IMG/VR virus record: IMGVR_UViG_3300027869_000006
Location: 32,001 to 96,000 of that record
Direction: 5' to 3' (one strand)
Length of the DNA: 64,000 nucleotides
Origin: a virus
Translations under genes and position numbers: made by a program
Shown: piece by piece, positions 1-64,000 of the stretch
Layout of the letters: every line of letters begins with the position of its first letter
Position numbering within the stretch: the stretch's first letter is position 1
Notes under the pieces: generated by a model
What the model was told of the DNA's origin: nothing
The model's database searches: none
Seen by the model: the letters and a program-made list of their open reading frames with translations, nothing else

Positions 1-5
1 CCAAC

Positions 6-1865
6 ATGATCCATGATGCCCTTGGATTCCTGGCAGGGGCGATTGGGGTTGTCTCCAGTGTACTGGGAACATTGATCGGCTGGGTTGGCGACTTCGTGGG
101 GGGGCTGGAAAAGGGCAATCCCCTGGCGGTGGCACTTGGCATTGCGCTGGTGACGGTTGGCACGGCTATTGCGGGTATCAAGCTGACGGAGTTTGTGCTT
201 GGGCTCCAGAACGCCTTTACGCAGGCTGGCGGACTCAGCGGTATCCTGGAGAAATTTATCAGTGATACCTTCCCCAATCTCGCTCGCTCCCTCGGCCTGG
301 TCAAGACGGCTGAAGTTGAGGTCGGAACCACCGCCGAAACGACGATGGCCGAGGGAGTGGCCACGGGGGCGACGGCGGCAGAGGCTTCCCTCGCGGGTAT
401 CGGTACTACTGCCGAAACCACGATGGCTGAAGGGGTCGCTACGGGGGCGGTAGAGTCAGTAACTTCGCTCGCGGAAGTCGGGACACAGGCAGAGATCACC
501 GCCGATACCGTCAAGACCTCCTCACTGAGTATGGCCGCATCCATTGGCTTGATTGGGGGCGCGATTGGACTCGTCCTGGTTGCTATCCCGCTCATCCAAC
601 AAGGGCTCGCTGCCACCAAACAGAATATGGATGATACCGCCAAAGGCTTGAGTACGCAGATTGATGCCGCTGCCTCCAAGATTCATGACTCCTTTATCCC
701 GGAAATAGCGAACGTCAATACCATGTCGGTGGCCCAGATCAGTGACATGAAAGCGAAGATCGTCAGTGAATTGGAACAAATCACCGGCAAGAGTCAGAGT
801 GATGCCGAAAAAATGGCGAATGACTGGATTTATGGGACACAACAAATGCAGACCCAGGTGTCTGCCAATCTTGCCACCATGTCACAGCAGGCCATCCAAT
901 CCGCGCAGCAACTCGTCAGTGGCGTCGAGCAGGCCCTCGCACAAATGCAGACCAATTCCGCCTCTGATATGGAGAGCATGAAGGAAGGCATCACCTCAGA
1001 ACTGATCTCAACCTACCATCTCTCCTATAGCACCGCGACCCAGATGTCAAGCCAGTGGAGCGCTGAACTGCAAAAGATGCAGAATGCCTCCCCGCAGCAG
1101 ATGGCCAGTATGCGCCAGCAGATGATTGATGAGCTTCAGAAAACGCTTGGGCTTTCCACCCAGGACGCCACGAACATGGCCGATCAGTGGATTGCCCAGG
1201 TCATGCGTGAGAAAGATCAGACCACCTATAACGTCATGCAACTGCATGACCAGGTTGCCCAACAACTCCAAGATACCGAGCACCTTTCAGCCTCAGCGGC
1301 GTCATCGATGGCCGATCAGGTCATTGGATCAGTCCAACATATGAAGGATATGGGCATCTCCGATACCGTCGCCATGAAGATTGCCATCGCGGAGGTCATG
1401 CAACAGATTACGGGCAATGCCCAGACATGGGGCGCGGATATGCTCAATGCCTACGCGGCGGGCATTGAGGCACAAATCCCCAACCTCCAACAATCGGTCG
1501 GGCAAGTCGCCCACCTGGTGCAGGCCAATCTGGGGTATTCCCTGCCAACGGAAGGAGTCCTGGCACACTCCGATGAGTGGATGCCTGACTTCGGCGACCT
1601 CCTTACACAAGGTCTGCTTGCCCAACAGCCAAAGATCAAGGCTGCCTCATCGGTGCTTGCCACCGCATTTGCTCCCCTGTTTCCTTCCGGGGGTCCTCTT
1701 CTTCCCTACCTTCCATCTATTGGAGGATACCAGGCAGCTCAGATGGCCGCCTCGAGTGGAGCAGGCGGGGTCATTGAAAATCATGTGTACATCATCCTGG
1801 ACAGCGAGCAGATTGGACACAGCGTGGTTCGCAATGCCCAACTACGGACAGGGATGAGGGTGTAG
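6..1865 (+). CDS. Phage tail tape measure protein (C-terminal part; probably starts before the window)
   Basis: Long Ala/Gln/Met-rich helical protein with periodic W residues, an internal repeat GTTAETTMAEGVATGA x2 and a TMP-like C-terminus (HVYIILDSEQIG); lies directly upstream of tail genes. Confidence 0.8.
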   Translation: MIHDALGFLAGAIGVVSSVLGTLIGWVGDFVGGLEKGNPLAVALGIALVTVGTAIAGIKLTEFVLGLQNAFTQAGGLSGILEKFISDTFPNLARSLGLVKTAEVEVGTTAETTMAEGVATGATAAEASLAGIGTTAETTMAEGVATGAVESVTSLAEVGTQAEITADTVKTSSLSMAASIGLIGGAIGLVLVAIPLIQQGLAATKQNMDDTAKGLSTQIDAAASKIHDSFIPEIANVNTMSVAQISDMKAKIVSELEQITGKSQSDAEKMANDWIYGTQQMQTQVSANLATMSQQAIQSAQQLVSGVEQALAQMQTNSASDMESMKEGITSELISTYHLSYSTATQMSSQWSAELQKMQNASPQQMASMRQQMIDELQKTLGLSTQDATNMADQWIAQVMREKDQTTYNVMQLHDQVAQQLQDTEHLSASAASSMADQVIGSVQHMKDMGISDTVAMKIAIAEVMQQITGNAQTWGADMLNAYAAGIEAQIPNLQQSVGQVAHLVQANLGYSLPTEGVLAHSDEWMPDFGDLLTQGLLAQQPKIKAASSVLATAFAPLFPSGGPLLPYLPSIGGYQAAQMAASSGAGGVIENHVYIILDSEQIGHSVVRNAQLRTGMRV

Positions 1866-1867
1866 AA

Positions 1868-4800
1868 ATGGTAGTTACCACAACAATTGGCTCAACCCCC
1901 GTCTCCTTGCTGAATGGTACGCCGCCAAGTCTGCATGATACGCTTGACCAACGCTCAACAATCCGTCTTGTGGTGATTGACAAAACAGGAACACTCCATT
2001 TTCAACCCATGCAACCCGTGACTATCACCGATAGTTACGCTGGTCGCCTGTTCACGGGCTACGTCAACGATGCGACGGAAACGAATCTCTCCCCGCAAAC
2101 CGCGATCACACATACTGTGACGTGTTTTGACCAACACTGGCTGGCCGATAAGCGCGTGGCATCCGGTGCCTCTGACGACGATGCCATGAGCAACCAGTAC
2201 GCTGGTGATAACGTCGTCTACTTGCTTGCGAACTACCTGGAAGCTGAGGGTGTCACGGCCTCGTATGCACAACGGCGCGAGAGTACGCTCACCGATTTTC
2301 AGGCAGGGACACTGACGAATGTGGTGGCGACCGACAACGTTGGTGATGGGGACCTGGAACTCTCGACGCAGGGGACGCCCGCAAGTACGACCTTTGGCAG
2401 TGGGTTCCGAGACTTTGTGACGGGCGCGACGCTCTCGAGTGTGGATTGCGCGGCAAGTGGGCAGCCCTTCTCGCAACTCAACCTGAAGGCATATAGCGCA
2501 CTCAAGTATAGCGGGACCAATGGCTCATCAAGCGCGGGCAATCTCGGCAATACCTACGCCTATTGGGAAGTGTGCAACGACGGCGCCACCGTGATTGCCT
2601 CGGGCGATACACTGCAATACGACGTGTGGATTTCCTCAACCAGTCCACTCATTCAAGGGGCCGTCGATTTCACCACCACCGATGGTATTGGCCTACGTGA
2701 CTTCCCCAATAACACGCAGGCAATGCATGACCAGAACTTTATCAAAGCGCATCCTGGCACCGATCTCTCCGGCTATGCCAACGATCAGTGGTATCACCGC
2801 ACGATTGATTTGACGCTCATGGCAGGCAAAACTATCTCGCACGTTGATCTCGCCTTTGAGGGCGATACCGGCGGCACGTACCTCGCCTATTTTCGCAACA
2901 TCTTCGTGTACAACAACAGTGGCGGCGTCAAGAAGACGGTCTTCGATAGCTCGCAACACGCCTATTCACCGCAACAACAGAGCATCAGTGGCAACTACCT
3001 GACGACTGATAATGGCTATACCAACCTCTCAGTGATGTTTGTGACGGTCTATGACCAAGTGGGGACCTGGATCAGTCCGGCTCTGAGTATTGATGCCGCC
3101 AAACTGGTGCGGGCAAGCCTGCTCAGTTGGACAACGAGCATGGCGGCGACCACAACTGCCGCGAGTCTTGCCAGTGGCATGGCTTCCCCCAATGTGCCTG
3201 CCGGTACTACGCTCACCTTGTACACGAGCATCGACAATAAGGCGACGTGGCAGGCAGCAACCTTTGAGTCTCCCATTCCAAATCTCTCTGGTGGCTTCAA
3301 CGTGACCAATAGGAGTATGTACGTCAAGGCGGTATTCGCCATCGCCAACCCAAGTCCTGAACTCTCACCGATCCTCACCGCTTTGCAAGCGACCGTTTCG
3401 AGTTCCTGGTCGCAAGTGAAAACCGATAGCATCACGACCGCAGGAGTCCAGGGAGATTTCAACACCGGCAACTATACGAATACCGCCTGGTATAGTGACC
3501 CGGGTGGGGCAAATACGAACCTCTTTCCATCGACTGATGTGGGTGTCACGCTCTCCGGCTATTGGACGGGATGGGATCGGCCTGATGGCACGATTGGCAA
3601 TGTGACGATCTATACGGCCCTTGCCACCACGAATGTCTATACGTGGTATCGGCAACTCAACATCTATGCGATATCCGGCGGGGATATCCGCGTGAAGCTC
3701 AACAATGCACCGAACCTGCAAAACTTTACGGCACAACTGAGTGTGGCTGTGCGTGAAGATGTGAGTCGGGAAAACGGCGTGGGTTTCGTGTATCGCACCA
3801 CGAACTGGGCCAATGCCAACGAGACGTGGGCCTATACGGTGATGCTGGAATTTAACGCGGGGATGGGTTCCACCTTTTCAGCCACGCCCTTTGTGCATGT
3901 GCAACTTGGACGGGCGAATAATGCCGGGACGACCACCGGGACCTATGTCAGTATTGCCGATGTGCTCCTCCCCTTTGTACCCAAAATCAATACCGTCTAT
4001 ACACTCAAAGTCGTCGTGAATGGGAACTCCCATAAGGTCTACGTCGATGACGTGCTGTGGATCAACGCGACCGACAGCACCTGGACAGCCTCCGGCGGAT
4101 TTGGCATTCGCTACTACAACGCCAGTGGGAATGGCTATACCGGCATCTATGACAACTTTGGGGTCGTGCAAAGTCTGTCCGGCCAATGGGATAACGGCTC
4201 AGGTATCGTCCTTGGCTCAGGCATTGGCACGGTCGGCAATTCCCTGGTTGCCTGGGATGCGGATGTACCGTCGGGTGGGACGCTCTCCGCGCTCACCAGC
4301 GTGGATGGTGGGGCTACCTGGCAATCGGCGACCAGTGGCAGCGCCATCCCCAACCTGGCACCAGGGACCAATACGGTGGGGAAATCCGTGCGGATCAAGT
4401 TCCTCCTTGGAGCCAACGCGCCCATTGTGACCCCCATTCTGAAGGGATGGACCATCTGGCTCACCAAACAAACCAACGCAGCAGGGAGCAGAGTCTCCCT
4501 TGGCCTTGACCTCTCAGCCGCCGGGCGTGCCGGGTCCACGCTCGTCAATTGGAATGGGGCAACCCCGCCTGGAACGAACATCTTCATCGATAGTGCGCCT
4601 GATAACACCACCTGGACGAACCTTGGCAGTGGCGCACAAGGCAACGCCCAAATCGCAGGCATACAGAGCCAACTCGACCCGATAGATGATACCTTTGACA
4701 GCAATACGAGTGGCTTCTATGTCTCGACCTTCCAGACCAATGGGACCACCGCCACCTGGGACTTCTCGACGGCGGTGCCTGCCACCTCATATATCAGTGC

Positions 4801-6283
4801 ATCAGGTGGGACGAATGCGTTCCTCTTGTATAACAGCCTGGTTGCCGATGATATCGACCTGGTGACCGACATGGGGCTCTCCGATGCCGGGGGTCTCGTG
4901 TGGCGCTTCGTCGATAGCAACAATTTCTATGACCTGGTGATTGGCGATGCCAGTTCCCCGACACCGAACACCGCGACACTCTGCAAAGTGACCAACACTG
5001 TGCGTGCGACGCTCGCGACCGCGACGCTCTCATGGGTACGTGGCGTGCCGCACAGGATATGCGTGCTGATGCTCGGCGGGTCCATGACGGTTTCCTTCGA
5101 TGGAGTACAACTGCTCACCTACACCGATCACTTCCCACTGGCAGTCGGGCAATGCGGACTGCGTACCAGTACGGTCTCCGGGGCATCGGCGGCGCTCTTC
5201 TATCATTTCCGCGTGACGGCCCTGGGCGATAGTGTGGAGGGACTTGTGGCCTGGACGCAGGTACGTCTCACCAGCACCGATCCGACTGCCACGCCGCAAC
5301 TCTACGATATAACGACCTCGGTGCGTTCTCCCAACATCGGGACAGGGGCGCTCATTCCCAGCACCACGTATAGCGTGCTGAATGGCTCAACCAACACCAT
5401 TGCCACCGATGTAGATGATATGGCCAAACAGAGCAATTCCTGGTGGAAATTACGGTATGATCCCCTCACCGGTGCATCTGCCTCGATGTTCTTCCAATCG
5501 CACACGGCACAACTGGCACCCTTCCTGATTACTGGTGCCGATATTCTGCTGTCAAATAGTCCGGTCACCGTCAATCGTTCCGGTTCGCTCTATCGCAATA
5601 CGCCCTGGATACTCGGCGGCACGGATACGAGCCTCGTTGCGCCCGAAACCTTCAGGACGGATGGCTTTCGCCGCACGTTTACCTTGCAACATCCGGTCTC
5701 CTCACTGGTGGATATTACGGATGGCACGAAGGACTACACCTTTGGCGTGGCCGGTATCGATGTGGGCCGTGACTTCTACTACACCGTTGGCTCCTATGAT
5801 GTCCCGCAAGATGCAAGTGCATTGACACTTGCCCCTGGTCTTCAGTTGACCTTCACCTATAACGGGCAAACCAATGTGGTCGCCACGGTGAGCAATGCCT
5901 CAGAGATTGCCGCACAGGCGCAAATTGAGGGATCAGGCACCGGCATTGTGGAGGTGGCAGAGACGGCGCAAGGACTGACCAGTGCCGCCGCCGCCGCACT
6001 TGCCGCTTCACGTGAAACCATGTACACCGCCAAGCCCACGACGATCAACTTCACGACTCCACGAGGAGGGCTGGCGGTGGGACAACTCACGAGTGTCTTC
6101 CTGCCTCAACATGCACTTGTCGATTTTGAGTGTCTCATTACAGATATAGTCGTGACGTGGCGCAAGGACAACGGGATACCGGATCGTGGTTTTATCGACG
6201 CAACCCCTTACTTTACGATCACGGCAAGCAGCGGCTATCTGATGAATTCGTGGCAAACGACCCTTGCAGGGCTCGGTAGATAG
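1868..6283 (+). CDS. Large tail/baseplate-hub protein with inserted carbohydrate-binding beta-sandwich domains
   Basis: 1471 aa, directly after the TMP; hub-like N-terminus (LFTGYVNDATE) and C-terminus (GLAVGQLTSV, CLITDIVV); internal lectin-like segments (YTLKVVVNGNSHKVYVDD; GGFGIR). Confidence 0.65.
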   Translation: MVVTTTIGSTPVSLLNGTPPSLHDTLDQRSTIRLVVIDKTGTLHFQPMQPVTITDSYAGRLFTGYVNDATETNLSPQTAITHTVTCFDQHWLADKRVASGASDDDAMSNQYAGDNVVYLLANYLEAEGVTASYAQRRESTLTDFQAGTLTNVVATDNVGDGDLELSTQGTPASTTFGSGFRDFVTGATLSSVDCAASGQPFSQLNLKAYSALKYSGTNGSSSAGNLGNTYAYWEVCNDGATVIASGDTLQYDVWISSTSPLIQGAVDFTTTDGIGLRDFPNNTQAMHDQNFIKAHPGTDLSGYANDQWYHRTIDLTLMAGKTISHVDLAFEGDTGGTYLAYFRNIFVYNNSGGVKKTVFDSSQHAYSPQQQSISGNYLTTDNGYTNLSVMFVTVYDQVGTWISPALSIDAAKLVRASLLSWTTSMAATTTAASLASGMASPNVPAGTTLTLYTSIDNKATWQAATFESPIPNLSGGFNVTNRSMYVKAVFAIANPSPELSPILTALQATVSSSWSQVKTDSITTAGVQGDFNTGNYTNTAWYSDPGGANTNLFPSTDVGVTLSGYWTGWDRPDGTIGNVTIYTALATTNVYTWYRQLNIYAISGGDIRVKLNNAPNLQNFTAQLSVAVREDVSRENGVGFVYRTTNWANANETWAYTVMLEFNAGMGSTFSATPFVHVQLGRANNAGTTTGTYVSIADVLLPFVPKINTVYTLKVVVNGNSHKVYVDDVLWINATDSTWTASGGFGIRYYNASGNGYTGIYDNFGVVQSLSGQWDNGSGIVLGSGIGTVGNSLVAWDADVPSGGTLSALTSVDGGATWQSATSGSAIPNLAPGTNTVGKSVRIKFLLGANAPIVTPILKGWTIWLTKQTNAAGSRVSLGLDLSAAGRAGSTLVNWNGATPPGTNIFIDSAPDNTTWTNLGSGAQGNAQIAGIQSQLDPIDDTFDSNTSGFYVSTFQTNGTTATWDFSTAVPATSYISASGGTNAFLLYNSLVADDIDLVTDMGLSDAGGLVWRFVDSNNFYDLVIGDASSPTPNTATLCKVTNTVRATLATATLSWVRGVPHRICVLMLGGSMTVSFDGVQLLTYTDHFPLAVGQCGLRTSTVSGASAALFYHFRVTALGDSVEGLVAWTQVRLTSTDPTATPQLYDITTSVRSPNIGTGALIPSTTYSVLNGSTNTIATDVDDMAKQSNSWWKLRYDPLTGASASMFFQSHTAQLAPFLITGADILLSNSPVTVNRSGSLYRNTPWILGGTDTSLVAPETFRTDGFRRTFTLQHPVSSLVDITDGTKDYTFGVAGIDVGRDFYYTVGSYDVPQDASALTLAPGLQLTFTYNGQTNVVATVSNASEIAAQAQIEGSGTGIVEVAETAQGLTSAAAAALAASRETMYTAKPTTINFTTPRGGLAVGQLTSVFLPQHALVDFECLITDIVVTWRKDNGIPDRGFIDATPYFTITASSGYLMNSWQTTLAGLGR

Positions 6284-6292
6284 GAGAACACT

Positions 6293-7045
6293 ATGTTTAC
6301 AATTGCACGCTACGGTTGGCGTCCCGATGTGCCCGACCAAAGAGATCATCTCTACCGCGCCAAGCCACTGGTAGCACTCCCACCAAGCATCGATATGCGG
6401 GGGATGTGCCCGCCTGTCTACGATCAGGGGCAACTCGGCAGTTGCACGGCGAATGCCATCGCGGGGGCCATTGAGTTCAATCAGATCAAACAGAGCCTCC
6501 CGGAGTTTACCCCGTCACGCCTCTTCATCTACTTCAATGAGCGAGTGATTGAACATACGATCCACAGTGACGCGGGGGCCTCACTGCGGGATGGCATCAA
6601 GACGATTGCGAGTACGGGCGTGTGCGATGAGAAGGAGTGGCCCTATGTGATCCGTAAGTTTGCCAAACGCCCGATCCCTGTGTGCTACACGCTCGCCAAA
6701 ACCGACCTCGTGACCGGCTACACGAGGCTCGACAATACGCAACTTGACCAACTCAAATCGTGCCTGGCTTCGGGCTTTTGCTTCGTATTTGGGTTCACGG
6801 TCTATGAGAGCTTTGAAAGTCAGGTAGTCGCGAGTTCCGGCATCGTGCCTCTCCCCGCGTCCCAGGAGACAGTACTTGGCGGGCATGCTTGTGTGGCGGT
6901 CGGCTATGACGATGCGACCGGTCGGTTTACCGTGCGCAACTCATGGGGCGCGAGTTGGGGCACGGCAGGCTACTTTACCATCCCGTATCAGTATCTGAGC
7001 AGTAGCACACTCGCTGCTGACTTTTGGCAAATAAGCAGCAGCTAG
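6293..7045 (+). CDS. C1A papain-family cysteine peptidase
   Basis: Motifs DQGQLGSCTANA (catalytic Cys), GGHACVAVGYDD (His), VRNSWG (Asn); RBS AGGAG. Confidence 0.92.
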   Translation: MFTIARYGWRPDVPDQRDHLYRAKPLVALPPSIDMRGMCPPVYDQGQLGSCTANAIAGAIEFNQIKQSLPEFTPSRLFIYFNERVIEHTIHSDAGASLRDGIKTIASTGVCDEKEWPYVIRKFAKRPIPVCYTLAKTDLVTGYTRLDNTQLDQLKSCLASGFCFVFGFTVYESFESQVVASSGIVPLPASQETVLGGHACVAVGYDDATGRFTVRNSWGASWGTAGYFTIPYQYLSSSTLAADFWQISSS

Positions 7046-7062
7046 GAAGAGGAGGGGAACGC

Positions 7063-10000
7063 ATGACTTCAGTCATACACGGCTGGCCAACAATTGACGA
7101 TAATCCACTGGGGATCACCCACGGCGCATTTACGACGAAGCTGATTAATCCGCAACTGTTCACCGACGCGGTGGCACTCGGCGCGTCGCGTGTGCGGTTG
7201 CAGTTATCCATGATCCTGATCGAGCCGTCCAGTCTTAATTTCAATTGGGCCTATACCGATGATGCCTTCCAGAAGGCCAACGCCGCCGGGTTGCGGATTA
7301 CCTTTCCCTTGCGTGAGTTGAATGTCAAAGGCCCGACCAGCCCATCGTGGGCGGATTATTCCTCTCCGTGCAATCCTGGGGTCTCGTACTGGTTTGGCAA
7401 GGAGAGTAATTGGGCCGACTTTGCTGCAAAGTTTTGCCGCCGCTATAGTGGTGACGGCAACCCAGAAAACGCGATAGCGAATGATGGAAGTAAGCGACCC
7501 ATCTGGGTGGACAACATCGAAGTTGGGAATGAAGATTTCGATACCCACGGCGATCTGGTGAATTGCCGTAACCCCATGCGCTACGTGCTGATGGCGAGAA
7601 CCGTTGTGCCACGCATGCGCCTGGCTGTCTCGGCGGGCGGCGGCGGTTGGACACGAAGAATTGGGACATGGGGATGCTTCTGGCAGGATCAGACGCACAT
7701 CAAAAACGTGTATAACACCCTCGTCAATCCACCCACTGATGCCACCTACAATCCCGGCGGGGATCATACCGATGTACTCACCCTCTTTGATTATGTCAAC
7801 TTCCACAATTATCAGGTACCGGCCTACGGGGGAGGCTCCGCCCCCTATCGCATCGATACGGAACTGGACGACATCCGCGCGATCCTGAACGCCAATGGGC
7901 ATGCCCTCATGCCGATCTGGTGTACCGAGTTTGGGCAAACCGGCCCAGCCGGTGGGGCATCGCCGCAATCGCAGTCAGACTACTACAACACGAGCGGCGG
8001 CCTGGGCGCGCTCCGGACCCTCAAAAATCATGGTGCGCAGCACGCCGATCTCTACACATGCTCCTATGACGCGCCAAATGGTGGCTATCTCGGTGATACC
8101 AAAAGTATTGCCTGTCTCACCAGTGGCGGGACGCCCGTCCGTTTCCAGGCGTTCAGTACGGTGCAGACCTTCCTCAAAGTCGATAACGGCGCATGGGCCG
8201 CACGCGCCATTCCGCTCGGCTTTGGGAGTAGCGGCGGCGGCGGAACGGGCAGGTTTACCCTCACGCCCTCGACACTCTCCTTTGCCGCGACGGTCGGGGC
8301 GGGCAATCCCGCATCGCAACCCATCACCATCGATACTACTGGCACGCTCGACGGTACCTGGGGATTGGCAATCACCGGCGGCGCATGGCTCACGGCCTCC
8401 TCCTCGTCTGGTGCACTGAACGCGGGCGCAAGTACGAGCGTGAACCTCACCGCCGCAACAGGGAGCCTCACCGCCGCAACCTATACCGAGACGGTGACCG
8501 TGACCTTTACGCCAACGGGGCAGTCGCCGCTCACCGCGACCTGTACCGTCACCTTTGTGGTGTCGTCCTCCAGTGGCACGGTCTACTTTGCGAACCCGGG
8601 TGATAACCTCGTGACGAAGATCAACGCGCTAGTGCCTGGCGATACGCTCAACTTGAACGATGGAAGCTATACCGAAACACATTTGATGCTGATCTCTGGC
8701 GTGCATGGGACATCTGCACACCATATCACCATCCAAGCAACCAATGATGGGAAAGCCGTGGTTGACGGAAAGAACACCGGGTCGAATTATCCCTTGTATA
8801 TGGCAGATAGTACCTATGTCGATGTGCAGAGCATTATCTTTCAAAATTCTGGACCTGGCTCCGTCTATGAGTTTTTCGGCGCGACAGGCGGCGGCGTGAG
8901 CAATGTCAACATCCGGCGCTGCTCCGGCTATCACGCGGCTGGTGGCAACGACCACATCTATAACTTACTTGGCCCTGGCCTCAGTAATATCCTGATAGAA
9001 GATGGGGTCGCAAGTGGCCCTGGTCGCTATATGTTTTCGACGTATCACAACTCGACCATCATCTTCAGGCGCTGCTTTGCCTACTGGAATAAAATTACCG
9101 ATACCGCGCAAGAACCACGCTCGTGTTTTAATACCTATGGCAGCGATCATGTGACCTGGGAAAACTGTTATGGCATCAATGCCATCCCCTATCAAGCTGA
9201 AGCCCAACAAAATTATTACTCCGCGACCTTTCAAACATCGGATTCGACGAGCTTGCCAGATACAGCAACACAAGTGCTTGGCTGCATTTTCGTCAACAAC
9301 TACGAAGGCTATTACTTGAACGATCTAGGCGTTGGCAGTACGACCTTCAAGGATTGTTACTTTGAAACGCCGCCACCGGCCAATACGAGCTTCACGAACA
9401 AAGTCTTCGGAGACGGTTTCTATGACAATGGCAACGCGGGTAGCCATACGATCACCAATTGCACGTTTCGCAACTGCGTCACCGGGCTCAATCTCGCCTC
9501 CGGCAGTCAAGCCATCCCAGTGCTGAACAGTGTGTTCGTCGGCAACAAGACGGCCATCACCAATGACAACAGTCATACCTTCTGCGATTTCTTCGATAAC
9601 ACGGCCAACGGTGTCGCGCTCGCTGCCTCTGACCTCTCCGTTGATCCTGGGTACAACATCACGCTCTATGGACGCGGCGGCGCACTCTTTATTCCGAGCA
9701 GTTCGGCACTGGAAGGCGCGGGATCGGGCGGCGCGGATATCGGCGCGAATATTCTCTACCAGTACGTGAATGGGACACTCACGACCACGCCACTCTGGCC
9801 GTGGCCAATGGAAGGCCGGATCATGGCGGAACTCGGGATCAGTCCGACGTTTGCCGCAAATGGGGGCCTCTTCCTCACACTGTCAGGGCTCTATACGGGG
9901 GGTAGCGGTGGAGGTGGAGGAGGGAGCGGAGGTACCCTGACTGGCGCATTCACCGCCCTTGGAGCCGGAACCAGTGTCAATCTGACGGCGCTTGGTACGG

Positions 10001-10218
10001 CTGATTGGATGCATACCGGACTCACGAGTGCGTCCAGTGTGGATCACAAGAGTACCGGCGGATCGCAGATTACCGCGCCATCCATCGTCGGGAGCGGCAC
10101 GCCGGTGCAGAATACCATGGCCATCGTCTCGGCATCCTGGTCCGATGGCACACCTGATAGTAGCGCGGCCAGTACGACCACCGGGAGCAAAATGCTGCCA
10201 GGGCCTATTACGGGCTAG
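7063..10218 (+). CDS. Modular protein: clan GH-A glycoside hydrolase + BACON-like domain + right-handed beta-helix + half of a beta-sandwich domain
   Basis: EVGNE acid/base and PIWCTEFG nucleophile motifs; TLTPSTLSF...W-LTAS BACON-like segment; LVPGDTLNLNDGSY beta-helix start; start moved to ATG 7063 behind GAGGAGGGG. Confidence 0.7.
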   Translation: MTSVIHGWPTIDDNPLGITHGAFTTKLINPQLFTDAVALGASRVRLQLSMILIEPSSLNFNWAYTDDAFQKANAAGLRITFPLRELNVKGPTSPSWADYSSPCNPGVSYWFGKESNWADFAAKFCRRYSGDGNPENAIANDGSKRPIWVDNIEVGNEDFDTHGDLVNCRNPMRYVLMARTVVPRMRLAVSAGGGGWTRRIGTWGCFWQDQTHIKNVYNTLVNPPTDATYNPGGDHTDVLTLFDYVNFHNYQVPAYGGGSAPYRIDTELDDIRAILNANGHALMPIWCTEFGQTGPAGGASPQSQSDYYNTSGGLGALRTLKNHGAQHADLYTCSYDAPNGGYLGDTKSIACLTSGGTPVRFQAFSTVQTFLKVDNGAWAARAIPLGFGSSGGGGTGRFTLTPSTLSFAATVGAGNPASQPITIDTTGTLDGTWGLAITGGAWLTASSSSGALNAGASTSVNLTAATGSLTAATYTETVTVTFTPTGQSPLTATCTVTFVVSSSSGTVYFANPGDNLVTKINALVPGDTLNLNDGSYTETHLMLISGVHGTSAHHITIQATNDGKAVVDGKNTGSNYPLYMADSTYVDVQSIIFQNSGPGSVYEFFGATGGGVSNVNIRRCSGYHAAGGNDHIYNLLGPGLSNILIEDGVASGPGRYMFSTYHNSTIIFRRCFAYWNKITDTAQEPRSCFNTYGSDHVTWENCYGINAIPYQAEAQQNYYSATFQTSDSTSLPDTATQVLGCIFVNNYEGYYLNDLGVGSTTFKDCYFETPPPANTSFTNKVFGDGFYDNGNAGSHTITNCTFRNCVTGLNLASGSQAIPVLNSVFVGNKTAITNDNSHTFCDFFDNTANGVALAASDLSVDPGYNITLYGRGGALFIPSSSALEGAGSGGADIGANILYQYVNGTLTTTPLWPWPMEGRIMAELGISPTFAANGGLFLTLSGLYTGGSGGGGGGSGGTLTGAFTALGAGTSVNLTALGTADWMHTGLTSASSVDHKSTGGSQITAPSIVGSGTPVQNTMAIVSASWSDGTPDSSAASTTTGSKMLPGPITG

Positions 10219-10230
10219 AGGGAGAGAACG

Positions 10231-13200
10231 ATGCCGCCACATGTCATGATCTGCGCACTGGAAAACCACTCCTATACCCAGGTGATCGGGAACAGCAACT
10301 TTCCCCACATCACAGCGCTCGCTGCTGCCTATGGCAATTGCACCAATTACTTCGCGGTGACCCATCAATCACTGCCAAACTACATGGCGATCTGGTCGGG
10401 CGATGATCAGTGCGTGGAAGATTCCTTTGTCCCCGGTGCCGGACTCGCGGGCGCGACACTTGCCGATAGCCTGGACGCGGCGGGGATTGGGTGGAAACAC
10501 TATGCGGAGAACTTACCGAGTGCCGGGTATATTGGCCCAGATAGCGGCGGATTTGTGCAGCATCACTGCCCCTCGGCCTATTTCAAGAGCTTTATTGGCA
10601 ATACGACCGCCTATAAGCAGGCGCACCTCGTGAACTACACCAATCTTACCACCGATCTCACTGCCGGGACGGTGCCACCATTTGTCTTTATCCAGCCAAA
10701 TAACGCGCACAACGGGCATACCGATCCGACCAACTCAAGCGACGGGTGGGTGCAAGGATTTGTGACGCTGGTGCAAGGCTCGTCCTGGTATGCAGCGGGT
10801 GGCATGATTATCCTCTGGTATGACGAGAGTCACCCGGATACTGACAATGCAGGCATCGGTGACAAGGGATGCGCAAGTGCCTATCCGGGTGGCGGGAAAA
10901 CCGTGTGTATCGTCATTTCTGCTGCCAACGCCAGCATCGCCCCCATGACCTCCAATATCAATTCGTACGGCATCCTGCGCGGTATCGAAAAGCTCTATGG
11001 CCTGCCCTTCCTCTTGAAGAGTGCTCACACGATTGACGGCGATCTCTCACCACTACTTGGTGTGGGTGTGTCTCCACCTCCACCACCTCCACCCCCACCA
11101 CCGCCAGCAGGCTTTACCGTGACCCCGACCGCGCTCAACTACACCGCGACCGTGGGTGGTGGCAATCCGGCCAACCAAAATCTGACACTGCACAATACGA
11201 GCAGTTCAGTGAGTGGCACGTGGGCACTTGTCTTCTCTGGCGGATCGTGGCTTTCTGCTGCAAGTACATCCGGCACGCTGAATGCGGGCATCTCGTTTGT
11301 GGATGCCGTGAGCGTGAGCATTACTGGTCTCACTGCCAACACCTACACCGAAACGGCGACCTTTACGTTTACACCGTCGTCTGGCGCACCCATTGTGGTC
11401 CCGGTGACCGTGACGCTGTTCCTCTCCACCACACCACCGCCGCCACCGCCGCCACCCCCACCGGCGACCGTTTCAAATCTTGGCAACGGCTTCACCTTGA
11501 CCGCGCCCGCCGATACAACGCCTCGCACGCTCGAGGTGTACTGCGATGTCGATAGAGGCACGGCCACCTTTGCGGCCTCGCTTTCAGATGGAAGTGTGCC
11601 CGACTTTTATGATAGCTCGCTCTCCAATATGTCCGGTGTGTCCGCTGGCCAGTATGCGCTTTCCTACCAGGCGGGGAGTCCAGGGAAACTCCTCTCGGTG
11701 ACCTACGTGCTGGAAAAAGGATTGACCACTGGTGTGGGAGTGTCCTCTGATACCTATAACCGAGCCAATCAAAGCGGACTCGGCACGGCGTCTGACGGCG
11801 AAACCTACAGCCTGGTGAGTGAAAACGGCACGCCCGCCTGGAGCATTGTGGGCAATGCGGGACAGATGGCAGGGAGCGCCGCCAGTAGCGGGATTGCACT
11901 GCTTGGCACGCACACCCTACAGGACGGCGAGGTGCTTGGTATCGTGAATCTTTCCAATCTCGCCAATTCTGGCGGCCTGGTGATGCGTGCGACGGCAGGT
12001 GCCGCTTCCTACTACGCTGCCGTACTGACAGGCTCGACGATACAACTCATCTATATGACCGGCGGCGATGCCATCGTGCTCACCAGCCAGCCAGCCACGC
12101 TCAAGGTGACCACGTCGTATCTGCTGCGGTTTCGCATTGCGAAAAACTGCCTGTGGGCCCGCTACTGGCCAAATGACGGGTCGTCCGAGCCAAAGAAGTG
12201 GTCGGCATTCAAGGTGGACAGCCATCTCACACAAGCCGGACTCTCCGGGCTACGTGGGAGTATCGCAACCAGTTCTGATACCGTGCTCTTCGATACCTAT
12301 AGTACCCTTGACCTCTCGACTCCTGGCGATCCGTCGTCAGTCTCGCTCTACTCGGCGGCGCTTGCGGGTGCACCCATGAACTCGCCCGGGACGCTTCCGG
12401 GGCAAGTCTTTGTGAACGGGGTGTCGAACTACATCTTTGGCACCAATATGAGCACCGACTTTGCCGCCACTACCGTGCGCAATACGCCTGCCATTCAGAG
12501 TCAGATCAAGGCGGCAGGCTTCACGATCATGCGCTGCGCCATCCCCAACGGCTCAAGTAACGCCTATATCGACCTCACCGCAGCCGCGTGCAACGCCTGC
12601 GGGACGGTCATGCTGGTCATTCTCTCCGATACGGATAATGTGTGGAACCAGAGTCTCGTCACCTATCTTGGTAGTCGCTGCTTGTTGTATGAGTTTGGCA
12701 ATGAGCCCGATCTTGCCATTGCCGGAGCCACCTACCTTGCGAACTGGAACAGTTTCATTCCGGTGTTACGAGCACTCAACACCGGTGCGGCCTTCATCGG
12801 ACCTGCCCTTGGTGTCTTTGCCAACGTCAACACCTATCTTGTCCCCTGGCTCCAGGGGTGCGTCACCAGTGGGGTGATGCCATCGGCTATTTCCTACCAC
12901 GTCTATCCCTGCACCAGTTCCACGTGCGATCAGACCTGCTGTACCCCGCTCTCCGGCAATTTTGCGCGTGATGCCGCGACGCTACGAGCGGCGATTGCGA
13001 CGGTCACGCCACTCTCTCTCCCGATTTGCTTGACCGAGTGGAACATCGATGCCAGTAACCCGCAGAAAGCCTATACGCAGCAGAACCCCTTCAATACGAC
13101 CTGGACGGAAGCGGCGATGGAGAGTATGGTCGCCGGGCACCTGGATATGGCCTGCCAGTGGGACGCGGCGGGCAACGCGGGCGGCGGCACCGATGACTTG

Positions 13201-16200
13201 ATCTCGACGCAATCGCCCTACCCACAACAGGTGCAGTACGCGCCGATGGTGGTCGAAATCGCGAAATACCTGGGCAATAGTTCGCCCCCGCCCGCGAACG
13301 GTTCGCTTGCGGTCACCTCCACCACGCCCACCGGGTCGATCAATCTCACCCTTGAGACCGGTGATTGGGCCCACTGGGGCTATCCTGGCGCGTTTGCGTA
13401 TGAGCATAAAGCGGGAGTCACCCCCACCATCAGCAATTTTACGGAAATCGGCAGCAGTGCCATGAGTCAGGATACCGCCACGCCGATCACCTATGTGTGG
13501 ACGGATGGGACCCCGGACGGCAGTGTGACGACGACAACTGGGTGTACGGTCGTGGGCGTGGCGAACGGCTTCTACCTGACGGCGCCTGCAGATACCACCT
13601 CGCGCACCCTGGTGCTCTACGTGGAGGCAAAACTCGCACAAGGGCAACTCACCGCGACACTTTCCGATGGCAGTGCCGCTGCCTTCATCGACAGTTCGCT
13701 CAACGATACCGGTGGGGGTGGCTCTATGCTGCGGTACGTGATCGTCTACAATGCGGCAAGTCTCTCGCAAACGCTCACCGTGCAGTGGACGATGCTGATG
13801 GATTACGGCGTGGCAAGTGGACTCACGACCTATTCAAGCGATACGATGACCCGCGCCAATCAAACCAATTGGGGCACCTCGTCCGGCGGGGAAACCTGGA
13901 CGAAGACCGATGTAGTGGGGACGACAGCAGCCTCCATTGTGAGCAACATGGGGCAAGTCACCGCCTCCTCCGGCAGCCCGTCAGAGGTCGCGCTGTTGGG
14001 GACACAAGTACAAGCGAATGCCGAGAGTTATGTCGAGTGGGAAGTCTCCAGCATCCTTGATCAGCCAAGCCTCGTGCTGCGTGCGACGGCGACGAACACC
14101 TTCTATCGCGCCTGTGTGACCGGCGGCAATACGCTGGAACTTGATCGCAATGTGGCGGGCGCGGTGAATATGCTCAAGAACACGGGTGTTGCCATCAGTC
14201 CGAATACGCTCTACGCCATGCGTTTTCGCATCAATGGCTCTAATTATTATGTCAAGCATTGGCTGAAAAGTGGGAGCGAACCGGCGGGTTGGTCAATCAC
14301 CGGCACCGATAGCGGCGCGACTGCCATTACCGGCGCCGGGCAATGGGGCATCAGAACACGCGTCAACGCCCCATCCGATACGATCAAGTACCAGAATTTC
14401 AGTGTGACCAACTTTGGGACGGGTGGTGGTGGAAGTGCCGGAAGTATTGGATTGCATGCAGCGACAGCGCCAAGCGTCGTGGTGAGTCCTCCACCGCCTG
14501 GGCCACCTCCTCCACCTCCACCTCCACCGCTTCCCCCGCCGCCTGGACCACCTCCCGCGCCCGTGGTCGCGATTGTGGTGAATGCGACTGATGCCAGTTC
14601 GCAGCCGTTTAAGGGCTTTGGCGTGCAGCAGGATGCGTATAACGGGTCCTGGCTGCATGTGGCAAACGGGCAGATCGTCAACGATGCGGGAAAGCCTGTC
14701 TTCTTGCGCGGACTCAATACGGCAGGGTTGGAATATGGGAATGGGACGGCAGGTTTCACCCAGGCCCGCATCAACGCCTTTGCGAGCAATTTTTCGATGA
14801 ACCTCTGGCGCGTGTGTATCAACGTCTCCTGGTGGAACAACAACGTGCTGATGCCTGATGGGATCACGCACTATAAGGATTGGATACAGACGGTCATTGG
14901 GTGGATGAAGGCGGCGGGGAACTACGTTGAGATTGACCCGACCAATTACTGTACCATTCCACCGCAACAGAGCGGGCAGCAGTGTAGTGATCTTGGCAAT
15001 CCGCCTTATTCGACCTCCGATATGTTCAACCGCGCAAATGCTACAAGCACCTGGGGGACGGCTTCCAGCGGGAAGGTATGGGTACAGAAGGCTGGGCTCA
15101 GTAGCTATCTCTCTCTCAGTAGTGGAGAGGGGGTCATTTCGACTGGTGTGTTTGACTTTGTTGACATGATCCTGGGAACAGAGACGATTGCTGATACTGA
15201 AGCACTCGTGCGCCTGGCAATCAACGACCCGACGAATAACCCGTTCGCCGGTATTCTGCTCCGCTATACCGACGAGAATACCTACTACTGGGCACAGATC
15301 AATGGCGGTCATACGTGGCTAGGGAAGCTGGTAGCGGGAGCGAATACCACTCTGGCAAATTCGGCTCTTACACACACGAGCGGCCAATTCTACTGGATGC
15401 GTTTCAACGTCACGGGTACGACACTCAAGGTCAAGACCTGGCCCGACGATGGGAGCCCAGAGCCAGGAAGTTGGGAGATCACCGTGACGGACAGCGCACT
15501 CACATCGGGATATATGGGCCTTACTGCATCCTCGAGCGTTTCGCCCAATGGGGCGCAGTTTGATACCTTCACAGCAGGCACACCGGTCACTGCCTGTATT
15601 ACGAGCCAGGATACACAGAATAATCCACCCTGGACGGATGCGCAAAAACTGACGGCAACTACTGCCTTCTTTAGCGACTTCATTGCGAACTATTACCCGA
15701 GTGATCCCGCCATTCTGTTTGACTCGCTCAACGAGCCGACCGGCTTTGCAGACCAATACAGTGCCAACGGGACGGTGATTGCTGCGATCAGGGCACTTCA
15801 GCCACATTCGCTCATCTTCATCTATTCGGCCTCCCTTGCCGGTATCTACGCCGGGGCAGAGCCAGATTACCCTGAGCCCGACCTGGTATGGGATTATCAC
15901 CTCTATGACGATTACCCGTCAAATACCTGGCAGAACAAGATCATCAATAATGAAGCGAGTGGCTGGCCGTTTGCCCAGGCACACAATAGAGGCGTGAGTA
16001 TCGGGGAATGGAATGCCAACATCACCAATGACCCGGGTGGGTTTGCGGCAGCCATTGCCAGCCTTGCCACCACCTCTGGCTTTGCGACGACGTACTACCA
16101 GGCGGGCAACGTCCTCTCTGGCGATAATGTGACCGTGACCGCCGAGGGCCTGCTTGTGCAAACACCGGCCTTTGGAGCTATTGCGACTGCCGAGGCGGAG

Positions 16201-16590
16201 GTGGCACCAGCATCCGGGACCGGCGTGTCGTCTGGTCCCGCGTCGCCGATTTCACCCACGCAGCGTGCCCTCATCAATAGCAGGCTGGCCTTTATGAACC
16301 CACCGATCATCAGGACAGCAGCCACCTCCGTCGCCTGGTGGTGCCCCACCGGCGTGGTCGGTACCTATGATTTCACGAATGCGCTGATGCAGGAATGGTA
16401 TGCCGTCTTTGAGAATGCCCAGGCCCAAGGTATCGATGTGATCGTGAGCGTGAACTCGCCCGCGCCCTTCACGCTCTTATCAAGTGGCTGGTGTACGGCC
16501 TTTGCCGATTTGATCGATCACCTGGTCAACACGCGTGGCTACACCTGTATCACGTATGTGAGCGGGCTCTCTGAGCCGGATACGTTCTGA
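10231..16590 (+). CDS. Giant modular protein: phosphoesterase + BACON + 3 lectin-like modules + GH-A hydrolase + GH5-like hydrolase + N-half of a GH30-like hydrolase
   Basis: HVMICALENHSY / SLPNY phosphoesterase motifs; YEFGNEP and LPICLTEWN; LHVANGQIVNDAGKPVFLRGLN...DSLNEP...SIGEWN (GH5-like); poly-Pro linkers. Confidence 0.7.
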   Translation: MPPHVMICALENHSYTQVIGNSNFPHITALAAAYGNCTNYFAVTHQSLPNYMAIWSGDDQCVEDSFVPGAGLAGATLADSLDAAGIGWKHYAENLPSAGYIGPDSGGFVQHHCPSAYFKSFIGNTTAYKQAHLVNYTNLTTDLTAGTVPPFVFIQPNNAHNGHTDPTNSSDGWVQGFVTLVQGSSWYAAGGMIILWYDESHPDTDNAGIGDKGCASAYPGGGKTVCIVISAANASIAPMTSNINSYGILRGIEKLYGLPFLLKSAHTIDGDLSPLLGVGVSPPPPPPPPPPPAGFTVTPTALNYTATVGGGNPANQNLTLHNTSSSVSGTWALVFSGGSWLSAASTSGTLNAGISFVDAVSVSITGLTANTYTETATFTFTPSSGAPIVVPVTVTLFLSTTPPPPPPPPPPATVSNLGNGFTLTAPADTTPRTLEVYCDVDRGTATFAASLSDGSVPDFYDSSLSNMSGVSAGQYALSYQAGSPGKLLSVTYVLEKGLTTGVGVSSDTYNRANQSGLGTASDGETYSLVSENGTPAWSIVGNAGQMAGSAASSGIALLGTHTLQDGEVLGIVNLSNLANSGGLVMRATAGAASYYAAVLTGSTIQLIYMTGGDAIVLTSQPATLKVTTSYLLRFRIAKNCLWARYWPNDGSSEPKKWSAFKVDSHLTQAGLSGLRGSIATSSDTVLFDTYSTLDLSTPGDPSSVSLYSAALAGAPMNSPGTLPGQVFVNGVSNYIFGTNMSTDFAATTVRNTPAIQSQIKAAGFTIMRCAIPNGSSNAYIDLTAAACNACGTVMLVILSDTDNVWNQSLVTYLGSRCLLYEFGNEPDLAIAGATYLANWNSFIPVLRALNTGAAFIGPALGVFANVNTYLVPWLQGCVTSGVMPSAISYHVYPCTSSTCDQTCCTPLSGNFARDAATLRAAIATVTPLSLPICLTEWNIDASNPQKAYTQQNPFNTTWTEAAMESMVAGHLDMACQWDAAGNAGGGTDDLISTQSPYPQQVQYAPMVVEIAKYLGNSSPPPANGSLAVTSTTPTGSINLTLETGDWAHWGYPGAFAYEHKAGVTPTISNFTEIGSSAMSQDTATPITYVWTDGTPDGSVTTTTGCTVVGVANGFYLTAPADTTSRTLVLYVEAKLAQGQLTATLSDGSAAAFIDSSLNDTGGGGSMLRYVIVYNAASLSQTLTVQWTMLMDYGVASGLTTYSSDTMTRANQTNWGTSSGGETWTKTDVVGTTAASIVSNMGQVTASSGSPSEVALLGTQVQANAESYVEWEVSSILDQPSLVLRATATNTFYRACVTGGNTLELDRNVAGAVNMLKNTGVAISPNTLYAMRFRINGSNYYVKHWLKSGSEPAGWSITGTDSGATAITGAGQWGIRTRVNAPSDTIKYQNFSVTNFGTGGGGSAGSIGLHAATAPSVVVSPPPPGPPPPPPPPPLPPPPGPPPAPVVAIVVNATDASSQPFKGFGVQQDAYNGSWLHVANGQIVNDAGKPVFLRGLNTAGLEYGNGTAGFTQARINAFASNFSMNLWRVCINVSWWNNNVLMPDGITHYKDWIQTVIGWMKAAGNYVEIDPTNYCTIPPQQSGQQCSDLGNPPYSTSDMFNRANATSTWGTASSGKVWVQKAGLSSYLSLSSGEGVISTGVFDFVDMILGTETIADTEALVRLAINDPTNNPFAGILLRYTDENTYYWAQINGGHTWLGKLVAGANTTLANSALTHTSGQFYWMRFNVTGTTLKVKTWPDDGSPEPGSWEITVTDSALTSGYMGLTASSSVSPNGAQFDTFTAGTPVTACITSQDTQNNPPWTDAQKLTATTAFFSDFIANYYPSDPAILFDSLNEPTGFADQYSANGTVIAAIRALQPHSLIFIYSASLAGIYAGAEPDYPEPDLVWDYHLYDDYPSNTWQNKIINNEASGWPFAQAHNRGVSIGEWNANITNDPGGFAAAIASLATTSGFATTYYQAGNVLSGDNVTVTAEGLLVQTPAFGAIATAEAEVAPASGTGVSSGPASPISPTQRALINSRLAFMNPPIIRTAATSVAWWCPTGVVGTYDFTNALMQEWYAVFENAQAQGIDVIVSVNSPAPFTLLSSGWCTAFADLIDHLVNTRGYTCITYVSGLSEPDTF

Positions 16591-16617
16591 GAGAGAGGAA
16601 GAAAGGAGGAAGCAAAC

Positions 16618-19125
16618 ATGTCGTATACACTCTTACCAGGGCAGTCATTCTTGCCATCGGGCATTTCCAACTATGCGTTAGGCATGGTCACCACCGGCCC
16701 CTATCTCTCGCCGAACTTCCTGGACTCAAGCGCGATCCAAAGCCTGGTCAAGGCGGCAGGCACGACCGTGGTGCGTGTCTTCACCGATGACCTGGGCACA
16801 GACTCGGATGCGACACTCGACACCTACTACACCGCCATCACTAACGCGGGATGTGTGATGCTCGTGAACCTGCAACATCCGTGGGATGACGCCCGCTGCC
16901 AGCATATCGTCACCCACTACGGGTCGCGCTGCTTGTTGTATGAATTTGGCAATGAACCAAGTCTCTACACGTCCCCAACGGTCTCAACCACGCAGTATAA
17001 CTCGTACTGGACTACCACCATCCCGCATTTACGTTCGATTAACGCGGCGGCAGCGTACATGGGTCCGGCCATCATCGTGGGGGACCCTGGTGGCTACCTG
17101 TCCAGTTGGCTGACTGCCGTCGTTTCTTCGGGTATCCTCCCTGATGCCGTCAGCTTCCATATGTACTGCTCAGATACCTCGGAAACAAAGGAGATGGCAC
17201 TTGCCGCCTATTACTATGTCTATACCGAGGATATCCGGCAGCAGGTGACGACGGCACTTGGACACGAGGTAGCGATCTGCCTGACGGAATGGAACTTCGA
17301 TAGCGGGTTTCCCCCTGGCGCATGGGGGACTGATCCCACGTTCATGATCCCTTTCACAACGAACGCCTGGGGGGCTATCACAGCGGCAGGCCCGGCCCTT
17401 GCCTGCATCTTCAATATCTGTAGCGGCGCGGGTGGAGGTGGTGGCCTGCTTGACCTGATTGACTCGGTGACCCAGGCCCCACGTCCCAATGGGCAATACA
17501 GCACGCTTGCTAGCCTGTTTGCCGCTGCCCAGCATGCGCCGGTGACGCCACCGCCCGTGCCGATCAGCGCCTACGCTTCCGTCATCCAGGCTGATACGCC
17601 GCTCTGGTACGGACGCGGGGATAGCCGTGATGTGAGCGGGAACGCGCATAACGGCACGATGGTCGGGTATGTCGAACTGGGGCAAGCCGGACTCCTGCCC
17701 TACGATCCGATGACGAGTATGAACTTCGGGGGCAGTGGCTATATCAGCGTGCCCACAGCTACCCTGCCAACGGGGGCGCATGCCTGGTCAATGGAATGCT
17801 GGTTCTTGTGGCCAACACTCGAGCTCACCAACTACGATGGCTTGATGGACATGGGAACACGCGTTTCTACAGAAGAGGTCTCCTTCTATTACGACCAGGT
17901 GAGCGGCAAGCTCTCCAATGGGACATTTGGGGACGTGGACGTAGAAGCAACGCCAGCAGTCGTCGCGAACCAGGTCTACTACGGGGTCATTACCTACGAT
18001 GGAACGACGAGCACGATTGATCTGTACAGTTCGCTCGGGCGTGTGAGCACATCTGCTGCACGCACCATCAACCTGGTCCAGACCCATGCAGGCATCGGGG
18101 GGACGGCGAATGTGGCCGTGCCGTTTACCGGGCGCGGGCAGGAGTTCGCCTTCTATGGCTACGCGCTTTCGGGAACGCAGAAAGCGGCCCACTACGCGGC
18201 AGGCACGACACCGCCGCCGCCATCCTTTGGGTATGCGAACTACAAAAACATCATTGAACCCAACCTGGTGGCGGCACTTGCCGCGAAGAATCTCTTGAAC
18301 GTGGTTTCCCTCATCGGGCCGGAAACGACGATGCAAAATGATGCCTGGCTCAGCAGTGCCGCCGCCGATCTCTCCGGCACGCTGGAAGGCTACATCCGGC
18401 ATGCTTTCCCGACGGGTGCCACCGATATCAGCAGTGGGGGCATTGAGGTGGCAATGGATACTCTGGTTCCGACCATCTTAGCGCATGACCCAACAGGCAT
18501 CGTCCTGCAGGGTGAGATGGGGTCGGGCTACTACGGGCCTGGGCCGCAAGTCGCGGGCTATCAGTACGGCGTCGAAATGACCGATTTCGCGGTGCAGTTG
18601 GCACGTGCGAAGATGAGTGCCTTCATCGCCTACCTCCTCGACGATGACATGACGGGCACCATGTGGGGCATGTGGAAGCTCACCGATCCACTGGGCGGCG
18701 CTCCACTGCGTCCCTGGTTCTTCCCATGGTCGCTCTTGTGCAAGAGCATTGCCGAGGGAAGCACGCTCTACGCGCCAGCACAGCCCTCGACCAATGATCT
18801 GCGGGTGCTGGCGGCAGAGAGCCCACAAGGGGCCTGGACGTTTGTGCTCGTCAATCGTGCTGGTGGCGCCCGTACTCTCCGGCTGTCCGTTCCATTCGCG
18901 CCACCAGCCACTCAGACCTTGCAGCAGTACATCTATGCAGAGGCCGTGCCACGCGTAGTGGATGGCAATGGCTTCCCGCTACCGGCAGGGACGATCACCG
19001 CGAACCTGGCGCGTGGGTTCAGCGTACCGATGGCGGGCAATTCCGTGCTCATTTTGACGCAGCAGACGGCGACGCAAACCACGATCTATAACGTGAAGCG
19101 TCCACCCCTTCAGAAACGGAGATAG
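16618..19125 (+). CDS. Modular protein: GH-A hydrolase + LamG-like domain + C-half of a GH30-like hydrolase
   Basis: YEFGNEP / ICLTEWN domain paralogous to the one in 10231..16590; LamG-like WSMECWF segment; LIGPET...LQGEMG...WGMW...LRPWFFPWSLL. Confidence 0.7.
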   Translation: MSYTLLPGQSFLPSGISNYALGMVTTGPYLSPNFLDSSAIQSLVKAAGTTVVRVFTDDLGTDSDATLDTYYTAITNAGCVMLVNLQHPWDDARCQHIVTHYGSRCLLYEFGNEPSLYTSPTVSTTQYNSYWTTTIPHLRSINAAAAYMGPAIIVGDPGGYLSSWLTAVVSSGILPDAVSFHMYCSDTSETKEMALAAYYYVYTEDIRQQVTTALGHEVAICLTEWNFDSGFPPGAWGTDPTFMIPFTTNAWGAITAAGPALACIFNICSGAGGGGGLLDLIDSVTQAPRPNGQYSTLASLFAAAQHAPVTPPPVPISAYASVIQADTPLWYGRGDSRDVSGNAHNGTMVGYVELGQAGLLPYDPMTSMNFGGSGYISVPTATLPTGAHAWSMECWFLWPTLELTNYDGLMDMGTRVSTEEVSFYYDQVSGKLSNGTFGDVDVEATPAVVANQVYYGVITYDGTTSTIDLYSSLGRVSTSAARTINLVQTHAGIGGTANVAVPFTGRGQEFAFYGYALSGTQKAAHYAAGTTPPPPSFGYANYKNIIEPNLVAALAAKNLLNVVSLIGPETTMQNDAWLSSAAADLSGTLEGYIRHAFPTGATDISSGGIEVAMDTLVPTILAHDPTGIVLQGEMGSGYYGPGPQVAGYQYGVEMTDFAVQLARAKMSAFIAYLLDDDMTGTMWGMWKLTDPLGGAPLRPWFFPWSLLCKSIAEGSTLYAPAQPSTNDLRVLAAESPQGAWTFVLVNRAGGARTLRLSVPFAPPATQTLQQYIYAEAVPRVVDGNGFPLPAGTITANLARGFSVPMAGNSVLILTQQTATQTTIYNVKRPPLQKRR

Positions 19126-19159
19126 TGACCACGTCAGAACAAGGCGAGAGGAGAGAGAG

Positions 19160-19753
19160 ATGCCACCACAAGAAGAGTCGAGTCGAGTACTGGGTTCGCA
19201 AGACATCCGGCCAATCCCAGACCCGACCGTGCTCACAACGGCAGCGAGTCTGCGGTTGGAGGAGATGCTACGCAACTTGATACAAGTAGAGATAGCGCAC
19301 CAGGCTGCCTTGTTTACTGAGAAACTAGCGACCATCGAGACAAAGTTTGAGACACGGTTTGCGATGCTTGATACCCGCACCGCCGAGCAGAAGAAAGACA
19401 CGAAAGATGCTCTAGACGCGGCACTTTCCGCAGCCAAAGAAGCCGTCGCCTCGCAAACGGCTGCCAGCGAGAAGAGCATCACCAAATCAGAGACGGCGAC
19501 GATTGAGCGGATTAAGGCAGTCGAAACACTGCTCGCTACCTCAACCAAGGCGTCAGACGATAAGAGCGATGACTTGAAAAGCCGCATCGTCGCCATTGAG
19601 GCGGTGAAACTCGGCAATATGGAACAGACCACCGCGCAACGTGAGCGAGGTCTGGAGACACGTGGCAGCATGGCCAGCGTCATGAGTATTGTGATGGCCG
19701 TGATCGCCGTTGCCAGCATTATTATTGCGATTATTGTTGTACTCAAACCATAA
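19160..19753 (+). CDS. Coiled-coil protein with C-terminal transmembrane helix
   Basis: Charged heptad-like body, hydrophobic C-terminus VMSIVMAVIAVASIIIAIIVVL; strong RBS. Confidence 0.6.
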   Translation: MPPQEESSRVLGSQDIRPIPDPTVLTTAASLRLEEMLRNLIQVEIAHQAALFTEKLATIETKFETRFAMLDTRTAEQKKDTKDALDAALSAAKEAVASQTAASEKSITKSETATIERIKAVETLLATSTKASDDKSDDLKSRIVAIEAVKLGNMEQTTAQRERGLETRGSMASVMSIVMAVIAVASIIIAIIVVLKP

Positions 19754-19769
19754 GAAAGGAGTCATTCTC

Positions 19770-19949
19770 ATGCATCTTGACCTAGCTATCGCGTTCCAAC
19801 TCGTGATCCTGGCATTCATCGCCTTATACTGCCTACTTGGTGCGGGCTACCCAGGCTACGTAGGGCGTGGAACAGGCGGGCATGGCTACATCCTGTGGTT
19901 CATCGTCGGGATTGCCGCCATTGTGACGGGCGTCTTGCTCGTCATCTGA
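19770..19949 (+). CDS. Small 2-TM membrane protein (holin candidate)
   Basis: 59 aa, two hydrophobic helices, RBS AAGGAG before ATG 19770. Confidence 0.5.
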   Translation: MHLDLAIAFQLVILAFIALYCLLGAGYPGYVGRGTGGHGYILWFIVGIAAIVTGVLLVI

Positions 19950-20017
19950 GAGAGATTCCCTCTTTCCTTAGAAAGAGGAGAGGAAAGAAGTCAAGCAGTA
20001 AGGAGAAGAGGAAAAAA

Positions 20018-20458
20018 ATGGCAGGTTTAACGACACAGGCACAAAACAACATTTTAAATTGGATGAAAGGCACCACGTGGCCAACATCAGCCGCATGGGG
20101 CGCGGCACCGACCACTGTCTACGTCGGATTGTTCACGACCGCACCGACCACTGATGCATCAGCCTCCTATACAGGAACGGAGGTATCGGGCAATAACTAT
20201 TCGCGTGTGGCCGTGACCACATCCTCCGGCTGGTCAGCCATTAGCGGCGGCTCAACCACACCCTCGCAAATTAGCAATGCCGGTGTGATTACCTTCGCAA
20301 CCCCATCAGGCTCATGGGGAACTATACTGGCAGTCGGTATATTCGATGCCGCAACGAATGGTAATTTATTGTGGTGGGCGACTATTACTTCACAAGCAAT
20401 TGCATCAGGAGTCGTTGCCAGTTTCGCAATTGGTGCTTTAGTTTTGACAATGGATTAG
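20018..20458 (+). CDS. Conserved phage tail-fibre-associated protein
   Basis: YVGLFTTAPT...TEVSGNNYSRVAV...ITFATPSGSWGTI...GIFDAATNGNLL, a common minor tail protein signature. Confidence 0.75.
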   Translation: MAGLTTQAQNNILNWMKGTTWPTSAAWGAAPTTVYVGLFTTAPTTDASASYTGTEVSGNNYSRVAVTTSSGWSAISGGSTTPSQISNAGVITFATPSGSWGTILAVGIFDAATNGNLLWWATITSQAIASGVVASFAIGALVLTMD

Positions 20459-20488
20459 TTGATAATTAGTAGAATACAGAAGGTGGTG

Positions 20489-20659
20489 CTAGAACAGTCT
20501 ACCGCCTTCTGTCCACTCATCTAGGGGCTTGTTGCAAGTTCGTGAGGAAAAGAGTTTCCGTATGAGGAAGATGATGCCGGTGAGCGTACCCGCTAGCAGG
20601 CAGAGAATGGCGAGCCAGCCAACGAGCCAGATGCGGAAGAGTCGCGTGTCTTCGTCCAT
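20489..20659 (-). CDS. Small single-TM protein, antisense to the tail operon
   Basis: 56 aa MDEDTRLFRIWLVGWLAILCLLAGTLTGIIFLIRK...; RBS AGAAGGGA; fills the intergenic gap. Confidence 0.5.
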   Translation of the reverse strand: MDEDTRLFRIWLVGWLAILCLLAGTLTGIIFLIRKLFSSRTCNKPLDEWTEGGRLF

Positions 20660-20719
20660 GTCAGTTCCCTTCTGTGCCGTGTGTCTCGTACAGTATAGCA
20701 GTAGTGGGAAGGGGCACCT

Positions 20720-23700
20720 ATGACCGCGCTCACGACGAACGGTTCGGCACAAGCGGCAACCACGCTCGCTGCTGCTGGCAAGATGTTTGCGGCGACGGGT
20801 GGGACGGGTGGGAATACCTCAACCAAGGTCGCCAAGAACACGACCTATGTGCAGATATTTGCCATTGGTACGACGACGACACAAGCGGGGGTCGGGAGTA
20901 TCCCTGCGCCGACGGATAGCAATTTCGCGGGTTGGATATGGGATGTGACGACCCTTGAAGGGCAGCGCATCGCGGCGGGGACCTGGACGCCGACCTTCCA
21001 CATGCTGGCCTCCTCTGCCGGCACGATTACCCCGACCGTCCAATGGTTCAAACGGTCATCGGCGGGTGTGTATACCTCCATTGGATCGGTCACCGGGTCC
21101 TCGCTCGTGCTCACTTCTTCCGCACAGGCACTTACCTTCACGCCCCCGTCCCTGGCACTCATGGACTTTGCCGTGGGTGACAAGTTCTGCATGTGGTTAT
21201 GGGTCGATATTACCGTGGCCGGTGGGAGTAACTCTGGCACGATGTCGGTCGTGGAGGCGATCAGTGGGAGCACCACGGGTACCGCATCAGAGGCTCAGGC
21301 CGTCACACCGGGGTACGCCCCATCGCCAGTAGCACTCACGGCCACGCTTGCAGGAGTAGGGACGCTCTCATCGTCGTGCTATCGCACCACGATCCTGGCC
21401 GATAACCCGCTGTACTACAACCGCGCTGGCACGGCTGACTTGGGAAGTCTGGGACATACCGCCACCATCCACGGCGGCGTCACGACCGGGCAGGCAGGCC
21501 TCCTGGTCAGCGATGTGCAGTCAAGCGACCTCTTTAATGGCTCGACCGGCTTTCTCACCGCGTCAGATACGGGGTTGCCGACAGGGGCCAGTCCGTGGAG
21601 TATCGAGATATGGATACAGTCTACCAATTTAACAGGTGACCATTCTATTCTCGACTTTGGGACAAGTTCGGGACTCAATTGGGCGGGTATCTATAGCGCC
21701 GCCGATCAATTCGTGGTGGGATCGTGGGCAAGCGGAGTCAATGCAAGTGCGCATGGCATCACGACTGGAACGACGTACTACGTCCTTGGCACATTCGATG
21801 GCACGAACACCTCCCTGTACGTGGGCAATCTCTCGACAGGGGCATTCAGTACCTACGGGCCTGTCGCCATCGCGTTCAGTGTCGTGCTCTCTGGTCTCAC
21901 CATTGGCGCAGATTCCGGTGGCGCCTATATCAGCGGGAATGCGCAAGAACGCGCCATCTATGGCGCAGCACTCACCGTCACGCAGGCAACGGCACACTTC
22001 CTTGCTGGCATCCAGGCGTTCACCCTCTCAACTGCGCTCGCCGACACCCTTGCTGGCGTGGGGACACTCACCGGGACGCTGTCGTTGTTAGGAGTAGCAC
22101 TCACAACGACAGCGGCCGGGACTAGTCTTCTGACCGTCTCTTCCCCAACGCTTGCCACCGCGCTCACGACGACAGAGGTCGGCAGTGGGACGCTTACCGG
22201 GACACTGTCGACCTCATTGACCCTGGGCGGTGCCACTGCCACCGGCGGTGGCACGCTTGCCGGCACGTGCTCGCTCTTCACGGCCCTCTCTATGACGATC
22301 ATACCGGGTGCGGGCATCCTCACCCCAACGATGAAAGCCGCCTACACGCTGAGTGGGGGCACACTCACCGGGTCGGGAACGTTGTCGGTCTCCGCCCCGA
22401 CTCTTGCGACAGCCCTCGCGGTCGAGTGCGATGGGGTGAGCAATCTTACCCCAACCATGATCGCGAGTTTTACCTTATCCGGTACCACGTTGCCAGGCAT
22501 CGGTCAGCTTTCCATCTCCGCACCATCCCTTACCACTGTACTGGCAGGTGAATGTGACGGGAGTGGAGCACTGTCCGGGCAGCTTGACGCTACCTACATG
22601 ATGAGCGGTGGCACGATGGATGGTATGGGGCAACTGTCCGTCACGGTCCCCACACTCACAACAGCACTCTCCGTTGAATACGATGGGGTTGGGATGCTCT
22701 CACCGACCATTTGGGCGAGTCTCTCGCTCGCTCTTACAGAGATAGATGGCATCGGTATGCTCTCTGTCGCTGCGCCTGCACTCACGCCGCCGCTCATGGT
22801 GGAATGTGATGGGATTGGAACGTTCTCCCCTACACTCTCGGCTTCGTACACACTCTCCGGTGCGGAAATGGATGGAGTTGGCACGCTCACGTGCATCACC
22901 AGCCTCTCGGCTGCACTGGCGGGTGAATGCGACGGCGTCGGGGCATTTCAGGCGACGCTGTCGGTCTCAGGGAGCAGTATCGCGCTGTCAGCTGAGTGTG
23001 ACGGGGTTGGGACGCTTGTGGGCACGCTCTCCGCGACGGTTGCACTTGCGATTGAGTGTGACGGTAGCGGGACGCTTTCGGCCTCGCCTTCCCTCTCCAC
23101 GGCACTCATGAGCGAATGTGGTGGGGTGGGTCGGCTTTTCGCCATAGTAGCAGTGACCACCGCACTTGCAGTCGAGTGTGATGGCATGGGGACCTTCACC
23201 CCGATACTCGAGGCATCCGTCCCGCTCAACCTGGCACTCACTGGAAGCAGTGCGCTCTTCCCCACGCTCTCACTGACGACCATTCTTTCCGTCAGTCTCG
23301 CGGGTGAGGGGATACTTGCCGGGACGCTCTCACTGCTGACCGCTCCACTGGGTATGACGCTTGCCGGGACTGGCACACTCGCAGCCACGCTTGAAGCATC
23401 AACCGCCCTGACCGCGCTCATTTCAGGCAGTGGGCAGCTTGCCGGAACGCTTGCACACATCACGGCACTCGCCTGTCTGTGCGCGGGAGTGGGCACACTT
23501 ACCGGGACATACTCACTCTCGGTTGCACTGTTCCTCACGTGCGCCGCTCGCGGGACGTTCGCCTTCATGGTCATTTCCAGGACGGGTGTGCTTGCCCAAG
23601 GCAGGAGTGGAAGTGGAACAGCGACAGGTCAAAGTGGAGTGCCTGGCGTGAGCAGTATCGGTGGGAGTGCTACGGCTCGTGGGCGCGATGGGAGTGAAAC

Positions 23701-23731
23701 CGCTCTCGGTCGTAATGGCATACTTCATTAG
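20720..23731 (+). CDS. Tail fibre/adhesin with LamG-like domain and many ~20-aa (E)CDGxGTL repeats
   Basis: LamG-like insert (TILADNPLYY...WSIEIW); repeated LAVECDGVGTL-type units ~22000-23560. Confidence 0.65.
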   Translation: MTALTTNGSAQAATTLAAAGKMFAATGGTGGNTSTKVAKNTTYVQIFAIGTTTTQAGVGSIPAPTDSNFAGWIWDVTTLEGQRIAAGTWTPTFHMLASSAGTITPTVQWFKRSSAGVYTSIGSVTGSSLVLTSSAQALTFTPPSLALMDFAVGDKFCMWLWVDITVAGGSNSGTMSVVEAISGSTTGTASEAQAVTPGYAPSPVALTATLAGVGTLSSSCYRTTILADNPLYYNRAGTADLGSLGHTATIHGGVTTGQAGLLVSDVQSSDLFNGSTGFLTASDTGLPTGASPWSIEIWIQSTNLTGDHSILDFGTSSGLNWAGIYSAADQFVVGSWASGVNASAHGITTGTTYYVLGTFDGTNTSLYVGNLSTGAFSTYGPVAIAFSVVLSGLTIGADSGGAYISGNAQERAIYGAALTVTQATAHFLAGIQAFTLSTALADTLAGVGTLTGTLSLLGVALTTTAAGTSLLTVSSPTLATALTTTEVGSGTLTGTLSTSLTLGGATATGGGTLAGTCSLFTALSMTIIPGAGILTPTMKAAYTLSGGTLTGSGTLSVSAPTLATALAVECDGVSNLTPTMIASFTLSGTTLPGIGQLSISAPSLTTVLAGECDGSGALSGQLDATYMMSGGTMDGMGQLSVTVPTLTTALSVEYDGVGMLSPTIWASLSLALTEIDGIGMLSVAAPALTPPLMVECDGIGTFSPTLSASYTLSGAEMDGVGTLTCITSLSAALAGECDGVGAFQATLSVSGSSIALSAECDGVGTLVGTLSATVALAIECDGSGTLSASPSLSTALMSECGGVGRLFAIVAVTTALAVECDGMGTFTPILEASVPLNLALTGSSALFPTLSLTTILSVSLAGEGILAGTLSLLTAPLGMTLAGTGTLAATLEASTALTALISGSGQLAGTLAHITALACLCAGVGTLTGTYSLSVALFLTCAARGTFAFMVISRTGVLAQGRSGSGTATGQSGVPGVSSIGGSATARGRDGSETALGRNGILH

Positions 23732-23752
23732 AGAGAAAGGAAAAAGAAAACC

Positions 23753-24076
23753 ATGCCCATAAGTCCGTGGTATAAAACCACCCATGTCACCCAGACGGCT
23801 CCACTCTGGACAGAGAACATTGTCACTGATTCAGGAACCGAGAACCTGTTCGGTCTTGATGACGATGATCTCTCTCTCTTTTTTACCAATACCAGTAACG
23901 GAGTCGAGACGCAGGGCGCGGGTACCCTGCACATCACCCAGGCCAATCCTGGCATCGTCACCTACCAGGTGGCCAGTGCCGATGTCGTGGTCGGGATGTA
24001 CCGCGTCACGCTCTGGATCACCTTTACGAATGGCCCCCAGCCTTTCCTATTGGGCATCTGGGATGTCATAGCATAG
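23753..24076 (+). CDS. BppU-like baseplate/fibre accessory protein
   Basis: GIVTYQVASADVVVGMYRVTLWITF motif typical of the BppU N-terminal domain; follows the fibre gene. Confidence 0.55.
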   Translation: MPISPWYKTTHVTQTAPLWTENIVTDSGTENLFGLDDDDLSLFFTNTSNGVETQGAGTLHITQANPGIVTYQVASADVVVGMYRVTLWITFTNGPQPFLLGIWDVIA

Positions 24077-24125
24077 TGCTGTTATGAAAGTCAAATACCC
24101 CATGAATAAATTCAGGGGCTTGCAG

Positions 24126-25205
24126 CTAGGCGCGTCCTGCTACAGTAGGCACTTTGACGGGTGCCCGAGAGATATTGATGGCAGCATTGATGTCAGCGTT
24201 CATCGACATGCCGCACTTGACACAACAGAAGGAGACTTGACTCTTGCGGTTCTCTTTCGCACAGTGCCCACAAGCAGAGCACGTTCGAGACGTATTGCGG
24301 GGGTCTACCGTGTGTAACGACACACCAGCAAGAGCAGCCTTATACGAGAGGAATTGACGAAGTTAAGCAAAGGCCCAGGATGTAAAGCGATTGCGCTGAG
24401 AACGTCTAACCGTGCTATCGGTGCGTTTCCGAATGTGCCTGAGTTCTTCAATCGCTATTCCTTGTTTGTTGGCCTTTGCTTTCGCAATGATCCGTTTGGA
24501 GATCACATGATTGGTATTGCGCTTGAACCTGGCTTCTTTGCCAGAGAGCTTCTTGAGATGCCGTTTGGCGGATTTCGTGCCGCGCTTTTGCAAACGTTGA
24601 CGCAAGGCGTGCATACGTGTACGCACCTTCTCAACCTGCTCACCGCTAAAGGTGTCCCCGTCACTGTCGGTCGCCAGGTTGACGATGCCAAGATCGATGC
24701 CAAGCGTCTCAGTCACTTCATCGGGCGTAGGTTCTGGAACATCAAGCGTGACAGCCAGGTAGAAGGTACCATCACGCCAAATCAAATCGGCCTGTCCTTT
24801 GATCTTGTCCATACGGGCTTGCTGATAGCCACCAATGCGGAAGGGCACAAGTACCCGTCCAGTGGTTGTCAAGAGGGAAACGGTAGTGAGTCCTTTGAAG
24901 GACATCACGCGGGGATCATAGACAATGGCACCTCTGGCATCAAACGTTGGCATGATACTCTTGTCGCGCTTGTAGGCTTCGGTCGCTTTGCTAATACAGC
25001 GGATGGCGAGTTGAGCAGGCAGATTGTACCACTTGCGCAAATAGCCATAGACCAGCTTTTGCAGTGCAAACTTATTGGCACTCTTCTCCAGAAAGGCGAT
25101 TTGCGCCACATAGTTTGCCCCTGCATTGAAGCAATCCATCGTCAACAACAAGGCTTTGTATTGTTCTTCAGTTGGGGCAAGCTTCAAGAGCATCGTTTGT
25201 TTCAT
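24126..25205 (-). pseudogene. tnpB: TnpB interrupted by one in-frame stop at 24363-24365
   Basis: RuvC-I LGIDLG and RuvC-II IAIEEL, then WAFA*LRQFLSYKA continuing in frame to the zinc finger (CSACG/CVKCG) and NADINAA. Confidence 0.9.
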
Positions 25206-25211
25206 AGACAT

Positions 25212-25240
25212 ATTGTAGCATCATTGATGAAAGTTGTCAA
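25212..25240 (-). promoter_or_regulatory. sigma70 promoter, probably leaderless tnpB mRNA
   Basis: TTGACA-17nt-TACAAT-6nt-ATG. Confidence 0.7.
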
Positions 25241-25382
25241 TAGGCGAGATGATACCCAACCCATCTTGCCCATAAGGAAGGGCTTGCTTACCCCATGCTT
25301 AAAAGACAGGGACTTCCGCAAGCCCGATTGGTGAGAGAGACCTCCCTTGACAACCACGTACAATGGGAAGAAGGAGAGAAGT

Positions 25383-26426
25383 ATGCCTGATTACCCCCTG
25401 GCTGAGGAACACTTTGTACCTCGATCATATATGTTCGATAGCAATGCATGCAAAGTTTTGGTAATTCACAAGACGGGTGGAGACGCAACCCCTGCGGCGA
25501 TCCTTCAAACGTTTCTCACGAACCCGGATCGACCATCGGTCCATTATGGCGTAGGCACAGATGGGAGTATCTGGCAGTACGTCCCTGAAGCACTCGGCGC
25601 GGGCGGGAACTGTTGCGTGGAACCGGGCTATGACCCATTCTGGGCACAATTTAACCCGATGGCTGTTGGGTCATCTTCTGGAACCAACCTGAATACAGTC
25701 ACACTCTCTCTTGAGCATTGCGATGCGGCACTTGACAATAGTACGCCACTTACCCCAACTCAGCAAGATGCGAGCTTCAAACTCATTGCCTACCTGGTCG
25801 CCAAGTATAGCATCCCCCTTTCACACATCAAGGGCCACAATACAATTGACCCACAGAGTCGCGCCCGTTGCCCAGGTAACTACCCCTGGCCCGCGTTATT
25901 TGCCTATCTACAAAATGGAGGGAATATGGCAGGAGTACCAATCGGCTGGCAATACGACCAGGCGACGCAAACATTGACGGACCCCAACGGTGGGAAGGTA
26001 GGTCCACCCTATAGCGCACACGTGTTAGCAAGTAACTGGGACCCGCATAACTTTCTTTGGATCGCCGCCTACCATACCAATCAGCTGGAAGCAGCGAACC
26101 CTGGCCTGGGTGCGGGGACACAAATCATCTTCTATGAGTCCATGCTGTGCGTGCCTGATAATCCCCCAGACCCGAACCTTGCGAACCTGAAGGGAAAAGT
26201 GGTCACGGAATATGTCGGGATTGAAGCGGCCTATGCCCGTAGTCAGTGGACCCGCTATTCGGGAATAGCCCAACAGTTTCAAACACAATTCACAGAGGAG
26301 CAGACAAAAAATACGGCCCTGACTGCCCAAGTCGCACAACTGGAAGCACAGATCGCCGCGCTCTCCCAACCCACGGCGGATGCACAGGCGATTGTGCAGA
26401 TCAAGCAGATTGTGGCGGCGCTATGA
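25383..26426 (+). CDS. Endolysin, N-acetylmuramoyl-L-alanine amidase (Amidase_2) with C-terminal coiled coil
   Basis: VIHKT, SVHY, SLEH, IKGH, CPG zinc-amidase motifs; RBS AAGGAG. Confidence 0.85.
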   Translation: MPDYPLAEEHFVPRSYMFDSNACKVLVIHKTGGDATPAAILQTFLTNPDRPSVHYGVGTDGSIWQYVPEALGAGGNCCVEPGYDPFWAQFNPMAVGSSSGTNLNTVTLSLEHCDAALDNSTPLTPTQQDASFKLIAYLVAKYSIPLSHIKGHNTIDPQSRARCPGNYPWPALFAYLQNGGNMAGVPIGWQYDQATQTLTDPNGGKVGPPYSAHVLASNWDPHNFLWIAAYHTNQLEAANPGLGAGTQIIFYESMLCVPDNPPDPNLANLKGKVVTEYVGIEAAYARSQWTRYSGIAQQFQTQFTEEQTKNTALTAQVAQLEAQIAALSQPTADAQAIVQIKQIVAAL

Positions 26427-26560
26427 AGTGGTTTTTCAGATGGGTCCATCAAGTGATGTCTTTGTTACACAAGAGGCGCAGCTATAGCGAAACGATCCTG
26501 GCTGAGAAGCCGATCCGTTACTATCGACTCGATGGAAGTGACACAACACGTGAGCAATGA
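26423..26560 (+). CDS. Small ORF ending in a truncated LamG-module N-terminus
   Basis: ATGA overlap with the amidase stop; YSETILAEKPIRYYRLD resembles YRTTILADNPLYYNR in 20720..23731. Confidence 0.4.
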   Translation: MKWFFRWVHQVMSLLHKRRSYSETILAEKPIRYYRLDGSDTTREQ

Positions 26561-27275
26561 AGAGTGCAAACTGATTGCATACCAACTCTATGATGGTGAT
26601 CTCCCCATGCAAATCGTTCCGGCACCGCGCAAACGGCAGTGGATGGATCAGACGCCACAGAGTTTTGCGAACCGTTGCCTCCCGCTCTTACTGGGAAATG
26701 CGAGCGGCTGGTGGCTCTTGAACACGCACGAGATACAGGTGACCTGGAACGGCGGCACTGATCTCTCCGCGCTCACCATCGCGGGTCGGGGTAGTTCGGA
26801 GACCGGCTATGCACTGAGCCATTTTGGTAACGGTCTCTTAACTTGGAATATTCCCCTGCTCTTTTCCACGCCCCCTGGATATAATTTGCTGGTACGTGGC
26901 CCTGCAAACTGGCCCAAAGACGGGGCATACGCACTGGACGGGCTTGTGGAGACAGATCACGCTGTGGCGACATGGACCATGAACTGGAAGATGACGCGGC
27001 CTGGCCTGACCGTCACCTTTGCCAAGGGCGAACCGATAGCACAAATCGTGCCACAGAAGCGTGGAGAACTAGAGACATTCACCCCGCAAGTACGGAACAT
27101 CAGAGAGGCACCAGAGTTACAAGCTGCATACAATGCGTGGGCATCTAGTCGCTCAACATTCAATATGGAACTGAAGAGACCAGGGTCAGAGGCAGTGAAG
27201 CGGCAATGGCAAAAGGATTACTTCCAAGCATCCCATCAAACAAAGGTCGCATTGAAGGAGTTCACAACTCCATGA
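26532..27275 (+). CDS. DUF6065 family protein
   Basis: PAPRKRQWMD...FANRCLPL...GW...LLFSTPPGYNL.VRGPAN.PKDGA..LDGLVETD...TMNWKMTRPG. Confidence 0.75.
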   Translation: MEVTQHVSNEECKLIAYQLYDGDLPMQIVPAPRKRQWMDQTPQSFANRCLPLLLGNASGWWLLNTHEIQVTWNGGTDLSALTIAGRGSSETGYALSHFGNGLLTWNIPLLFSTPPGYNLLVRGPANWPKDGAYALDGLVETDHAVATWTMNWKMTRPGLTVTFAKGEPIAQIVPQKRGELETFTPQVRNIREAPELQAAYNAWASSRSTFNMELKRPGSEAVKRQWQKDYFQASHQTKVALKEFTTP

Positions 27276-27311
27276 CATCTCTCTCTCATTTCTTAGACAG
27301 TTGGAGGACAT

Positions 27312-27896
27312 ATGGCAACGACACCGACAAAAACCCCGAAGCAGCAAGCCTCACTCGCAGGCGTCTGGCAGGGCATTGAGGCACCAATCATCGGTATCCT
27401 CCTCTCCCTTGCCGTAGCTATTCAGCAGTATTTTAGTACCCATAGTGCCCCAAATTGGGGAGAACTGGGAATGATCCTGTTCCCGACCGTCATTGTTGGT
27501 ATTGTGCAAGCACTCAAGCAGTTCAATGCAACACTCGGGCAGGCATCAGTTCCCATCGTCACCGTCCCGCCGCCCGCACCGGTTGTCTCACCATCCGACA
27601 TTGCGGCAGCGATACGACAGCAGGTACCAGGACTGGTCATACAACAGCCACCGGCACCACCGTCGTTCATTGCGCCGTCAGTGCCACCAGGAGGATACGA
27701 TACGACGCTGGTCCAACCCCTCTCATTCGCCCCTCTGACCACGCCTGCCCAGCCACAACAACCGTACACGTGGTCACAGCCAGAACCATCCCCGACACTC
27801 ACGACACCTGCGCCAGTAATTACGCCGGTATTGTCACTGCCAAGTACGTTTCCGCAAACACTCGATTTACCAATCGTACGACCACAAATTGAGTAA
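27312..27896 (+). CDS. Holin-like membrane protein with Pro-rich C-terminal tail
   Basis: Two N-terminal TM segments, long Pro/Thr-rich tail; RBS GGAGG; lysis region. Confidence 0.55.
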   Translation: MATTPTKTPKQQASLAGVWQGIEAPIIGILLSLAVAIQQYFSTHSAPNWGELGMILFPTVIVGIVQALKQFNATLGQASVPIVTVPPPAPVVSPSDIAAAIRQQVPGLVIQQPPAPPSFIAPSVPPGGYDTTLVQPLSFAPLTTPAQPQQPYTWSQPEPSPTLTTPAPVITPVLSLPSTFPQTLDLPIVRPQIE

Positions 27897-27897
27897 T

Positions 27898-27935
27898 AAT
27901 AAAGGGTACTACATCTGCATGTAGTACCCTTTATT
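27898..27935. terminator. Bidirectional terminator-like hairpin
   Basis: Perfect 17-bp inverted repeat AATAAAGGGTACTACAT-CTGC-ATGTAGTACCCTTTATT between convergent units. Confidence 0.8.
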
Positions 27936-27936
27936 C

Positions 27937-28129
27937 ATCCCATACCATACCGCATCCCGCCGGACTGCACCCCACCCAGCCTTGCCAGACATTACCCCGC
28001 ATCGCCACGCCTTACCCCACCGAACTACACCTTACCAACCAGACCATGCCGAACCCGACCGGACCACGCTATACCGTACCTTACCTTACTGAACCCAGCC
28101 AAGCCGGACCTCACCATACCTACCGTGCC
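27937..28129 (-). repeat. (GGY-NN) pentamer array 1, 39 units; putative guide RNA locus
   Basis: Minus strand GGC AC GGT A GGT AT GGT GA GGT CC GGC TT...; 31/39 triplets are exact GGY and the rest are one mismatch away; two 4-nt phase slips; starts 1 nt after a stop codon and ends at the terminator. Confidence 0.9.
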
Positions 28130-28130
28130 A

Positions 28131-28349
28131 TTAAGCGTATCGTGTTTGGTCTGTCTCCCAGTTCACTAAACGTACAGGTGTCACATCTAAGTCTGTGATA
28201 GGAATGCCATACTTTTCTTCAGCTAAACTCAGTCCTTCCTGAGCATCACTAGCGGTTATCTCACCCACTATAGGCACCTGCTGCTTTCTTAGCTTGGCAT
28301 GCACGGTAGTGTCATGTCCCTTATACCAAACATCGAACCTATGCAACAT
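28131..28349 (-). CDS. Small hypothetical protein (72 aa) translationally coupled to the Cas7-like gene
   Basis: TAATG stop/start overlap at 28347-28351; MLHRFDVWYKGHD... Confidence 0.65.
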   Translation of the reverse strand: MLHRFDVWYKGHDTTVHAKLRKQQVPIVGEITASDAQEGLSLAEEKYGIPITDLDVTPVRLVNWETDQTRYA

Positions 28350-28897
28350 TACTTCACCTTTTCCCATGACACAAGAGCAAATCTCCCATACGGCCCTTTC
28401 TTTGCAGGACGGAAGTCACCAATGCCAACAAGTCGCCCTGCATCGGTGAGTATGTCACGGATAAGACGTTCACCAACTAGATCGGTATCAATCTGAACAT
28501 CAAACTCCATATTCCACTCATCGAACATTGGCCTGTGGCGTAGAATACGCCCCCCAGTCGCTTTAATGACAACAGCCCGTGAGTCCACATGCCATTCCCC
28601 TACCAGAGGAATTTCAAATGGGCTAACATAGACCCCTGCCGCTACATCAGTTGTCGCAGCCCTCCGTCCAATTTTGTGTCGTGATGCTGCTGCAATCATT
28701 GACTGCCGAATATTCTCAGCCGGATAGAATGGGCTATGTTCATTGGTATACAGGCGACTTGCCGCATCTTCATGAGGAGCCGGATATTCTTTCCGACCAT
28801 GTGTTCCTGAAGTTGCTTCCTCTGCCGCTGCCTCATGAAAACGATTCACGATGAGCGGCGTCAAACTCGTAATGTTGACCTTGTACGTTACAATCAT
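28349..28897 (-). CDS. Solo RAMP/Cas7-like protein (Vipr-like), 182 aa
   Basis: RAMP hallmarks: first strand YKVNITSLTPL, YPAENIRQSM helix, WNMEFDVQID strand, C-terminal Gly-rich loop AGRLVGIGDFRPAKKGPYGRF; RBS AAAGGA before ATG 28897. Confidence 0.8.
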   Translation of the reverse strand: MIVTYKVNITSLTPLIVNRFHEAAAEEATSGTHGRKEYPAPHEDAASRLYTNEHSPFYPAENIRQSMIAAASRHKIGRRAATTDVAAGVYVSPFEIPLVGEWHVDSRAVVIKATGGRILRHRPMFDEWNMEFDVQIDTDLVGERLIRDILTDAGRLVGIGDFRPAKKGPYGRFALVSWEKVK

Positions 28898-28926
28898 GTG
28901 TGTTATCCTTTCTGTGTGAGTAACTT

Positions 28927-28962
28927 GTGTGGTGCCCTGCCCCAGTGGTAGGGCTACCACGC
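28927..28962. promoter_or_regulatory. GC-rich hairpin between array 2 and the Cas7-like gene
   Basis: GTGTGGT-GCCCTGCC-CCAGT-GGTAGGGC-T-ACCACGC imperfect inverted repeat at the 3' end of array 2 (minus strand). Confidence 0.55.
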
Positions 28963-28977
28963 GAAACAAAATGAACA

Positions 28978-29370
28978 AAACCATACCAGACCGGACCTCG
29001 CCAAACCCGGCCTTGCCAGACCGGGCCTTGCCAGACCGGGCCAAACCCGACTACACTAGACCTCATCATGCCACACCTCCCATACCATACCCATCCTTAC
29101 CGAACTGCGCCAGACCGCAACGTACCAGACCGCGGCAAGCCGGGCCGGACCCAACCTAACCTATTCCTCAGCAAACCATGCTATACCCCACCTGACCGTA
29201 GCACTCCTTCCAAACCGCACCATACCCAACCAAGCAGGACCCCGCGTCACCGCACCTGATCGGGCCATACCCCACCTGACCAAGCCGTGCCTACCTTGCC
29301 GCACCAAACCTCACCTCACTCAGTCTTGCCTCGCTGGACCTAGTCGCACCGAACCTGACCTTGCCGTGCC
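28978..29370 (-). repeat. (GGY-NN) pentamer array 2, 79 units; putative guide RNA locus
   Basis: 58/79 triplets are exact GGY and the rest are one mismatch away; phase slips at 29078-81, 29162-67, 29208-11, 29292-95. Confidence 0.9.
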
Positions 29371-30005
29371 ATAATCCTGCTATAGGCCAATTTCACGCAG
29401 AACTCAACGTCATTCCATACCTGGGAGCCAGTGAAGCGAAGAACGTACCAGCCTTGATCTTCAATCGTATGCTGTCGCATATAGTCTCTATTTCGGTCTC
29501 TCTTGTGACTATGGAACGCTTGCCCATCAAGTTCGATTACTATCTTTGCTTCAACATGGGCAAAGTCTACACGATACTTACTAATCCGATGCTGTCGCTC
29601 AAGAGGGATATCTGGATACAGCAGGCACCATGCTTCATAAAAGGCTTCCTCGATGGGACTTCCATTCTTGACGGATTGCTGAATTTCCCGTAAACGATTA
29701 CGAGCCTCATTAAGTGCAGCCTCACGTTGTTGATTAGCAAGTCGCAAGGCTTCTACTCGCTCTGCTTCTAGTGCTTGACGACGTTCTAGGGCCTGCTCTC
29801 GCTTCTCCCGAATGGTTGCTACTTCAATCTCTCTCTGGACAGATTGCTGATGCTCATTCGCACGACGCTTCAACTCCCTAGCTTCCTGAATCATACTAGC
29901 TTTCTCTGCCGCAAGTTGACGTTGTATGGCAAGTTCATGCTCTCTGTCAGCTTGAAGTTTTCGTTGTTGTTCTTGATAGTCGTTGAATGCTTGCCAGTCC
30001 ATCAT
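29340..30005 (-). CDS. Coiled-coil + DUF559/Vsr-like (PD-D/ExK) endonuclease
   Basis: SPIEEAFY...ERQHRISKYRVDF...IVIELDGQAFH...RNRDY.RQ..IEDQGWYVLRFTGSQV. Confidence 0.85.
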   Translation of the reverse strand: MMDWQAFNDYQEQQRKLQADREHELAIQRQLAAEKASMIQEARELKRRANEHQQSVQREIEVATIREKREQALERRQALEAERVEALRLANQQREAALNEARNRLREIQQSVKNGSPIEEAFYEAWCLLYPDIPLERQHRISKYRVDFAHVEAKIVIELDGQAFHSHKRDRNRDYMRQHTIEDQGWYVLRFTGSQVWNDVEFCVKLAYSRIMARQGQVRCD

Positions 30006-30007
30006 GC

Positions 30008-30181
30008 TTATTGTTCTCGTTTTGTAGGCTTTTGCTGTTTCTGTTGTACTCGTTCTAATTCTTGGTTCGCTAAACGGTCAAGAAGACTCACGATACTCTC
30101 CCCTGTGATGGCATGAAGCATACGCAAGGTGGTAAGTGTCCTTGTCCAGATGCGAGTTGTTTTGTAGTCATCGGTAGCCAT
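30008..30181 (-). CDS. Small RHH-like DNA-binding protein (57 aa, absent from the ORF track)
   Basis: Hand translation MATDDYKTTRIWTRTLTTLRMLHAITGESIVSLLDRLANQELERVQQKQQKPTKREQ; strand-helix-G.S-helix pattern. Confidence 0.6.
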   Translation of the reverse strand: MATDDYKTTRIWTRTLTTLRMLHAITGESIVSLLDRLANQELERVQQKQQKPTKREQ

Positions 30182-30187
30182 GAAGTT

Positions 30188-30216
30188 ATTTTACTACAAA
30201 CAAGTGTTCTTGTCAA
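30188..30216 (-). promoter_or_regulatory. sigma70 promoter of the array/Cas7-like cassette (leaderless)
   Basis: TTGACA-17nt-TAAAAT-6nt-ATG(30181). Confidence 0.75.
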
Positions 30217-30276
30217 GAGGAAAAGAAGACGCCCTTGACACAAGCATATACTAAGAGCAGAAGGGGGAATTTTTCT

Positions 30277-30837
30277 TTGGAACGCGGGTCCGTTATTCTT
30301 TTTGAGAAGGATGGCAGTCTCTTCAATTGGCTCATCACGAAAGCAACTCATGGTCCCTATGTCCATGTGGAAATTTGCCTGGGCGAGGAACGCCTGATCG
30401 GTGCTCACGGTAACCGTCGCGGCATCTATGAGCGTGATTGGGCCGATGCACCTTCGTTAGTGACGGAGGTCTCTCTCTCCCCCTATGCCGATGAAGAGCA
30501 CATCGAGCAGGCCCTTACCTGGGCGCAAGAGCAACAGGGGCATCCCTATGGATGGTGGGATATCGCCAGTCAGTCCATCAAGTTCTTGTGGCCAACGACA
30601 CCGCTCCGGTTCAGCAAGTCAGACGCATGGGGGTGTGCAGACTATGTGACCCGCTATCTGATACAAGCAGGGGTGGCCTTGCCAGAAGACTTCATGGACC
30701 CTGGGAAAAACTCGCCCAACGATATTGGACGGTTGTTCCATCTCGTTCCACAACGGCCACAACGCATCAGAAAACGGGAGAGAGAGTTGAGGAAAGGTCA
30801 TGCCATTGCCGCATTTGCCGCCTCCAGACGAGGATGA
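30277..30837 (+). CDS. Permuted papain-like (YaeF/YiiX, NlpC/P60 superfamily) amidase
   Basis: G.VILF...THGPYVHVEI (His first)...GHPYGW...WGCADYV (Cys later); TTG start 7 nt after AAGGGGGAA. Confidence 0.7.
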   Translation: MERGSVILFEKDGSLFNWLITKATHGPYVHVEICLGEERLIGAHGNRRGIYERDWADAPSLVTEVSLSPYADEEHIEQALTWAQEQQGHPYGWWDIASQSIKFLWPTTPLRFSKSDAWGCADYVTRYLIQAGVALPEDFMDPGKNSPNDIGRLFHLVPQRPQRIRKRERELRKGHAIAAFAASRRG

Positions 30838-31036
30838 CATCTATCTCACATCGGCGGAACTCGAGCAATTACTGGCCACGACCAAAGAAGTGGAGCAATT
30901 GCAAGAGGGTAATCCGACCGTCACGCAGGCACTTGCCGCCGATAGACAGCGCCGCAAACTCTTACGTCGTCTGCTCCACGGTGTTGCCAGGCAATGGCGT
31001 CACACGCTATCAAGTACCGAGCCAGGAAAGGACTAA
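30800..31036 (+). CDS. Hypothetical protein
   Basis: ORF with RBS, in an operon context. Confidence 0.5.
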   Translation: MPLPHLPPPDEDDIYLTSAELEQLLATTKEVEQLQEGNPTVTQALAADRQRRKLLRRLLHGVARQWRHTLSSTEPGKD

Positions 31037-31039
31037 CTC

Positions 31040-31423
31040 ATGTACAATCTCTTTGCTCACATCAAGTCTTTGTTCGCACACACACCAGCATCCGTCGTCC
31101 CCATGCCTGCCACCCCCTCGACAGGAGCCCTGACCACTCCTGTCTCTTCCCCTGACCTCGTTTCTGATCCCACCCCTCCTTCGATGAGAGATGATTTGCA
31201 CACACGTCCAGCAGCCTCCACTTCGGCAGCCTCGCCCTTGTCGTTACCGGAGACAGAGGCGTCTTCCGTGCAGGTACCTGCTGTTGTGTTGGATGAGCAG
31301 CAGGTGACGACGGCTCCCATACCAGAGACAGTCAAACCGAAACGAGCGAAACGACCACGCAAGCAGCAGATCGTTCCCATCATCGAGAGGGAAGAGTCGC
31401 CGCCGACTCGGCTAGGACTCTGA
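31040..31423 (+). CDS. Hypothetical low-complexity protein
   Basis: RBS AAGGA; Pro/Ser/Thr-rich, basic patch near the end. Confidence 0.55.
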   Translation: MYNLFAHIKSLFAHTPASVVPMPATPSTGALTTPVSSPDLVSDPTPPSMRDDLHTRPAASTSAASPLSLPETEASSVQVPAVVLDEQQVTTAPIPETVKPKRAKRPRKQQIVPIIEREESPPTRLGL

Positions 31424-31459
31424 TCTCTCTCTCCCTTTCTCGTTTGCCCGTCAGATTAC

Positions 31460-31715
31460 TTGACAAGCGGGTGCAGAGCTGATAGAATAGCCGAGGTTCC
31501 CATCCATTACATACATGCCCAGCATCGCCTCGTCTTCACAAGGGTGCTGGGCATGGTTATGTTGGTGCCGGTGGCAGGAAATGAGCCTGCGCCTCCGGGT
31601 TTGTAGCCCGGCGCTCTCTGAGCTTCACCGGCATAGGCTCTCCTCACCCCAGGTACAGGTAGAGGAACGCGAGCACCGTGCGGAAGACGCCCCGCACAAA
31701 CTCAGTAGGGATGCT
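31460..31715 (+). ncRNA. Candidate structured ncRNA with its own sigma70 promoter
   Basis: TTGACA-17-TAGAAT (31460-31488) followed by several stems (31514-26/31543-55; 31566-73/31626-33; 31678-83/31692-97); no convincing ORF. Confidence 0.45.
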
Positions 31716-31795
31716 ATGCGGCCAGACGAGATACAGCAGAGTGAGAAGGATCAAGGTGATCCAGTACCAATAACGACGCAAAACTCCACGCATGG

Positions 31796-32233
31796 TTAGA
31801 CTCCTTCCTGAGCAGGTGCTACTTCATCATTCAGTAGTTCAATACCTGCTTGTACGTATGCCTCTATCCAAGCAACTTCACGCCATCTAGGATTGACACC
31901 TTCATCGACAACTTCTAACGTTAACATCCAAGGAAGCATATGGGCATCTAAAATGGCTTGTATCCTAGCATGCTTGCGTTGATTATTATCAGAGAGCAAG
32001 AGGTGTTGCTTAAAACGAAGATAGAGGTTATTCGTCAATCCGATGTAGAAAACTTGATGGTCTCTTGGGTCAATGATCCCATAAATCACAGTGACATTTT
32101 CTTGGTAATATGCCCCTGTATTACCAGTAGATGCTATGCGACTATTGACACGATCCGATTTGTGACCATCATAGAAGGAAAGTTTTTTAATGGGGTGCTT
32201 GCCATCCTGGGCATGAGGTGATAGAGTTGTCAC
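31796..32233 (-). CDS. GIY-YIG-like nuclease domain protein
   Basis: VIYGIIDPRD..VFYIGLT..L..RF.QH...REVAWI...LLN; start uncertain. Confidence 0.7.
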   Translation of the reverse strand: MTTLSPHAQDGKHPIKKLSFYDGHKSDRVNSRIASTGNTGAYYQENVTVIYGIIDPRDHQVFYIGLTNNLYLRFKQHLLLSDNNQRKHARIQAILDAHMLPWMLTLEVVDEGVNPRWREVAWIEAYVQAGIELLNDEVAPAQEGV

Positions 32234-32331
32234 GATGCATCTCCGATCTTTAGTCAGATGTATCAACCGTCTTGAAGGCGTACTCTCGCCTTCAAGACAT
32301 AACAATTTACCCTCTCATTCTATCACATCGA

Positions 32332-32697
32332 TCAAGCTCCCTCGGCTTCTGAGGCGATTTCATTGGCAACCTCCGTTAATGGAAAATCAAAGCCTTCTGT
32401 AGAACAGAACTGCCAGAGAGTGTTGACAAAGTCCCGCCTCACTTCGAGAGGCCACACGGTAATATCTACGTCCTCTACCTCAGCCATTTCAGAGGCAAAG
32501 GCGTGAAACTGTTCAGGGGTACATGTCTCAACATCAAACGTTTGTTCCTGTCCTTCGAGACTGAAGGTCAATCGGTGCAGGTCCATGAGACTGAACTTTT
32601 TTATGTTTGCGGACTTTGCGGAAGTATTCTGGATATTCCCGTCGGTAGTATCGTCGCATTTGGTCTGAGACGTAGTTGTCATGAGGCCATACTCCAT
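32332..32697 (-). CDS. Hypothetical acidic protein
   Basis: ORF in a minus-strand gene run. Confidence 0.5.
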   Translation of the reverse strand: MEYGLMTTTSQTKCDDTTDGNIQNTSAKSANIKKFSLMDLHRLTFSLEGQEQTFDVETCTPEQFHAFASEMAEVEDVDITVWPLEVRRDFVNTLWQFCSTEGFDFPLTEVANEIASEAEGA

Positions 32698-33361
32698 TTC
32701 TAGACTGAACGAACGTTAATAAATCGATCACTTCTGCCTCTGTACGCTGTCTCCCCTTCTTCCCTTTAAACTGCATTTTTTTTGGCAGTTTATTCGCAGT
32801 CGGCGCGGGTGAAAAAATTAACGAAAAATTATCATCTTGAGGCGGCGGTGTTAAATTCTCATTAATTTTTTCATTTTCAGGGTGTTTAACGAGCGTTAAT
32901 TCTTTTTCATTAACAGGCGTTAAACTTTTTTCTTCTGGCAAGCGTGGAAGAATGAACGGGTGCCTGGAACGCCCAACTTCCGGTTTCGGTGCGGAAGCCT
33001 CGTGCGGAACTTCCGGTACAACCGAATGTACGATATGAATCTCACGTACCGGGTGCTGCTCCATAATATGTACAAGGTGAACAGGTTCCGTCTGTTGTTC
33101 CACTGGCCGGAATGGTGGTACGACCGGTCGAGGAGGGGGCAGAGGTTCCCGTTGCGGCCGTGGTGCTGGGTCGAACGTGCGCTCCTGGACCGGACGTGCG
33201 GGTGGGTGGGTCAGAATGTCCGGTCTGCGTTCGGGGCCTCGGCCTTCCTCTCTTTCCAGCGGTGTTAGTTCCGGTGGCCGTTCTGGTGGCTCAGTTGGTC
33301 GGCCTGGCTCAACTGAGCGTCCTGAAAATCCCGTTGTCCAGTCTCCCGTGTGCGTTTCCAT
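32534..33361 (-). CDS. Hypothetical Pro-rich protein
   Basis: ORF track; overlaps both neighbours, ends uncertain. Confidence 0.45.
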   Translation of the reverse strand: METHTGDWTTGFSGRSVEPGRPTEPPERPPELTPLEREEGRGPERRPDILTHPPARPVQERTFDPAPRPQREPLPPPRPVVPPFRPVEQQTEPVHLVHIMEQHPVREIHIVHSVVPEVPHEASAPKPEVGRSRHPFILPRLPEEKSLTPVNEKELTLVKHPENEKINENLTPPPQDDNFSLIFSPAPTANKLPKKMQFKGKKGRQRTEAEVIDLLTFVQSRNGVWPHDNYVSDQMRRYYRREYPEYFRKVRKHKKVQSHGPAPIDLQSRRTGTNV

Positions 33362-34122
33362 GTCTCCGGCTTGAAGATGTTGTGTGCCATGCCTGTGGCG
33401 CGTTCATGCTGCTGCCGGGCTTCTTCATCAATGCGGCGGCGGACAAGTTCTTGTGTCGTTCTTTCCGCTTCCTCTTGTTCCTGGGCGCGGCGGCGTCGCT
33501 GCTCTTTCAGGTACTTTTCCTCCGCGACTTCCTCAACGGCGGAGGTATCACCGGCGACGAACCGTGCCTTTTGTTCGGGTGTCATATCATCCATGTAGTC
33601 AATCGCGTCTTTGACCAGGGAATGGCCAGCCCGATGCTGTGCGGCCATGAGGTCGTACTCAACCGGGCGATTGACACTGGCGTGGATTACCTTGGCCTGT
33701 GCATAGGCATACCAGAGGGCCAGACCACCGAAGACGCCGACGACGGTCGCTTGCAGATACTGCCCCTGGCCGATGACCACCAGGCAGCGGAAGGCGAGGG
33801 AGGAGACTTCCAGCCCACCGACAATCCACTGGATCGCCTTCCAATTGCGCAGATACGAACCATCACCCTTCGTGGTGGCCTCATAGGCGTTGACATGCTC
33901 CCGCATGTACTCCCCAAGCACAAAGGCTTGAAATGCCGCGCCAAAGATGAAGAGGGCCAGTATCCACGCGCCAATCGTCTGTCCACTTTTCCCGAGCACG
34001 ATCTCGCCCAGGAACCCACCCAGCAGCAGCGCTCCGAAGGCAAACAGGCCGTGGACGACCAGTTCGACGATGATGGCCCATGCCAGGGAGACATGCTCAT
34101 TGTGCAAAAGTTTCACGTTCAT
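33265..34122 (-). CDS. Membrane protein (about 4 TM) with C-terminal coiled coil
   Basis: Hydrophobic N-half, charged helical C-half; RBS GGAAGGA. Confidence 0.65.
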   Translation of the reverse strand: MNVKLLHNEHVSLAWAIIVELVVHGLFAFGALLLGGFLGEIVLGKSGQTIGAWILALFIFGAAFQAFVLGEYMREHVNAYEATTKGDGSYLRNWKAIQWIVGGLEVSSLAFRCLVVIGQGQYLQATVVGVFGGLALWYAYAQAKVIHASVNRPVEYDLMAAQHRAGHSLVKDAIDYMDDMTPEQKARFVAGDTSAVEEVAEEKYLKEQRRRRAQEQEEAERTTQELVRRRIDEEARQQHERATGMAHNIFKPETWKRTRETGQRDFQDAQLSQADQLSHQNGHRN

Positions 34123-34843
34123 TTCCTTCCTGTACCGTGTGTCTGGTACACTTCCGAAGAGGGAGATGACCTTGACGCATCAAAAGTCGCAAGGTCACTC
34201 CCTTCTGTGCGTCTATGAATTGACAGACTACTTCAACACTGTTGGCGAGACTGCCAACAACAAGAGAATGACCACCGCGAGCAGCACAAGCAGGAGGACC
34301 ATATTTCCGGCCTGCGTACTCTGCCGACTGCGGTGGGAACGATGCTTCCGGTATCTCGTTCCGAATGTATTCCAACTTCTGGGTGGGATATATGGCATAC
34401 TCCTCCTCCTCCTTATGCCTGCCATTCTGCGTGGAAGGCGACGGCTGTGCGCCAGCCCGCGAGAAAGCCCTGGGCGAACTCCTCTTCTGGATCGAGATAG
34501 GCCCATCCCCGTGCGAGCAGTTCGTCACGAATGCGATGGGCTTCCGCCAGAATAGTGTCAGAATCGACTGCTTCCAGGGGGTTGCTCTGCTGGTTCGCCT
34601 GCTCCCCACCGGCGACGACCCCGCGATACTCCGCTGTCATGGCCATCTCTCCCTCCTTTCTTCTCTAGGAAAAGTAGAACAAACGGTCTATAAAATGTCC
34701 TTATTTACAGAGTTGCTTGACGTATGACAGTAGTACATGGTATAGTAGAAACGTAGACAGTGTATAGTGTAAGTGATACTCTGCCCTTTGTCAAGAGAAG
34801 AGGAAATCAGGTCTATCATTTCACAGAAGCGAATGAGGAATGT

Positions 34844-35710
34844 ATGCCAGAACTGCATGGGCAACAGCGGTCTCGTGGTCATATCAAGACCGCTCCACCC
34901 GGATTTTATACAGCATCACAGGCGATGAAGTTACTCGGTCTGGATCGACGATCATTTTACAATTATGTCAATGCTGGGAAAATCAAGAAGCATATTCCCC
35001 CACTTAAAGTTGAGGGATTTTATTTAAAGAAGGAGATCGATCAATTGGCTGCTGAAATCGCTTTATTCTTTTCTACCCACGAGGAAGAGGAATCCCATAC
35101 TGAAACACACATCGCAACCCCAGAAGATGCACAGGGTATTTATGACGTGCTCGAGAGCATGGGATGGAGGACAGCGAGTGTTGAGCAGCGCAAGAGGTGG
35201 TACCGAGCGAATCCACAGATCGACTATGTGGTCACTTCTAATGGGATCGTTCAAGGATACGCCGTGGCCATCCCTTACACTCCCTCTGCGCTCTTTGCCA
35301 TTATGCATGGGGACAAACGAGCCTGGGATATGACCCCCGCTGATATTCTCCCCTACCAGGCTGGCCGAACCTATGACGTCTATACTGGTATTGCGACGAG
35401 GAAAGATAGCCCGCGCCGTACCTGGATCGGGTTCCGTTTGATCGCCGGGTTCCTCTCTTTCCTGGAAGAGTTGGCGACCCGGCAAGGAGTCTACATCCGA
35501 CAACTGTGCGCCGTCAGCGCGGAGGAGGACGGCAAGAAACTGTGCCATGCTCTTGGCTTTGTCGAACAACCCGATGAACCAGAGGATGATCATTTTCCCG
35601 ATACGACGTGGAAACGCTATATACTTAACCTGGAAACCTCTGATTCATCCTTTGCCCTGCGCTATCGGGAGGCCGTTCGTCAAGCAAACGGGTCGGCAGG
35701 AGCGTCGTAG
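34844..35710 (+). CDS. HTH_17-like DNA-binding domain fused to a GNAT-like domain
   Basis: FYTASQAMKLLGL...YNYVNAGKI; IATPEDAQGI...GKKLCHALGF GNAT motif. Confidence 0.7.
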   Translation: MPELHGQQRSRGHIKTAPPGFYTASQAMKLLGLDRRSFYNYVNAGKIKKHIPPLKVEGFYLKKEIDQLAAEIALFFSTHEEEESHTETHIATPEDAQGIYDVLESMGWRTASVEQRKRWYRANPQIDYVVTSNGIVQGYAVAIPYTPSALFAIMHGDKRAWDMTPADILPYQAGRTYDVYTGIATRKDSPRRTWIGFRLIAGFLSFLEELATRQGVYIRQLCAVSAEEDGKKLCHALGFVEQPDEPEDDHFPDTTWKRYILNLETSDSSFALRYREAVRQANGSAGAS

Positions 35711-36688
35711 GTCCGCCCTTCCTCCAAGACTCGCTTCACTCTCTCCCAAACCATATCACAAAACTCTTCCATTGAACTCTCTGGAAAGAGCACCGCCTTG
35801 TCATGGTCTACCAGGAAGTTCAACATCTGGGCAATGGACAAGAGTGGCAAGGACACCCGTACCCACGCGCCTTCTTCCAGCGTGACAAACTCTGCTGGTC
35901 CTTCCAGCAACCGCGTCGAGGACCATTCCGCCAACTGTAATCGTGCCGTATGCGAGAGACTTGCGACTTGCTCCTGGGTAATGTGTTGTTTCATGACTGT
36001 CTGTTCCTTCCTTGACCCGAAGGTCATCTTCTGTGTTCAAAATAAAAAGAGAGAGAGATTCTGGGTAGGGTGGCACGGCTGCTGGTCGCATGTGTAGCCT
36101 CTGAATGGCTATAGGCAATGTTGGGGTGTCCTGATGACCGCTCATGCTCTGCTCCTGTTCCATCTCCACCACAGTGTTCCGCTAATGACGAAGAGACAAA
36201 ACAATGCCGCACCTATCGGCGGGAGACTCACCGCGAGGATGAAGGCCACCAGTACCAGCATAATGAGGAAGCCACCGGTGACGAGTTGGAGAAAAGCACA
36301 CAGGTACTCTCTCATGGTGTGCTCTCCCCTTCGTCATGGGCAACCGCTTCCCGATAACAACGGTTGAGGTGTGCTATGCCACGCTCCTTCTCAGCATCAG
36401 ACAATGCCGCATCTTCACGAATCAGCACCATATTCTCGATGGTGTCATCTATACGCCTGATGCGACTTTCTAGCACGCGTAACTGTTGAGAAAGCCGGAA
36501 GTAGCGCACTGCGTGGAAGATAAGCAAGGGGAGCGAGAGACTGATTTGCATACCAAAAGGAATGATCCATAACCACGGGAGATGATGCAGTTCTCCCTGC
36601 CATCCGAACAACGGAATGAGTGGCAGCATGGCAATGCATACCCACTGGAAGATGTCAGAGCGTTTGCGCTTCATAGCCGATATCTCTC

Positions 36689-37297
36689 TCACGAATGCCT
36701 CATTCCGTTCACTGCGGAGGCCATCACTTCTACCTGCGTGGTGAATTGTCTCTGTTGTTCCTCTTGGTACTGCCTCTCTTGTTCGGCTGCTGATGCATCA
36801 AGCAGAAATGTACCCTGCTCCCATTCCTCATGAAGTCTACGAAGGAACTTCCGTTCGTCATAACGCAAGCGACTAATATCATCGCGCTCCTTGACGGGTA
36901 AGGTGTGATCTCCAAGTGGAGTCATACACTGTGTCTCCCAGAGATATGGGGGCGTAGAGCGTGCCTGCCCCCGTAGACGTTCTTCAAGCAGAGCCATTTT
37001 TGTCTGTGGCCGGAGCGATGGGCTAGGTCCTTCTTGTAGGGGTGCCGGTTGCTTTACTACAGGCGTCACCGTGACATGCGGTTTATCGAGCCATCTCGTG
37101 ATTTGTCCGACGCGAGCAATGGCAGTGATCCAGGTCTGTGGGTCGGTTAGATCAGATGCCTCATCTTCTTCGATGGCTCTAAGCAAGAGCCGACGGAAAA
37201 TTTCAGCATCTACCTGAATAAGGAGTAATCCTTCGTACTTGCCCGTTGCCTGATTCAATGAGAGTATCGGGGGAGTTTCCTTGTGCTGACTACTCAT
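36689..37297 (-). CDS. Hypothetical protein
   Basis: Start re-assigned to MSSQHK behind AGGAAAGGA. Confidence 0.5.
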   Translation of the reverse strand: MSSQHKETPPILSLNQATGKYEGLLLIQVDAEIFRRLLLRAIEEDEASDLTDPQTWITAIARVGQITRWLDKPHVTVTPVVKQPAPLQEGPSPSLRPQTKMALLEERLRGQARSTPPYLWETQCMTPLGDHTLPVKERDDISRLRYDERKFLRRLHEEWEQGTFLLDASAAEQERQYQEEQQRQFTTQVEVMASAVNGMRHS

Positions 37298-40200
37298 GTG
37301 TTTTTCCTTTCCTGTTGTCCTGCTGTCGGTAGGATGTTCCCAAGATGTCCCCAGGATACTGCCGGAATGTCCCCGGAATGTTCGACCAGGGTCACCACGA
37401 TAATCTCCCTTGACCCAGGAATAATCGCCACCGTCTCCGGGGTGATGACTTCCCGTACCCGTACCGGCGTGGGGTACGTCGCAATGGTGACCTGAACCTG
37501 CGAAAATGCCATACCGTCTCCTGTCTAAAAGAGCGAGTGTTCCCACGATTGTTTCTTCGTCCTTCTCTGTTGTAGGGGCTTCTTACATAGAAAACCAGTC
37601 AGATGTCCCACAAGATACCTCTCTTTGATTTTCTATGCATGACACACACTACACACGTCAAAAACGCTATGCGAGAAGATAGGCATCACTCTTCCCCAAC
37701 GAACCGTTCCCGATTGGTTTCATGTGGGTGCTTTTTGCGCCATCGCCTCTGTGACTCGCCATCAATCACAGAGATTACTTGTAAGTCACGTACAGCATAT
37801 TCTTGCGCGATCTTCCCGAGAGAGAATTTGCTCCCAAAGAACAGTTCCCAAATTCTCTCGACATCGGCCTGTGTCAGCGTTGGCTCAATACGTTGATGTC
37901 CTTTTTCAAATGCCATGATTGTCCTGCTTCTTGTCCTGTCATTTCCGTATCCAAAAGTCATGCAATGTTTCTCGCTTGGGTGGAATGACGGCCAGTACTT
38001 CTGGTTCCGTCACTGCATACCACGTCCAAAAGCAGGTACAGAGCCATCTCTCCCGATCCTCGCAAAAATCCCAATCTCTTCCATAACACCGAGCACAGGG
38101 TGGAAACTCATCAAGTCGTGCTGGCCACTTACCCGCCATAATCGTCTCCCTCATGGAGTAACGGATGATCGACGAGCCAGTACTGCCCTTCTAACTCCGT
38201 CTCACATTCATTGCACCGTTCCCCATCCGCGCTTTCCAACGAGAGATGCGTACAGGTATACGTCTGGCAATTCGGGCAATAGAACACTTGATCGGTCGTC
38301 TGTGTATAGGGGGTAGATTTGCTACAGAGCTCACACAGCGTGTCATGTCCTCTCATACTCTTTCCCTCCTCAATTCCAAGCAGGCCAGTACATTATCCAG
38401 CCGGGCACACCATCCCTGGCGCACCGATGCCGCAAGGTGAAACATCTCTGGGTTGAGTTGCAAGCAGAGTTGCAATTCCCGTACGGTGAGCAGTGCCATC
38501 GAGACATTGGGCACCGGAGCGAACCGCAGATGGTGCGCAGGGATAGGCATATATTTCTTGTGGTTCATATGGTCATCTTCACCCCTTCTCGGCTTGCCGT
38601 CCGTTTGATGCGGCGCTTCCATTTCCACCGTGCCCGTTCGATGAACTTCCCATCCTCGCACCAGGAAGCCGTGCTCTCATCGAGAACGCAACACACGGAA
38701 CATCCCCATTGGTGTTCCCAGAGGTGATGCGTGTTCAATTCAAGCAAGCCAATCGCTTGCTTGAGTGTGTAGTCAGGGATGGACAGGTGCTTTGTGTTGC
38801 TCATAGGTCTCTCTCTCCTACAACTTTTCCCTGCATAAATTGTTGGGCAGCAGGTTTCATTTCCCGTGCTTCAACCCGACTAATATGGGCTTTTCCAAAG
38901 GCAGGGACACTATGAGAATAGAAGGTCAAGGCAAACAAGACGGCACTTTCACCATCATGCAACTCGACGATATACTCTTTCAGTCCATACTCACCTCGCT
39001 TGGTCACAGTCAGTATCTTTATTTCTGGCGCGTCCTGTCCGCTCATCATCTCTCTCCTTCTCCAAACAACGCAGGTTGGGAAATCGTTCCTACCTTCTTG
39101 AGTGGTTGTCCTTCAAGCACCCGCATGCCAACAACCGTTGGATGGAACTTCGCGACATGTACCCGCCAACACGTCCCACACATGACGCCCCGATGTTCCT
39201 GCCCGAGTGTACCACCACAGAAATTGCAGCACCTGGCCATGACATTCGAGGACGTGGCAGTATCCCGACAGGCAGAGCACACCAGTCCTTCGAGAAGGGT
39301 AGCCGCACAGTGGATACAAAAGTACTGCATCGTCTCTCTCCCTTGCTCATAGCAATGCTGATGCCAGCAGTTTCCTCGCATCAGCAGGCTTCGGCGGGGA
39401 GTACAACAACCACGCCTGCCCGTTCTCTGTCGTCGGCTCCATCACCGTCACCTCAACGCCCTCGCGTGCGAAGGTCTGCTGATACCCCGTCAGGTAGTGC
39501 TGTGTCTTAGTGACCAAGGTGAGGAACGGGACATGGAATGGCTCCACGTAATAGATACCACAGCCGCCATCGCCACGTGGTACAACCACGAAGCCACTTT
39601 GCTCCTGTCCACGGTCGGTCGTCATGCGTTCCTTCCAGCCATCACGGAACAGGGTATCGCGCAAAATCTCACACAATTCTTTCCATCGTTCATGCATCAG
39701 AGCGTTGTCTCTCCTTTCCCTAGATGCCAGGCCGGGGTATGTTCCTGCCTGTCCAGTGCGACAAACTGCTGCGGGGTCGTGATCTCTGGCTTAACCAGTG
39801 CGCATAGCCCCAACTCCGGGTTGGACAGGCGGTGCCACTGGATCAGCGTGTAGTCGCCGCGCCGCACTCCATCAAGGACAACCGCGAGTTCCTGCTTTTC
39901 TTTGGTGTTGAGGAACTGCGCGAGCCAGTAGAGTTGGTGTTCCTTGCATGAGTAATCAACCTGGTGGACGACGTAGTTCCCCACCATCTGTTCGCGCATA
40001 GTATGCTGCCAGATGGTGTCCTCAAGGGCGGTCATGTCGATAATACCCCCGCGCTCGAATGCCTCCTCGATCAGTCGCTTATCCTCGTACTCCTCGATCA
40101 GGAAGGCAGCAGGCCGCGTGCACTGGTGGCGTTTGCATCCCTGATGTGGGTCGGTGCAGGGTTTGATCCAGGCCAGGATGAGCGGCAAGTCCTCCTGGTG

Positions 40201-40663
40201 GGGGATGGTATGGGTCATAGGTCTCTCTCCCTCTCCTCTGGCTGCTTGCTCCAATCGTATGGCTCCCACGTACCGTTCCAATCGGGCAAGGTCTCGCGCG
40301 TTGGGTAGATCAGGCCAAGGGCGACCCCATTGCATGATTCCCACCGTGGGCTCCCACGCTCATTCAGCGCCTGTGCTACGCGAAGTGTCCGCAACTCTGC
40401 ATCCTCCCCATAGTAGACGCCATCAACAATCCGTGAGAGCACGCGATCATAGACCACATAGCCATCCCCGCTATTGTGCAAGTGAAGGGCGGCGAAGCGG
40501 CAGAGGCTAACTGAAGGCTCTCTCTCGTGGGGCAATTCTAATTGTAACTCAACCTTTACCCATACGTCATGTCCTTTGTTAGGACGCTTGTAGAGTCGCA
40601 AGGACTCCTGGTAACGGGCAACACCATGCTCATCTGTAAGAATACCATCATGACTACTCATAG

Positions 40664-42076
40664 CTAGTCAACCTCTCTCTCTTCTTCAAAGTCATCTGCA
40701 TAGGGTCGTGCTACATGCGGAGGTGGTGGGGCAATACCCATCACGGACAGTGGGAAGAACCGCGTTGTCTCCTCCTGGAAATAGAGGGAGAAGGTCTCCT
40801 GCGGTCCCATACGGAACTTGGCCACGATCAGTTCCGCGATGTGCGTTGGAGTATAATTCTGGCGTCCTTCCTGCCTGGCATAGTGATCCTCACGGTAGAT
40901 AAACCACACGTTCGAGGCATCCTGCTCGATGGTACCGCTCTCTCTCAGGTCGGATAACTGCGGGCGCTTGTTGGAGCGCTTCTCGTTCTCCCGGTTCAGT
41001 TGCGCCAGCGCGAGCACGGGTCGGTCGAAGGTGCGGGCGAGAGCGAGCAACCCCCGGCTAATCGCGGAGACCTCCTGCACGCGGTTCTCATAGCGTTTGC
41101 CCTCCGTCTCAGGGGTACCAATGAGTGAGAGGTAGTCCACCACGATCAAATCGGGCATGTTCCCCTCACTGGCCATGCGCTGTAATTTCATCTGCATACT
41201 CACGAGGGGGCTCCCGGTCGTGTCATCGATCCAGAGGGGGAGGGAGGCCAGTTCCATCCGGGCCGCGATGATACGCTCCCACTCGTGATCCTCGATGTAG
41301 CCGTTGCGCAGCCGCACGGTATCTACCTTAGAGAGCATAGAAACAAGCTTCAGCCCAAGTGCCTCCGACCCCATCTCCAGACTGAAGATGATCACCTTGT
41401 TCCCGCGTTTGGCCGCGTTATAGGCCATGCATACCCCTAGGGAGGATTTACCGAGTCCAGGACGGGCTGCCAGGATCGTGACCTCTTTCTTCTGTAAGCC
41501 ATTGGTAAGCGTGTCCAGGTCATCGAAGCCCGTCGGCACGCCCAGGATGGTACCCCGATGCTCGTGCGCGTAGTCCAGGTTGGCCATCACGCGGTCAAGG
41601 ATGAGGTCAATATGCTCCGGCCCCTTAGCTGAACACCGTAGCCCGATATCGAGCACTAACTGGTTCGCCTTCATCAGTGCCGTATCGGCATCCCCCTCCT
41701 CGTAGGCAATGGCCGCGATCTGGCCTGCCGCCCAGATGAGCCTGCGTAGGATGGCCGTGCGCTCCACGATGCGCCCATAGTGCTCGACGTTTCCGCTCGT
41801 CGGAACGTGGTTGATCAATCCGGTGATGTAGGAGGCCCCACCTACGTCATCGAGCTTGCCGCGACGTTCCAATTCGTCACAGATCGTGATAAAGTCAGCA
41901 GACTCGTGTGCATTGAAGAGGGCGATGATCACCTCAAAGATGGCACGGTGGGCATCACGGTAGAAGTCCGCCGGGCGCAAGAAGTCACCCACCTGTAAGA
42001 CGGCTTCCGGGTCAATGATGATGCTGCCAAGCACCCCTCGCTCAGCTTCGACATTCTGTGGGAGCATTTTTTCCAT
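40664..42076 (-). CDS. dnaB: Replicative DNA helicase
   Basis: LPQNVEAERGVLG N-domain; AARPGLGKS Walker A; IVVDYL; LAQLNR; DLRESGTIEQDA; VAKFRMGP. Confidence 0.95.
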   Translation of the reverse strand: MEKMLPQNVEAERGVLGSIIIDPEAVLQVGDFLRPADFYRDAHRAIFEVIIALFNAHESADFITICDELERRGKLDDVGGASYITGLINHVPTSGNVEHYGRIVERTAILRRLIWAAGQIAAIAYEEGDADTALMKANQLVLDIGLRCSAKGPEHIDLILDRVMANLDYAHEHRGTILGVPTGFDDLDTLTNGLQKKEVTILAARPGLGKSSLGVCMAYNAAKRGNKVIIFSLEMGSEALGLKLVSMLSKVDTVRLRNGYIEDHEWERIIAARMELASLPLWIDDTTGSPLVSMQMKLQRMASEGNMPDLIVVDYLSLIGTPETEGKRYENRVQEVSAISRGLLALARTFDRPVLALAQLNRENEKRSNKRPQLSDLRESGTIEQDASNVWFIYREDHYARQEGRQNYTPTHIAELIVAKFRMGPQETFSLYFQEETTRFFPLSVMGIAPPPPHVARPYADDFEEEREVD

Positions 42077-43305
42077 TAGCCGCCCCCTTCCGCTTTCGCG
42101 GTATAGTGCGCACGGAGGGCGGCCATGCGCTGCGATCCCTCGGTTGGCCCTATGAGTGGAGGCGCGTGCCTAATGCCCTGCACCTTCGCCTTCTCAATTT
42201 TCTCCAATTGCTCTTTGATGGCCCCGGCAACCTCACAGATATCAATGCTCCGCTGACACCAATACTCATCAATAGTCAACATGCGGGTACGGGCGGCAAT
42301 CACCTCAGCCTGTGTATAGTTTTTCACCATGCGATAGGCACATGTATTCGCCTGGGCAATTTGCCGATCCGTCAGTAACTCCTTGCCCCCGCGCCACATC
42401 TGGAAGAGGTGCAGGCAGGCAGGAACATCCCACTTCACGGGTGATGGGGCAGTAACAGGTACCCCATCCCGCAGGACCGTGTGCTTGATACCCCCTGTCG
42501 GTTGCAAGGAAGCCGCGAGCGACACAGCTACCTGCTTGTCCGTCGGTGGCCCTTCGTCTTCTCGCTCCTCTTCGGTCTCAGGTACAGGGGATGTATCTTC
42601 AAGAGGTGAGAGAGGGAGAACAGGCTCAAGTTGTGAAAATGTTGGAACAACCGGAATCTCTCTCTCTAAGTCTAAAGAAGATTCTGTAATAGATTCTAAT
42701 AAGAGGTTAGAATTTTCAACCTCCCCAGGTTCAAAATCTGAAGGTGGGATGTCCGAATTTTCAACCTCCCCACTTTCTAAATTAGAACCTGGGAGGTTCG
42801 GAATTAGAACCTCCCCCCCACCTTCGGAATTAGAACCTCCCTTGAGGAAGAAGCTAAATGTATCCTTGGGTAACTGGCTCATTGCCTCTTGAATGAGTGG
42901 ACGGTTGAGGGTATAGAGCGGCGCACCAAATTCCTCCCCTGGTTTACTCCGTGTATAAATCAATGTCTTCTTAATGAGGGAGTTGATAGCCAGGCGGAGC
43001 GTCGTCTTCGAGAGAGAAAGGGGATGCTTTGCTCCTACTTTTTTAGAGTCGAATCGGTAGAGTCGGGCCAGGATTTGTGTATAGGAGAGACGTACCCAGT
43101 AGACCTTTGGTTCAGGTGGGGGAGTGCGTTTTTCTTCAACTGCCTTCGCTACGCGGGTTTGCCAGTTCTCTTTCTGCTTGACCATATCATATTCAATGAT
43201 ACGCATAATCTTGGCTTCCAGTTCGTCCTGGCAAATGAGGACGAACTCAAGTCGCTCCATAAGAAAAAGGTTAAAGGGAAATTCAAAGACCGTTGCTTCA
43301 CTCAT
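42076..43305 (-). CDS. Phage replication initiator-like protein
   Basis: N-terminal wHTH-like segment (SKTTLRLAINSLIKKTLI), repeat-encoded middle, coupled to dnaB. Confidence 0.65.
   Translation of the reverse strand: MSEATVFEFPFNLFLMERLEFVLICQDELEAKIMRIIEYDMVKQKENWQTRVAKAVEEKRTPPPEPKVYWVRLSYTQILARLYRFDSKKVGAKHPLSLSKTTLRLAINSLIKKTLIYTRSKPGEEFGAPLYTLNRPLIQEAMSQLPKDTFSFFLKGGSNSEGGGEVLIPNLPGSNLESGEVENSDIPPSDFEPGEVENSNLLLESITESSLDLEREIPVVPTFSQLEPVLPLSPLEDTSPVPETEEEREDEGPPTDKQVAVSLAASLQPTGGIKHTVLRDGVPVTAPSPVKWDVPACLHLFQMWRGGKELLTDRQIAQANTCAYRMVKNYTQAEVIAARTRMLTIDEYWCQRSIDICEVAGAIKEQLEKIEKAKVQGIRHAPPLIGPTEGSQRMAALRAHYTAKAEGGG
42660..42841. repeat. Iteron-like repeats and AT-rich stretch: putative replication origin
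   Basis: GAATTTTCAACCTCCCCA at 42710 and 42755; TTCGGAATTAGAACCTCCC at 42797 and 42823; AATTAGAACCT at 42780. Confidence 0.65.
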
Positions 43306-43733
43306 TTCACATCCTCCACCACAGTAAATGAAGTCATTTCTTCACTGAAACATTCTTGGAAAGTCTCTGTGTTCTCATAGAAAATCCCTTCCTCATAGAC
43401 TTCTTGAAAATAGGTCTGATCGTCAATGCTTAATGCAGCTATGGCTGGTGGGAGAATTTGTTCAAGGTCTATCCATCCATGTGGTCTGTTAGATTGATAC
43501 TCTGCTAATAGCGATTTATCCCAGTGATGAGTACCATTCTCAAACCAGCTCGAAAGGAGATAACGACAATAGGCATTAAGAACATGTTCATTGTTGAGGA
43601 CAGCTAGGAAGAGGCGGTGTTGCCGCTCATTGTAGGTGTGCTCATCACTATCAGCGCCCGGTGGTATGGCATCTTCATCGATGGTGATAGTAAAGTCGAG
43701 GGTAACGCGAAAGCGTTTTGTTGTTTTGCTCAT
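43302..43733 (-). CDS. Hypothetical protein
   Basis: ATGA overlap with the initiator gene; RBS GAGGAG. Confidence 0.55.
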   Translation of the reverse strand: MSKTTKRFRVTLDFTITIDEDAIPPGADSDEHTYNERQHRLFLAVLNNEHVLNAYCRYLLSSWFENGTHHWDKSLLAEYQSNRPHGWIDLEQILPPAIAALSIDDQTYFQEVYEEGIFYENTETFQECFSEEMTSFTVVEDVK

Positions 43734-44073
43734 CCCGCTCCTCACTTTCCCATCCACAAAAGAGCATCGAACTCTAGTACACAATACGGGTACTGTAACG
43801 TTTTACTCATAGATACCCCTTCTACTCACCCACGCCCTTGACCATACCTGAAATTTCAGGTACACTTAGAGCAGAGTGAGACCGTAATAACGTCTCAATG
43901 ACCGTGAGCAAAAGTTTTGCCGACCGTAGCTCGCGGTCAAACGCATTTTGGAGACATACTCTTTCTTGTCTCGTGTTTATAACCATTTTAGCACATAATT
44001 TCGCAAATTGCAAGCCATTGGTACAATTTGATACAGTAGTTATCTTGATATTATTTGCTTTTTGTTGTATGCT

Positions 44074-44319
44074 ATGAAAAAGGCTGACAGGAAGGCGGAG
44101 CATTTTATGAAAACACGATTGGCATACTGGCGCAAGAAACGGGTACTCTCGATACAAATGTTGGCAGATCGAGCTGGGGTTTCCCCAGCTACTATCGTCA
44201 ATATTGAAAAGCAGAAACACGATCCGAATCCCGAAACACTCCATAAACTGGCAAATGCCCTGAACATCACCATAGATGAACTGGTTGTGGATGAGAGCGA
44301 AGCGGTACCTGCCGCATGA
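44074..44319 (+). CDS. XRE-family HTH regulator
   Basis: LAYWRKKRVLSIQMLADRAGVSPATIVNIE...TLHKLANALNITIDEL. Confidence 0.88.
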   Translation: MKKADRKAEHFMKTRLAYWRKKRVLSIQMLADRAGVSPATIVNIEKQKHDPNPETLHKLANALNITIDELVVDESEAVPAA

Positions 44320-44749
44320 CGTATGATTGTTCATGAAGGATTGAGAGAGAGACCCCTGGCCCCGTGTGCTGGCGCCTGCCCCTGCAGGTGGTGTGGTCAT
44401 GGTGTCTGCTCCTGTTCTGTGCTGTCCCTTCCTCCTACCCAGCGCTGCGGACTCGTCACCATTACCGTGACATCATCGGCCAGGAGAGGACATCCTACCT
44501 CATCGAGTGTCGCGTCCACTTCTGCCTCGCTGAGAGAGAAGGTGCGTGCAATATGCTGGACCATCCGTGTGCGCTGCTCCGGTGTGAGCGTGGTGAGATC
44601 GACCTGGTAAAACAGGCCAGCCTCGACACCAGGCGCCTGTGCCCATACTGGAATGGGTGAGAGGATCGGCACCATTCTCCCACCGAAGACGCGCATCCAA
44701 GCGACTGCTCGCTCGCTTGTCTCGCGGATGGTCGCTATATACTCATTAC

Positions 44750-45181
44750 TCATGGTTCACCTCGCAAGAGTAAGGCATTGACATCGATGACGGCTGTTGG
44801 TCGCTTCCAACTGGCATCGAATGAAAATTCCGAGGCCGTCACCGGACGCCGGACGACCCACCAGTGCTCAGGTTGCCCGAATGCCTCAAGATCGGCAACG
44901 ACCTCTTTAGGTGCCCTCTGTCGAATATCCCTCCACTGGACTACTGCCTTACACTGCACGCGATACCGATAGGTCAGGCGGTCGCATGTCACATACATGG
45001 ATTGCAGTCCCACGCTCTCCGGTGTAGGTGGCTCCGCGAAATCAGTCAGCCAGAGCACGGGGCCGAGTGCAGGCATGAAGGGATGCAGGTTGGGCAGCAG
45101 TGTCCCTGTTCGCGTGATCCCGGTGTGTCCGTGGTCACAGGTAAAATGATAGAGCGTGGGTGGCACGTGTTTGCTGTTCAT
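44750..45181 (-). CDS. Hypothetical protein, possibly ADP-ribosyltransferase-like
   Basis: N-terminal LYHFT and VLWLT strands. Confidence 0.4.
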   Translation of the reverse strand: MNSKHVPPTLYHFTCDHGHTGITRTGTLLPNLHPFMPALGPVLWLTDFAEPPTPESVGLQSMYVTCDRLTYRYRVQCKAVVQWRDIRQRAPKEVVADLEAFGQPEHWWVVRRPVTASEFSFDASWKRPTAVIDVNALLLRGEP

Positions 45182-46274
45182 GGCATATCCTCTAGGCTTG
45201 TTTTGACTTCCCACAGTTCGGCCATGATTGCACGTGCCTCTGCTTCCTCCTCGGCCTCTGTTCGCTGTAATTCCCACAGCACCTCTTGTGGGGGAGCAGG
45301 CCAACCCCGTGCCTGTCTCACCGGATCAACATCTTCGGGTCGGTGGAAGGTGACGATGAGTTTGACCCGTTTCTTCTGCTTGCCAATGATCTCGAGTCGT
45401 TGGCTATAGAGCATGACCCCGATGCGACCAGGAACCTCTTGCTGTTTCTCATGACTGTAGGTGGCAGGCCACACTTGCCAGAGCCAGCCACGGGTTGGTT
45501 CCCAGATACGCGCTTGCCCATAGAGCGGGAGCGAGGGAATGACCTCGACTTCGCCGACCTCGTGGCCCAGATACCAGCTCTGGGTGCGGGCAGTAGAGGC
45601 ATATCTCTGGACGGTGGCCTGCTGCCTTTCAAGTAATGTCAGGGGCATGGTGTCTCTCCCTCGCTTTCCTCTTCCGGTGTTGCGGGCAGGGGATGTTCGA
45701 TGAAGTCACGTATGCGCAGCCAGGCACAGAAGACGGCTGGTTGAATGTGAAACCCACTCAACTCTGTGAGGAGATCGAAGAGAGGAGACAGATGAGGCAA
45801 GGCATGCCACTGCTCCTCGGCAATCTCAAGGAACGCGGTAAGGTGTCCATTGTGGACACCTAAGTCATACCAGATGAGAGCGAGAGAGAAATCATGGTCA
45901 TCCTCCTCGCTCGTGATGAAGACCTTGTGCCGGATGTTCCCGACCGGCCAGGGGACGCTCGTGAAATACAAGTGGTCACTCATAAAGTCTCTCCTTTACG
46001 TGCTTTGGCCATGCCGACCAACGTCTCGTGTTCGCGTGCCAGCCACACGAGTGCGTGCAGTGCCTCTTCTGGCGAGAGGAAGAGATAGCCATACTCAACA
46101 CTCTCGATGAGAATGCCGTCGCCACCTGGGGCGTAACGCAGGGTGTAACGGTTCTTGGGTACTGTGCGTTTGGGTGTGGTCATGGGAGTTGCCCATTCCA
46201 GGGTTCGTAGAGGAGCAGGTGACCGGGGAGGTACCACACGGCCCATGGCCCTACAATGATGTAATACATGAGAG

Positions 46275-46628
46275 TCACAGCGCAGACACCTCACTTTCTT
46301 TGGGGAGAGCGAGTGCATCGAGAAAGGCACGCAGTTGCACAAATGCCTCGTGCCGGATGGAATAGTAATGCTCGGAGCCTGATGATGTCTTGTGACGTTC
46401 ATAGGTGACTAATCCCGCACGATATAAGTGCGAGAGATGGTACGAGAAGGTTGATTGTGCCATGAGTTCCTCGCTCCCGGCTTTCCAATAGGTCTGGAGA
46501 TAGCGTTCGATCAATTTGTATTGCGAGAGCATTCCGTCACTCTGGTGAATCAGGGTGAGGATGCGGACGCGTTCGGGCGATCTGATCGCATCGAGCATGT
46601 GGGCAATGCGTGTCTCATCATCGGTCAT
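46275..46628 (-). CDS. ArsR-like winged-helix regulator
   Basis: SPERVRILTLI...QSTFSYHLSHLYRAGLV...YYSI. Confidence 0.75.
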   Translation of the reverse strand: MTDDETRIAHMLDAIRSPERVRILTLIHQSDGMLSQYKLIERYLQTYWKAGSEELMAQSTFSYHLSHLYRAGLVTYERHKTSSGSEHYYSIRHEAFVQLRAFLDALALPKESEVSAL

Positions 46629-47179
46629 CAGGCCGCCTCTCCTTCCGCAAAGTAGCGTTGTGCATCGTGCAGCCAGTAGTAGATTGTTTTGGGACTGACC
46701 CCAAAGGAAGGTGCAATCTCACGGGCGGTATACCCGGCGGCTCGTAACTCGATGACGTGTCGGTAGTGCCTCGGCATCTCTGCGAGAATGAGAGAGAGAT
46801 CGTGCCGTGCCCCTGCTTCTTCTGGGGTACCGGAGAGAGCGACCTGTTCTTCAAGGACAGCGGTCCAGCCATCCTCTGTTAACTGGGGGCATAACTCATA
46901 GCCATAACTTGTCCCATGCCGTTTTGCATCGAGGGTGACGCGGATGGCGATGGTGAGGAGCCACTTGAAGAGTGTTCCCTGCTGCTTCACCGTCCCCCAC
47001 CCTTTCCAGGCCCGCAGGTAGGTTTCCTGTGTCAGGTCACGCGCCTGCTCGCGGTCATGAGTCGTGCGGTAGAGGATCAGGTAGATTTGCCAGTAAAACC
47101 GCTCGACCAACTGGTCATAGGTGATATTCGTATAGCCACCAGGGACTACATCCTCAGTCCGTTCTTGTGTTGTCTGCAT
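46628..47179 (-). CDS. ECF-type RNA polymerase sigma factor
   Basis: ARDLTQETYLRAW...KWLLTIAIR (region 2); GYTAREIA..FGVSPKTI (region 4). Confidence 0.88.
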   Translation of the reverse strand: MQTTQERTEDVVPGGYTNITYDQLVERFYWQIYLILYRTTHDREQARDLTQETYLRAWKGWGTVKQQGTLFKWLLTIAIRVTLDAKRHGTSYGYELCPQLTEDGWTAVLEEQVALSGTPEEAGARHDLSLILAEMPRHYRHVIELRAAGYTAREIAPSFGVSPKTIYYWLHDAQRYFAEGEAA

Positions 47180-47230
47180 AGTAGTTTCTCCTCATCCTTC
47201 CCCCGCCTGGTGTCTCTGCTGTCCTGATGC

Positions 47231-47259
47231 TTGACATACCATGATACATCTGGTACAGT
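47231..47259 (+). promoter_or_regulatory. sigma70-like promoter antisense to the surrounding operon
   Basis: TTGACA-17nt-TACAGT followed by a hairpin. Confidence 0.5.
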
Positions 47260-48050
47260 GGAGACAAAGAGGGGAGTTCCTTGAACAGCACTTCCTCTTT
47301 GGAAGCAGGTGTATGAGCGACCTTCTCTTCCCCGGAGGTCGCTCTTTGCTATAACTCGCCTCGTTGCTTCTTCCCATAACAGGATGGGCAATGCGTGCGG
47401 AGTGCGATACAGGGACTCATATACTCATGTGTATGCCTCTTACAAATAACCTTCTCGCATGCTTCACACTCGGTGTAATGCCGTCCGCCACAAATGTAGC
47501 AGGCTTCTTCCTCCGGGGCTTCTACCTGTTCGGGGAGTACCTCGACTTCGGGCAGAGCGATGACGGGTACTCTAGTAAGGGTTGCTGTTGTCAAAATAGG
47601 TTTCCTTTCTCTTTTAGAGTAGTGGTGTCGTCAACAGTTTCACGACCGTCGCGACATTCACCGTGTCCAGTTGATCTTCCCGTAGAACAACGGTGACTCC
47701 CGCGCACCAGAACACGTGGTCCACCCACTCCCACGGTCGTCGATAGGGAAATGCGGGTGTCCCGACCGCGACCGCGCTGACCATATTCACATCCCAGGTA
47801 TGGGCTTCATGCGGGAAGGAGCGACCCAGGATCGGCGTCATGTCAAAGATACCCCACGCCGTTGTTGGTTCGCTGTCAAGCGAACGGTTCTCACGCGCCG
47901 CCTCGCGCACCAATGCACATAATGCCTCCTCCTCAGTGGGTAAGGTCATTGGCCCAGACTCAACACCGATCCCGCCAATCTTCTGCATCATGCATTCCTC
48001 GCTTTCTCTCCCGCACTTCCCTCTTGCATAAAACAAAATACTATGGTATC

Positions 48051-48122
48051 ATTATACGGTAACAACGTGATAATGTCAAGATACTCCTGAATATTGACGA
48101 AAGGAAGGAAAGAAGGTACCAT
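48051..48122. promoter_or_regulatory. Divergent sigma70 promoter pair
   Basis: Minus: TTGACA-17-TATAAT (48079-48051); plus: TTGACG-17-TACCAT (48094-48122). Confidence 0.7.
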
Positions 48123-48164
48123 ATGAACATGATAAGAACGCACCATATTTTTATTGGAGGTCTT

Positions 48165-48374
48165 ATGAGTTCCGAAGACAGTATGGGTGGACAGGAAACA
48201 GCAGACTACCTCGGTGTCAGTTATGCCCGTTTGTATACCTTGATGCGAGAGGGAAAGCTGACCCGTTTGGATGAACCCGATGCACTCCACCGTAAGGCAC
48301 CATTGCGTTTTCAACGTTCCGAGGTGGAGAAGTTGAAACGCAACGCTGGAAAAAAAAGTCCTGATGCGGCATAG
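48165..48374 (+). CDS. HTH_17/excisionase-like DNA-binding protein
   Basis: ETADYLGVSYARLYTLMREGKL...LRFQRSEVE; RBS GGAGG. Confidence 0.8.
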   Translation: MSSEDSMGGQETADYLGVSYARLYTLMREGKLTRLDEPDALHRKAPLRFQRSEVEKLKRNAGKKSPDAA

Positions 48375-48389
48375 TGAGAGCACATTTCT

Positions 48390-48986
48390 ATGTACTTCAT
48401 CTATGCACTTGCTGATCCTCGCACTGGCATCATCTGGTATATCGGTATTACGACGGACATGCATCGACGCTTTATGCAGCATGTGGGGTGTCAAGGGAAT
48501 AATCTTGAGAAGAATACATGGATACGAGCATTGAGAAGTGAAACCTTGCTGCCTGCATTGAAGATTCTTGAGAGTGTCCCGACCAATCAACAAGCCAGGG
48601 AACGAGAAGACTATTGGATACAATGGTACCTGGGGGAAGGGATGCCTTTGACAAATATTCTGCAAGAAAAAGGCGAGCAGCAATCTTCCATGAAATCTTC
48701 CCCAAAGACTCCTAAAAAGCCAATCATGAAGTCGGTAGAAGAAGAGGATAGAAAGAAACCGGAACTCAAAGAGACGCAGCGACGGCTTCACTACTGGCGC
48801 ACGAGGCGATTTTTTTCGATGGATGACCTGGCAGAACGTTCGGGAGTAGACAAGGGTACTATCTACAAGATTGAAACGAAGGGTGGTAGACCCAGATATG
48901 AGACGGCTGAGAAACTGGCGAAGGCATTGGGTATCACACTTGACGAATTGTACGGCGACGAGGGTCAGGAAACGAACAGCGCCTAA
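48390..48986 (+). CDS. GIY-YIG-like domain fused to an XRE HTH
   Basis: FIYALADPRTG..WYIGIT...REDYWI...PLTN; C-terminal LAERSGVDKGTIYKIE..KLAKALGITLDEL. Confidence 0.75.
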   Translation: MYFIYALADPRTGIIWYIGITTDMHRRFMQHVGCQGNNLEKNTWIRALRSETLLPALKILESVPTNQQAREREDYWIQWYLGEGMPLTNILQEKGEQQSSMKSSPKTPKKPIMKSVEEEDRKKPELKETQRRLHYWRTRRFFSMDDLAERSGVDKGTIYKIETKGGRPRYETAEKLAKALGITLDELYGDEGQETNSA

Positions 48987-49072
48987 ATTGTGAGAGAGAT
49001 TCCTGTTGGGGCGCATCGAATGATGCCCCATGCTCTGTGCTTGTGTTCGCTGTCGTCTCTCTCTCAGTTGCT

Positions 49073-49345
49073 TCATGCGCTTTCCTCTGCTCGTTTTCTT
49101 CGTGTGGCACTGCCCTTTTTTCCGGCTGCCGAGGCTTCTTCTTTCGTCCAGCAATGCGCGGTACCAGCAGCATGTGAGGCTGCGCCGCCCATTGCCGCGA
49201 TCCTCTTGCGCTGTTCGACGGAGAGTGCAGCAAAGCCCTTGTGCAGTTTTCCTTGTGCTGCCGATGGGGGGGAAAGCATCGGCACCGGAGGAATGTCCTG
49301 GGATGGGTCGTGTGGGCGTGCTTTCGTAAAAAATGGTAACTTCAC
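49073..49345 (-). CDS. KGG-motif (general stress protein-like) protein
   Basis: GFAALSVEQRKRIAAMGG...HCWTKEEASAAGKKG. Confidence 0.75.
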   Translation of the reverse strand: MKLPFFTKARPHDPSQDIPPVPMLSPPSAAQGKLHKGFAALSVEQRKRIAAMGGAASHAAGTAHCWTKEEASAAGKKGSATRRKRAEESA

Positions 49346-49830
49346 GTGTTTCTCTGCTCCCTTGCCACATGGCTTGAATTGTCTCTAGGTGTCCTGTTGT
49401 AATTCGGTAAGTATCCCTTTGAGGAGTTCCAGTGCGAGTTTTCCTGCCTCTTCTTTGCTGAAGGTGAAGCGTGCGACGGCAGTAAACAGATCAAGGCTGG
49501 CATCCTCGACCAACGGGACACACGTCGGGAGTTCCGTGAGATCGATCAGTTTCCCAATCTCGCTCGCTGCCTCTTCAGCGATGAGGATATCCAGGCGTTT
49601 GCCTTGCTTCTTCAGCAGTGTGAGGTGATCGGGATGTAGAGCGATTTCCTGTGCCCAGAAGCCCCAACCCTTCAGAAAGAGACCAGAGAGACGTTGTACC
49701 TGCCGATACATACTGGTTTCGTCTTCTTTGTTGCGAAGGGTGAGGAGCAGCTCGTCTCCCGGCTCAATCGTGTATTTGTGTAAACACATCGCGACGAGTT
49801 GTGTATACGTGAGTTTTTGTCTCATTTACC

Positions 49831-50352
49831 TCAGATGGTTCCTTTCTTGTTGTTGTGTTGTTGAGAGGCAGTTCGTGCCTCCATCGGCGTCGCGTAGACC
49901 GTGAACTTGACCTCGTGCTCCGCGAGCAAGTTGAGGAGTGCCCATCGTTCTTCTTTGTGCCAGGTCGGACCCTGTTCCTGGATGTCCCACAGTGCCCGGA
50001 AGAGTGCAAGCTTTTCCTGGCCCGTTCCCCTGGAAGAGAAGAGTGCCTCCTCGACCAATGGTTGAGTAAAGCGAAGCCAGTCTCGTGGCAGTGGGGAATC
50101 ATACATCTGGATATCCCACAGTGCCCGGAAGATGTCTACCCTGCCGTTCATGGTCAACTTGGAGAAGAACAGTGCCTTTTCCAAGAGTGGTTTCATCCAA
50201 TTGAGCCAATCCGTACGCGTGCAATCACGCACGCGCCGAGGTGTCCCGTCTTCCCCCAAAAAATACCAGCGTAATTGTTCCTGTGGAAATGCAACGGTAA
50301 TCCCTGATTCCTTGAAGTATCCACTCCTCGGTTGCTCAATTTTCGTAATCAT
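49831..50352 (-). CDS. Hypothetical protein with internal repeat
   Basis: DW...PL.E.ALF....FRALWDIQ x2; RBS AAGGGGGAAG. Confidence 0.6.
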   Translation of the reverse strand: MITKIEQPRSGYFKESGITVAFPQEQLRWYFLGEDGTPRRVRDCTRTDWLNWMKPLLEKALFFSKLTMNGRVDIFRALWDIQMYDSPLPRDWLRFTQPLVEEALFSSRGTGQEKLALFRALWDIQEQGPTWHKEERWALLNLLAEHEVKFTVYATPMEARTASQQHNNKKGTI

Positions 50353-50447
50353 CGTATCCTTCCCCCTTGTGATACACTAGCAGTCCCTTTGGCTTGTCAG
50401 GCCGCTTTACTCTTGACATGAACTCCACTATATGGTACAATAGTTCT

Positions 50448-51599
50448 ATGAGAACGTATGAATACCGTCTCTATCCGAATAAAAAGCAGTACCACTTGCT
50501 CATGCAGTGTTTGATGGAGTCTCGCATGCTCTATAACGAGATGTTGAAGACAATCAAGGCACAGTATGAACAGGATGGTACATTTCCAAGTAAATATGAT
50601 TTGGATAAACTGTTTCAAGGATGCAGTGGGGAGCATGTCCCTGCTAGTACGGTACAAATGCTTTCTGACCGACTCTCCAAGTCCCTTAAACGCTTTCTTA
50701 AAGCCCGTGAGTTGGGTATTCCTGATGTAGGCTTTCCGCGATTCAAGAAGCCGAATCGGTGGCATTCCATTCAATTGCGACAATACGGTGATAAACAAAG
50801 ACATCGTAATGTTTGGCTGGATGAAGAGAAGAAACGCTTGTGGGTTCCTAAGAAATTGGGAACCTCTCTGAAAATTAAGTTGCACCGTAAGATCGAGGGG
50901 ACCCCCAAAACTGTCCATCTCGTACTTCGTGCAGATGGGCACTGGTATGCCCTGATCGTCTGTGAAACAGAGCCACAAACAGACCGTCTTCCAAGCACGT
51001 GCGAGCATCCTGCTATTGGTATCGACGTGGGCTTGAAGTCTTTCTTGACTGATAGTGAAGGTCATACCATAGCAAATCCGCGCTATTATCGCAAAAGTCA
51101 ATGCACGCTTCGACGCAAACAACGCACGATGTGCCGACGTAAGAAGGGTTCTCACCGCCGCCGCAAAGCTGCAAAGAGTACGGCACAAACCCATCTGAAG
51201 ATTAAACGACAACGCCGTGACCATCATTTCAAGGTTGCCAAACAGTATGCAGAGTCCTACGGGCATATTGCCGTGGAAGACCTTCAGATTTTCACTATGG
51301 TGCAAAACCATACTCTTGCCAAGAGCATTATGGATGCTGGCTGGGGACAATTCCTTCGTATTCTTGAGGCCAAGGCTGTAAGTGCCGGACATCAAGTCAT
51401 TCGAGTGAACCCCCGCTATACCACACAGGCATGCAGTAATTGTGGGGAACTTGTTCACAAGTCCCTCAGTGTTCGTACGCATATCTGTACCTCCTGTGGC
51501 TATATTGCTGACCGTGATGTCAATGCTGCACAAAACATTTTACAACGGGCCGGGCACGGCCTTCAGGGACGGTCTCCGTTGGGAGTCCGGTTGAACTGA
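50448..51599 (+). CDS. tnpB: TnpB RNA-guided endonuclease (intact)
   Basis: RTYEYRLYP HTH, GFPRFK, AIGIDVG, IAVEDL, CSNCG/CTSCG, DRDVNAA; promoter TTGACA-17-TACAAT-6nt-ATG at 50413-50441. Confidence 0.93.
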   Translation: MRTYEYRLYPNKKQYHLLMQCLMESRMLYNEMLKTIKAQYEQDGTFPSKYDLDKLFQGCSGEHVPASTVQMLSDRLSKSLKRFLKARELGIPDVGFPRFKKPNRWHSIQLRQYGDKQRHRNVWLDEEKKRLWVPKKLGTSLKIKLHRKIEGTPKTVHLVLRADGHWYALIVCETEPQTDRLPSTCEHPAIGIDVGLKSFLTDSEGHTIANPRYYRKSQCTLRRKQRTMCRRKKGSHRRRKAAKSTAQTHLKIKRQRRDHHFKVAKQYAESYGHIAVEDLQIFTMVQNHTLAKSIMDAGWGQFLRILEAKAVSAGHQVIRVNPRYTTQACSNCGELVHKSLSVRTHICTSCGYIADRDVNAAQNILQRAGHGLQGRSPLGVRLN

Positions 51600-51642
51600 G
51601 AAGCCCGTAAGGGAGTTGCCACCAGCGTAACCGCTCCTGTGG
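51480..51642 (+). ncRNA. Putative TnpB omegaRNA/reRNA with 3' guide
   Basis: Typical 3' motif GGGCACGGCCTTC...GAACTGAGAAGCCC...GGGAGTTGCCAC, then flank-derived guide from ~51623; 5' boundary approximate. Confidence 0.55.
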
Positions 51643-51717
51643 GAAGGCGACCGTGCTCCCGCCGTCCTTGAAATAGCCTGTTCGTGGTTGTTCGATGTCT
51701 CGTGATTCTGCTGCCAT
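51623..51717 (-). pseudogene. Orphan N-terminus of the 49831..50352 gene, cut off by the tnpB cassette
   Basis: IEQPRTGYFKDGGSTVAFPQERLRW vs IEQPRSGYFKESGITVAFPQEQLRW; same AAGGGGGAAG RBS. Confidence 0.75.
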
Positions 51718-52260
51718 TGCTCTTCCCCCTTTTGGCAATGCTGACTGACAGAAGTTAGTGGTCCATGTGCTCCTCTACGGGTCCTCCGATTTCTGTAGCA
51801 AACACCACCCGCCGCTTTTCCGTTTGTTCCGGGTCAATCTCCTCCTCATAGACCTCCCAGGCGTCTAATTCCACGACCTCGACCTCCCCAGTATCACAGA
51901 GAAGAGAGAGAGATGCTGGTGTTGGGATAGGTACCACCACGGTCTCGGTCTCTGCCAGGTCGCCGCGCTGCTGGTGTTCCTGCCAATCGGTGATAGGATT
52001 GTCGGTCGTTGGCCCACCGGGGCGAAACCAGAGACGCTCGGCCATGCGCAGCGGGTCACTCGGCGCAAGCTCCTGTCTGCGTGGATAGAGGAACATCTCC
52101 CGGTGGATCGCTCGGTAGTAGTCGCCCGGGTTCTTGACGTAGTCCGGGAGTCCAAGTGTCTCTTGTATGGCACGCCAATGTGCGCGGCCTGATGCACTCT
52201 TCCAGTAGAGCGCACGGGTCTCTTCCGGCAACATGGCCGGATCAAGTGCATATCGTTGCA

Positions 52261-52764
52261 TTACCTGTTGCCCGCAAGCGCGGGTTTCCCCTTTCTTCGT
52301 GAGTGTGGGCGAGCTACATCTGGGGGGAGAGGACGTAGCTCTAGGATGTAGAGAGTGATTTCAATGCGCGGATTGGCCTTGTCGATACGACGGTCAACAT
52401 GCGCAGTTTCAAATTTATTATCATTGAATCCAAGAACCGTTGCGATCAAGTCAAGGGTCGCCTTCAGCCGATTGAGCACATCGCTTCTTCTTGAAGGCAC
52501 ATACACCCAGGCATCACATCCAAGCACGGAGGCCCGCGCCCAATCAGGATGGTATATCCCTTGACTGAGGAGAATGTAGCCAGCATCGTGTTGCCAATCG
52601 CGGAGCTTTCGGCTGCTAATGAAGCGGGTCCCCAGTGAGCCATCCTTTTTCCTGAAGGAGATAGGAGTGTACATCTCATTCTCGGAAGGCGGCAATGGGA
52701 GCTCGAAGGTTGCCTCCTTCAAACGAAATCGTGTGAGAGGTGCGTTTGGAAGAATGAGCTTCAT
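52261..52764 (-). CDS. rusA: RusA-like Holliday junction resolvase
   Basis: LPLPPSENEMY...RRSDVLNRLKATLD.....GFNDNK...PRIEITL; start approximate. Confidence 0.75.
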   Translation of the reverse strand: MKLILPNAPLTRFRLKEATFELPLPPSENEMYTPISFRKKDGSLGTRFISSRKLRDWQHDAGYILLSQGIYHPDWARASVLGCDAWVYVPSRRSDVLNRLKATLDLIATVLGFNDNKFETAHVDRRIDKANPRIEITLYILELRPLPPDVARPHSRRKGKPALAGNR

Positions 52765-53732
52765 TGGTTGAACTATGATGCGTACTCCCTTCTTTCCCTC
52801 GCCCGTCTCCGTTGTCGTGCCCGTACTCGCATGATGATCCAGGTGATCCACAGGAGGATCAGGATGATCCAACTTGACGCATACACGTACAGATAGCCAA
52901 CATCGTCGTGCCATTTCATCGGACCGTCTCCTCCTCTCCCCTATCCATTGTTCCAGTATAGGCAGCCTGATAAATCTTGTGAGCAGCCGAGAGCGAAGGG
53001 GGCACAGAGAGGCCAAGATCATGGGAAAACAGCAGGCGATACTCGTCATACCACGCGAGAAAGTCCTCCGCTTCTTGCAGCTCTTCACTCACCGCTTGCC
53101 GCTCGCTTGCTTGCTGTGATGAAGCAGCAGAGGAGATAGGTATGCGCTTGCATGTGCTTTTGACAAGGGGAACGAGCCAATCGAACAGGAGCAGGAAGAC
53201 AATACCCAGACCCAGGAGGAAGCCAAACATGAAGAGTATGAGAAGTCCACAGAGCGTCAGGAGCAGGCGCTTTGTCCTGTGAAGAGAAGATGAAACGCGG
53301 CGCGACCGACGTTCAAACGGTGTTCCATGGAAAACGTTCCACATTACCCCTCCCCCTCCCCTCATCGCTTTCTCGCTCACACCTCCTGCTCTGATGGCAT
53401 ACCCGTCGCGTTCTCGTGTAAATACGAACTCAACCATACCAGAAGAGCAACAGTGGAGTTACCCAAATTATAGAGAATACATCGTAAAATTACAAGCCTT
53501 TTTTCTGACAATTCTTTCATAATTTATACGGTGGAGTTCATATTGCTACTTCTCTCATATCACGTGCGTATTTACAGTAGAGTTCGTCTTGTACAACATG
53601 GACTCACTTCAATTACGAAAGCAATAGAGCAGAGATGGCATGACGGGCCAGGCATCAGCAAAAAGGTACAAAGGTTACTTATGTCACAAAAGGGTATGTT
53701 ACACTGAAAAGAGAACAAAAGAAGTGTAACAT

Positions 53733-53755
53733 ATAGATGCTATTTTAGCATCTAT
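53733..53755. promoter_or_regulatory. Palindromic operator-like site
   Basis: ATAGATGCTA-TTT-TAGCATCTAT immediately before TGTGGTAGAAT (extended -10) of the 53782 gene. Confidence 0.55.
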
Positions 53756-53781
53756 TGTGGTAGAATAGGAAAGGAGTACTA

Positions 53782-54123
53782 ATGGCTGATGTCGGTCGCA
53801 AACAAGAAAGGGAATTAATTTTGTTTGGGCGCTATATGCGAGTTGCCAGTAAACTCAAGGCCAGGAAACTAGGAGTCAGTCGCTATACCTGGGAACAGAT
53901 CAGCCTAGAGACTGGAAAAGACCCTTCCTTGCTAGTAAAGGCAGTCAGCGGTGAAACAAAAAGACCGGCGGTTGAAAACGTCTGGGCATGGATCAGAGTC
54001 CTTGAACCTGGAGAGAGATTGGAACGGCTTATTTGTAGTAGTTTGAGGTACTCAACCGAGAAGGATTTCACTGATGCTGAGACCTCTATCGATGCTTTGG
54101 AACAGGAAGAAGATATCCAGTGA
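53782..54123 (+). CDS. HTH repressor-like protein
   Basis: YTWEQISLETGKDPSLLVKAVSGETKRP; RBS AAGGAG; divergent from the leftward operon. Confidence 0.6.
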   Translation: MADVGRKQERELILFGRYMRVASKLKARKLGVSRYTWEQISLETGKDPSLLVKAVSGETKRPAVENVWAWIRVLEPGERLERLICSSLRYSTEKDFTDAETSIDALEQEEDIQ

Positions 54124-55860
54124 GAGAGACGAGATAAAATATCTATGAAAGTGTGTGAAATTATGTACAGAAGATATGTATCATAGCCTTGCATAGGGAA
54201 GAGCGAGATGGTATGCTTCCCCTTGTCCCCTCCAGGGGGAGACCGTCCAGGTGCGTAGGTACGCGAAAATGTATACACAACGGAGATGGTGCGTACTGAA
54301 TGCCTGGATGCCGGGCTAGGGGTGGAAGTACCATTACCACACTCCTAGAGCTACCGGAGAGAAGGCTAGAAACGTAAGATCGACGTTTCTAGCCTGTATC
54401 ATTTTTGGGGTATTTCTGCTACACTAGAAGTCCAGCACAACCGCCGCAGGAGGTTCACCAGAACCGTAAGTACGGCAAAGCCTCCTGCACCCACACATCT
54501 CATGACGCCTGTTCCCCCTGCAAGCATTCGAGCGTGATGCTCCGTAACTGATCGACTATGTGCGAGAGGCCGACGCGGTTGTTGCTATACTTGGTATACG
54601 GCTCGCTCACCTCTACGGCATAGAGTCCGATGTCTGCATTGAGTGAGGTGAGGGTGACGGTGATCCCCTGCGTGCCCAGGTAAGCAACCAGCCTCGTGAT
54701 CTCGTTGAGCCAGCCTGTGAGCTCGGCGGTGCGTGCCTGCTGGCGAGGCGGATGGACGGGTGAAGGTGAGAGGGATCGGCGCGAATACTTCGATGGCATG
54801 ATCTTTCTCTCTCTCAATGACACCACCCGTACAGAGATGCGCGTGCCTGCTCGATGGTTACACCACGCTCGCCTCTGCGTAATTGCGCCACATCCTCATC
54901 AGTTTCATCGGCCATCGGCTGACTCAGGATGCGGCAGGGACACCATGCCTCTGTGCAGATGTGCGTTCCACCGTAGACGGCCTCAAAGACTGGGCCTGTC
55001 AGGGTCCGCACGAGATCAGCGAACGTGCCAGCGCGGTCCGTGTACCATTCCTGGATCGGGAGATATACTGCTGTTTGTGATCCCTGTTGGCAGGATTCCG
55101 CGATGACAGAACAGATGAAACCCGTAAACACCGTTTGTCGGAGATCAAGCACCTCTACCAGTACATCAATTTGTGCCTTGATCTGGGCGCGATTGTCTCC
55201 TTCCGCATCATAGGGATAATTGGCGAGATAGCCTTCCGTGTTATCATAGGCTAGAAACAGTTCTCGCAACTTTGCCTCAATACGCTCTTCAATTGTCATG
55301 CTTGCTCCTTCTTTTCTGTAAAGTCTTGCGGGAACGTCACCCTGATAATGGCTTCAGATTCCTGCTCTAGCGCTGCATGGTACGCCTTGACTGCCGTAAT
55401 CCGCTCGACGGGCCAGCAGCCATGTTTGTAACCAGGGAGGGCTTCAATCTCAGGAGGCAACGGGCGGGTTGTGAAGCTGCCGAGCCACTGTCCCTCATAG
55501 GTCGTCATGGTCGAGTGTCCTTGATAGGGCTCATAGACCTCGTAGGCCACGATGGGTGTCCCGATGATATCGAAACGGTGGGCGATCTTCCCATCTGGGA
55601 GCCTGACCCACTCGCTGATATCACTATGGGTCGGGTTGATGTTTCTCGTGAGGTTCATGCCACCTGGCTCCCTTCTCTCAAGGCGGGGACGAGCACTAGT
55701 GCCTCGGCATAGGTGCTGACTCGGTACAACGTGCGACTGACGATCCCTCGAAGGGTCGAGGTAAAGCGGACAACTTCAAACAACCCCGAACTTGGCTGAT
55801 AAATAGTTTGGTATCTCATGCTTGTTTCCTTCCTCATAACGAACGCTCTTACTACTATCT

Positions 55861-55889
55861 AGTATAGTTCATTTAAAGAGCAAAGTCAA
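55861..55889 (-). promoter_or_regulatory. sigma70 promoter
   Basis: TTGACT-17-TATACT. Confidence 0.6.
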
Positions 55890-56371
55890 GAGGAAAAGGG
55901 GGCAAAACGTACGAGTTTTAGGCAGGTCCAGAAACTGCCTGTTGCTTTCGCTCTCGGTAGACTTTCTGGAGTGATTTGGCCCGTTTAGGAATAAGGCGTA
56001 TGGTAAACGGTTCACGGTAGGGGAAGAGTGAGGTACGCAGGTGAGGTTTCCCATTCTTCGGGTTGACTGGGTGTCGAGCGTGTAGCAATTTCTCGTTGAC
56101 ATGGTGCTGCACGCTCTTATTGGTGTACTTTACATCAGGTACCTGGTACTCATGCTCTGCTCGCCAGGTATAGATAGCCGCAACGTCATGTACGGTAATC
56201 TCTCCGCCTACCGGCTCGATATGCAGATCAGCGAGAATACCCCGTATTTGCTTCTCGTCATAATAATGCATGGTGATCTCCCTCTTTCAAAAACGAGTAT
56301 TGCTCCTTTATAGCACAAACTATGAATTTTCCGCAAGGGGTGAAATTTCCTACAAACTCATGGGAAAACAC

Positions 56372-56400
56372 TTGACTTTGAGCCTTATATAAGCTATAAT
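56372..56400 (+). promoter_or_regulatory. sigma70 promoter of the rightward early operon
   Basis: TTGACT-17-TATAAT. Confidence 0.7.
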
Positions 56401-56730
56401 TGAACTTAGAAGATGAGAAAAGAAAGAGCGAGTCACAACGACCCGCTCAGACATCCAAAGCGAGAGGCACCGAAACCTTCACGTGTAAGTACCTCTCCAC
56501 CTGAAAGGATTGTAACACAATGAAGACAACGATGACACAAGCCATCCGCACAGAGCAGACAGCGACCAGTGGGTATGTGGGTCGGTTCCTCCGTGAGCGG
56601 CAGGAGGCCGAACGATTAGAGCGCGAGTACGCCGTACAGTTGGCCTGGTACCAGAGCCTCTCGGAAGAGCAGCGCCGGGCGTACCATGTACAGTTAAATA
56701 GCATTTACTGTTAAGAGAGGGAGAGAAGCA

Positions 56731-57567
56731 ATGTATCAATACAGTATCAGTGATCCACGCGGGTTAGAGGAGGAACAGATTCGGCGTATCGCTCCCTCGG
56801 TGTTTGCAGGGGCTGCGCATGAGAGCCGATCAACACGCTATGCCTACATCCCAACCAGCATGGTGTTGGCGGGATTGGCCCAAGAAGGATTTGTCCCGAC
56901 CGCTGCGATGCAATCTCAGTCTCGCATTGAAGGAAAATCTGAGTTTACGAAACACCTCCTGCGGTTGCGACACCGCGATGACCTGGGCATGACCAAGCCT
57001 GATGTGCTTGAAGTCGTCCTCGTCAATGCTCACGATGGTTCATCGGCCTATAAGCTCTATCATGGTATCTTTCGCATGGTCTGTTCCAACGGCCTGATCG
57101 CCGGGGACTTCAGTGATACCATGAGCGTGCGCCATACGGGCAATGTGGTGGATGAGGTCATTGAGGGAACGTATAAACTGGTAGAAGAGGGTGAAAAGGT
57201 GATGGGTCACGTTGAGGAAATGAAGCAGATTGAACTCGACCGACCTGAACAGTTGCTTCTTGCTCAGTATACCCTGAAAGCCCGTTTTGACCTGGACGAC
57301 TCCGAGGATGGTGAGCAAAAGAAAGAAGTCATCTATGAGCCATCCGACTTCCTGCGTCGCCGTCGATCAGCCGACGTGGGAGATGATCTTTACACCGTGA
57401 CCAATGTGGTCCAAGAAGCCGCGATCCGGGGTGGGGTGAAACGTCTCGATGGTCAAGGTCATCGCCATAGTACTCGCACTATCCACGGAATTGATCAGAC
57501 AGTTCGTCTCAATAAACTCGTCTGGCAGTTTGCTGAGGAGTTGCGGAAGTTCAAACATAGTCAGTAG
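56731..57567 (+). CDS. DUF932/DUF945 family protein
   Basis: APSVFA...HESRSTRYAYIPT...FTKHLLRLR...VNAHDGSSAY....GIFRMVCSNGLI. Confidence 0.9.
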   Translation: MYQYSISDPRGLEEEQIRRIAPSVFAGAAHESRSTRYAYIPTSMVLAGLAQEGFVPTAAMQSQSRIEGKSEFTKHLLRLRHRDDLGMTKPDVLEVVLVNAHDGSSAYKLYHGIFRMVCSNGLIAGDFSDTMSVRHTGNVVDEVIEGTYKLVEEGEKVMGHVEEMKQIELDRPEQLLLAQYTLKARFDLDDSEDGEQKKEVIYEPSDFLRRRRSADVGDDLYTVTNVVQEAAIRGGVKRLDGQGHRHSTRTIHGIDQTVRLNKLVWQFAEELRKFKHSQ

Positions 57568-57901
57568 TGCCATGTTTGACGAGGAGGATGAGTTGCTCCT
57601 GGTAGAAGATTACTTCTTATCAGGAGCAGCCTATGAAGACAGCGAGGCTGTGATGACGATATGGAGTACAATCATGCCAAGTGAGTGCTTAACACTCCTA
57701 GCATTCCTCAGAGAAGGGAGAAAACAGATGCATACCTATGACATCTATTACGAGCCAGCGGATACCGATGATCCGCGTATTCCCCTTGGTACCATACAGG
57801 CTGAGAGTATCAGTGATGCACTTGACAAGGCCGCACAATGGTTTGAATATGATTCTGCCGATTTAGTGGCTGTATTCGTTGTGAAAGAAGAGGAGTAAGT
57901 C

Positions 57902-58687
57902 ATGAGTGCGCAACAGGAGACAGAAGAGAGAGCACGCCCACGTGCATTCAATCCACGAGAGCACCTCATCGAGATTAAGAATCGGGGTGGAAGTGCTGAA
58001 TATCTTCCTGTCCAATACCGCCTAGTCTGGTTCCGAGAGCAGCATCCGCAGGGCACGATAGAGACTGAAATCGTGCAACTTGACCTTGACCGTGAGACTG
58101 AGGAGGAAGTCTTTGCCTGGAATAATGACACTCGCCGCAGTGAGAAAGTAGTGAAACGTGCCAATGGCTTTGTGATCTTCCGGGCAGTCGTCAAAGATGG
58201 CAAGGGTGGCATGGCAACCGGCACAAAATCAGAGAAGGCGGCAAGTTTTCCAGATTATCTCGAAAAGTGCGAATCGGGCGCGATAGGCAGAGCTTTAGCA
58301 GCACTTGGATACGGCACACAATTCGCCCCAGAGCTCAATGAGGAACATCGTATTGTGGACTCCCCGGTTGATCGGACTCCCTCGTTATCTGATGGGGTCC
58401 GTGCCTCCATTCACTCGACCTCCTCAACCGAGGATCGCAGCGCGGGTGGACCTACCCCTGATGGGAACGGTCGCAAGCCCCTGGTGAGTGTGAGCGTGAC
58501 CCCACCTACCGAACAGAAATCCCCGGATGCCAGGGCGACTGAGCAGCAATTGACGAGTATTCGTAAACTTTGTCACAGTTTGGGCAAACCTGAGCCTGAG
58601 AACCAGGAAACCATGACGTATCAGAGTGCGCGTGAACTCATACAACGCCTGAGCATTGACTATCGGCAGTCCAGAAAAGCAAGTTGA
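57902..58687 (+). CDS. Rad52/Sak-like single-strand annealing protein
   Basis: YLPVQYRLVWFR...IFRAVV...ATG...EKCESGAIGRALAALGYG; C-terminal ATEQQL motif. Confidence 0.7.
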   Translation: MSAQQETEERARPRAFNPREHLIEIKNRGGSAEYLPVQYRLVWFREQHPQGTIETEIVQLDLDRETEEEVFAWNNDTRRSEKVVKRANGFVIFRAVVKDGKGGMATGTKSEKAASFPDYLEKCESGAIGRALAALGYGTQFAPELNEEHRIVDSPVDRTPSLSDGVRASIHSTSSTEDRSAGGPTPDGNGRKPLVSVSVTPPTEQKSPDARATEQQLTSIRKLCHSLGKPEPENQETMTYQSARELIQRLSIDYRQSRKAS

Positions 58688-59236
58688 GAGAGAGATGTAC
58701 CATGCCACAACTGACCGGGGAACTTGTCTATCGTGCCTTCGTCTTTGGGGTGTCTCATCGCGTTCCTGCCACACCCACGAAACGCTGGCTGGAACTGACT
58801 GATGGGGGCCGCGCACTCTATGAGGGAATGGCCGCCTGGTTGAACTCTCTGCTCGAAGAGGCCGAGGGAATTGAACGTCTGGAGCAGATCACTGATAGTG
58901 AGGCAGAGCAGGTATCTTGATCTAAGCCCAATTGCTAGAAGTCAAAACAAGGAAGGAAAATACGGTGAATGACCATGAGGAGCCGAAGGAGCGAACCTTT
59001 ACCTTTACGGGGACATCTGCTGAATTACAACGTCTCCAGGAACTGGTGTGGGAACTACGGGAAATCGAGACGATGCCTCTTGATGCTATTCCCCCACGTA
59101 CCTTGTTCTATGATGCGTGGAGGAATGTCTATGTTCTCCTCAACGGGGAACAGTTGACCCCAGAGCAGGTACTACGAACAGGGATGTTCTTCGGCATGGT
59201 ATCAAAGATGCTCAAGGAACAGAAAGAAGGGAGAGT

Positions 59237-59995
59237 ATGACAAAGAAGCAGTTTATTGCAGAGGTGGCCTCTCTCTCAAAAGAGGTGGAGTATGTCGCAG
59301 CTGGTGGAGGTAGTCTCTTTGACCCTGGGGAGATTGCAGTCCGTGTTCTGCCCAACCTGCGCGGCGGACAACTGGTCGCTTACCTCTTCCGGCGCTTCGG
59401 GTATCCGAGTTGGAGATGGGATGAGTACAAGGAACTTACTCACTATCTCATTACGACGCCTATGAAAGATGTGTTTCTAGAAGTCCGTCCCTACATGGGC
59501 GGTGATTCTCCGCAACCATCTTCCTTTGACCATACCGTCCTTATGTTTGGCTATTGTGTGGATAAGGCTATCGAAGAGGAGAGTTACTACCCGCTTCTGA
59601 TGGAGGGAAAGCGAAATGACTGGTATGAACATCCTCGCTACAAGGAGTGTAACCAGGCATTTGAAGCAGCGATGCGCGATCTCTTGCGCCCGGTCTACGT
59701 GCGTGATGTCCCTATCAATTGCTATGGGTTGGTTCTCGATGACGACTTGGGAACATGCCCATCGCACGTCGAGCCATATCATGCAGCGGGCTACCCTATT
59801 CCGCAAGCCTTTCTCAGGGATACTGATCGGTATGTACAATTCACCGATGCGCTCTCTACCCTAGGTGACGGTTCTATGGACAAGGGCATCGACCGCGTTA
59901 TCAAGAATGCGGCGACGCTCAAACTGTACACGAGTGCGACGAGAGCAGAAATAGAGGCCGCCCTCGAACAGGAAGGAACGGAAGAACATGGATAA
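59237..59995 (+). CDS. Hypothetical protein
   Basis: Start at MTKKQ behind AAGGGAG, ATGA overlap. Confidence 0.55.
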   Translation: MTKKQFIAEVASLSKEVEYVAAGGGSLFDPGEIAVRVLPNLRGGQLVAYLFRRFGYPSWRWDEYKELTHYLITTPMKDVFLEVRPYMGGDSPQPSSFDHTVLMFGYCVDKAIEEESYYPLLMEGKRNDWYEHPRYKECNQAFEAAMRDLLRPVYVRDVPINCYGLVLDDDLGTCPSHVEPYHAAGYPIPQAFLRDTDRYVQFTDALSTLGDGSMDKGIDRVIKNAATLKLYTSATRAEIEAALEQEGTEEHG

Positions 59996-60743
59996 GCCAT
60001 TACACTCCGTCCAAAGTACGCTTACCGACTCTGAGTGGGTGAGCCTGATAAACAAAGAGAGAGGGGGTTTACCTGAGTGCTGCGGGAATATCAGCGAACT
60101 CCGTGATCGCGTGATTGCTCTTGCTCGTGAAGGTGGATTGCTTCCTGCATGGGATAGTATGATGCTTCTACGTGCCTATCGGGTGGCACGTGATGGGCAC
60201 GATTTTACTGAGGAGGAGCATCCTGCCTTGCTCAAGTTGGTACGGGAAGTAGCCGAAGCATCGGGGTACACCTTAGAGCAGATACACGAGTTCCCTCATG
60301 AAGGAAATGGAGAAGTATGAGTAGGGTAGAATTGTTATTGACCCGGCGACTCGCCGCCATGTGGGAACAGATTGAAACACTTGACCTGCTACGGAACCTT
60401 GAACCCACACCGACACAGGAAGCATTTGAGGAGCAACGGAAGCGTTGTCTGAAGGAGATACGTGCTGCCCGCTCTATTTTCAAGGATATTGAAGGGCAGG
60501 TCAAGTTCTTGCAACTTCCTGCAAAGTCGCCTGTCGAGCAGGAATTTACCATCGGTCAACAGGTACGCATTACCCGATCTGAGACCTGGCAGGGAGATAT
60601 CTGTACCATCACCAAAAGGAGCAAGCGCGACCCGCATATGTACTGGCTCAAGGAACATGGGTGGCGAAGGTCAGATGAGATTGAGCCCGTCGAGCCTGTG
60701 TAGTTCTATGCTGATTGAGCAGTAAACTAAGGAAGGAAGCACG

Positions 60744-61325
60744 ATGAAGAAGCTAGCAATAATCGATATGGATGGGATTGTGGCGAACCGTGATGCTCGT
60801 CTGGAAAAGGCACGGCAAGCCTATCTCGAACGCATGGAAGTAGAAGGAAAGACACCGGAACCTCTCTCGTACAGAGGGGGCTTTGAGTATGACGTGCTAT
60901 TTGATCCGGTACTTGTGGAGTTGGATACATTGATTGACGGCGTGAAAGAGGCGCTAGAAACGCTACGCTATCAGTATGATTATGCTCTCCTGTTTTTGAC
61001 GAGTAGGCCAGAACGAATGCGAGAGGCAACGATAGCATGGCTGTTTGCACACAACATTCTGTTTTATCAGTCGAATGGATTGCCCGCATTGGTGACAAAG
61101 CCACCTGCCTTCCAGTACATGAAGACGAGGGTATGGAAAGCTGGTATGGTGCAGACGTTGGCAAACTGGTATGGTGCAAGTATTGTTAAGTTCATTGACG
61201 ACCAGGAAGAGAATTGGCAGGAACTCTTGAAGCACACACCCTATACAGCATACTCACTTGAGTGGTGCAGTTCACTGGCACAGACTGTTGATCGCCTGCG
61301 TGAGGGTGCTCAAGAGAGTCTGTAG
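60744..61325 (+). CDS. HAD-superfamily phosphatase (PNKP phosphatase-like)
   Basis: IIDMDG (motif I), LTSRP (II), K (III), FIDD (IV). Confidence 0.8.
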   Translation: MKKLAIIDMDGIVANRDARLEKARQAYLERMEVEGKTPEPLSYRGGFEYDVLFDPVLVELDTLIDGVKEALETLRYQYDYALLFLTSRPERMREATIAWLFAHNILFYQSNGLPALVTKPPAFQYMKTRVWKAGMVQTLANWYGASIVKFIDDQEENWQELLKHTPYTAYSLEWCSSLAQTVDRLREGAQESL

Positions 61326-61383
61326 AGTCAGTTTACCCATATGCGCGGAAACTAGTAGTTCAGAAAAAAGGGAGAGAGAAAAA

Positions 61384-62724
61384 ATGGAACGTAACGTACT
61401 ACTTCAGGGAGACGCTCTCTCTCTTTTGAAAACCTTGTCAGATGCAAGCATTCAGTGTTGTATTACCTCGCCTCCCTATTACGCGCTTCGTGATTATCAA
61501 ACGGAGCCACTTCTCTGGGATGCCGATCCATCCTGTACTCATGAATGGGAGACCATTCTCCAGAAGGACGATCACGGTGATAACGGGATGAATGGTTCTG
61601 GTCTCAAGGGAGGATTGGAAACACAGGGGCAAACACGCTTTGAGAAGCGATCTGCTTTCTGTCTTCGGTGCGGTGCATGGCATGGTAGCTTAGGATTAGA
61701 ACCTACCCCTGATCTCTATATCTCTCACCTCGTTCAGATTTTCAGGGAGGTCCATCGCGTGTTGCGTAAAGACGGAACGCTCTGGGTAGTCATCGCAGAT
61801 AGTTACGCGGGATCGTGGGGGAACTATGCCCCCGGCGGTATTAAAGGGATACAACGAAAGCGAACAGAAGAGGGAGAGCGGTGGGATCGTCGAGCCTATA
61901 GTGATACGACTTTCTTACCTCCATCGGCAAAGAGCTCGAGTATGGGTCTAAAAGATAAGGATTTAATCGGGATTCCGTGGATGCTTGCTTTCGCTTTACG
62001 GGCTGATGGTTGGTACTTACGTCAAGACTTGATCTGGAATAAGCCCGCGTGTATGCCTGAGAGTGTTCTGGATCGATGTACAAAATCCCATGAATACATT
62101 TTCCTCCTGGCAAAGAGTGAGAGATACTATTATGACACTGAGACAATCAAGGAACCTGCACGCAATTGGGGTACCCGGGACCGCTCTCACTTCCGTAATG
62201 GCACAAACGATCCATTCCTCAAACATCACGGTTTAACCGATTCCAATAGTGAAGCGACAGGGAGAAATAAGCGGTCTGTTTGGACGGTGAATCCGCATCC
62301 ATACAAGGAGGCTCACTTTGCTACATTTCCTCCTAAGCTAGTGGAGCCGATGATACTTGCAGGAAGTTCACCTCGAGCGTGTGAACAGTGTGGTGCTCCG
62401 TGGAAACGGGTGATAGAACCTACTGGACATATGAATCACCGTGAAGCAGCTCACGTCCCGAACAATACGCCAACGAAGGTAGATAGTACAGGATGGGCAC
62501 CAACACGAATAGCCACGGCTAACTTTCAACCGACCTGCTCCTGCAAGATGAATACAGGGACGGGAAAATGTGTGGTTCTTGACCCATTTGCAGGAGCAGG
62601 AACAACCTTACTTGGTGCCTCACAGTTTGAGAGAGATTGGGTAGGGATTGAATTGAACCCGACCTATGTGAAACTGATCCAGAAACGTATTGCTGAGGTG
62701 CAGCCCGTACTCTGGTTAGAATAA
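61384..62724 (+). CDS. Site-specific N4-C/N6-A DNA methyltransferase (beta class)
   Basis: ITSPPYY; GIPW.LAFALRADGWYLRQD.IWNK; HFATFP; VLDPFAGAGTT; GIELNP. Confidence 0.93.
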   Translation: MERNVLLQGDALSLLKTLSDASIQCCITSPPYYALRDYQTEPLLWDADPSCTHEWETILQKDDHGDNGMNGSGLKGGLETQGQTRFEKRSAFCLRCGAWHGSLGLEPTPDLYISHLVQIFREVHRVLRKDGTLWVVIADSYAGSWGNYAPGGIKGIQRKRTEEGERWDRRAYSDTTFLPPSAKSSSMGLKDKDLIGIPWMLAFALRADGWYLRQDLIWNKPACMPESVLDRCTKSHEYIFLLAKSERYYYDTETIKEPARNWGTRDRSHFRNGTNDPFLKHHGLTDSNSEATGRNKRSVWTVNPHPYKEAHFATFPPKLVEPMILAGSSPRACEQCGAPWKRVIEPTGHMNHREAAHVPNNTPTKVDSTGWAPTRIATANFQPTCSCKMNTGTGKCVVLDPFAGAGTTLLGASQFERDWVGIELNPTYVKLIQKRIAEVQPVLWLE

Positions 62725-62887
62725 AGCTCGAGCTGTGAGAGTGAGAGAGATAGGCTTCGCCCCTCTCCCCAGGTGGCTTTATCTATCTTATGATATCGGT
62801 GCTTCTGATTACTTAGAATACCTGAGCTAGAACGTAAATGAGTTTTCATGAGTTGCTGAAAACTGGTGTCAAAATGGCTAAAATCAC

Positions 62888-62916
62888 TTGACATTATTAT
62901 GGATATACATTATAAT
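62888..62916 (+). promoter_or_regulatory. Consensus sigma70 promoter
   Basis: TTGACA-17-TATAAT. Confidence 0.8.
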
Positions 62917-63391
62917 TAAGTATAAGAACAAAACAAATATGAAGGAGATCAAAGAGATGACAAAGCGACAGATGGAAGCACTTGATAGGCGTGAAGAGCA
63001 GATCGCAGCAAAGAGCAATCGCACAAACTATAGTCAGGGTATTATCGGCGGACACTATGCAGGGTGCAAGGCTGCTGCCTACATCAAAACGCATACCCGT
63101 TGCACAAAGGGGCATGGCTGGACCGTTCGTAGTGAGTTTGGCGGCTGCGCAATCTGCGAACAGGAGGAGGAATAAATGCAGCAAACGACTTCTCTCATTA
63201 TCCGCAATATCCCGTCCATTGATGAACTCAGAACGGACATCAATGGACTCATCGGGCGGGGTATCGCCCATTGGACTGAGCCAAATATGGTTATTTATGA
63301 CGTGCGCTCGGTCGCAGTAGTTCCGCATAAGTCTGATGATGCATTTGATGTCCTGGTTCTCGTTTCTTTGGAGCCAGAAAGCGAGGAATAA

Positions 63392-63613
63392 ATGCCAGAA
63401 CAGCAAGCAAAGCGATCTGTAGGACGCCCTCCAATTGAGGGCAAGGAACCGATGCAGGATATACACTTGCGTATTCCAGTCAAACTTGTAGAGGCTATTG
63501 ATGGGTCGAGAGGGAAGAAAAGCCGCACAGAACTGATTAGGGAGGCAATTGAGTTACACGGTGATATCTCTCTCTGGATACGCTATTATGGAAAGAAGCA
63601 GGCGAATGGTTAG
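63392..63613 (+). CDS. RHH/CopG-like DNA-binding protein
   Basis: GRPP...IHLRIPVKLVEAID....SRTELIREAIE. Confidence 0.75.
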   Translation: MPEQQAKRSVGRPPIEGKEPMQDIHLRIPVKLVEAIDGSRGKKSRTELIREAIELHGDISLWIRYYGKKQANG

Positions 63614-64000
63614 GTACGTCTAACCGCTCTACAGGCTTGAGTAGACATATTCGACGTTATCATGAGTAACACAGCCTGGGGAGCAGAGCGAGGACAGTCT
63701 CTTTCACTCTCCAAAGAAGGAAGGAACACGACAATGACACAGGGAACAATGAAAGCCGTTGTTGATTTTGGCTATGGAACCGGAGCACCGAAAGAGGTCG
63801 AACTCTACAATTTGCAACCCACCGGCATCCCAGGGACACAGTTTGCCCAGATTGTAGGGATGCCCTCCTTACGAGCAGTGCAGCAGGAAAGTGGAAAGTG
63901 GGTAGCACAAAGAATCCCAGATCACAGACCACATACGAAGTGGTCCCATCGTGATATCGACTATTAGTAGCGAGAATGACCAGGCCCTTTACCTGGTCAT

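Follow-up and report, generated by a model that had tools for sequence, protein, structure and literature searches.

A cassette at 27940-29373 in the genome of an uncultivated phage is a VIPR system, in which a Vipr RAMP protein is flanked by probably staggered YNNGG vrRNA arrays. One of its guides (27940-28039) is plausibly directed at a rival's or relative's allele of the neighbouring lysis-cluster gene, a reading that, judged from sequence, has somewhat better than even chances. The resemblance between this guide and the gene is seen at the amino-acid level, where it is probably beyond chance, and it is a single event in the genome. Several of the differences between guide and resident gene are switches between the codon families of serine and of leucine, which may reflect selected recoding, ordinary divergence or chance. 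The window analysed is a 64,000-nt stretch covering positions 32,001 to 96,000 of the 109.8-kb IMG/VR virus record IMGVR_UViG_3300027869_000006, and all coordinates refer to it unless another locus is named.

Layout of the locus

The genes to the left of the cassette lie on the plus strand and comprise an Amidase_2 endolysin, a DUF6065 gene and, last in order, a 194-aa lysis-cluster ORF (27312..27896), labelled holin-like, in which two predicted membrane helices are followed by a Pro-rich tail. This ORF has no Pfam or PADLOC match, and the ORFan status of the membrane protein at 27312-27896 contrasts with its conventional endolysin neighbourhood. A perfect 17-bp hairpin (27898..27935, both strands) is located between the stop codons of the lysis-cluster gene and array 1. 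Its folding energy is -22.8 kcal/mol on the plus strand and -24.8 kcal/mol on the minus strand, with a z of about -7, and T-rich tracts are found downstream of it on both strands; it is probably a terminator in both directions.

From about 27935 to 29373 the plus strand keeps a strict five-base rhythm, CC-NN-R, equivalent to Y-NN-GG on the minus strand. This rhythm forms two arrays which flank two minus-strand genes. The first gene, vipr (28349..28897), encodes a 182-aa minimal RAMP or Cas7-like protein, recognised by profile match and predicted fold. The second is a small ORF (28131..28367, minus strand) that encodes 78 aa, or 72 aa if translation starts at the ATG at 28349, and it may be an accessory (vap) gene. 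The vipr stop codon and the ATG of the small ORF overlap as TAATG (28347-28351), an arrangement which suggests translational coupling of vipr with the 72-aa protein. The small ORF belongs to no family in Pfam or PADLOC, has no relatives in the other 73 Vipr loci and obtains uninformative protein-atlas scores, all below 0.9.

Directly upstream of array 2 is a DUF559 / REase_MTES_1575 endonuclease-like gene (29340..30005, minus strand); the first units of the array double as its last codons (29340-29373), so that gene and guide overlap. Of the related loci compared, only the two closest, L026 and L027, have a DUF559 homologue upstream of vipr. A scan of 26000-31000 against Rfam returned no family.

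Identity of the cassette

Vipr has been described as a small RAMP protein that polymerises on vrRNAs built of GGY/NN pentamers, sequestering each GGY (bioRxiv 10.64898/2026.04.26.720920; 10.64898/2026.04.26.720927). [quoted passage not shown] Natural targets include competing phages, satellites and other VIPR systems (bioRxiv 10.64898/2026.04.26.720920; 10.64898/2026.04.26.720927; 10.64898/2026.10.15.759431). These targets match at least 80% of NN units and silencing is abolished when NN pairing is disturbed; none of the published guides matches its own contig at 80% or above (bioRxiv 10.64898/2026.04.26.720920; 10.64898/2026.04.26.720927).

The present protein falls within this family. A profile of 34 Vipr homologues matches PDB entry 36pp_D, "SUSP1 Vipr protein", with an E value of 1.3e-14, and the single protein sequence finds nothing in Pfam or PADLOC. 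The AlphaFold2 model (pLDDT 86.9) has Csm3/Cas7 as its best structural matches in Foldseek (E about 1e-7), and the G-rich loop carries the invariant residues G156, G160, G162, D163, R165, P166, G170 and G173. YNNGG arrays were present on both sides of the Vipr homologue in all eight of the first eight related viral loci, and 165 guides could be parsed from 47 of 73 further related loci together with the present genome. A search of genome contigs for Vipr found only distant relatives, in candidate-phyla-radiation genomes, and the closest Vipr relative lies on a contig labelled Ktedonobacteraceae by one source.

The initial annotation had proposed that the guide reads NNx-NNx targets and is blind to wobble mutations. 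This agrees with the published "1 nt skip rule", and the Vipr protein, the flanking YNNGG arrays and the lack of a self-match at 80% or above place the locus among VIPR systems. The gapped NNx code was thus deduced correctly, yet it had already been published in 2026 and is not new here. Lower self-match, targeting of rival phages and alignment of the skip with the wobble position are likewise all contained in the three 2026 preprints (bioRxiv 10.64898/2026.04.26.720920; 10.64898/2026.04.26.720927; 10.64898/2026.10.15.759431).

Arrays and guides

The two arrays contain seven in-phase guides of 7-20 units each, all on the vipr strand, and the in-phase runs are separated by phase slips of exactly -1, seen as 4-base units. 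In array 1, the guide resembling the lysis-cluster gene consists of 20 YNNGG units (27940..28039, minus strand) and is bounded by the 4-base unit 28037-28040, which would correspond to a 1-nt overlap (staggered) junction. The second guide of array 1 is an in-phase run of 17 units (28039..28123, minus strand), for which neither a target nor a self-resemblance was found. Array 2 (28981..29373, minus strand) holds five in-phase guides at 28981-29080, 29080-29164, 29166-29200, 29210-29294 and 29294-29373; its junctions are a shared base at 29080 and at 29294, a single base at 29165 and a 9-base gap at 29201-29209. The legend to fig. S18 of one preprint presents staggered arrays as neighbouring vrRNAs that overlap by 1 nt (bioRxiv 10.64898/2026.04.26.720920). 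The 4-base junction units would fit such arrays, and the guide boundaries given here are putative ones read from the DNA.

The guide of array 2 nearest to vipr is repetitive, a three-unit block being repeated about 3.8 times with a 15-nt period (28986-29042, a sub-repeat detected by TRF). Such a guide would read a target with a 9-base period, for example one encoding a Gly-(Leu/Phe)-(Ser/Arg) tripeptide repeat, and no collagen-like or other tripeptide repeat matching it is present in the phage's own genome. All 16 NN dinucleotides are used in the guides. Among the target-sense dinucleotides of the seven guides (27940-29373), CT is found in none of 105, although 5.9% of the units in the 126 distinct guides of the clade carry the corresponding guide dinucleotide and CTN is the usual Leu codon of this phage. 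The absence of CT may be a signal of self-avoidance or of codon usage, or it may be a sampling effect. In addition, the RNA 3' ends of many guides are alike (G000, G001-G005 and many of L026-L098), with CAAGG as the common unit, often repeated, and TATGG TATGG in the window, which hints at a conserved terminal element replacing the structured tail of type II vrRNAs.

A different decoding, in which the units serve as five-base "codons" (NNR + CC), was also considered. It gives an array 1 peptide identical to the gene tail at 9 of 13 residues, and array 2 then contains stop codons; this decoding was rejected.

Resemblance of a guide to the lysis-cluster gene

The stretch 27972-28036 consists of 13 five-base units in the register NN-R-CC, the dinucleotides of which are cc ca tt ag tt cc tc ac tt cc ga ac tt; they equal RNA units 2-14 of the guide at 27940..28039. 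The initial annotation had read them as codon positions 1-2 and compared them with the peptide PVLSLPSTFPQTL, encoded by a resident 13-codon site (27825..27863, plus strand) in the frame of the 194-aa ORF. Both the dinucleotides and the peptide are located exactly as it had claimed, and its counts were reproduced, with 7 of 13 dinucleotides equal to codon positions 1-2 and 11 of 13 residues compatible. The resemblance is found in the true reading frame of the gene, with the skipped base on the wobble position, and the resident site is situated about 100-200 bases from the guide.

The two levels of comparison differ in weight. For DNA, 27825-27863 is the only site on either strand of the window to reach 7 of 13, eight sites reach 6, and about one site with 7 would be expected per window from the tail of the distribution. 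For amino acids, with each dinucleotide taken as codon positions 1-2, the 11 compatible residues of 13 compare with a runner-up of 7 in the six frames of the window.

Six units mismatch (guide/resident), namely CA/GTA, AG/TCA, TT/CTG, TC/AGT, GA/CAA and TT/CTC. Four of these are, as the initial annotation had stated, codon-family switches at Ser, Leu, Ser and Leu, and inspection of the pairs found no mismatch that G-U type pairing could rescue. Beyond the 13 units the likeness ends. The whole guide matches the resident gene in 7 of 20 units, or 20 of 40 informative bases; the first 7 guide units match none of the gene, and their alignment needs a one-codon gap. By the published 80% threshold the resident lysis-cluster gene is therefore no VIPR target on pairing grounds, since both values lie well below it. 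Across the phage's own 109.8-kb genome, the best NN match of any guide ranges from 5/9 to 9/20, which is the level of shuffled guides, and none exceeds 50%.

Statistical weight of the match

The initial annotation had called for a permutation test against the proteome. Local match scores (+1 for a match, -1 for a mismatch) were calculated between the guide and the six-frame translation of the whole 109.8-kb genome, and the observed score of 9 was reached by 33 of 40,418 shuffles of the guide's own 20 dinucleotides (p = 8e-4). Correction for seven guides gives a p of about 6e-3, and about 1e-2 when antisense reading is also allowed; the value would be far smaller if the search space were the flanking genes only. 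In a separate test in which all of array 1 was shuffled, none of 300 shuffles reached the observed match. The other six guides of the genome score 5-6, which is chance level, and 155 further real guide-by-contig comparisons gave a maximum score of 7. Given the seven exact units and the dinucleotide make-up of the guide, four or more compatible units among the six mismatches have a probability of about 1e-4.

One alternative is that the guide has an unrelated target and that its dinucleotides, rich in CC, TT, AC and TC, align by luck with a low-complexity tail rich in Pro, Leu, Ser and Thr. Coincidence of this kind is on the unlikely side, though it is to be reckoned with. The match is singular, involving one of the seven guides in the genome; the corrected p is only about 1e-2 for a finding drawn from a scan of very many windows; and TT is read permissively, as Leu or Phe. 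To this are added the chance expectation of about one DNA-level site of 7/13 per window and databases in which neither a target allele nor an orthologue appears. On the other hand, composition-preserving shuffles reach the score in just 33 of 40,418 cases, four of six mismatches are silent where a probability of about 1e-4 applies, the site lies in the true frame at a short distance from the guide, and partial resemblance to nearby genes is commoner than expected in other loci, as described below.

Similar resemblances in other Vipr loci

Each of the 165 guides, from the 73 related loci and the present genome, was scored against the locus that carries it, in sense and in antisense with wobble alignment. 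The comparison stayed within 6 kb in the other loci, and closeness between guide and gene is thus established for the present genome only. Guides of four other Vipr loci resemble genes near their own cassette at a sub-threshold level; these come from three independent phage groups, one of them borderline, and the skipped base of the partial matches falls on the wobble position.

In L075, a guide of 15 units just downstream of vipr (6568-6642) matches 10 of 15 units at a site (7256-7300) over the VHLVSTDPPYGVK motif of a ParB-N6_N4 DNA methylase gene in the same phage, in antisense and with the skip on the wobble position (p = 3e-4). The guide decodes as DPPY, the catalytic motif, and then Asn or Lys; the resident methylase has Gly in this place. 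One guide shared by the three near-identical phages L035, L037 and L038 matches 8 of 12 early codons of their own vipr, and 9 of 12 on the vipr of L049 and L050 (p = 5e-4). The guide of L048 (1188-1252) matches its own downstream gene (site 1566-1604) in 8 of 13 units and shows in addition an Arg switch between AG and CG (AGR/CGN), again in antisense with the skip on the wobble position (p = 1.2e-3). Finally, a 40-unit run of the L035 type has, over 16 codons of its own adjacent recombinase-like gene, 10 exact units with one Leu and one Ser switch (p = 3e-3); the L035-type regions are L035:3370-3429 and L035:4785-4984. A further candidate, an L082-type guide compared with its own YqaJ-like gene, gave p = 0.04 and was left out of the count.

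At p of 1.2e-3 or below, about 0.4 results would be expected by chance, compared with three independent ones seen besides the window. When the five guide-gene cases are pooled, 11 Ser/Leu/Arg positions are compatible, of which 8 are family-switched and 3 exact. This excess is suggestive; the sites are few, and some of the alignments may be partly due to chance.

Searches for relatives and for a target

Overall, about 15 billion proteins were covered and no relative of the lysis-cluster protein was found among them. A word search of 5.8 billion clustered proteins with the whole protein and with the tail only returned only the protein itself, exhaustive phmmer against 1.84 billion representatives returned no relative, and there was no orthologue in IMG/VR, nor in GenBank phages (tblastn). 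Positional relatives of the gene, sought through its DUF6065 neighbour, were likewise absent.

The search of phage and metagenome databases with the gapped pattern, which the initial annotation had suggested, came out negative. IMG/VR contains no exact match to the 13-unit pattern, and sub-patterns of it found only chance matches, the large collections having been scanned with exact sub-patterns only. Sub-patterns of 9 and 10 units gave four matches, L010-L013 (three from IMG/VR and one from a metagenome). These were rejected as targets, with only 9-11 of 20 units matching, none of them beyond the queried part, and with frames broken by nearby stop codons. Neither a degenerate pattern for the peptide itself nor the upstream half of the guide found a match. 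Among sequencing runs, one soil-metagenome DNA run, the probable source, carries the sequence and no RNA run does; the contigs of the DNA run contain no variant strain or cassette-free form. No cross-targeting at 80% or above was detected among the 74 related sequences, or between the present genome and the whole contigs G001-G005.

Proposed function and origin of the codon switches

In the favoured explanation, vrRNAs would be transcribed from the minus strand and the Vipr RAMP protein would polymerise on them. Each Vipr protomer would hold one GGY, leaving two free NN bases to pair with double-stranded DNA while the third target base is skipped, and binding of the Vipr-guide complex would silence transcription. 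The terminator-side guide (27940-28039) would be aimed at a competing phage's variant of the 3' end of the lysis-cluster gene. The resident copy would then be a homologue of the target, encoding nearly the same peptide and left unbound at 7 of 20 units. The pairing rule and the silencing mechanism are taken from the literature, and the existence of the target allele is a deduction. The initial annotation had likewise proposed a guide aimed at a relative's allele; the unusual amino-acid-level match and the four similar loci speak for this part of its proposal, whereas the databases searched yielded neither an orthologue nor a target.

Codon usage provides a further view of the candidate target. 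In this phage 81% of the codons for Leu are CTN, and Ser is drawn freely from either family. The resident codons CTG, CTC, TCA and AGT are therefore ordinary ones, and TT at the three Leu sites would suggest, given the dominance of CTN here, that the target phage differs in codon usage or that Phe occupies those sites. Neutral steps would hardly produce two Ser family switches within 13 codons in a fast-evolving tail, and this counts against the favoured explanation.

The initial annotation had gone further, holding that this phage avoids self-targeting by recoding. Avoidance itself stands, in that the resident gene is matched well below 80%; the recoding part does not separate from ordinary divergence. 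Stated in full, selection would have moved Ser and Leu codons of the resident allele from one of their two families to the other, the protein being kept while guide binding was escaped or never suffered; such switching would be the single silent loophole left by a code blind to wobble bases. This account is rather improbable, although several observations suit it. Ser/Leu family switches make up four of the six mismatches and would not be rescued by G-U type wobble pairing, 8 of 11 compatible Ser/Leu/Arg positions are switched across the five cases of the clade, and conservation of 11 of 13 residues together with two Ser switches is unexpected under slow neutral drift; codon-family escape is moreover unmentioned in the three VIPR preprints. 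Against it, the odd codons would stand on the target side, the resident ones being ordinary, which a rival with other codon usage fits equally well. Furthermore, chance may have produced some of the five alignments, where a switched position is then as likely as an exact one, and an ORFan tail is not obviously under tight amino-acid constraint.

That the guide instead acts on the resident gene, with weak partial binding of its 3' end tuning the timing of lysis, would suit the nearness of guide and site and the place of the gene in the lysis cluster, but is very improbable with 7 of 20 units matching, none of the first 7 among them, and with published silencing abolished by disturbed NN pairing and natural targets at 80% or above.

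Comparison with known systems

The cassette shares with the described VIPR systems a phage-borne location, a small RAMP protein related to SUSP1 Vipr and GGY/NN pentamers on both sides (bioRxiv 10.64898/2026.04.26.720920; 10.64898/2026.04.26.720927). The lack of any self-match of at least 80% and the in-frame resemblance with its skip on the wobble position are also in common with the systems of those two preprints. Unlike the type II VIPR studied so far, the present Vipr is only distantly related and its long, probably staggered arrays have no recognisable structured 3' tail. A DUF559 endonuclease-like gene upstream in the present sub-clade also sets it apart from the studied systems, as does the lack of a natural target among the sequences searched here.

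In SUSP1-family phages, guides are aimed at relatives' vipr, vrRNAs and satellites, from which the self copies differ simply through greater divergence (bioRxiv 10.64898/2026.10.15.759431). The candidate relationship described here is similar, in that guides there address relatives' versions of a phage's own elements with a lower self-match, and the targeting of early vipr codons recalls the L035-type guide. It is different in that a lysis-cluster gene is the candidate target and silent Ser/Leu switches make up most of what distinguishes the self copy. Escape from VIPR is said in the same preprint to require changes at amino-acid-determining positions, and Ser/Leu codon-family switches are not discussed there (bioRxiv 10.64898/2026.10.15.759431).

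Vipr also has the same fold as the Cas7 backbone proteins of class 1 CRISPR systems (Csm3, Cmr4, Cas7), and in both a thumb periodically interrupts guide-target pairing. In VIPR, by contrast, each subunit takes five guide bases, two of which pair, and every third target base is skipped, as against every sixth. The present locus, unlike class 1 CRISPR, has neither CRISPR repeats nor nearby cas genes.

The free-standing homing endonuclease genes of T-even phages, and marker exclusion, provide a looser parallel. There, a mobile cassette attacks the cassette-free neighbouring allele when relatives co-infect, and sequence differences make the allele that flanks the cassette itself resistant. In the present sub-clade the cassette also includes an endonuclease-like gene, but the parallel is an analogy only, and cleavage, homing or a link between the DUF559 protein and the guides would be hypothetical here. 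That guide and gene lie close together, and that an endonuclease-like gene is present, would suit a linkage or marker-exclusion logic, which is speculation.

Significance

The locus adds a well-supported VIPR system in an uncultivated soil phage and offers a concrete example of how a phage may separate self from non-self under the VIPR code. Several loci of the clade likewise carry guides that are sub-threshold look-alikes of genes near their cassette. A wider proposal, which at present appears quite doubtful, is that switching between the codon families of Ser, Leu and Arg is a silent way out of the VIPR code, by which the phage would keep its own copy immune to a guide aimed at rivals, with guide and immune allele side by side and inseparable by recombination. 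If true, this Ser/Leu/Arg loophole would qualify the published claim that escape needs amino-acid changes. It would also affect the design of VIPR-based silencing tools, for which silent escape would be easiest at targets rich in these three residues. The linkage of guide and immune allele would then be comparable to a toxin with its antidote or to marker exclusion, and might favour a joint spread of the cassette and the allele beside it.

Follow-up and report, generated by a model that had tools for sequence, protein, structure and literature searches.

A cassette of RNA guides that lies between two phage genes, and whose decodable guides relate to exactly those two genes, raises the question of what such guides are for. 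The cassette (positions 27898-30216, minus strand) was studied in the window, a 64,000-nucleotide stretch of a soil phage record from IMG/VR, where both flanking genes are encoded on the plus strand. An earlier note, made from the DNA letters, had read the arrangement as possible RNA-guided homing, in which the guides mark a cassette-free allele in a co-infecting phage and a nuclease of the same cassette cuts it. The inversion of the cassette relative to both neighbours and the position of the guide-related sites close to its two ends, as claimed in that note, were reproduced exactly. The analysis below favours a reading in which cutting and copying are not required.

Organization of the cassette

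At its right end the cassette carries a promoter-like site, TTGACA-17-TAAAAT (30188-30216, minus strand, like all parts of the cassette named below except the hairpin), which agrees with the consensus at 11 of 12 positions. It is located upstream of orfA (30008-30181; 57 aa, from the open reading frame list), the stop codon of which lies 2 nt before the start of the gene for the accessory nuclease (29340-30005; 221 aa). The latter has a DUF559/Vsr-like PD-(D/E)xK domain (PF04480, E 1.3e-15; PF18741, E 3.9e-12), preceded by an N-terminal half that looks like a coiled coil on reading of the sequence, so that the coiled-coil and DUF559/Vsr-like composition given in the earlier note could be recovered; among PDB sequences the nuclease had no match. 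Next come the five segments U1-U5 of the upstream staggered vrRNA array (28978-29340), which consist of GGY-NN pentamers by register parse and overlap each other by 1 nt. They are followed by vipr (28349-28897), encoding a Cas7/RAMP-like protein of 182 aa (phrog_4652, E 7e-17), and by orfB (28131-28367; 78 aa, from the same list), which overlaps the end of vipr. Register parsing of the downstream part gave guide D1 (28036-28120; 17 units) and guide D2 (27937-28036; 20 units). Approximately 70 GGY-NN units are present upstream and 39 downstream of vipr. The last seven units of D2, ending in GGTAT GGTAT GGGAT, bear no relation to the left gene and probably form a 3' tail. A perfect 17-bp hairpin (27898-27935), an inverted repeat with 100 % complementarity, closes the left end of the cassette and is probably a bidirectional terminator.

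The 5'-to-3' order is a strong promoter-like site, orfA, DUF559 nuclease, U1-U5, vipr, orfB, D1-D2, and hairpin, and the cassette is probably one operon. Co-transcription of the nuclease with the guides, as the earlier note had it, is supported to the extent that both lie in the same apparent operon behind the putative promoter at 30216-30188. Searches of orfA and orfB against Pfam, PHROG, and NCBIfam gave no significant match, and NCBIfam returned nothing for Vipr, the flanking genes, or the small ORFs. By inspection of its sequence alone, orfA possibly encodes a small DNA-binding protein of the ribbon-helix-helix type. The cassette is compositionally foreign, with a GC3 of 0.41 (0.40-0.42 for its genes) compared to 0.59 in the long ORFs of the genome.

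The left flanking gene (27312-27896, plus strand; 194 aa) encodes two hydrophobic helices and a Pro-rich tail and is, by inspection only, holin-like; it had zero homologs among 5.8e9 proteins. GC3 goes down to 0.32 in its last 25 codons, one window among 15. The right flanking gene (30277-30837, plus strand; from the open reading frame list) specifies 186 aa from a TTG start. Its product is predicted to adopt a permuted NlpC/P60-like cysteine peptidase fold, as the AF2 model (pLDDT 76) had 3kw0 (E 9e-4) and YiiX 2if6 as its best PDB matches. Only four distant homologs, with 40-48 % identity, were found for this gene, and its sequence had no match among PDB sequences.

Membership of the VIPR family

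VIPR (Viral Interference Programmable Repeat) systems became known through preprints of 2026, which present them as a silencing system that may be ancestral to CRISPR; target silencing has been shown for type II VIPR (10.64898/2026.04.26.720920, 10.64898/2026.04.26.720927, 10.64898/2026.10.15.759431). The cassette is a VIPR system that includes a nuclease and has its insertion point in the lysis region of the phage. The AF2 model of Vipr (pLDDT 87) points to a small single-domain Cas7-like RAMP, its top PDB matches being Csm3/Cas7 proteins of types III-A and VII (E 4e-8, probability 1.00). Vipr has 120 homologs, and a tblastn search placed its residues 111-175 in SUSP2 and other Felixounaviruses (E 3e-6). 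Here and in most of the relatives with detectable arrays, GGY-NN (YNNGG) arrays adjoin vipr and share its strand, and the 1-nt overlaps of the segments agree with the "staggered arrays" of the VIPR preprint. An accessory DNA-related gene, by which VIPR loci are also recognized, is present in the form of the DUF559 nuclease gene. In the two closest relatives, the loci L001 and L002, homologs of this nuclease are encoded directly upstream of the arrays in the same abutting position as in the window.

By the published code, a GGY-NN unit reads two bases of the target through pairing of its NN, and the target base that follows is skipped. The rule holds in relatives of the cassette: a guide of locus L011 matches the recombinase allele of loci L009, L027, and L028 at 27 of 30 positions and the allele of L011 itself at 23 of 32. 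In the L009/L011 pair, the one natural pair with both alleles, divergence at the target site equals the background of the gene. What the cassette has in common with VIPR systems is the small Cas7-like protein, the staggered GGY-NN pentamer guides, guides that would be read by the skip-1 code with the skip on codon wobble positions, the residence in a phage, a probable aim at related mobile elements, a low match to self, presumably below that to non-self, and an accessory nuclease, which some VIPR types have. Solo vrRNAs directed against the VIPR loci of relatives also score lower on self-match (10.64898/2026.10.15.759431).

There are differences as well. The VIPR preprints predict nucleases for types III and V, both of them enriched in the defence islands of hosts, whereas the DUF559 nuclease described here is carried by a phage; accessory nucleases of VIPR systems are still uncharacterised in the literature. 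The guides in the preprints are directed against satellites, against regulators of prophages, and against vipr and vrRNA loci in rivals; a guide pair against both non-VIPR neighbours of a cassette is not among the targets described there, and a term search of the preprints returned no mention of homing.

Relation of the guides to the flanking genes

Units 1-13 of D2 are related to the final codons of the left gene (27825-27863, plus strand; residues PVLSLPSTFPQTL), where four switches between Ser/Leu codon families separate guide and gene. For units 1-16 of D1, the related site lies at the beginning of the right gene (30274-30321, plus strand) and comprises the TTG at 30277 and 14 codons; this site shows three Ser/Leu family switches, and its other differences from D1 are conservative. 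The sites lie 35-73 bp to the left (D2) and 58-105 bp to the right (D1) of the cassette. In both matches, the skipped base coincides with the wobble position of the codon. D2 agrees with its site at 17 of 26 nt and 7 of 13 dinucleotides, and D1 at 20 of 32 nt and 6 of 16 dinucleotides, so that the resident alleles match 62-65 % of the guide positions, where a natural target was defined by a threshold of 80 %.

Short degenerate patterns will always have a best match somewhere, and the relation might be a coincidence found by looking nearby. At the nucleotide level this reading has a point: the flank matches of D1 and D2 are best or tied-best in the 109,768-bp genome by one position only, and their quality is not above chance, since matches of 70-77 % occur by chance even in 16-kb loci. 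At the codon level the picture is different. For D2, 11 of 13 residues are compatible with the left gene, compared to seven to eight for the next best place in the genome and a maximum of nine among 800 random guides (Poisson-binomial E 3.7e-5 per genome scan). BLOSUM-max scores were 58 for D1 and 57 for D2, the next best being 39 and the maximum of 300 random guides 50, while the ungapped-local genome-wide p was approximately 0.005 for each guide. The codon-level scores exceed the genome-wide maxima of random guides by 5-6 standard deviations, both sites belong to the 0.2 % of the genome next to the cassette, and the same phenomenon is seen in independent loci (see below). The relation of D1 and D2 to both flanking genes is real and far beyond chance at the codon level, and coincidence is extremely improbable. 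Judged by their decoded sequence, D1 and D2 appear to represent variant alleles of the two neighbours of the cassette.

Resident counterparts were found at the codon level for D1 and D2 only, and these are exactly the two flanks; U1-U5 had no resident counterpart. Two candidates for upstream guides were rejected: U4 against the Amidase_2 endolysin gene (25998-26048) is in frame with Leu and Ser switches and was not accepted at p 0.21, and U2 against 4347-4396 is out of frame with a score driven by Trp/His/Cys. None of the guides in the window has a self-target of at least 80 % that is longer than 10 units, and the sets in the VIPR preprints likewise contain zero self-targets of at least 80 %.

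These low self-matches bear on the idea that the ribonucleoprotein binds the resident flanking genes weakly through the partial matches and tunes their expression, in the way of the partially matching crRNA-like RNAs CreA/CreR and tracr-L of CRISPR systems. D1 does cover the start of the right gene, where roadblocks repress well, and in locus L017 a guide agrees at 21 of 26 positions (81 %) with the beginning of the HNH-like gene that lies downstream in that locus. Yet the mismatches at the D1 and D2 sites are dispersed, no run exceeds three units, and amino acids were kept while the NN bases changed, which argues for selection against pairing and not for it. Autoregulation by the cassette is therefore very unlikely.

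The earlier note had expected Ser, Leu, and Arg codons to be recoded at the target sites. Seven of the nine such codons conserved at the two sites are indeed in the other codon family, which is significant (p 0.001) relative to the 24 % switching in a 72 %-identical allele pair; compared with an independent choice of codon family there is no excess (p 0.21).

Neighbour-related guides in other VIPR loci

Of the 15 best codon-level self-relations among 140 array segments (55 loci), 10 were located at most 350 bp from an array, as opposed to 13 of the 102 unremarkable ones (Fisher p 2e-5). This test supersedes a proximity test at the nucleotide level (eight versus 1.8 expected within 150 bp), which relied on weak matches. 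Such guides are also present in VIPR loci that lack a DUF559 gene. Conversely, none of the guides in the nuclease-bearing loci L001 and L002 is related to a flank (z at most 1.9).

Search for cassette-free alleles and natural targets

No cassette-free or susceptible allele was found in any collection searched, nor was the adjacent pair of holin-like and amidase genes without the cassette that the earlier note had pictured in relatives. Both flanking genes are absent from the records of L001-L005, and the related cassettes in L001 and L002 occupy unrelated contexts in phages without these genes. A single-protein search of IMG/VR with Vipr and the right gene product yielded no close relative, and blastn of the 7-kb region against GenBank phages gave no match. 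Among sequencing runs, the stretch was found only as contigs of the probable source soil metagenome, with no RNA run among them, and these contigs contained neither a cassette-free joint nor variant letters. The rival allele of the flanking genes is hypothetical because no relative in the databases searched carries these genes, and the same circumstance accounts for the lack of an empty allele or true target.

A natural target of at least 80 % was not found for any of the seven guides in searches of IMG/VR, JGI metagenomes, and 401 Chloroflexota genomes. Exact seed scans with units 1-9 gave 0 matches each for D1, U2, U4, and U5 and three for D2, none of which extended, as chance predicts. With 10 units, the JGI metagenomes contained 0 matches to D1 and one to D2 (L101), without extension; 13 units of D2 with at most three mismatches were not found in the 401 Chloroflexota genomes, and the guides of the window had no match of at least 21/24 in 80 VIPR loci and their own genome. 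The blank seed scans carry little weight because an exact seed of nine units would also miss the one validated natural target (27/30).

Homing or linked attack and immunity as possible readings

In the reading as homing or a cleave-and-rescue drive, the two filaments would mark the cassette-free allele in a mixed infection, the DUF559 nuclease would cut it, and recombinational repair would copy the cassette together with its resistant flanks. Several of the observations fit: the related sites bracket the insertion point on both sides, the resident copies are poor matches, the nuclease belongs to the same apparent operon and lies directly against the array here as well as in L001 and L002, and this type of cassette occurs in unrelated contexts in the latter two. 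The VIPR preprint ties nuclease-bearing types to target destruction. The foreign GC3 of the cassette and the dip at the end of the left gene are as a co-conversion tract would give, although the dip concerns a single window of the 15. Against homing stand the empty allele that was not found in the collections searched, the lack of excess in Ser/Leu switching, the nuclease-bearing loci without flank-related guides, and the flank-related guides without a nuclease. Pointing at the flanks does not require homing because of these last two observations. Of the earlier note's case for homing, the guides at both flanks and the position of the nuclease beside the arrays stand, an empty allele did not turn up in the collections searched, and homing is plausible but rather unlikely.

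A guide that is tightly linked to a resistant allele accounts for the pointing at the flanks equally well. The cassette with guides against variant flank alleles and the adjacent resistant alleles is likely to be a poison-antidote pair, and such linked attack and immunity is the safer reading. In co-infecting related phages, Vipr-vrRNA filaments would bind the variant flank alleles, while the resident genome would be spared through its mismatched alleles. Adjacency would keep guide and resistant allele together, so that recombination could not yield a self-targeting genome. The rival would be either silenced or cut by the DUF559 nuclease; with cuts to the left and right of the insertion point, repair would use the genome that carries the cassette as template and copy the cassette in, which amounts to homing.

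Comparable systems and significance

Several known systems resemble this arrangement in part. The TnpB/IscB omega-RNA of IS200/IS605 elements, studied by Meers et al. in 2023, reportedly specifies the flank of the element, the empty site being cut and repaired from the occupied copy. An RNA guide specifying sequence next to the element is what the two have in common; in TnpB/IscB a transcript of the flank serves as the guide and is bound directly by the nuclease, whereas the guides of the VIPR cassette are recoded into pentamer arrays and would be bound by a Cas7-like filament, with a nuclease that is a protein of its own and whose recruitment is putative. Free-standing homing endonucleases of T-even phages (Seg, Mob), known from marker exclusion and intronless homing, cut the nearby allele of a rival and spread with co-converted resistant flanks. 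Their genes, too, lie between conserved phage genes, but recognition is by protein and not by RNA. ClvR/TARE gene drives are engineered Cas9 systems in animals that combine guides against a gene with a closely linked copy of it, recoded so that the guides no longer match; here, the arrangement would be natural, in a phage, with the recoded copy at the native locus. The crRNA-like RNAs CreTA/CreR and tracr-L are also incompletely matching guides beside their own locus. Their seed remains contiguous and they work through binding to self, unlike the guides described here, in which the mismatches are scattered.

The locus offers a test case, as the decoded targets are known exactly, the resident non-matching versions serve as built-in controls, and the nuclease is in the apparent operon. 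Should cutting and copying occur, phages would possess a natural gene drive guided by RNA, and the selfish use of guide RNAs for spread would have a second route in addition to TnpB/IscB; the neighbour-aimed guides elsewhere would then represent a general means for VIPR cassettes to keep their position and to spread it. Even if homing plays no part, the linkage of guides to their own resistant alleles is seen repeatedly in independent VIPR loci. Escape from the wobble-skipping code would proceed via the Ser/Leu/Arg codon families and conservative substitutions, and linkage to resistant alleles would explain how phages can carry guides against genes that they share with their rivals.

Organization of the cassette and membership of the VIPR family

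The cassette is a minus-strand unit (27898-30216) flanked on each side by a plus-strand gene (left gene, 27312-27896; right gene, 30277-30837), and is thus inverted relative to its neighbours, as the earlier note had it. In transcription order, it contains a promoter-like site, TTGACA-17-TAAAAT (30216-30188, 11 of 12 consensus positions), orfA (57 aa) and a gene (29340-30005) for a 221-aa protein with a DUF559 domain in its C-terminal half (PF04480, E 1.3e-15; PF18741, E 3.9e-12). Approximately 360 nt of upstream pentamer repeats separate this nuclease gene from a 182-aa ORF (28349-28897; phrog_4652, no Pfam match), which is followed by orfB (78 aa), approximately 190 nt of downstream pentamer repeats and a perfect 17-bp hairpin (27898-27935). 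The repeats read GGY-NN on the minus strand and form register-consistent segments overlapping by one G: guides U1 to U5 in the upstream array (29340-28978), and D1 (28120-28036, 17 units) and D2 (28036-27937, 20 units) in the downstream array.

A VIPR system consists of the RAMP protein Vipr, accessory vap genes and vrRNAs built from GGY/NN repeats. Every NN dinucleotide of a vrRNA base-pairs with two nucleotides of the target, and the following one, usually the codon wobble, is skipped (bioRxiv 10.64898/2026.04.26.720920). The vrRNAs of "staggered" VIPR arrays overlap by 1 nt (bioRxiv 10.64898/2026.04.26.720920), an overlap shared by the segments of the window cassette. The model of the 182-aa ORF (pLDDT 87) had Csm3/Cas7 subunits as its best solved-structure matches (E 4e-8). 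In tblastn, its G-loop region was related to SUSP2 and further Felixounaviruses, to which clade the published VIPR model phage belongs. Relatives of Vipr were present in 233 IMG/VR loci (L numbers), and in most of the 80 that were examined GGY-NN arrays lay beside vipr on the same strand, with almost none on the opposite strand. Our parser detected no such array in L003 and L004 (63 % identity), L025 and L038-L052; these relatives may use the alternative repeat forms NNNGG and YNNNG named in the VIPR preprint.

Natural target pairs were found for two guides of L011 (L011:4713-4982 and L011:3373-3427). One matches the serine-recombinase allele of L009, L027 and L028 at 27/30 positions and its own allele at 23/32, its last 5-6 units showing no pairing with the target; the second matches the opening codons of vipr in L019, L033 and L034 at 19/22 positions and its own vipr at 18/22. 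Judged by these alignments, the skip-1 rule works in the Vipr clade of the window. The window cassette is a member of the VIPR family described in 2026. Its paired guides to variants of both flanking genes, together with a phage-borne DUF559 nuclease, constitute an unreported arrangement; a term search of the second VIPR preprint (10.64898/2026.10.15.759431) returned no mention of homing or of paired flank guides.

Guides related to the flanking genes

Units 1-13 of D2 match the 3'-terminal codons of the left gene (27825-27863) at 17/26 positions, and units 1-16 of D1 match the 5'-terminal codons of the right gene, its TTG start included (30274-30321), at 20/32; the skip falls on the wobble base in each case. 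These matches, which had been noticed before, were reproduced to the base. As base-pairing with the resident flanks they are poor: both fall below the 80 % criterion of the VIPR preprint, their nucleotide-level lead over the runners-up in the genome is one position, and a 70-77 % nucleotide match is at chance level within 16 kb.

A different picture was obtained when the guide dinucleotides were taken as codon positions 1 and 2. With D2, 11 of 13 residues were compatible, the next best among some 219,000 genome positions reaching 7-8; 800 random guides all stayed at or below 9, and the Poisson-binomial expectation was 3.7e-5 per genome scan. BLOSUM62 scores were 58 (D1) and 57 (D2) against 39 for the next best in the genome, with null genome-wide maxima of 37.8 ± 3.6 and 35.5 ± 3.7 that never exceeded 50. 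An ungapped-local version gave p ~0.005 for each guide. None of U1 to U5 had a credible resident counterpart in the codon-level scan of the phage's own genome, so that only D1 and D2 have relatives there, namely the cassette-facing ends of both bordering genes. At the level of encoded residues, the relation of the two guides to these ends is confirmed. A candidate match of U4, in RNA sense and in frame, to the Amidase_2 endolysin gene (25998-26048; score 44) did not reach significance over the whole genome (p 0.21). It preserves P-P, L, A, S, N and W, with a family switch in one Leu and one Ser codon.

At residues shared by the D1/D2 reading and the resident genes, seven of the nine Ser/Leu/Arg codons are in the other codon family, three of them as TCN/AGY serine switches. 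This greatly exceeds the 24 % family switching of the natural allele pair of L011 and L009 (72 % identity; p 0.001), but not independent family choice under the codon usage of this genome (5.4 switches expected, p 0.21). The switching is thus compatible with selection against pairing without being proof of it. Divergence inside the target of the L011/L009 pair equals that in the rest of the gene.

Flanking genes and nearby elements

The left gene, with a Pro-rich tail and two hydrophobic helices, appears holin-like by inspection only. The right gene was modelled, with moderate confidence, as a cysteine peptidase of the permuted NlpC/P60-like type, 3kw0 (E 9e-4) and YiiX being its closest structural matches, which makes its former label, amidase, only loosely right. 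With an Amidase_2 endolysin encoded two genes upstream, these assignments place the cassette in a lysis region, in agreement with the earlier note.

An 18-nt direct repeat, ATGACATCT(C/A)TCTC(T/A)CAT, lies at 27272-27289 and 30834-30851, each copy at a stop/start junction, and encloses the cassette with both flanking genes; its 16/18 identity is about that expected by chance in this region, where CT-rich motifs are frequent. A putative TnpB-like (IS200/IS605 OrfB) gene, recognized by inspection only (24126-25211, minus strand), is broken into two ORFs, one at 24363-25211 and the other, with the Zn-finger end, at 24126-24323, and may be frameshifted. If so read, it would place a second RNA-guided nuclease family approximately 3 kb from the VIPR cassette. 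A GIY-YIG-like ORF, also identified by inspection only (31796-32305, minus strand; GC3 0.36), lies approximately 1.6 kb from the cassette and has a homologue (54 % identity) at L001:13522-13920, where the VIPR cassette is approximately 5 kb away. This ORF resembles a free-standing homing-endonuclease gene carried in the same phages as VIPR cassettes.

Neighbour-related guides in other VIPR loci

The same codon-level test was applied to 140 array segments from 55 non-redundant loci. Strong self-relations close to the arrays were found in an SNase-like gene beside vipr (L087, z 9.7), at the beginning of an HNH-like gene that lies 15 bp past the array (L017, z 7.9, 21/26 positions), in the locus's own vipr gene (L011, z 6.6) and at the end of the upstream gene (L030, z 5.9); weaker array-adjacent self-relations occurred in L012, L024, L036 and L027. 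Within 350 bp of an array lay ten of the 15 best self-relations, but 13 of the 102 relations that were unremarkable (Fisher p 2e-5). In L011, for which rival alleles are available, the guide matches the rival allele and not the resident one; guides against the VIPR loci of rivals have been reported to score lower in self-matches (10.64898/2026.10.15.759431). In L017 (8784-8918), it is the last guide of the array that matches the HNH-like gene, at 81 %, which exceeds the published natural-target threshold and could reflect true self-targeting or autoregulation of the accessory nuclease.

Linkage and possible homing

The earlier note proposed that the cassette may home, the empty allele being marked by the guides and nicked or cut by the DUF559 nuclease; we consider this plausible but less likely than not. 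In its favour, the two sites lie on either side of the insertion point, and the nuclease gene is in the same apparent operon as the guides. It adjoins the array in the window, L001 and L002 (full-length homologue in L002, 43 % identity). Also in favour of homing, GC3 is 0.40-0.42 in the cassette genes, compared with a genome value of 0.59 and flank values of 0.52-0.58, and related cassettes occur in phages without the two flank genes. At the 3' end of the left gene, the final 25 codons (27816-27890) have a GC3 of 0.32, against 0.44-0.64 in the rest of the gene, and this tract, near the cassette's 0.41, might have been co-converted. Against homing, L001 and L002 lack flank-related guides, and such guides are present in loci without a DUF559 gene. 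The predicted relatives with adjacent flank genes and no cassette were not found: the left gene has no homologue among 5.8e9 proteins and the right gene only four homologues (40-48 % identity), and therefore no empty or susceptible allele is demonstrable. No natural target emerged from seed scans covering IMG/VR, JGI metagenomes and 401 Chloroflexota genomes, and the source metagenome contigs held no cassette-free joint.

Linkage is a sufficient explanation of the flank-related guides without homing. A guide against a gene of the phage itself would be safe only if co-inherited with a non-matching allele, and adjacency of the two would secure this co-inheritance. Recruitment of the nuclease, if real, would turn the same two-site geometry into homing.

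What the first reader, a model, noticed from the sequence alone, without database searches (positions are those of the whole stretch)
27898..30216. Phage cassette: solo Cas7/RAMP-like gene between two (GGY-NN)n pentamer arrays, a non-CRISPR RNA-guided system candidate
Seen: one minus-strand unit runs TTGACA-17-TAAAAT promoter > RHH-like gene > DUF559 nuclease > 79 pentamers (28978-29370) > hairpin > 182-aa protein > 72-aa ORF > 39 pentamers (27937-28129) > perfect 17-bp hairpin. Each pentamer is a near-constant GGY triplet (89 of 118 exact, all others one mismatch) plus a free dinucleotide, so these are neither microsatellites nor CRISPR arrays. Established: the 182-aa protein has RAMP hallmarks (first strand ending TPL, P.E.IR helix, Gly-rich loop GIGDFRP..GPYGRF), and RAMPs such as Cas7/Csm3 polymerise on guide RNA. 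No cas1/2/5/6/10 gene is in the window. Inference: one protomer binds each GGY and presents NN for base pairing. This matches my recollection of the recently reported VIPR (Viral Interference Programmable Repeat) architecture, which needs checking against the literature.
Basis: partly seen in the sequence, partly recalled or inferred. Interest (0 to 1): 0.97.

Follow-up and report, generated by a model that had tools for sequence, protein, structure and literature searches.

The report
Phage VIPR locus with DUF559 nuclease
This soil phage carries a VIPR system, a CRISPR-related RNA-guided DNA-binding system first published in 2026, so it is a new example of a known kind; its own twist is a steady nuclease partner and two guides that spell rival versions of the two genes bordering the cassette.

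Summary
On the minus strand of 27898-30216 lie a promoter-like site, a 57-aa ORF, a DUF559 nuclease gene, a pentamer array, a 182-aa gene, a 72-aa ORF, a second array and a 17-bp hairpin.

The 182-aa protein is a Vipr. It matches the solved SUSP1 Vipr (PDB 36pp, E 6.6e-8), folds like Csm3/Cas7, and keeps the GGY-contacting residues. The arrays hold 111 in-phase GGY-NN units, 87 of them exact. They are "staggered" vrRNA arrays as in fig. S18 of the VIPR preprint, giving about seven guides.

This scan already holds about 600 VIPR notes from other genomes.

What this work adds:
- The DUF559 gene is a constant partner in the ≥65%-identity Vipr clade (9 other loci).
- Guides B1 and B2, decoded by the published 1-nt-skip code, spell diverged alleles of the two genes flanking the cassette. 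The resident copies differ largely by Ser/Leu codon-family switches.
- Relatives show the same logic, with real non-self targets at 80-93% NN match.

The targets of array A are unknown. Homing or rival exclusion by cleavage is possible but unproven.

The parts
30188..30216 (-). Sigma-70-like promoter TTGACA-17-TAAAAT at the head of the cassette, divergent from the right flanking gene
   Evidence: matches 11 of 12 positions. This is a consensus match only; transcription was not tested.
30008..30181 (-). 57-aa ORF (P0004), a small helical protein and possible DNA-binding regulator
   Evidence: No Pfam, PHROG or PADLOC family. The AF2 model shows two helices, pLDDT 86. In relatives the same slot holds an RHH_1-like ORF (L136, L142) or an HTH_17 ORF (L130, L134).
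29340..30005 (-). DUF559 / Vsr-like PD-(D/E)xK nuclease with a Q/E/R-rich N-terminal coiled-coil region (P0003); candidate accessory (vap) gene of this clade
   Evidence: Pfam DUF559 E 1.3e-15 and MTES_1575 E 3.9e-12. Homologues sit directly upstream of array plus vipr in L002, L003, L129-L132, L134, L136 and L142. D147, E158, D160 and H165 are invariant. Its last codons are encoded by the first array units.
28978..29370 (-). vrRNA array A, with units counted in phase: A1 29370-29291 (16 units), A2 29291-29212 (16), A3 29197-29173 (5, degenerate partial copy of A2), A4 29161-29082 (16), A5 29077-28978 (20)
   Evidence: A1 and A2 share one G at a GGTAG|G junction, as in the staggered arrays of fig. 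S18 of the VIPR preprint and as at 42 junctions in relatives.
28927..28962 (-). Weak hairpin between array A and vipr
   Evidence: dG -20.2, z -1.8, and 9 of 200 shuffles fold as well. Not convincing as a structure.
28349..28897 (-). vipr gene (P0001, 182 aa): a minimal RAMP protein of the Vipr family
   Evidence: PDB 36pp_D 'SUSP1 Vipr protein', E 6.6e-8. phrog_4652, E 7e-17. AF2 pLDDT 87. Foldseek top hits are Csm3/Cas7. R122 and D161-F162-R163 align with SUSP1 R138 and D177-W178-R179 and are (near-)invariant among 39 homologues.
28131..28349 (-). 72-aa ORF (P0002) whose ATG overlaps the vipr stop codon; orphan of doubtful significance
   Evidence: No family. No homologue among 1.84 billion representative proteins. 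Absent from all relatives' loci.
27942..28130 (-). vrRNA array B: B0 28130-28121 (GGCAC GGTAG leader), B1 28120-28036 (17 units), B2 28036-27942 (19 units)
   Evidence: There are one-base overlaps at GGTAG|G and GGTTG|G. B2 ends in GGTAT GGTAT GGGA, as A4 does.
27898..27935 (-). Perfect 17-bp hairpin with a 4-nt loop and a U-rich tail; terminator-like end of the cassette
   Evidence: dG -27.6 kcal/mol, z -7.7, 0 of 200 shuffles fold as well.
27825..27863 (+). Resident, mismatched counterpart of guide B2, in the last codons of the left flanking gene (27312-27896; membrane protein with Pro-rich tail)
   Evidence: 11 of 13 decoded residues are compatible (PVLSLPSTFPQTL). This is the genome-wide best hit, and 0 of 400 shuffled or random guides reach it. 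NN identity is only 17/26, with 4 Ser/Leu codon-family switches.
30271..30321 (+). Resident, mismatched counterpart of guide B1, across the start codon and first 14 codons of the right flanking gene (phrog_1128 family)
   Evidence: BLOSUM score 57 against 39 for the next best site in the genome; P = 0.0025 with shuffled guides and 0/400 with random guides. NN identity is 20/34. The guide reads ATx where the resident start codon is TTG.

Best explanation
This is a VIPR system (Viral Interference Programmable Repeat) carried by a roughly 110-kb tailed phage from soil.

How it most likely works:
- One minus-strand transcript from the promoter at 30216 probably covers a small regulator-like ORF, a DUF559 nuclease, array A, vipr and array B, and ends at the 17-bp hairpin.
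- Vipr protomers bind one GGY each. R122 and the G-loop D161-F162-R163 take the roles shown for SUSP1 Vipr.
- They form a filament on each guide. The one-base phase slips at GGT(A/T)G|G junctions break the register and so mark off about seven guides of 16-20 units.
- The exposed NN dinucleotides pair with double-stranded DNA, skipping every third target base, and so silence the bound gene.

What the guides aim at:
- Guides B1 and B2 are aimed at non-self alleles of the two genes that border the cassette. B1 covers the start of the right gene and B2 the end of the left gene.
- The resident copies are protected by mismatches, many of them Ser/Leu codon-family switches that keep the protein unchanged.
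- The weapon therefore sits next to its own antidote and acts against sibling phages during co-infection.
- The targets of the array-A guides are unknown.

The DUF559 nuclease is a clade-specific accessory gene. Whether it cuts Vipr-marked DNA is inferred, not shown.

Shown here: family membership, array anatomy, linkage in relatives, validity of the skip code in this clade, and the near-cognate flank matches. Inferred: transcription, processing, binding, and the biological target.
For: Vipr identity:
- phmmer hit to PDB 36pp_D 'SUSP1 Vipr protein', E 6.6e-8, over the thumb and G-loop.
- AF2 pLDDT 87, pTM 0.80.
- Foldseek top hits are Csm3/Cas7 of type III-A and type VII, E 5e-8.
- The GGY-contact residues named in 10.64898/2026.04.26.720927 align to invariant residues.

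Arrays and their linkage:
- 111 in-phase units, 87 exact GGY, against a chance rate of 0.037.
- 59 of 80 IMG/VR relatives carry such tracts: 200 on the vipr strand and 4 on the other.
- The same one-base-overlap junctions occur at 42 distinct sites in the clade, with the consensus GGCA(A/T) GGT(A/T)G.
- This matches the legend of fig. S18.

Skip code, re-derived on this clade. Hits at >=20/24:
- skip 0: 1
- skip 1: 42
- skip 2: 4
- skip 3: 8
- shuffled guides: 0

Flank-directed guides in this window:
- B2: 11/13 residues compatible at 27825-27863, with 0/400 nulls reaching this.
- B1: BLOSUM 57 at 30271-30321, P 0.0025.
- Both sites are in frame with the skipped base at wobble, and both lie within about 100 bp of the cassette ends.

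The same logic in relatives:
- L022 guide: 26/28 NN to the L019/L054 allele, 20/28 to its own neighbour.
- L039 guide: 24/30 against 20/30.
- L097 guide: 24/30 against 16/30.
- L136 terminal guide: matches its convergent neighbour at the residue level, with Leu family switches.
- Over 143 guides, scores >=46 occur in 4.9% of real guides against 0.3% of shuffled ones, and 6 of the 7 lie within 400 bp of the arrays. A smaller replicate agrees.

DUF559 linkage.

Phage context: tape measure, endolysin, DnaB and methyltransferase genes. No Cas1 or Cas2.
Against: - No real target sequence reaching >=80% NN match was found for any of the seven guides. Searched: the phage's own genome, four related phage genomes, 187 relatives' loci, IMG/VR and JGI metagenomes.
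- The left flanking gene has no homologue at all in 5.8 billion proteins, and the right one has only four distant ones. The rival alleles are therefore inferred, not seen.
- About a fifth of the units depart from GGY, and A3 is a degenerate fragment, so some guides may be dead.
- Nothing here shows transcription, processing or RNP formation.
- Staggered arrays were not among the architectures confirmed by small-RNA sequencing in the preprint.
- The preprints' type tables were not available, so the VIPR type, and whether DUF559 is one of vap1-6, cannot be stated.
Confidence: 0.8

Rival explanations
1. RNA-guided homing or marker exclusion. The Vipr filaments formed on B1 and B2 mark the two sides of the empty insertion site in cassette-free sibling genomes. 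The DUF559 nuclease then cuts there. Recombinational repair from the cassette-bearing genome copies the cassette together with its immune flanks. This extends the best explanation; it does not oppose it.
For: - B1 and B2 bracket the cassette, with sites 35-73 bp and 55-105 bp from its ends.
- The nuclease is a constant partner of array plus vipr in the >=65%-identity clade, in genomes that have no homologue of this window's two flanking genes.
- DUF559 is Vsr-like, and PADLOC gives a weak hit to a homing-endonuclease model, E 0.0017.
- The resident flanks are recoded at Ser/Leu codons.
- Other notes of this scan report cassette-free siblings for similar DUF559 cassettes. These are unchecked here.
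Against: - No cassette-free sibling of this phage is available.
- No cleavage activity is known for any Vipr-linked DUF559 protein.
- In the best-documented relatives (L022 against L019/L054) the targeted genome also carries a VIPR locus, so the target is not an empty site.
- Relatives outside the DUF559 clade show the same neighbour-allele logic (L022, L039, L097).
Confidence: 0.3
2. Self-regulation. B1 and B2 bind the phage's own flanking genes through partial pairing and so time their expression.
For: The best genome-wide similarity of both guides is to the resident flanking genes, and B1 covers a translation start.
Against: - NN identity to the resident copies is 59-65%, which is the level that shuffled guides reach anywhere in the genome.
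- It is well under the 80% used for natural targets. Perturbing NN pairing abolished silencing in the preprint.
- The mismatches sit where the protein can be kept while pairing is lost. That is the signature of avoidance, not of use.
Confidence: 0.05
3. Decaying relic. The cassette is a remnant whose guides no longer work.
For: - 24 of 111 units depart from GGY.
- A3 is a 5-unit fragment that partly copies A2.
- No target was found for array A.
Against: - vipr is intact, with every invariant residue of the family present.
- The DUF559 catalytic-type residues are invariant.
- The preprint notes frequent internal degeneracy in working vrRNAs.
Confidence: 0.07

Closest known systems
VIPR systems with staggered vrRNA arrays (bioRxiv 10.64898/2026.04.26.720920, fig. 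S18 legend)
   Same: - A lone Vipr RAMP gene flanked by GGY/NN pentamer arrays on the same strand.
- Successive guides overlap by one base.
- No cas genes.
- Phage-borne.
   Different: - The preprint did not confirm this architecture by small-RNA sequencing.
- This work adds a conserved terminal motif, GGCA(A/T) GGT(A/T)G, a DUF559 partner gene, and guides that spell alleles of the bordering genes.
- The VIPR type could not be assigned because the preprint's tables and figures are not held.
Type II VIPR of Escherichia phage SUSP1 (PDB 36pp / 36PK; 10.64898/2026.04.26.720927 and 10.64898/2026.10.15.759431)
   Same: - Homologous Vipr with the same GGY-contact residues.
- GGY/NN code with a 1-nt skip and wobble-aligned targets.
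- Rival-directed guides that spare self.
   Different: - Only the C-terminal 65 residues align by phmmer.
- SUSP1 vrRNAs have 9-16 repeats plus a pseudoknot tail and are separate units. Here there is no tail and the guides abut.
- The SUSP1 partner is vap1, a predicted DNA-binding protein (vap genes of type II). Here it is a nuclease.
- SUSP1 targets a satellite recombinase. Here the inferred targets are sibling alleles of the neighbouring genes.
Csm3 / Cas7 backbone subunits of type III and type VII CRISPR effector complexes
   Same: - RRM core, thumb and glycine-rich loop.
- One protomer per fixed stretch of guide, with periodic base flipping.
   Different: - 5-nt rather than 6-nt period.
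- No second RRM, no Cas10, Cas5 or Cas6 partners, no CRISPR repeats and no adaptation genes.
- Sequence identity is 10-16%.
Free-standing phage homing endonucleases with marker exclusion (T4 seg/mob genes) and EDxHD/Vsr-like homing endonucleases such as I-Bth0305I (from my own knowledge, not checked in the library)
   Same: - A nuclease gene inserted between two conserved phage genes.
- Recognition sites lie in the sibling's flanks, and the resident flanks are immune through silent changes.
   Different: - Here recognition would be supplied by RNA guides rather than by the nuclease itself.
- Cleavage and homing are not shown.

Membership tests
VIPR system | Vipr protein: a minimal RAMP with RRM core, thumb and glycine-rich loop, homologous to described Vipr proteins | tested here: met
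   PDB 36pp_D SUSP1 Vipr, E 6.6e-8. Csm3/Cas7 fold matches, E 5e-8. GIGDFRP G-loop and RHRP thumb residues are invariant.
VIPR system | Residues that hold G1, G2 and Y3 of each repeat (SUSP1 R138, D177, W178, R179) | tested here: met
   They align to R122, D161, F162 (aromatic kept) and R163. R122, D161 and R163 are invariant and F162 is >=90% conserved among 39 homologues. SUSP1 H17 could not be aligned.
VIPR system | Tandem YNNGG (GGY/NN) repeats, at least 4 units, next to vipr on the same strand | tested here: met
   111 in-phase units in two arrays, 87 exact. Relatives: 200 same-strand tracts against 4 on the opposite strand.
VIPR system | Minimal locus without cas genes or CRISPR repeats; mostly viral or proviral | tested here: met
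   No Cas1 or Cas2 in the 110-kb record. No CRISPR-like repeat. No Rfam family. Phage hallmark genes are present. It is an IMG/VR record.
VIPR system | Targets follow the 1-nt-skip code | tested here: inconclusive
   The code holds for this Vipr clade: 42 hits at skip 1 against 1, 4 and 8 at other skips and 0 for shuffled guides. For this window only near-cognate, wobble-aligned resident sites were found, and no site reaches >=80% NN.
VIPR system | vrRNAs are expressed, processed and co-purify with Vipr | not testable with these tools
   Only one DNA run, from a soil metagenome, holds the stretch.
VIPR, staggered-array architecture | Adjacent vrRNAs overlap by one nucleotide | tested here: met
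   A1/A2 share base 29291, B1/B2 share 28036, and B0/B1 show the same junction form. There are 42 such junctions in the clade.
VIPR accessory gene (vap) | A gene conserved in synteny with vipr across independent members of a clade | tested here: met
   DUF559 sits directly upstream of array plus vipr in 9 other loci with >=65%-identity Vipr. It is absent from the 57-62% clade. Whether it equals one of the published vap1-6 could not be checked.
CRISPR-Cas class 1 | Repeat-spacer array plus multi-subunit effector (Cas5, Cas7 and a large subunit), usually with Cas1-Cas2 | tested here: not met
   There is a single RAMP gene and the period is 5 nt.
Ribbon-helix-helix regulators (for the 57-aa ORF) | Beta-alpha-alpha fold or an RHH profile match | tested here: not met
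   No Pfam hit at E<=5. The AF2 monomer shows two helices and no strand. A monomer model is a weak test for a fold that forms on dimerisation.

The most novel reading that the evidence does not exclude
The cassette is an RNA-programmed homing or marker-exclusion element. Guides B1 and B2 mark both sides of the empty site in cassette-free sibling phages. The linked DUF559 nuclease cuts the marked DNA, and repair copies the cassette together with its recoded, immune flanks. VIPR would then be not only a silencer but also the targeting module of a selfish mobile element. That would be an RNA-guided counterpart of phage homing endonucleases, and a step from binding to cutting inside a virus.
Probability: 0.3. 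Interest if true: 0.8.

Novelty: new member of a known kind. Interest (0 to 1): 0.42.

Why it matters
VIPR was published only in 2026, and its staggered-array forms have not been confirmed by RNA sequencing.

This locus and its clade offer three things:
- A clean example with a defined junction motif.
- An independent re-derivation of the 1-nt-skip code on a distant Vipr clade.
- A nuclease that travels with the system inside phages. The preprint ties nuclease-bearing VIPR types to host defence islands.

The pairing of each flank-directed guide with a recoded resident allele is a poison-antidote arrangement. It explains why targets sit next door, and it gives a concrete, testable route to RNA-guided homing.

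For the scan, the practical point is that this is a known family seen many times already. It should not be ranked as a new class.

Tried and rejected
Target searches at the nucleotide level (1-nt skip):
- Own genome: best 59-65% NN, equal to shuffled guides.
- Four related phage genomes plus 107 loci, and 80 metagenome loci: nothing above the shuffles.
- Exact 11-unit scans of IMG/VR for A1, A2, B1 and B2 and of JGI metagenomes for B1: 0 hits each.
- Residue-level decoding of all guides against 1.87 Mb of relatives' DNA: nothing above the shuffles.

Tools that gave nothing:
- Sequencing runs: no RNA holder is listed; the only holder is the probable source soil metagenome.
- Complex prediction for Vipr plus DUF559: no verdict.
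- Rfam: no hammerhead or other family in 27000-31000.
- PADLOC: no model for Vipr.

Readings rejected:
- The nucleotide-level test for enrichment of best hits near arrays was weak (35% against 19% at >=17/24). Only the residue-level test is clear.
- A coding reading of the arrays is rejected. A period of 5 is not a multiple of 3, and the ORFs crossing the arrays are not conserved.
- The right flanking gene is not shown to be an endolysin (phrog_1128), so I do not call the flanks a lysis pair. A true amidase/endolysin lies at 25347-26426.
Full report
**1. What is there**

Read on the minus strand, window 30216 to 27898 holds the following, in order:
- a TTGACA-17-TAAAAT promoter-like site
- a 57-aa ORF
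- a 221-aa ORF
- a 393-nt tract with a five-base rhythm
- a 182-aa ORF preceded by AAGGA
- a 72-aa ORF whose ATG overlaps the preceding stop codon
- a 189-nt tract with the same rhythm
- a perfect 17-bp hairpin with a U-rich tail

The two tracts give the strongest lag-5 autocorrelation in the window. They are the only such tracts in the 110-kb record.

Followed in phase, they hold 111 pentamers. Of these, 87 are exact GGY, 22 have one mismatch and 2 are worse. All sixteen dinucleotides occur at the two free positions. GGY is expected at a rate of 0.037 from base composition.

**2. The literature**

The discovery preprint, bioRxiv 10.64898/2026.04.26.720920, describes Viral Interference Programmable Repeat systems:
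- A minimal RAMP protein, Vipr, works with vrRNAs made of alternating GGY and NN.
- Target double-stranded DNA is read two bases at a time, with one base skipped.
- The result is transcriptional silencing of competing mobile elements.
- There are seven types, six accessory (vap) genes and several array architectures. One is the "staggered" array, whose vrRNAs overlap by one nucleotide.

The structural preprint (.720927) names the residues that hold each GGY.

A third preprint (10.64898/2026.10.15.759431) shows the system at work against a satellite. It also describes guides aimed at rivals' vipr genes and vrRNAs that spare self.

**3. The protein**

- P0001 has no Pfam family but matches phrog_4652.
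- It matches the PDB chain 36pp_D, "SUSP1 Vipr protein", at E 6.6e-8 over residues 110-174.
- In that alignment SUSP1 R138 (thumb) and D177-W178-R179 (G-loop) fall on R122 and D161-F162-R163. R122, D161 and R163 are invariant and F162 is at least 90% conserved among 39 homologues.
- An AlphaFold model built on that alignment has pLDDT 87.
- Its best structural matches are Csm3/Cas7 subunits of type III-A and type VII complexes, E 5e-8.
- IMG/VR holds at least 509 relatives, and the metagenome set holds 333 or more.

**4. Linkage of protein and arrays**

In 80 IMG/VR loci oriented on the vipr strand, 200 GGY tracts of seven or more units lie on that strand and 4 on the other. Most abut the gene, and 59 of the 80 loci have at least one.

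**5. Array anatomy**

The tracts are not continuous. The phase slips by minus one at fixed places, so that the last G of GGTAG or GGTTG is also the first G of the next unit.

This gives the following guides:

| Guide | Coordinates | Units | Note |
|---|---|---|---|
| A1 | 29370-29291 | 16 | |
| A2 | 29291-29212 | 16 | |
| A3 | 29197-29173 | 5 | degenerate piece that partly copies A2 |
| A4 | 29161-29082 | 16 | |
| A5 | 29077-28978 | 20 | |
| B0 | 28130-28121 | 2 | leader, GGCAC GGTAG |
| B1 | 28120-28036 | 17 | |
| B2 | 28036-27942 | 19 | |

The closest relatives show the same thing. They have 42 distinct one-base-overlap junctions, a terminal consensus GGCA(A/T) GGT(A/T)G, and a median guide length of 15 units. 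This fits the legend of fig. S18 of the preprint. The preprint did not list that architecture among those confirmed by RNA sequencing.

A plausible but untested reading is that the register break ends one Vipr filament and starts the next, so that the junction motif acts as the 3' handle.

No hammerhead or other Rfam family is present.

**6. Accessory genes**

*DUF559 gene.* P0003 carries a DUF559 / MTES_1575 nuclease domain behind a Q/E/R-rich helical region. Homologues at 42-54% identity lie directly upstream of array plus vipr in nine other loci: L002, L003, L129, L130, L131, L132, L134, L136 and L142. These are the loci whose Vipr is about 65% or more identical to ours. The 57-62% clade lacks the gene. 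D147, E158, D160 and H165 are invariant. The two related genomes that could be read in full and carry this cassette (G001, G002) have no homologue of either gene that flanks it here. The nuclease is thus a clade-specific accessory gene by synteny. I could not check whether it is one of the published vap1-6.

*72-aa ORF.* It has no homologue in 1.84 billion representative proteins and none in the relatives' loci.

*57-aa ORF.* It has no family, and its monomer model shows two helices. The same slot in relatives holds RHH_1-like or HTH_17 ORFs. A small DNA-binding protein at the head of the operon seems to be the rule, but "RHH" is unproven here.

**7. Does the 1-nt-skip code apply to this clade?**

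I cut 246 guides from the relatives' loci into 286 twelve-unit chunks. I searched them against 1.58 Mb of VIPR neighbourhoods with the arrays masked. The results were:

| Search | Hits at >=20/24 NN positions |
|---|---|
| skip 0 | 1 |
| skip 1 | 42 |
| skip 2 | 4 |
| skip 3 | 8 |
| shuffled guides, skip 1 | 0 |

The published rule therefore holds for this distant Vipr clade. The database contains some duplicate loci, which inflates the counts but not the contrast.

**8. What the guides of this window aim at**

*Nucleotide level.* No site reaches the level of natural targets in any of these searches:
- own genome
- four related phage genomes and 187 loci
- exact 11-unit scans of IMG/VR for A1, A2, B1 and B2
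- an exact 11-unit scan of JGI metagenomes for B1

*Residue-level lead.* Notes by first-stage readers of this same stretch suggested decoding the guides as codon positions 1-2. I tested this genome-wide.

- The reverse complement of B2 reads P-[HQ]-[FL]-[RS]-[FL]-P-S-T-[FL]-P-[DE]-T-[FL].
- The last codons of the left flanking gene read PVLSLPSTFPQTL at 27825-27863.
- That is 11 of 13 compatible. It is the best site in the genome, and none of 400 shuffled or 400 random guides reach it.
- The reverse complement of B1 reads M-[DE]-R-G-T-[IM]-V-[FL]-[FL]-[DE]-[HQ]-[KN]-G-S-[IM] across the start of the right flanking gene.
- The resident sequence there is (TTG)-E-R-G-S-V-I-L-F-E-K-D-G-S-L.
- The BLOSUM score is 57, against 39 for the next best site (P 0.0025 shuffled, 0/400 random).

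*Geometry.* Both sites are in frame with the skipped base at wobble. They lie 35-73 bp and 55-105 bp from the two ends of the cassette.

*Mismatches.* Nucleotide identity to the resident copies is only 17/26 and 20/34. Seven of the nine compatible Ser, Leu or Arg positions use the other codon family. This includes all four serines, which need two base changes each.

The simplest reading is that B1 and B2 are aimed at other alleles of these two genes, and that the resident alleles are kept out of reach.

**9. The same logic in relatives, with real targets**

| Guide | NN match to non-self allele | NN match to own neighbouring gene |
|---|---|---|
| L022 guide | 26/28 (L019, L054) | 20/28, differing by a Ser AGC/TCN switch among others |
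| L039 guide | 24/30 (L076, L070), over a Walker-A-like DNPCVVIPTAGGKT | 20/30 |
| L097 guide | 24/30 (L067) | 16/30 |

In L136, a member of the DUF559 clade, the last guide of the downstream array decodes to its convergent neighbour. 11 of 16 residues agree, and two leucines are TTG where the guide reads CT.

Across 143 guides from 53 loci, residue-level scores of 46 or more occur in 4.9% of real guides against 0.3% of shuffled ones. Six of the seven lie within 400 bp of the arrays. A smaller independent set agrees: 3/72 against 3/360.

The purely nucleotide-level proximity test was weak.

Guides aimed at rivals while sparing self are in print for vipr genes and vrRNAs. Guides aimed at the genes bordering the cassette are not mentioned in the three preprints' main texts; the word "homing" does not occur in the October one, and the other two were not searched for it. 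Other reports of this scan have noted such guides, and DUF559 partners, on other DNA. I did not check those reports.

**10. Mechanism and rivals**

The best-supported account is a working VIPR silencer whose B guides act against sibling phages. Each guide is linked to a resistant resident allele. Tight linkage of weapon and antidote explains why the targets are next door.

- *Homing or marker exclusion.* Here the DUF559 nuclease turns binding into cutting and the cassette homes into empty sites. This is attractive but unproven. No cassette-free sibling is available, because the left gene has no homologue at all and the right gene has four distant ones. No activity is known for the nuclease. 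In the L022 case the targeted genomes also carry VIPR. I give it 0.3.
- *Self-regulation.* This is unlikely, because resident matches are at background level and the mismatches look selected.
- *Decayed relic.* This is unlikely, given intact and fully conserved vipr and nuclease genes.

**11. Context**

The record is an IMG/VR virus, estimated 85% complete. The window holds tape-measure, endolysin/amidase, DnaB-like helicase and DNA methyltransferase genes.

A relative's contig is labelled Ktedonobacteraceae in NCBI. This is only a hint at the host.

**12. Verdict**

This is a genuine VIPR locus, a new member of a published family, with staggered arrays. Its points of interest are:
- the DUF559 partner
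- the junction motif
- the two flank-directed guides with recoded resident alleles

Interest is moderate.

Noticed in passing
window 28986-29042 (minus strand, inside guide A5): A 15-nt tandem (GGCCC GGTCT GGCAA, 3.8 copies) lies inside one guide. Under the 1-nt-skip code it would read a 9-bp tandem repeat (xCCxCTxAA) in the target, such as iterons or a three-residue protein repeat. No such target was found.
   Followed up: partly
window 29173-29211 (minus strand): Guide fragment A3 (GGTCA GGTGG GGTAT ...) repeats units 3-5 of A2 and is bounded by irregular spacers. It looks like a partial duplication or a decaying guide inside the array.
   Followed up: no
L145/L146 8102-9642 and L147 10627-12979: Relatives with 57-62%-identity Vipr and no DUF559 gene carry very long downstream arrays of 1.5-2.4 kb, with 16 to 28 detected tracts.
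   Followed up: no
L039 1680-1754 and 1827-1871; L076 9143-9187; L070 7078-7122: A guide in L039 spells a Walker-A-like motif (DNPCVVIPTAGGKT) of the large gene next to rivals' VIPR loci at 24/30 NN. Its own copy reads DNPAIVLPTAAGKT (20/30). The target may be a helicase-type accessory gene.
   Followed up: partly
L022 3373-3427 versus 3482-3514: A guide upstream of vipr matches 18/22 NN positions within the first codons of its own vipr gene. This recalls the published vipr-directed guides. It was not examined further.
   Followed up: no
window 26532-27275 (+): A DUF6065 protein (Pfam E 8e-84) is encoded between the endolysin-like gene (25347-26426) and the membrane protein that borders the cassette. 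Its function is unknown.
   Followed up: no
window 322-474 and 42703-42816: There are two longer tandem repeats: 78 nt x 2 inside the tape-measure-like gene, and 45 nt x 2.5 inside the ORF at 42076-43305 on the minus strand.
   Followed up: no
window 29340-29370: The last ten codons of the DUF559 gene (MARQGQVRCD) are encoded by the first six array units. In relatives the nuclease also ends in ...AR(Q/H)(G/V)R, so coding sequence and guide array overlap as a rule.
   Followed up: partly

Follow-up and report, generated by a model that had tools for sequence, protein, structure and literature searches.

Guide A2 of a phage-borne VIPR cassette probably targets a rival allele of the gene to the right of the cassette

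A block of 16 GGYNN units in a phage cassette (guide A2) is a recoded image of codons 1–15 of the gene that flanks the cassette on its right. We put the probability at roughly 70% that this block is a vrRNA guide of a phage-borne, staggered-array VIPR system and that it is aimed at a rival allele of the right-hand gene, its most likely object being the copy carried by a rival phage. The window analyzed is a 64,000-nt stretch of an IMG/VR virus record; searches of the phage's own genome covered 109,768 bp.

VIPR was described in 2026 as a CRISPR-like system comprising a Vipr protein, vrRNA and vap (bioRxiv 10.64898/2026.04.26.720920, 10.64898/2026.04.26.720927). Its guides follow a two-read, one-skip rule in which the skipped position is usually the wobble base, they have targets in rival phages, and they can be arranged in staggered arrays with a one-base overlap (bioRxiv 10.64898/2026.04.26.720920, 10.64898/2026.04.26.720927). 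The system acts by transcriptional silencing, which is abolished when NN pairing is disturbed; an 80% cutoff was used, and self-targets are absent (bioRxiv 10.64898/2026.04.26.720920, 10.64898/2026.04.26.720927).

Anatomy of the cassette and its arrays

Judged by its sequence, the cassette is a VIPR system (Table 1). Its 182-aa protein matches SUSP1 Vipr as a single sequence (E 6.6e-8) and, as a clade profile, over positions 39–175 (E 3.7e-15). Close relatives of vipr were absent from a single-protein search, an alignment-based search gathered 80 loci, and PADLOC returned nothing for Vipr. A single-sequence AlphaFold model of the protein (pLDDT 37.5) was too poor for use and was discarded.

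Across the whole window, period-5 cNNRc arrays (GGYNN on the minus strand) are confined to 27936–28129 and 28967–29374, and both share their strand with the cassette genes, vipr included. An earlier reading made from the sequence alone (the sequence-only reading) had singled out the block that we call A2, and we recovered its limits and its dinucleotide series exactly as given there (plus sense: AG AT GA CG GG AC AT GT TT TT GA CA AA GG TC AT). Because 4-base units lie on both sides of this block, its 16 units constitute one natural guide. The GGTT unit at its boundary with A1 reproduces the architecture of published staggered arrays (fig. S18 in bioRxiv 10.64898/2026.04.26.720920). A full GGY is present in 14 of the 16 units (15 of 17 according to the unit caller, which covered 28036–28120), the boundaries are clean, and the length of 16 repeats, delimited from the DNA sequence, lies within the VIPR range of 9–16 (up to ~30). 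Neighboring guides abut directly, without spacers, and no RNA family was matched in an Rfam search.

The DUF559/MTES_1575 protein, encoded in the same operon, is a candidate accessory (vap) gene product with a putative DNA-directed function. Its gene is kept beside the array and vipr in two related loci (L006 and L007) in which the flanking genes are not kept, and a homing-endonuclease model matches its nuclease domain weakly. Retention of the nuclease with different flanks in L006, L007 and the present phage suggests a mobile cassette.

Table 1 Features of the cassette and its flanks, in window coordinates
Feature	Position	Strand	Description
Resident look-alike of the A1 target	27822..27863	+	near the 3' end of the left-hand gene (27312-27896)
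Perfect 17-bp inverted repeat, 4-nt loop	27898..27935	.	separates the stop of the left-hand gene from array A; resembles a terminator on either strand
Guide block A1	27936..28036	-	~19-21 units; units 6-19 image the end of the left-hand gene
4-base unit, GGTT in RNA sense	28037..28040	-	boundary A2/A1; moves the register by one base
vrRNA guide A2	28041..28120	-	16 GGYNN units; one of the guides in array A
4-base unit, GGTA in RNA sense	28121..28124	-	5' boundary of guide A2
78-aa gene between vipr and array A	28131..28367	-	no family match; not kept in related cassettes
vipr gene, 182 aa, RAMP family	28349..28897	-	homology to SUSP1 Vipr, PDB 36pp
Array B	28967..29374	-	~80 GGYNN units in several one-base-staggered blocks
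221-aa protein, candidate vap gene	29340..30005	-	coiled-coil N-terminal half and DUF559 / MTES_1575 Vsr-like nuclease domain
57-aa gene, first of the cassette operon	30008..30181	-	no family match
Sigma-70-like promoter, TTGACA-17-TAAAAT, 11/12	30188..30216	-	head of the cassette operon
Resident look-alike of the A2 target	30274..30320	+	from 3 bases before the start to the first two bases of codon 15; 20/32 bases (62.5%)
Right-hand flanking gene, 186 aa, TTG start	30277..30837	+	distant NlpC/P60 or permuted papain-like (Peptidase_C92-like); matches phrog_1128

Guide A2 and the start of the right-hand gene

When two bases are used and one is skipped per unit, A2 lies without gaps on the resident look-alike, in a register that coincides with the start codon of the right-hand gene. 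This decoding had been guessed in the sequence-only reading, and it turns out to be how published VIPR guides recognize their targets, the wobble base being the one that is usually skipped. The counts claimed there were likewise reproduced: 20 of 32 bases and 6 of 16 dinucleotides are identical, and the codon differences between A2 and resident include switches within leucine (TT/ctt) and serine (TC/agt). Ten of the 16 units contain a mismatch, and the longest perfect run is three units. At the nucleotide level such a match is unremarkable, since both strands of the window together contain three sites at 20/32.

We then scored the likeness at the protein level, taking each NN as codon positions 1 and 2 under BLOSUM62. 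The resident site scores 58, and the runner-up among the 127,906 six-frame positions of the window scores 39. None of 1000 order-shuffled and none of 1000 random guides reached 58 anywhere in the 109,768-bp genome, the maxima of these 2000 null guides having a mean of 37 (sd 3–4). The ungapped protein-level likeness that had been described thus withstands permutation, by which such matches are not common. As had also been noted, the image has the same orientation as that of the first block and falls on the other immediate neighbor of the cassette. Reading A2 as its reverse complement produced one lone outlier window that was absent from neighboring windows, and we took it as noise.

Orthologues of the right-hand gene begin with the motif M-x-R-G-x-[ILV][ILV]-[LF]-[FY]-x3-G-[ST]-x. 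The peptide decoded from A2 agrees with every conserved position of this motif and reads as a typical family start; among 158 family representatives it fits the N-terminus of the resident gene best, in keeping with the suggestion that orthologue starts would resemble it. These representatives are compatible with the guide at no more than 9 of 15 positions; a value of 9 occurs in one of them alone, at an internal site. The family is sparsely sampled: the nearest relatives in the protein database are 49% and 43% identical, and searches of the metagenome and genome contigs and of GenBank phages found no relatives of the gene. Two IMG/VR relatives, L001 (41%) and L002 (34%), were considered and rejected, as their N-termini are unlike the guide and their flanks are not syntenic. 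Close relatives of the phage itself were absent from every collection searched.

Flanking genes in this and related loci

A1 images the left-hand gene and A2 the right-hand gene, so that the two guides address opposite flanks of the cassette. Without the cassette, their targets would lie ~150 bp apart; from the coordinates, we estimate the chance that two sites in a 110-kb genome both fall within 150 bp of the edges at ~7.5e-6. For array B we found neither a target nor, within the phage genome itself, a look-alike. Taking own-locus look-alikes with z of at least 5, 12 of 15 windows lie within 400 nt of an array edge, compared to 11% of background windows, and this edge clustering recurs in ~7 independent loci. 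The guides of a control VIPR phage, DSL-LC04, do not image their own locus.

One group of related loci offers a real target. A guide shared by L016, L019 and L020 matches the serine-recombinase orthologue of L014, L034 and L035 at 23/24, and it matches the recombinase allele of its own carrier, which lies 349 bp from the array and encodes a protein of 69% identity, at 22/30. This locus directly supports the logic proposed for A2, namely that the rival's orthologue is matched and the carrier's own neighboring allele is mismatched. In the L020/L035 pair, both phages carry VIPR.

Of 16 conserved serine, leucine and arginine positions, 13 use one codon family in the guide and another in the resident, compared to a background rate of 23.6% among 1147 pairs of homologous genes (binomial p 1.9e-6); A2 contributes two switches at three positions, which is not significant by itself. 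This excess argues for ongoing selection rather than drift.

Searches for targets

No guide has a self-target at 80% NN identity or above in the 109,768-bp genome. Stretches of 10 guide units reach at most 16/20 there, at just two sites, both of them matches of array B to unrelated places. Comparison with the 80 related vipr loci yielded no match of at least 20/24 for the guides of this phage, and the guides of those loci have no match in its genome.

Searches of other collections required exact matches, so that a target with a few mismatches would be missed. Under this setting, the 15-unit A2 pattern (units 2–16 of the sequence-only reading) and the A1 core had no matches in viral contigs, and a 10-unit A2 core had none in metagenome and genome contigs. 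Two 9-unit halves of A2 gave a single match in viral contigs (L003); it lies in an unrelated AT-rich gene, does not extend, and was dismissed as chance. The pattern search that had been suggested for the guide therefore found no matching site in the viral, metagenome or genome collections. The earlier claim that A2 targets the start region of a competing phage's orthologue stands in respect of the guide, its protein-level image and the precedent in a related locus; a matching rival allele was not found. Among sequencing runs, one DNA run contains the sequence, namely the likely source, a soil metagenome available as contigs. This single soil sample showed no variant, joint or empty-site form, and no RNA run with the sequence is listed.

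Proposed mechanism

We propose that the minus-strand operon would be transcribed from the promoter (30216–30188) through the 57-aa gene, the DUF559 nuclease gene, array B, vipr and the 78-aa gene into array A, and would end at the hairpin (27935–27898). Vipr protomers would coat each GGY-NN RNA, and the 16 NN pairs of A2 would read double-stranded DNA in the two-read, one-skip manner. The site so specified, AGx ATG GAx CGx GGx ACx ATx GTx TTx TTx GAx CAx AAx GGx TCx AT, would correspond, in an allele of the right-hand gene, to a triplet proximal to the ribosome site followed by the start codon and the next 14 codons. We infer that such an allele exists in rivals and that binding to it leads to silencing or cleavage. 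The carrier would be spared, because the match of the resident allele, only 62.5%, does not exceed that of random genome sites. For a related phage with the matching allele, the outcome would be silencing, or cleavage should the DUF559 partner act as a nuclease. Guide A1 would act in the same way on the last codons of the left-hand gene, and the two guides together would bracket the position of the cassette.

Alternative explanations

The placement of both look-alikes at the cassette edges also suits a tentative extension, compatible with rival targeting by A2, in which, in relatives that lack the cassette, A1 and A2 would point to the two sides of the empty insertion site. With cutting, DUF559 would cleave this site, and repair from the carrier would copy the cassette together with its mismatched, immune flanks. 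Without cutting, the guide would act as a "poison" and the linked resistant flank as an "antidote", driving the block through recombining phage populations. In its full form, which we regard as possible though doubtful, this would be an RNA-guided selfish drive: the first two guides would attack rival flank alleles, the nuclease would cleave, and the cassette and flanks would be copied into, or replace, the rival locus. The recoded resident alleles linked to the cassette would be the antidote by virtue of their serine, leucine and arginine codons and their start codon. The low chance of two edge-proximal sites, the edge clustering in ~7 independent loci, the retention of the nuclease with the cassette amid differing flanks and its weak homing-endonuclease match all point in this direction. 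Against these stand the failure to find an empty-site relative, including any joint or variant in the single source sample, and a published mode of action that is transcriptional silencing; both the nuclease activity and its coupling to Vipr are putative. In addition, with VIPR present in both the L020 and the L035 phage, that target is not simply an empty site.

A guide whose former target or origin was an ancestral allele of the right-hand gene, which has since drifted apart from the resident gene and has no live target, would explain why the viral, metagenome and genome scans were empty and why identity to the resident is only 62.5%. We consider such a fossil unlikely, since the GGY scaffold is intact and the guide boundaries are clean, the decoded peptide keeps every conserved position of the family N-terminus, the codon-family switches speak for ongoing selection, and the analogous L020 case has a live target.

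Imperfect binding of A2 to its own right-hand gene might instead tune expression, for example the timing of a lysis-module gene, and the look-alike does span the start codon, near a promoter region. This is very improbable. A match of 20/32 is the level of the best random genome sites, so binding at such stringency would be unspecific; moreover, mismatches affect 10 of 16 units with no perfect run above three, and the published work on VIPR involves an 80% cutoff, loss of silencing when NN pairing is disturbed and no self-targets.

A chance resemblance picked post hoc, for which the three-way tie for the best nucleotide match in the window could be cited, was put to the test with the null guides and is hardly credible, given the protein-level score of 58 against null maxima of 37 ± 4 (0 of 2000), the register on the start codon, the second guide that images the other flank, and the absence of such matches in the locus of phage DSL-LC04.

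Discussion

The system resembles published VIPR in its small RAMP-family Vipr, in GGY/NN pentamer RNAs that flank vipr, with 16 repeats in A2, and in its wobble-skipping code, phage-borne location, lack of self-targets at 80% or above, staggered array with one-base overlap and nuclease-type accessory gene. It departs from it in that a natural target was not found here, by exact-match scans in a barely sampled lineage, and in that its guides image the two genes that flank the cassette. It may also differ from type II (SUSP1-like) VIPR, as no conserved 3' tail was recognized, the guides abut and Rfam gave no match. The DUF559/Vsr-like partner is found here in a phage, whereas the nuclease-bearing types in the published description are linked mainly to host defense islands (bioRxiv 10.64898/2026.04.26.720920).

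SUSP1-like phages carry solo and vipr-targeting vrRNAs, whose self-match scores are lower than their non-self scores, avoiding autoimmunity (bioRxiv 10.64898/2026.10.15.759431). There, too, relatives' versions of the carrier's own locus are targeted, including early codons and gene ends (bioRxiv 10.64898/2026.10.15.759431). Those vrRNAs are directed at vipr genes, vrRNAs and satellites; the guides described here instead correspond to ordinary phage genes adjoining the cassette, and self-avoidance takes the form of serine, leucine and arginine codon-family switches and of a TTG start in place of ATG.

Natural targets of VIPR are known for few clades. This locus and some six other independent loci suggest a rule by which cassettes carry guides against rivals' versions of cassette-adjoining genes, a rule that we did not find in the VIPR papers (bioRxiv 10.64898/2026.04.26.720920, 10.64898/2026.04.26.720927, 10.64898/2026.10.15.759431). 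They further suggest that the carrier's copy escapes through the only silent changes visible to a wobble-skipping code, switches between six-fold codon families, joined here by the TTG start. If true, the rule would account for self/non-self discrimination in phage populations that recombine, since guide and resistant allele remain linked. Its sequence signature could also serve to predict the targets of guides whose rivals have yet to be sampled, and RNA-guided homing or drive in phages would become open to direct test.

Free-standing homing endonucleases of T-even phages, which cause intronless homing and marker exclusion, are likewise selfish cassettes located between genes; they attack the rival allele near the insertion point, and sequence differences keep the site in the carrier itself safe. 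In the present system, recognition would fall to RNA guides and not to the nuclease protein, and any cleavage or conversion is putative. Should the drive reading hold, RNA-guided intronless homing would be a general habit of VIPR cassettes and not a quirk of one phage. The CRISPR-Cas system that phage ICP1 employs against PLE is another phage-carried, RNA-guided system directed at competing mobile elements; it differs in that its spacers are contiguous, it includes adaptation genes, and its targets have no linkage to the array.

A VIPR cassette in a soil phage

VIPR systems combine a small RAMP-family protein, Vipr, with guide RNAs (vrRNAs) of 9–16 (max ~30) YNNGG repeats, whose NN pairs read the target DNA while one base per unit, mostly the wobble base, is skipped; their natural targets are found in rival phages and satellites (bioRxiv 10.64898/2026.04.26.720920, 10.64898/2026.04.26.720927, 10.64898/2026.10.15.759431). 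Some arrays are staggered, with adjacent guides sharing a one-base overlap (bioRxiv 10.64898/2026.04.26.720920). Within the window, taken from a virus record of 109,768 bp of soil metagenome origin, period-5 DNA is found in two places only, with units of the form c-NN-R-c on the plus strand and GGY-NN on the minus strand. All genes between and beside the two arrays lie on the minus strand, in an operon headed by a strong promoter and ended by a perfect hairpin (see table).

Features of the cassette and its surroundings (window coordinates)
Feature	Position	Strand
Right-hand gene (TTG start)	30277-30837	+
Strong sigma-70-like promoter, head of cassette operon	30216-30188	-
57-aa gene	30181-30008	-
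221-aa protein, DUF559/MTES_1575 nuclease domain	30005-29340	-
Period-5 DNA, array B	28967-29374	-
182-aa protein (Vipr homologue)	28897-28349	-
78-aa gene	28367-28131	-
Period-5 DNA with guide blocks A1 and A2	27936-28129	-
Guide block A1	27936-28036	-
Perfect 17-bp hairpin, end of cassette operon	27898-27935	
Left-hand gene	27312-27896	
359-aa ORF	25347-26426	

The Vipr protein of SUSP1, whose structure is solved (PDB 36pp), matches the 182-aa protein with an E-value of 6.6e-8 and the profile of its clade with 3.7e-15. Relatives of this homologue number 120, the closest being 75% identical, and 80 loci related to it are present in IMG/VR. A DUF559 gene adjoins array and vipr in L006 and L007, the two closest loci that carry such a gene; since it is kept there while the flanking genes differ from those of the window cassette, the nuclease gene is part of the cassette, which is found in different genomic contexts. 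Among the VIPR hallmarks that could be checked, the window locus shows a Vipr protein, GGY/NN arrays, a guide of the known length, freedom from self-targets and an accessory gene; only a natural target was not found.

Several minor observations accompany this assignment. One relative of the vipr product (P0183, 70% identical) is ascribed by its source to a Ktedonobacteraceae (Chloroflexota) assembly, a clue as to which lineage the phage's host may belong to. In Gordonia phage Trine, where gene 41 is the Vipr homologue, a GGC-NN run (L005:6615-6694) just downstream falls inside gene 40; this annotated ORF may be partly a vrRNA array. Judged from one alignment, the N-terminal stretch of the 359-aa ORF seems to resemble an N-acetylmuramoyl-L-alanine amidase (endolysin) motif, and the left-hand gene encodes a 194-aa, membrane and Pro-rich product; these two genes suggest that the cassette is placed in a lysis module. 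Imperfect tandem repeats at 42703-42816 (45-base unit, 2.5 copies) and 322-474 (78-base unit, 2.0 copies) are unrelated to the arrays.

A2 encodes an N-terminus of the right-hand gene family

Read in RNA sense, 28120-28041 consists of exactly 16 GGYNN units (guide block A2), and the plus-sense NN series is the one given by the sequence-only reading. On either side lies a 4-base unit (GGTA at 28124-28121, GGTT at 28040-28037) that shifts the register by one base; as this is the staggered punctuation known from the VIPR literature, the 16 units form one natural guide. Placed on 30274-30320 under the one-skip rule, A2 agrees at 20/32 bases and 6/16 dinucleotides, exactly as the sequence-only reading had claimed. 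This agreement alone means little, because two further sites in the window also reach 20/32. When each NN was decoded as codon positions 1 and 2, 30274-30320 obtained a protein-level score of 58, with the next best of 127,906 six-frame positions at 39. Genome-wide, none of 1000 order-shuffled and none of 1000 array-dinucleotide guides reached 58, the maxima of these null guides averaging ~37 (sd 3–4).

Unit 2 of A2 (AT) falls on the TTG start codon of the right-hand gene, a start placed identically by gene callers and family alignments. The family, which belongs weakly and distantly to the NlpC/P60 / permuted papain-like group, shares the N-terminus M-x-R-G-x-[ILV][ILV]-[LF]-[FY]-x3-G-[ST]-x. 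The A2-decoded peptide conforms to this start; of the scores against 158 family representatives, the highest was obtained with the resident protein (57), followed by the relatives P0064 (47) and P0030 (45). Given this fit, A2 is, by its decoded sequence, an encoding of a genuine family N-terminus, closest to the resident one and identical to none on record.

The phage itself seems to be spared. Genome-wide, the guide blocks reach at most 16/20 over 10 units, and the only two self-sites at this level are matches of array B to unrelated places, in agreement with the report that VIPR self-hits never exceed the 80% cutoff (bioRxiv 10.64898/2026.04.26.720920, 10.64898/2026.04.26.720927). Autoregulation of the right-hand gene by A2 is unlikely, because the resident site is mismatched in 10/16 units and its identity (62.5%) is that of the best random sites.

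Look-alikes and codon-family switches in related loci

Guides from arrays called across the 80 related loci were examined for protein-level likeness to their own locus and for matches to other loci. Own-locus likeness of z ≥ 5 was found for 15/1064 guide windows, and 12 of these 15 look-alikes lie within 400 nt of an array edge, compared to 11% of background windows. Merging near-identical contigs leaves ~7 independent loci (this phage, L036, L016/19/20, L021/22, L023, L018 and L038). The same method yielded no self-images in the VIPR locus of phage DSL-LC04 and thus does not produce look-alikes by default. In L036, an array of 93 units (9494-9958) ends with a guide that spells 12/12 residues at the N-terminus of the resident vipr product (LCNRFSDEAARA, at 10028-10063), with mismatches solely where Leu, Arg and Ser codons switch between six-fold families, three in all; this guide is probably directed against vipr genes of other phages.

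The single match between loci involves a guide shared by L016/L019/L020 (L020:4721-4990), which fits L014/L034/L035 at 23/24 NN bases within a serine-recombinase gene (L035:7902, L034:11779, L014:8180). Both partners of the L020/L035 match carry VIPR, and the targeted gene is a 69% orthologue of a gene located 349 bp from L020's own array, whose resident allele reaches only 22/30, including an AGC/TCG Ser switch. Here, both partners of the logic proposed for A2, a guide against a rival's orthologue of a neighbouring gene, are present.

In seven pooled look-alike alignments (A1, A2, L036, L020, L022, L023, L038), guide and resident share a Ser, Leu or Arg residue at 16 positions, and the first two codon bases differ at 13 of them. 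Homologous gene pairs taken from the same loci (1147 pairs, 50–75% identical) show a background switch rate of 23.6% (binomial p 1.9e-6). A1 and A2 together contribute 6/8 switches; A2 by itself has 2/3, which is not significant alone. The start-codon unit of A2 is also mismatched, as the resident start is TTG. Because such codons are the only places where a silent change lets an allele escape a wobble-skipping code, the excess speaks for selection on guide and allele as a pair rather than drift.

Guides targeting vrRNA and vipr are reported to match self less well than non-self (bioRxiv 10.64898/2026.10.15.759431). Since no mention of homing was found in the main VIPR paper, the competition paper or the triplex paper, and none of flanking or neighbour genes in the competition paper, guides against the genes next to a cassette, with recoding between codon families as the antidote, seem not to have been described before for the known VIPR system.

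Rival allele and proposed mode of action

The sequence-only reading had A2 aimed at the orthologue start of a competing phage. The guide does image the start of the right-hand gene at the protein level; a matching rival allele was not found in the collections. Exact pattern scans of viral, metagenome and genome collections, which would miss targets with a few mismatches, returned nothing except one chance match, and protein-based locus searches for the right-hand gene returned only relatives of 34–49% whose starts do not fit A2. Among GenBank phages nothing similar was found, and the proteins of the window phage form their own clusters. Sequencing runs comprised the source sample alone, stored as contigs, which contained no variants. 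All these routes came up empty, and the rival allele is thus inferred.

We assign a probability of roughly 70% to the general reading, in which A2 targets the neighbouring gene in the allelic form that a rival carries. By analogy with published systems, the minus-strand promoter would drive transcription of the cassette operon, the array would be cut into single guides at the one-base overlaps, and each guide would be coated by Vipr. A2 would then address a site of 47 bp where the rival's right-hand gene allele begins, and A1 the last codons of its left-hand gene, two sites that would lie ~150 bp apart in a cassette-free genome. The outcome could be silencing, the published VIPR activity, or cutting by the putative nuclease partner, the conserved DUF559 protein. 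Two explanations of why neighbours are aimed at fit the data: a resistant allele must remain linked to its guide during phage recombination, or both guides mark the empty site for homing-like copying of the cassette. A nuclease-coupled homing or drive version we consider less likely.

Array B comprises five or six guides, none of which has a protein-level image in the phage genome or a match in the 80 related loci. Within this array, at 28986-29042, three units (NN = AG GG TT, plus sense) recur 3.8 times, once every 15 bases; the target of a guide of this kind would have a period of 9 bases, for instance a Gly-X-Y-like repeat.
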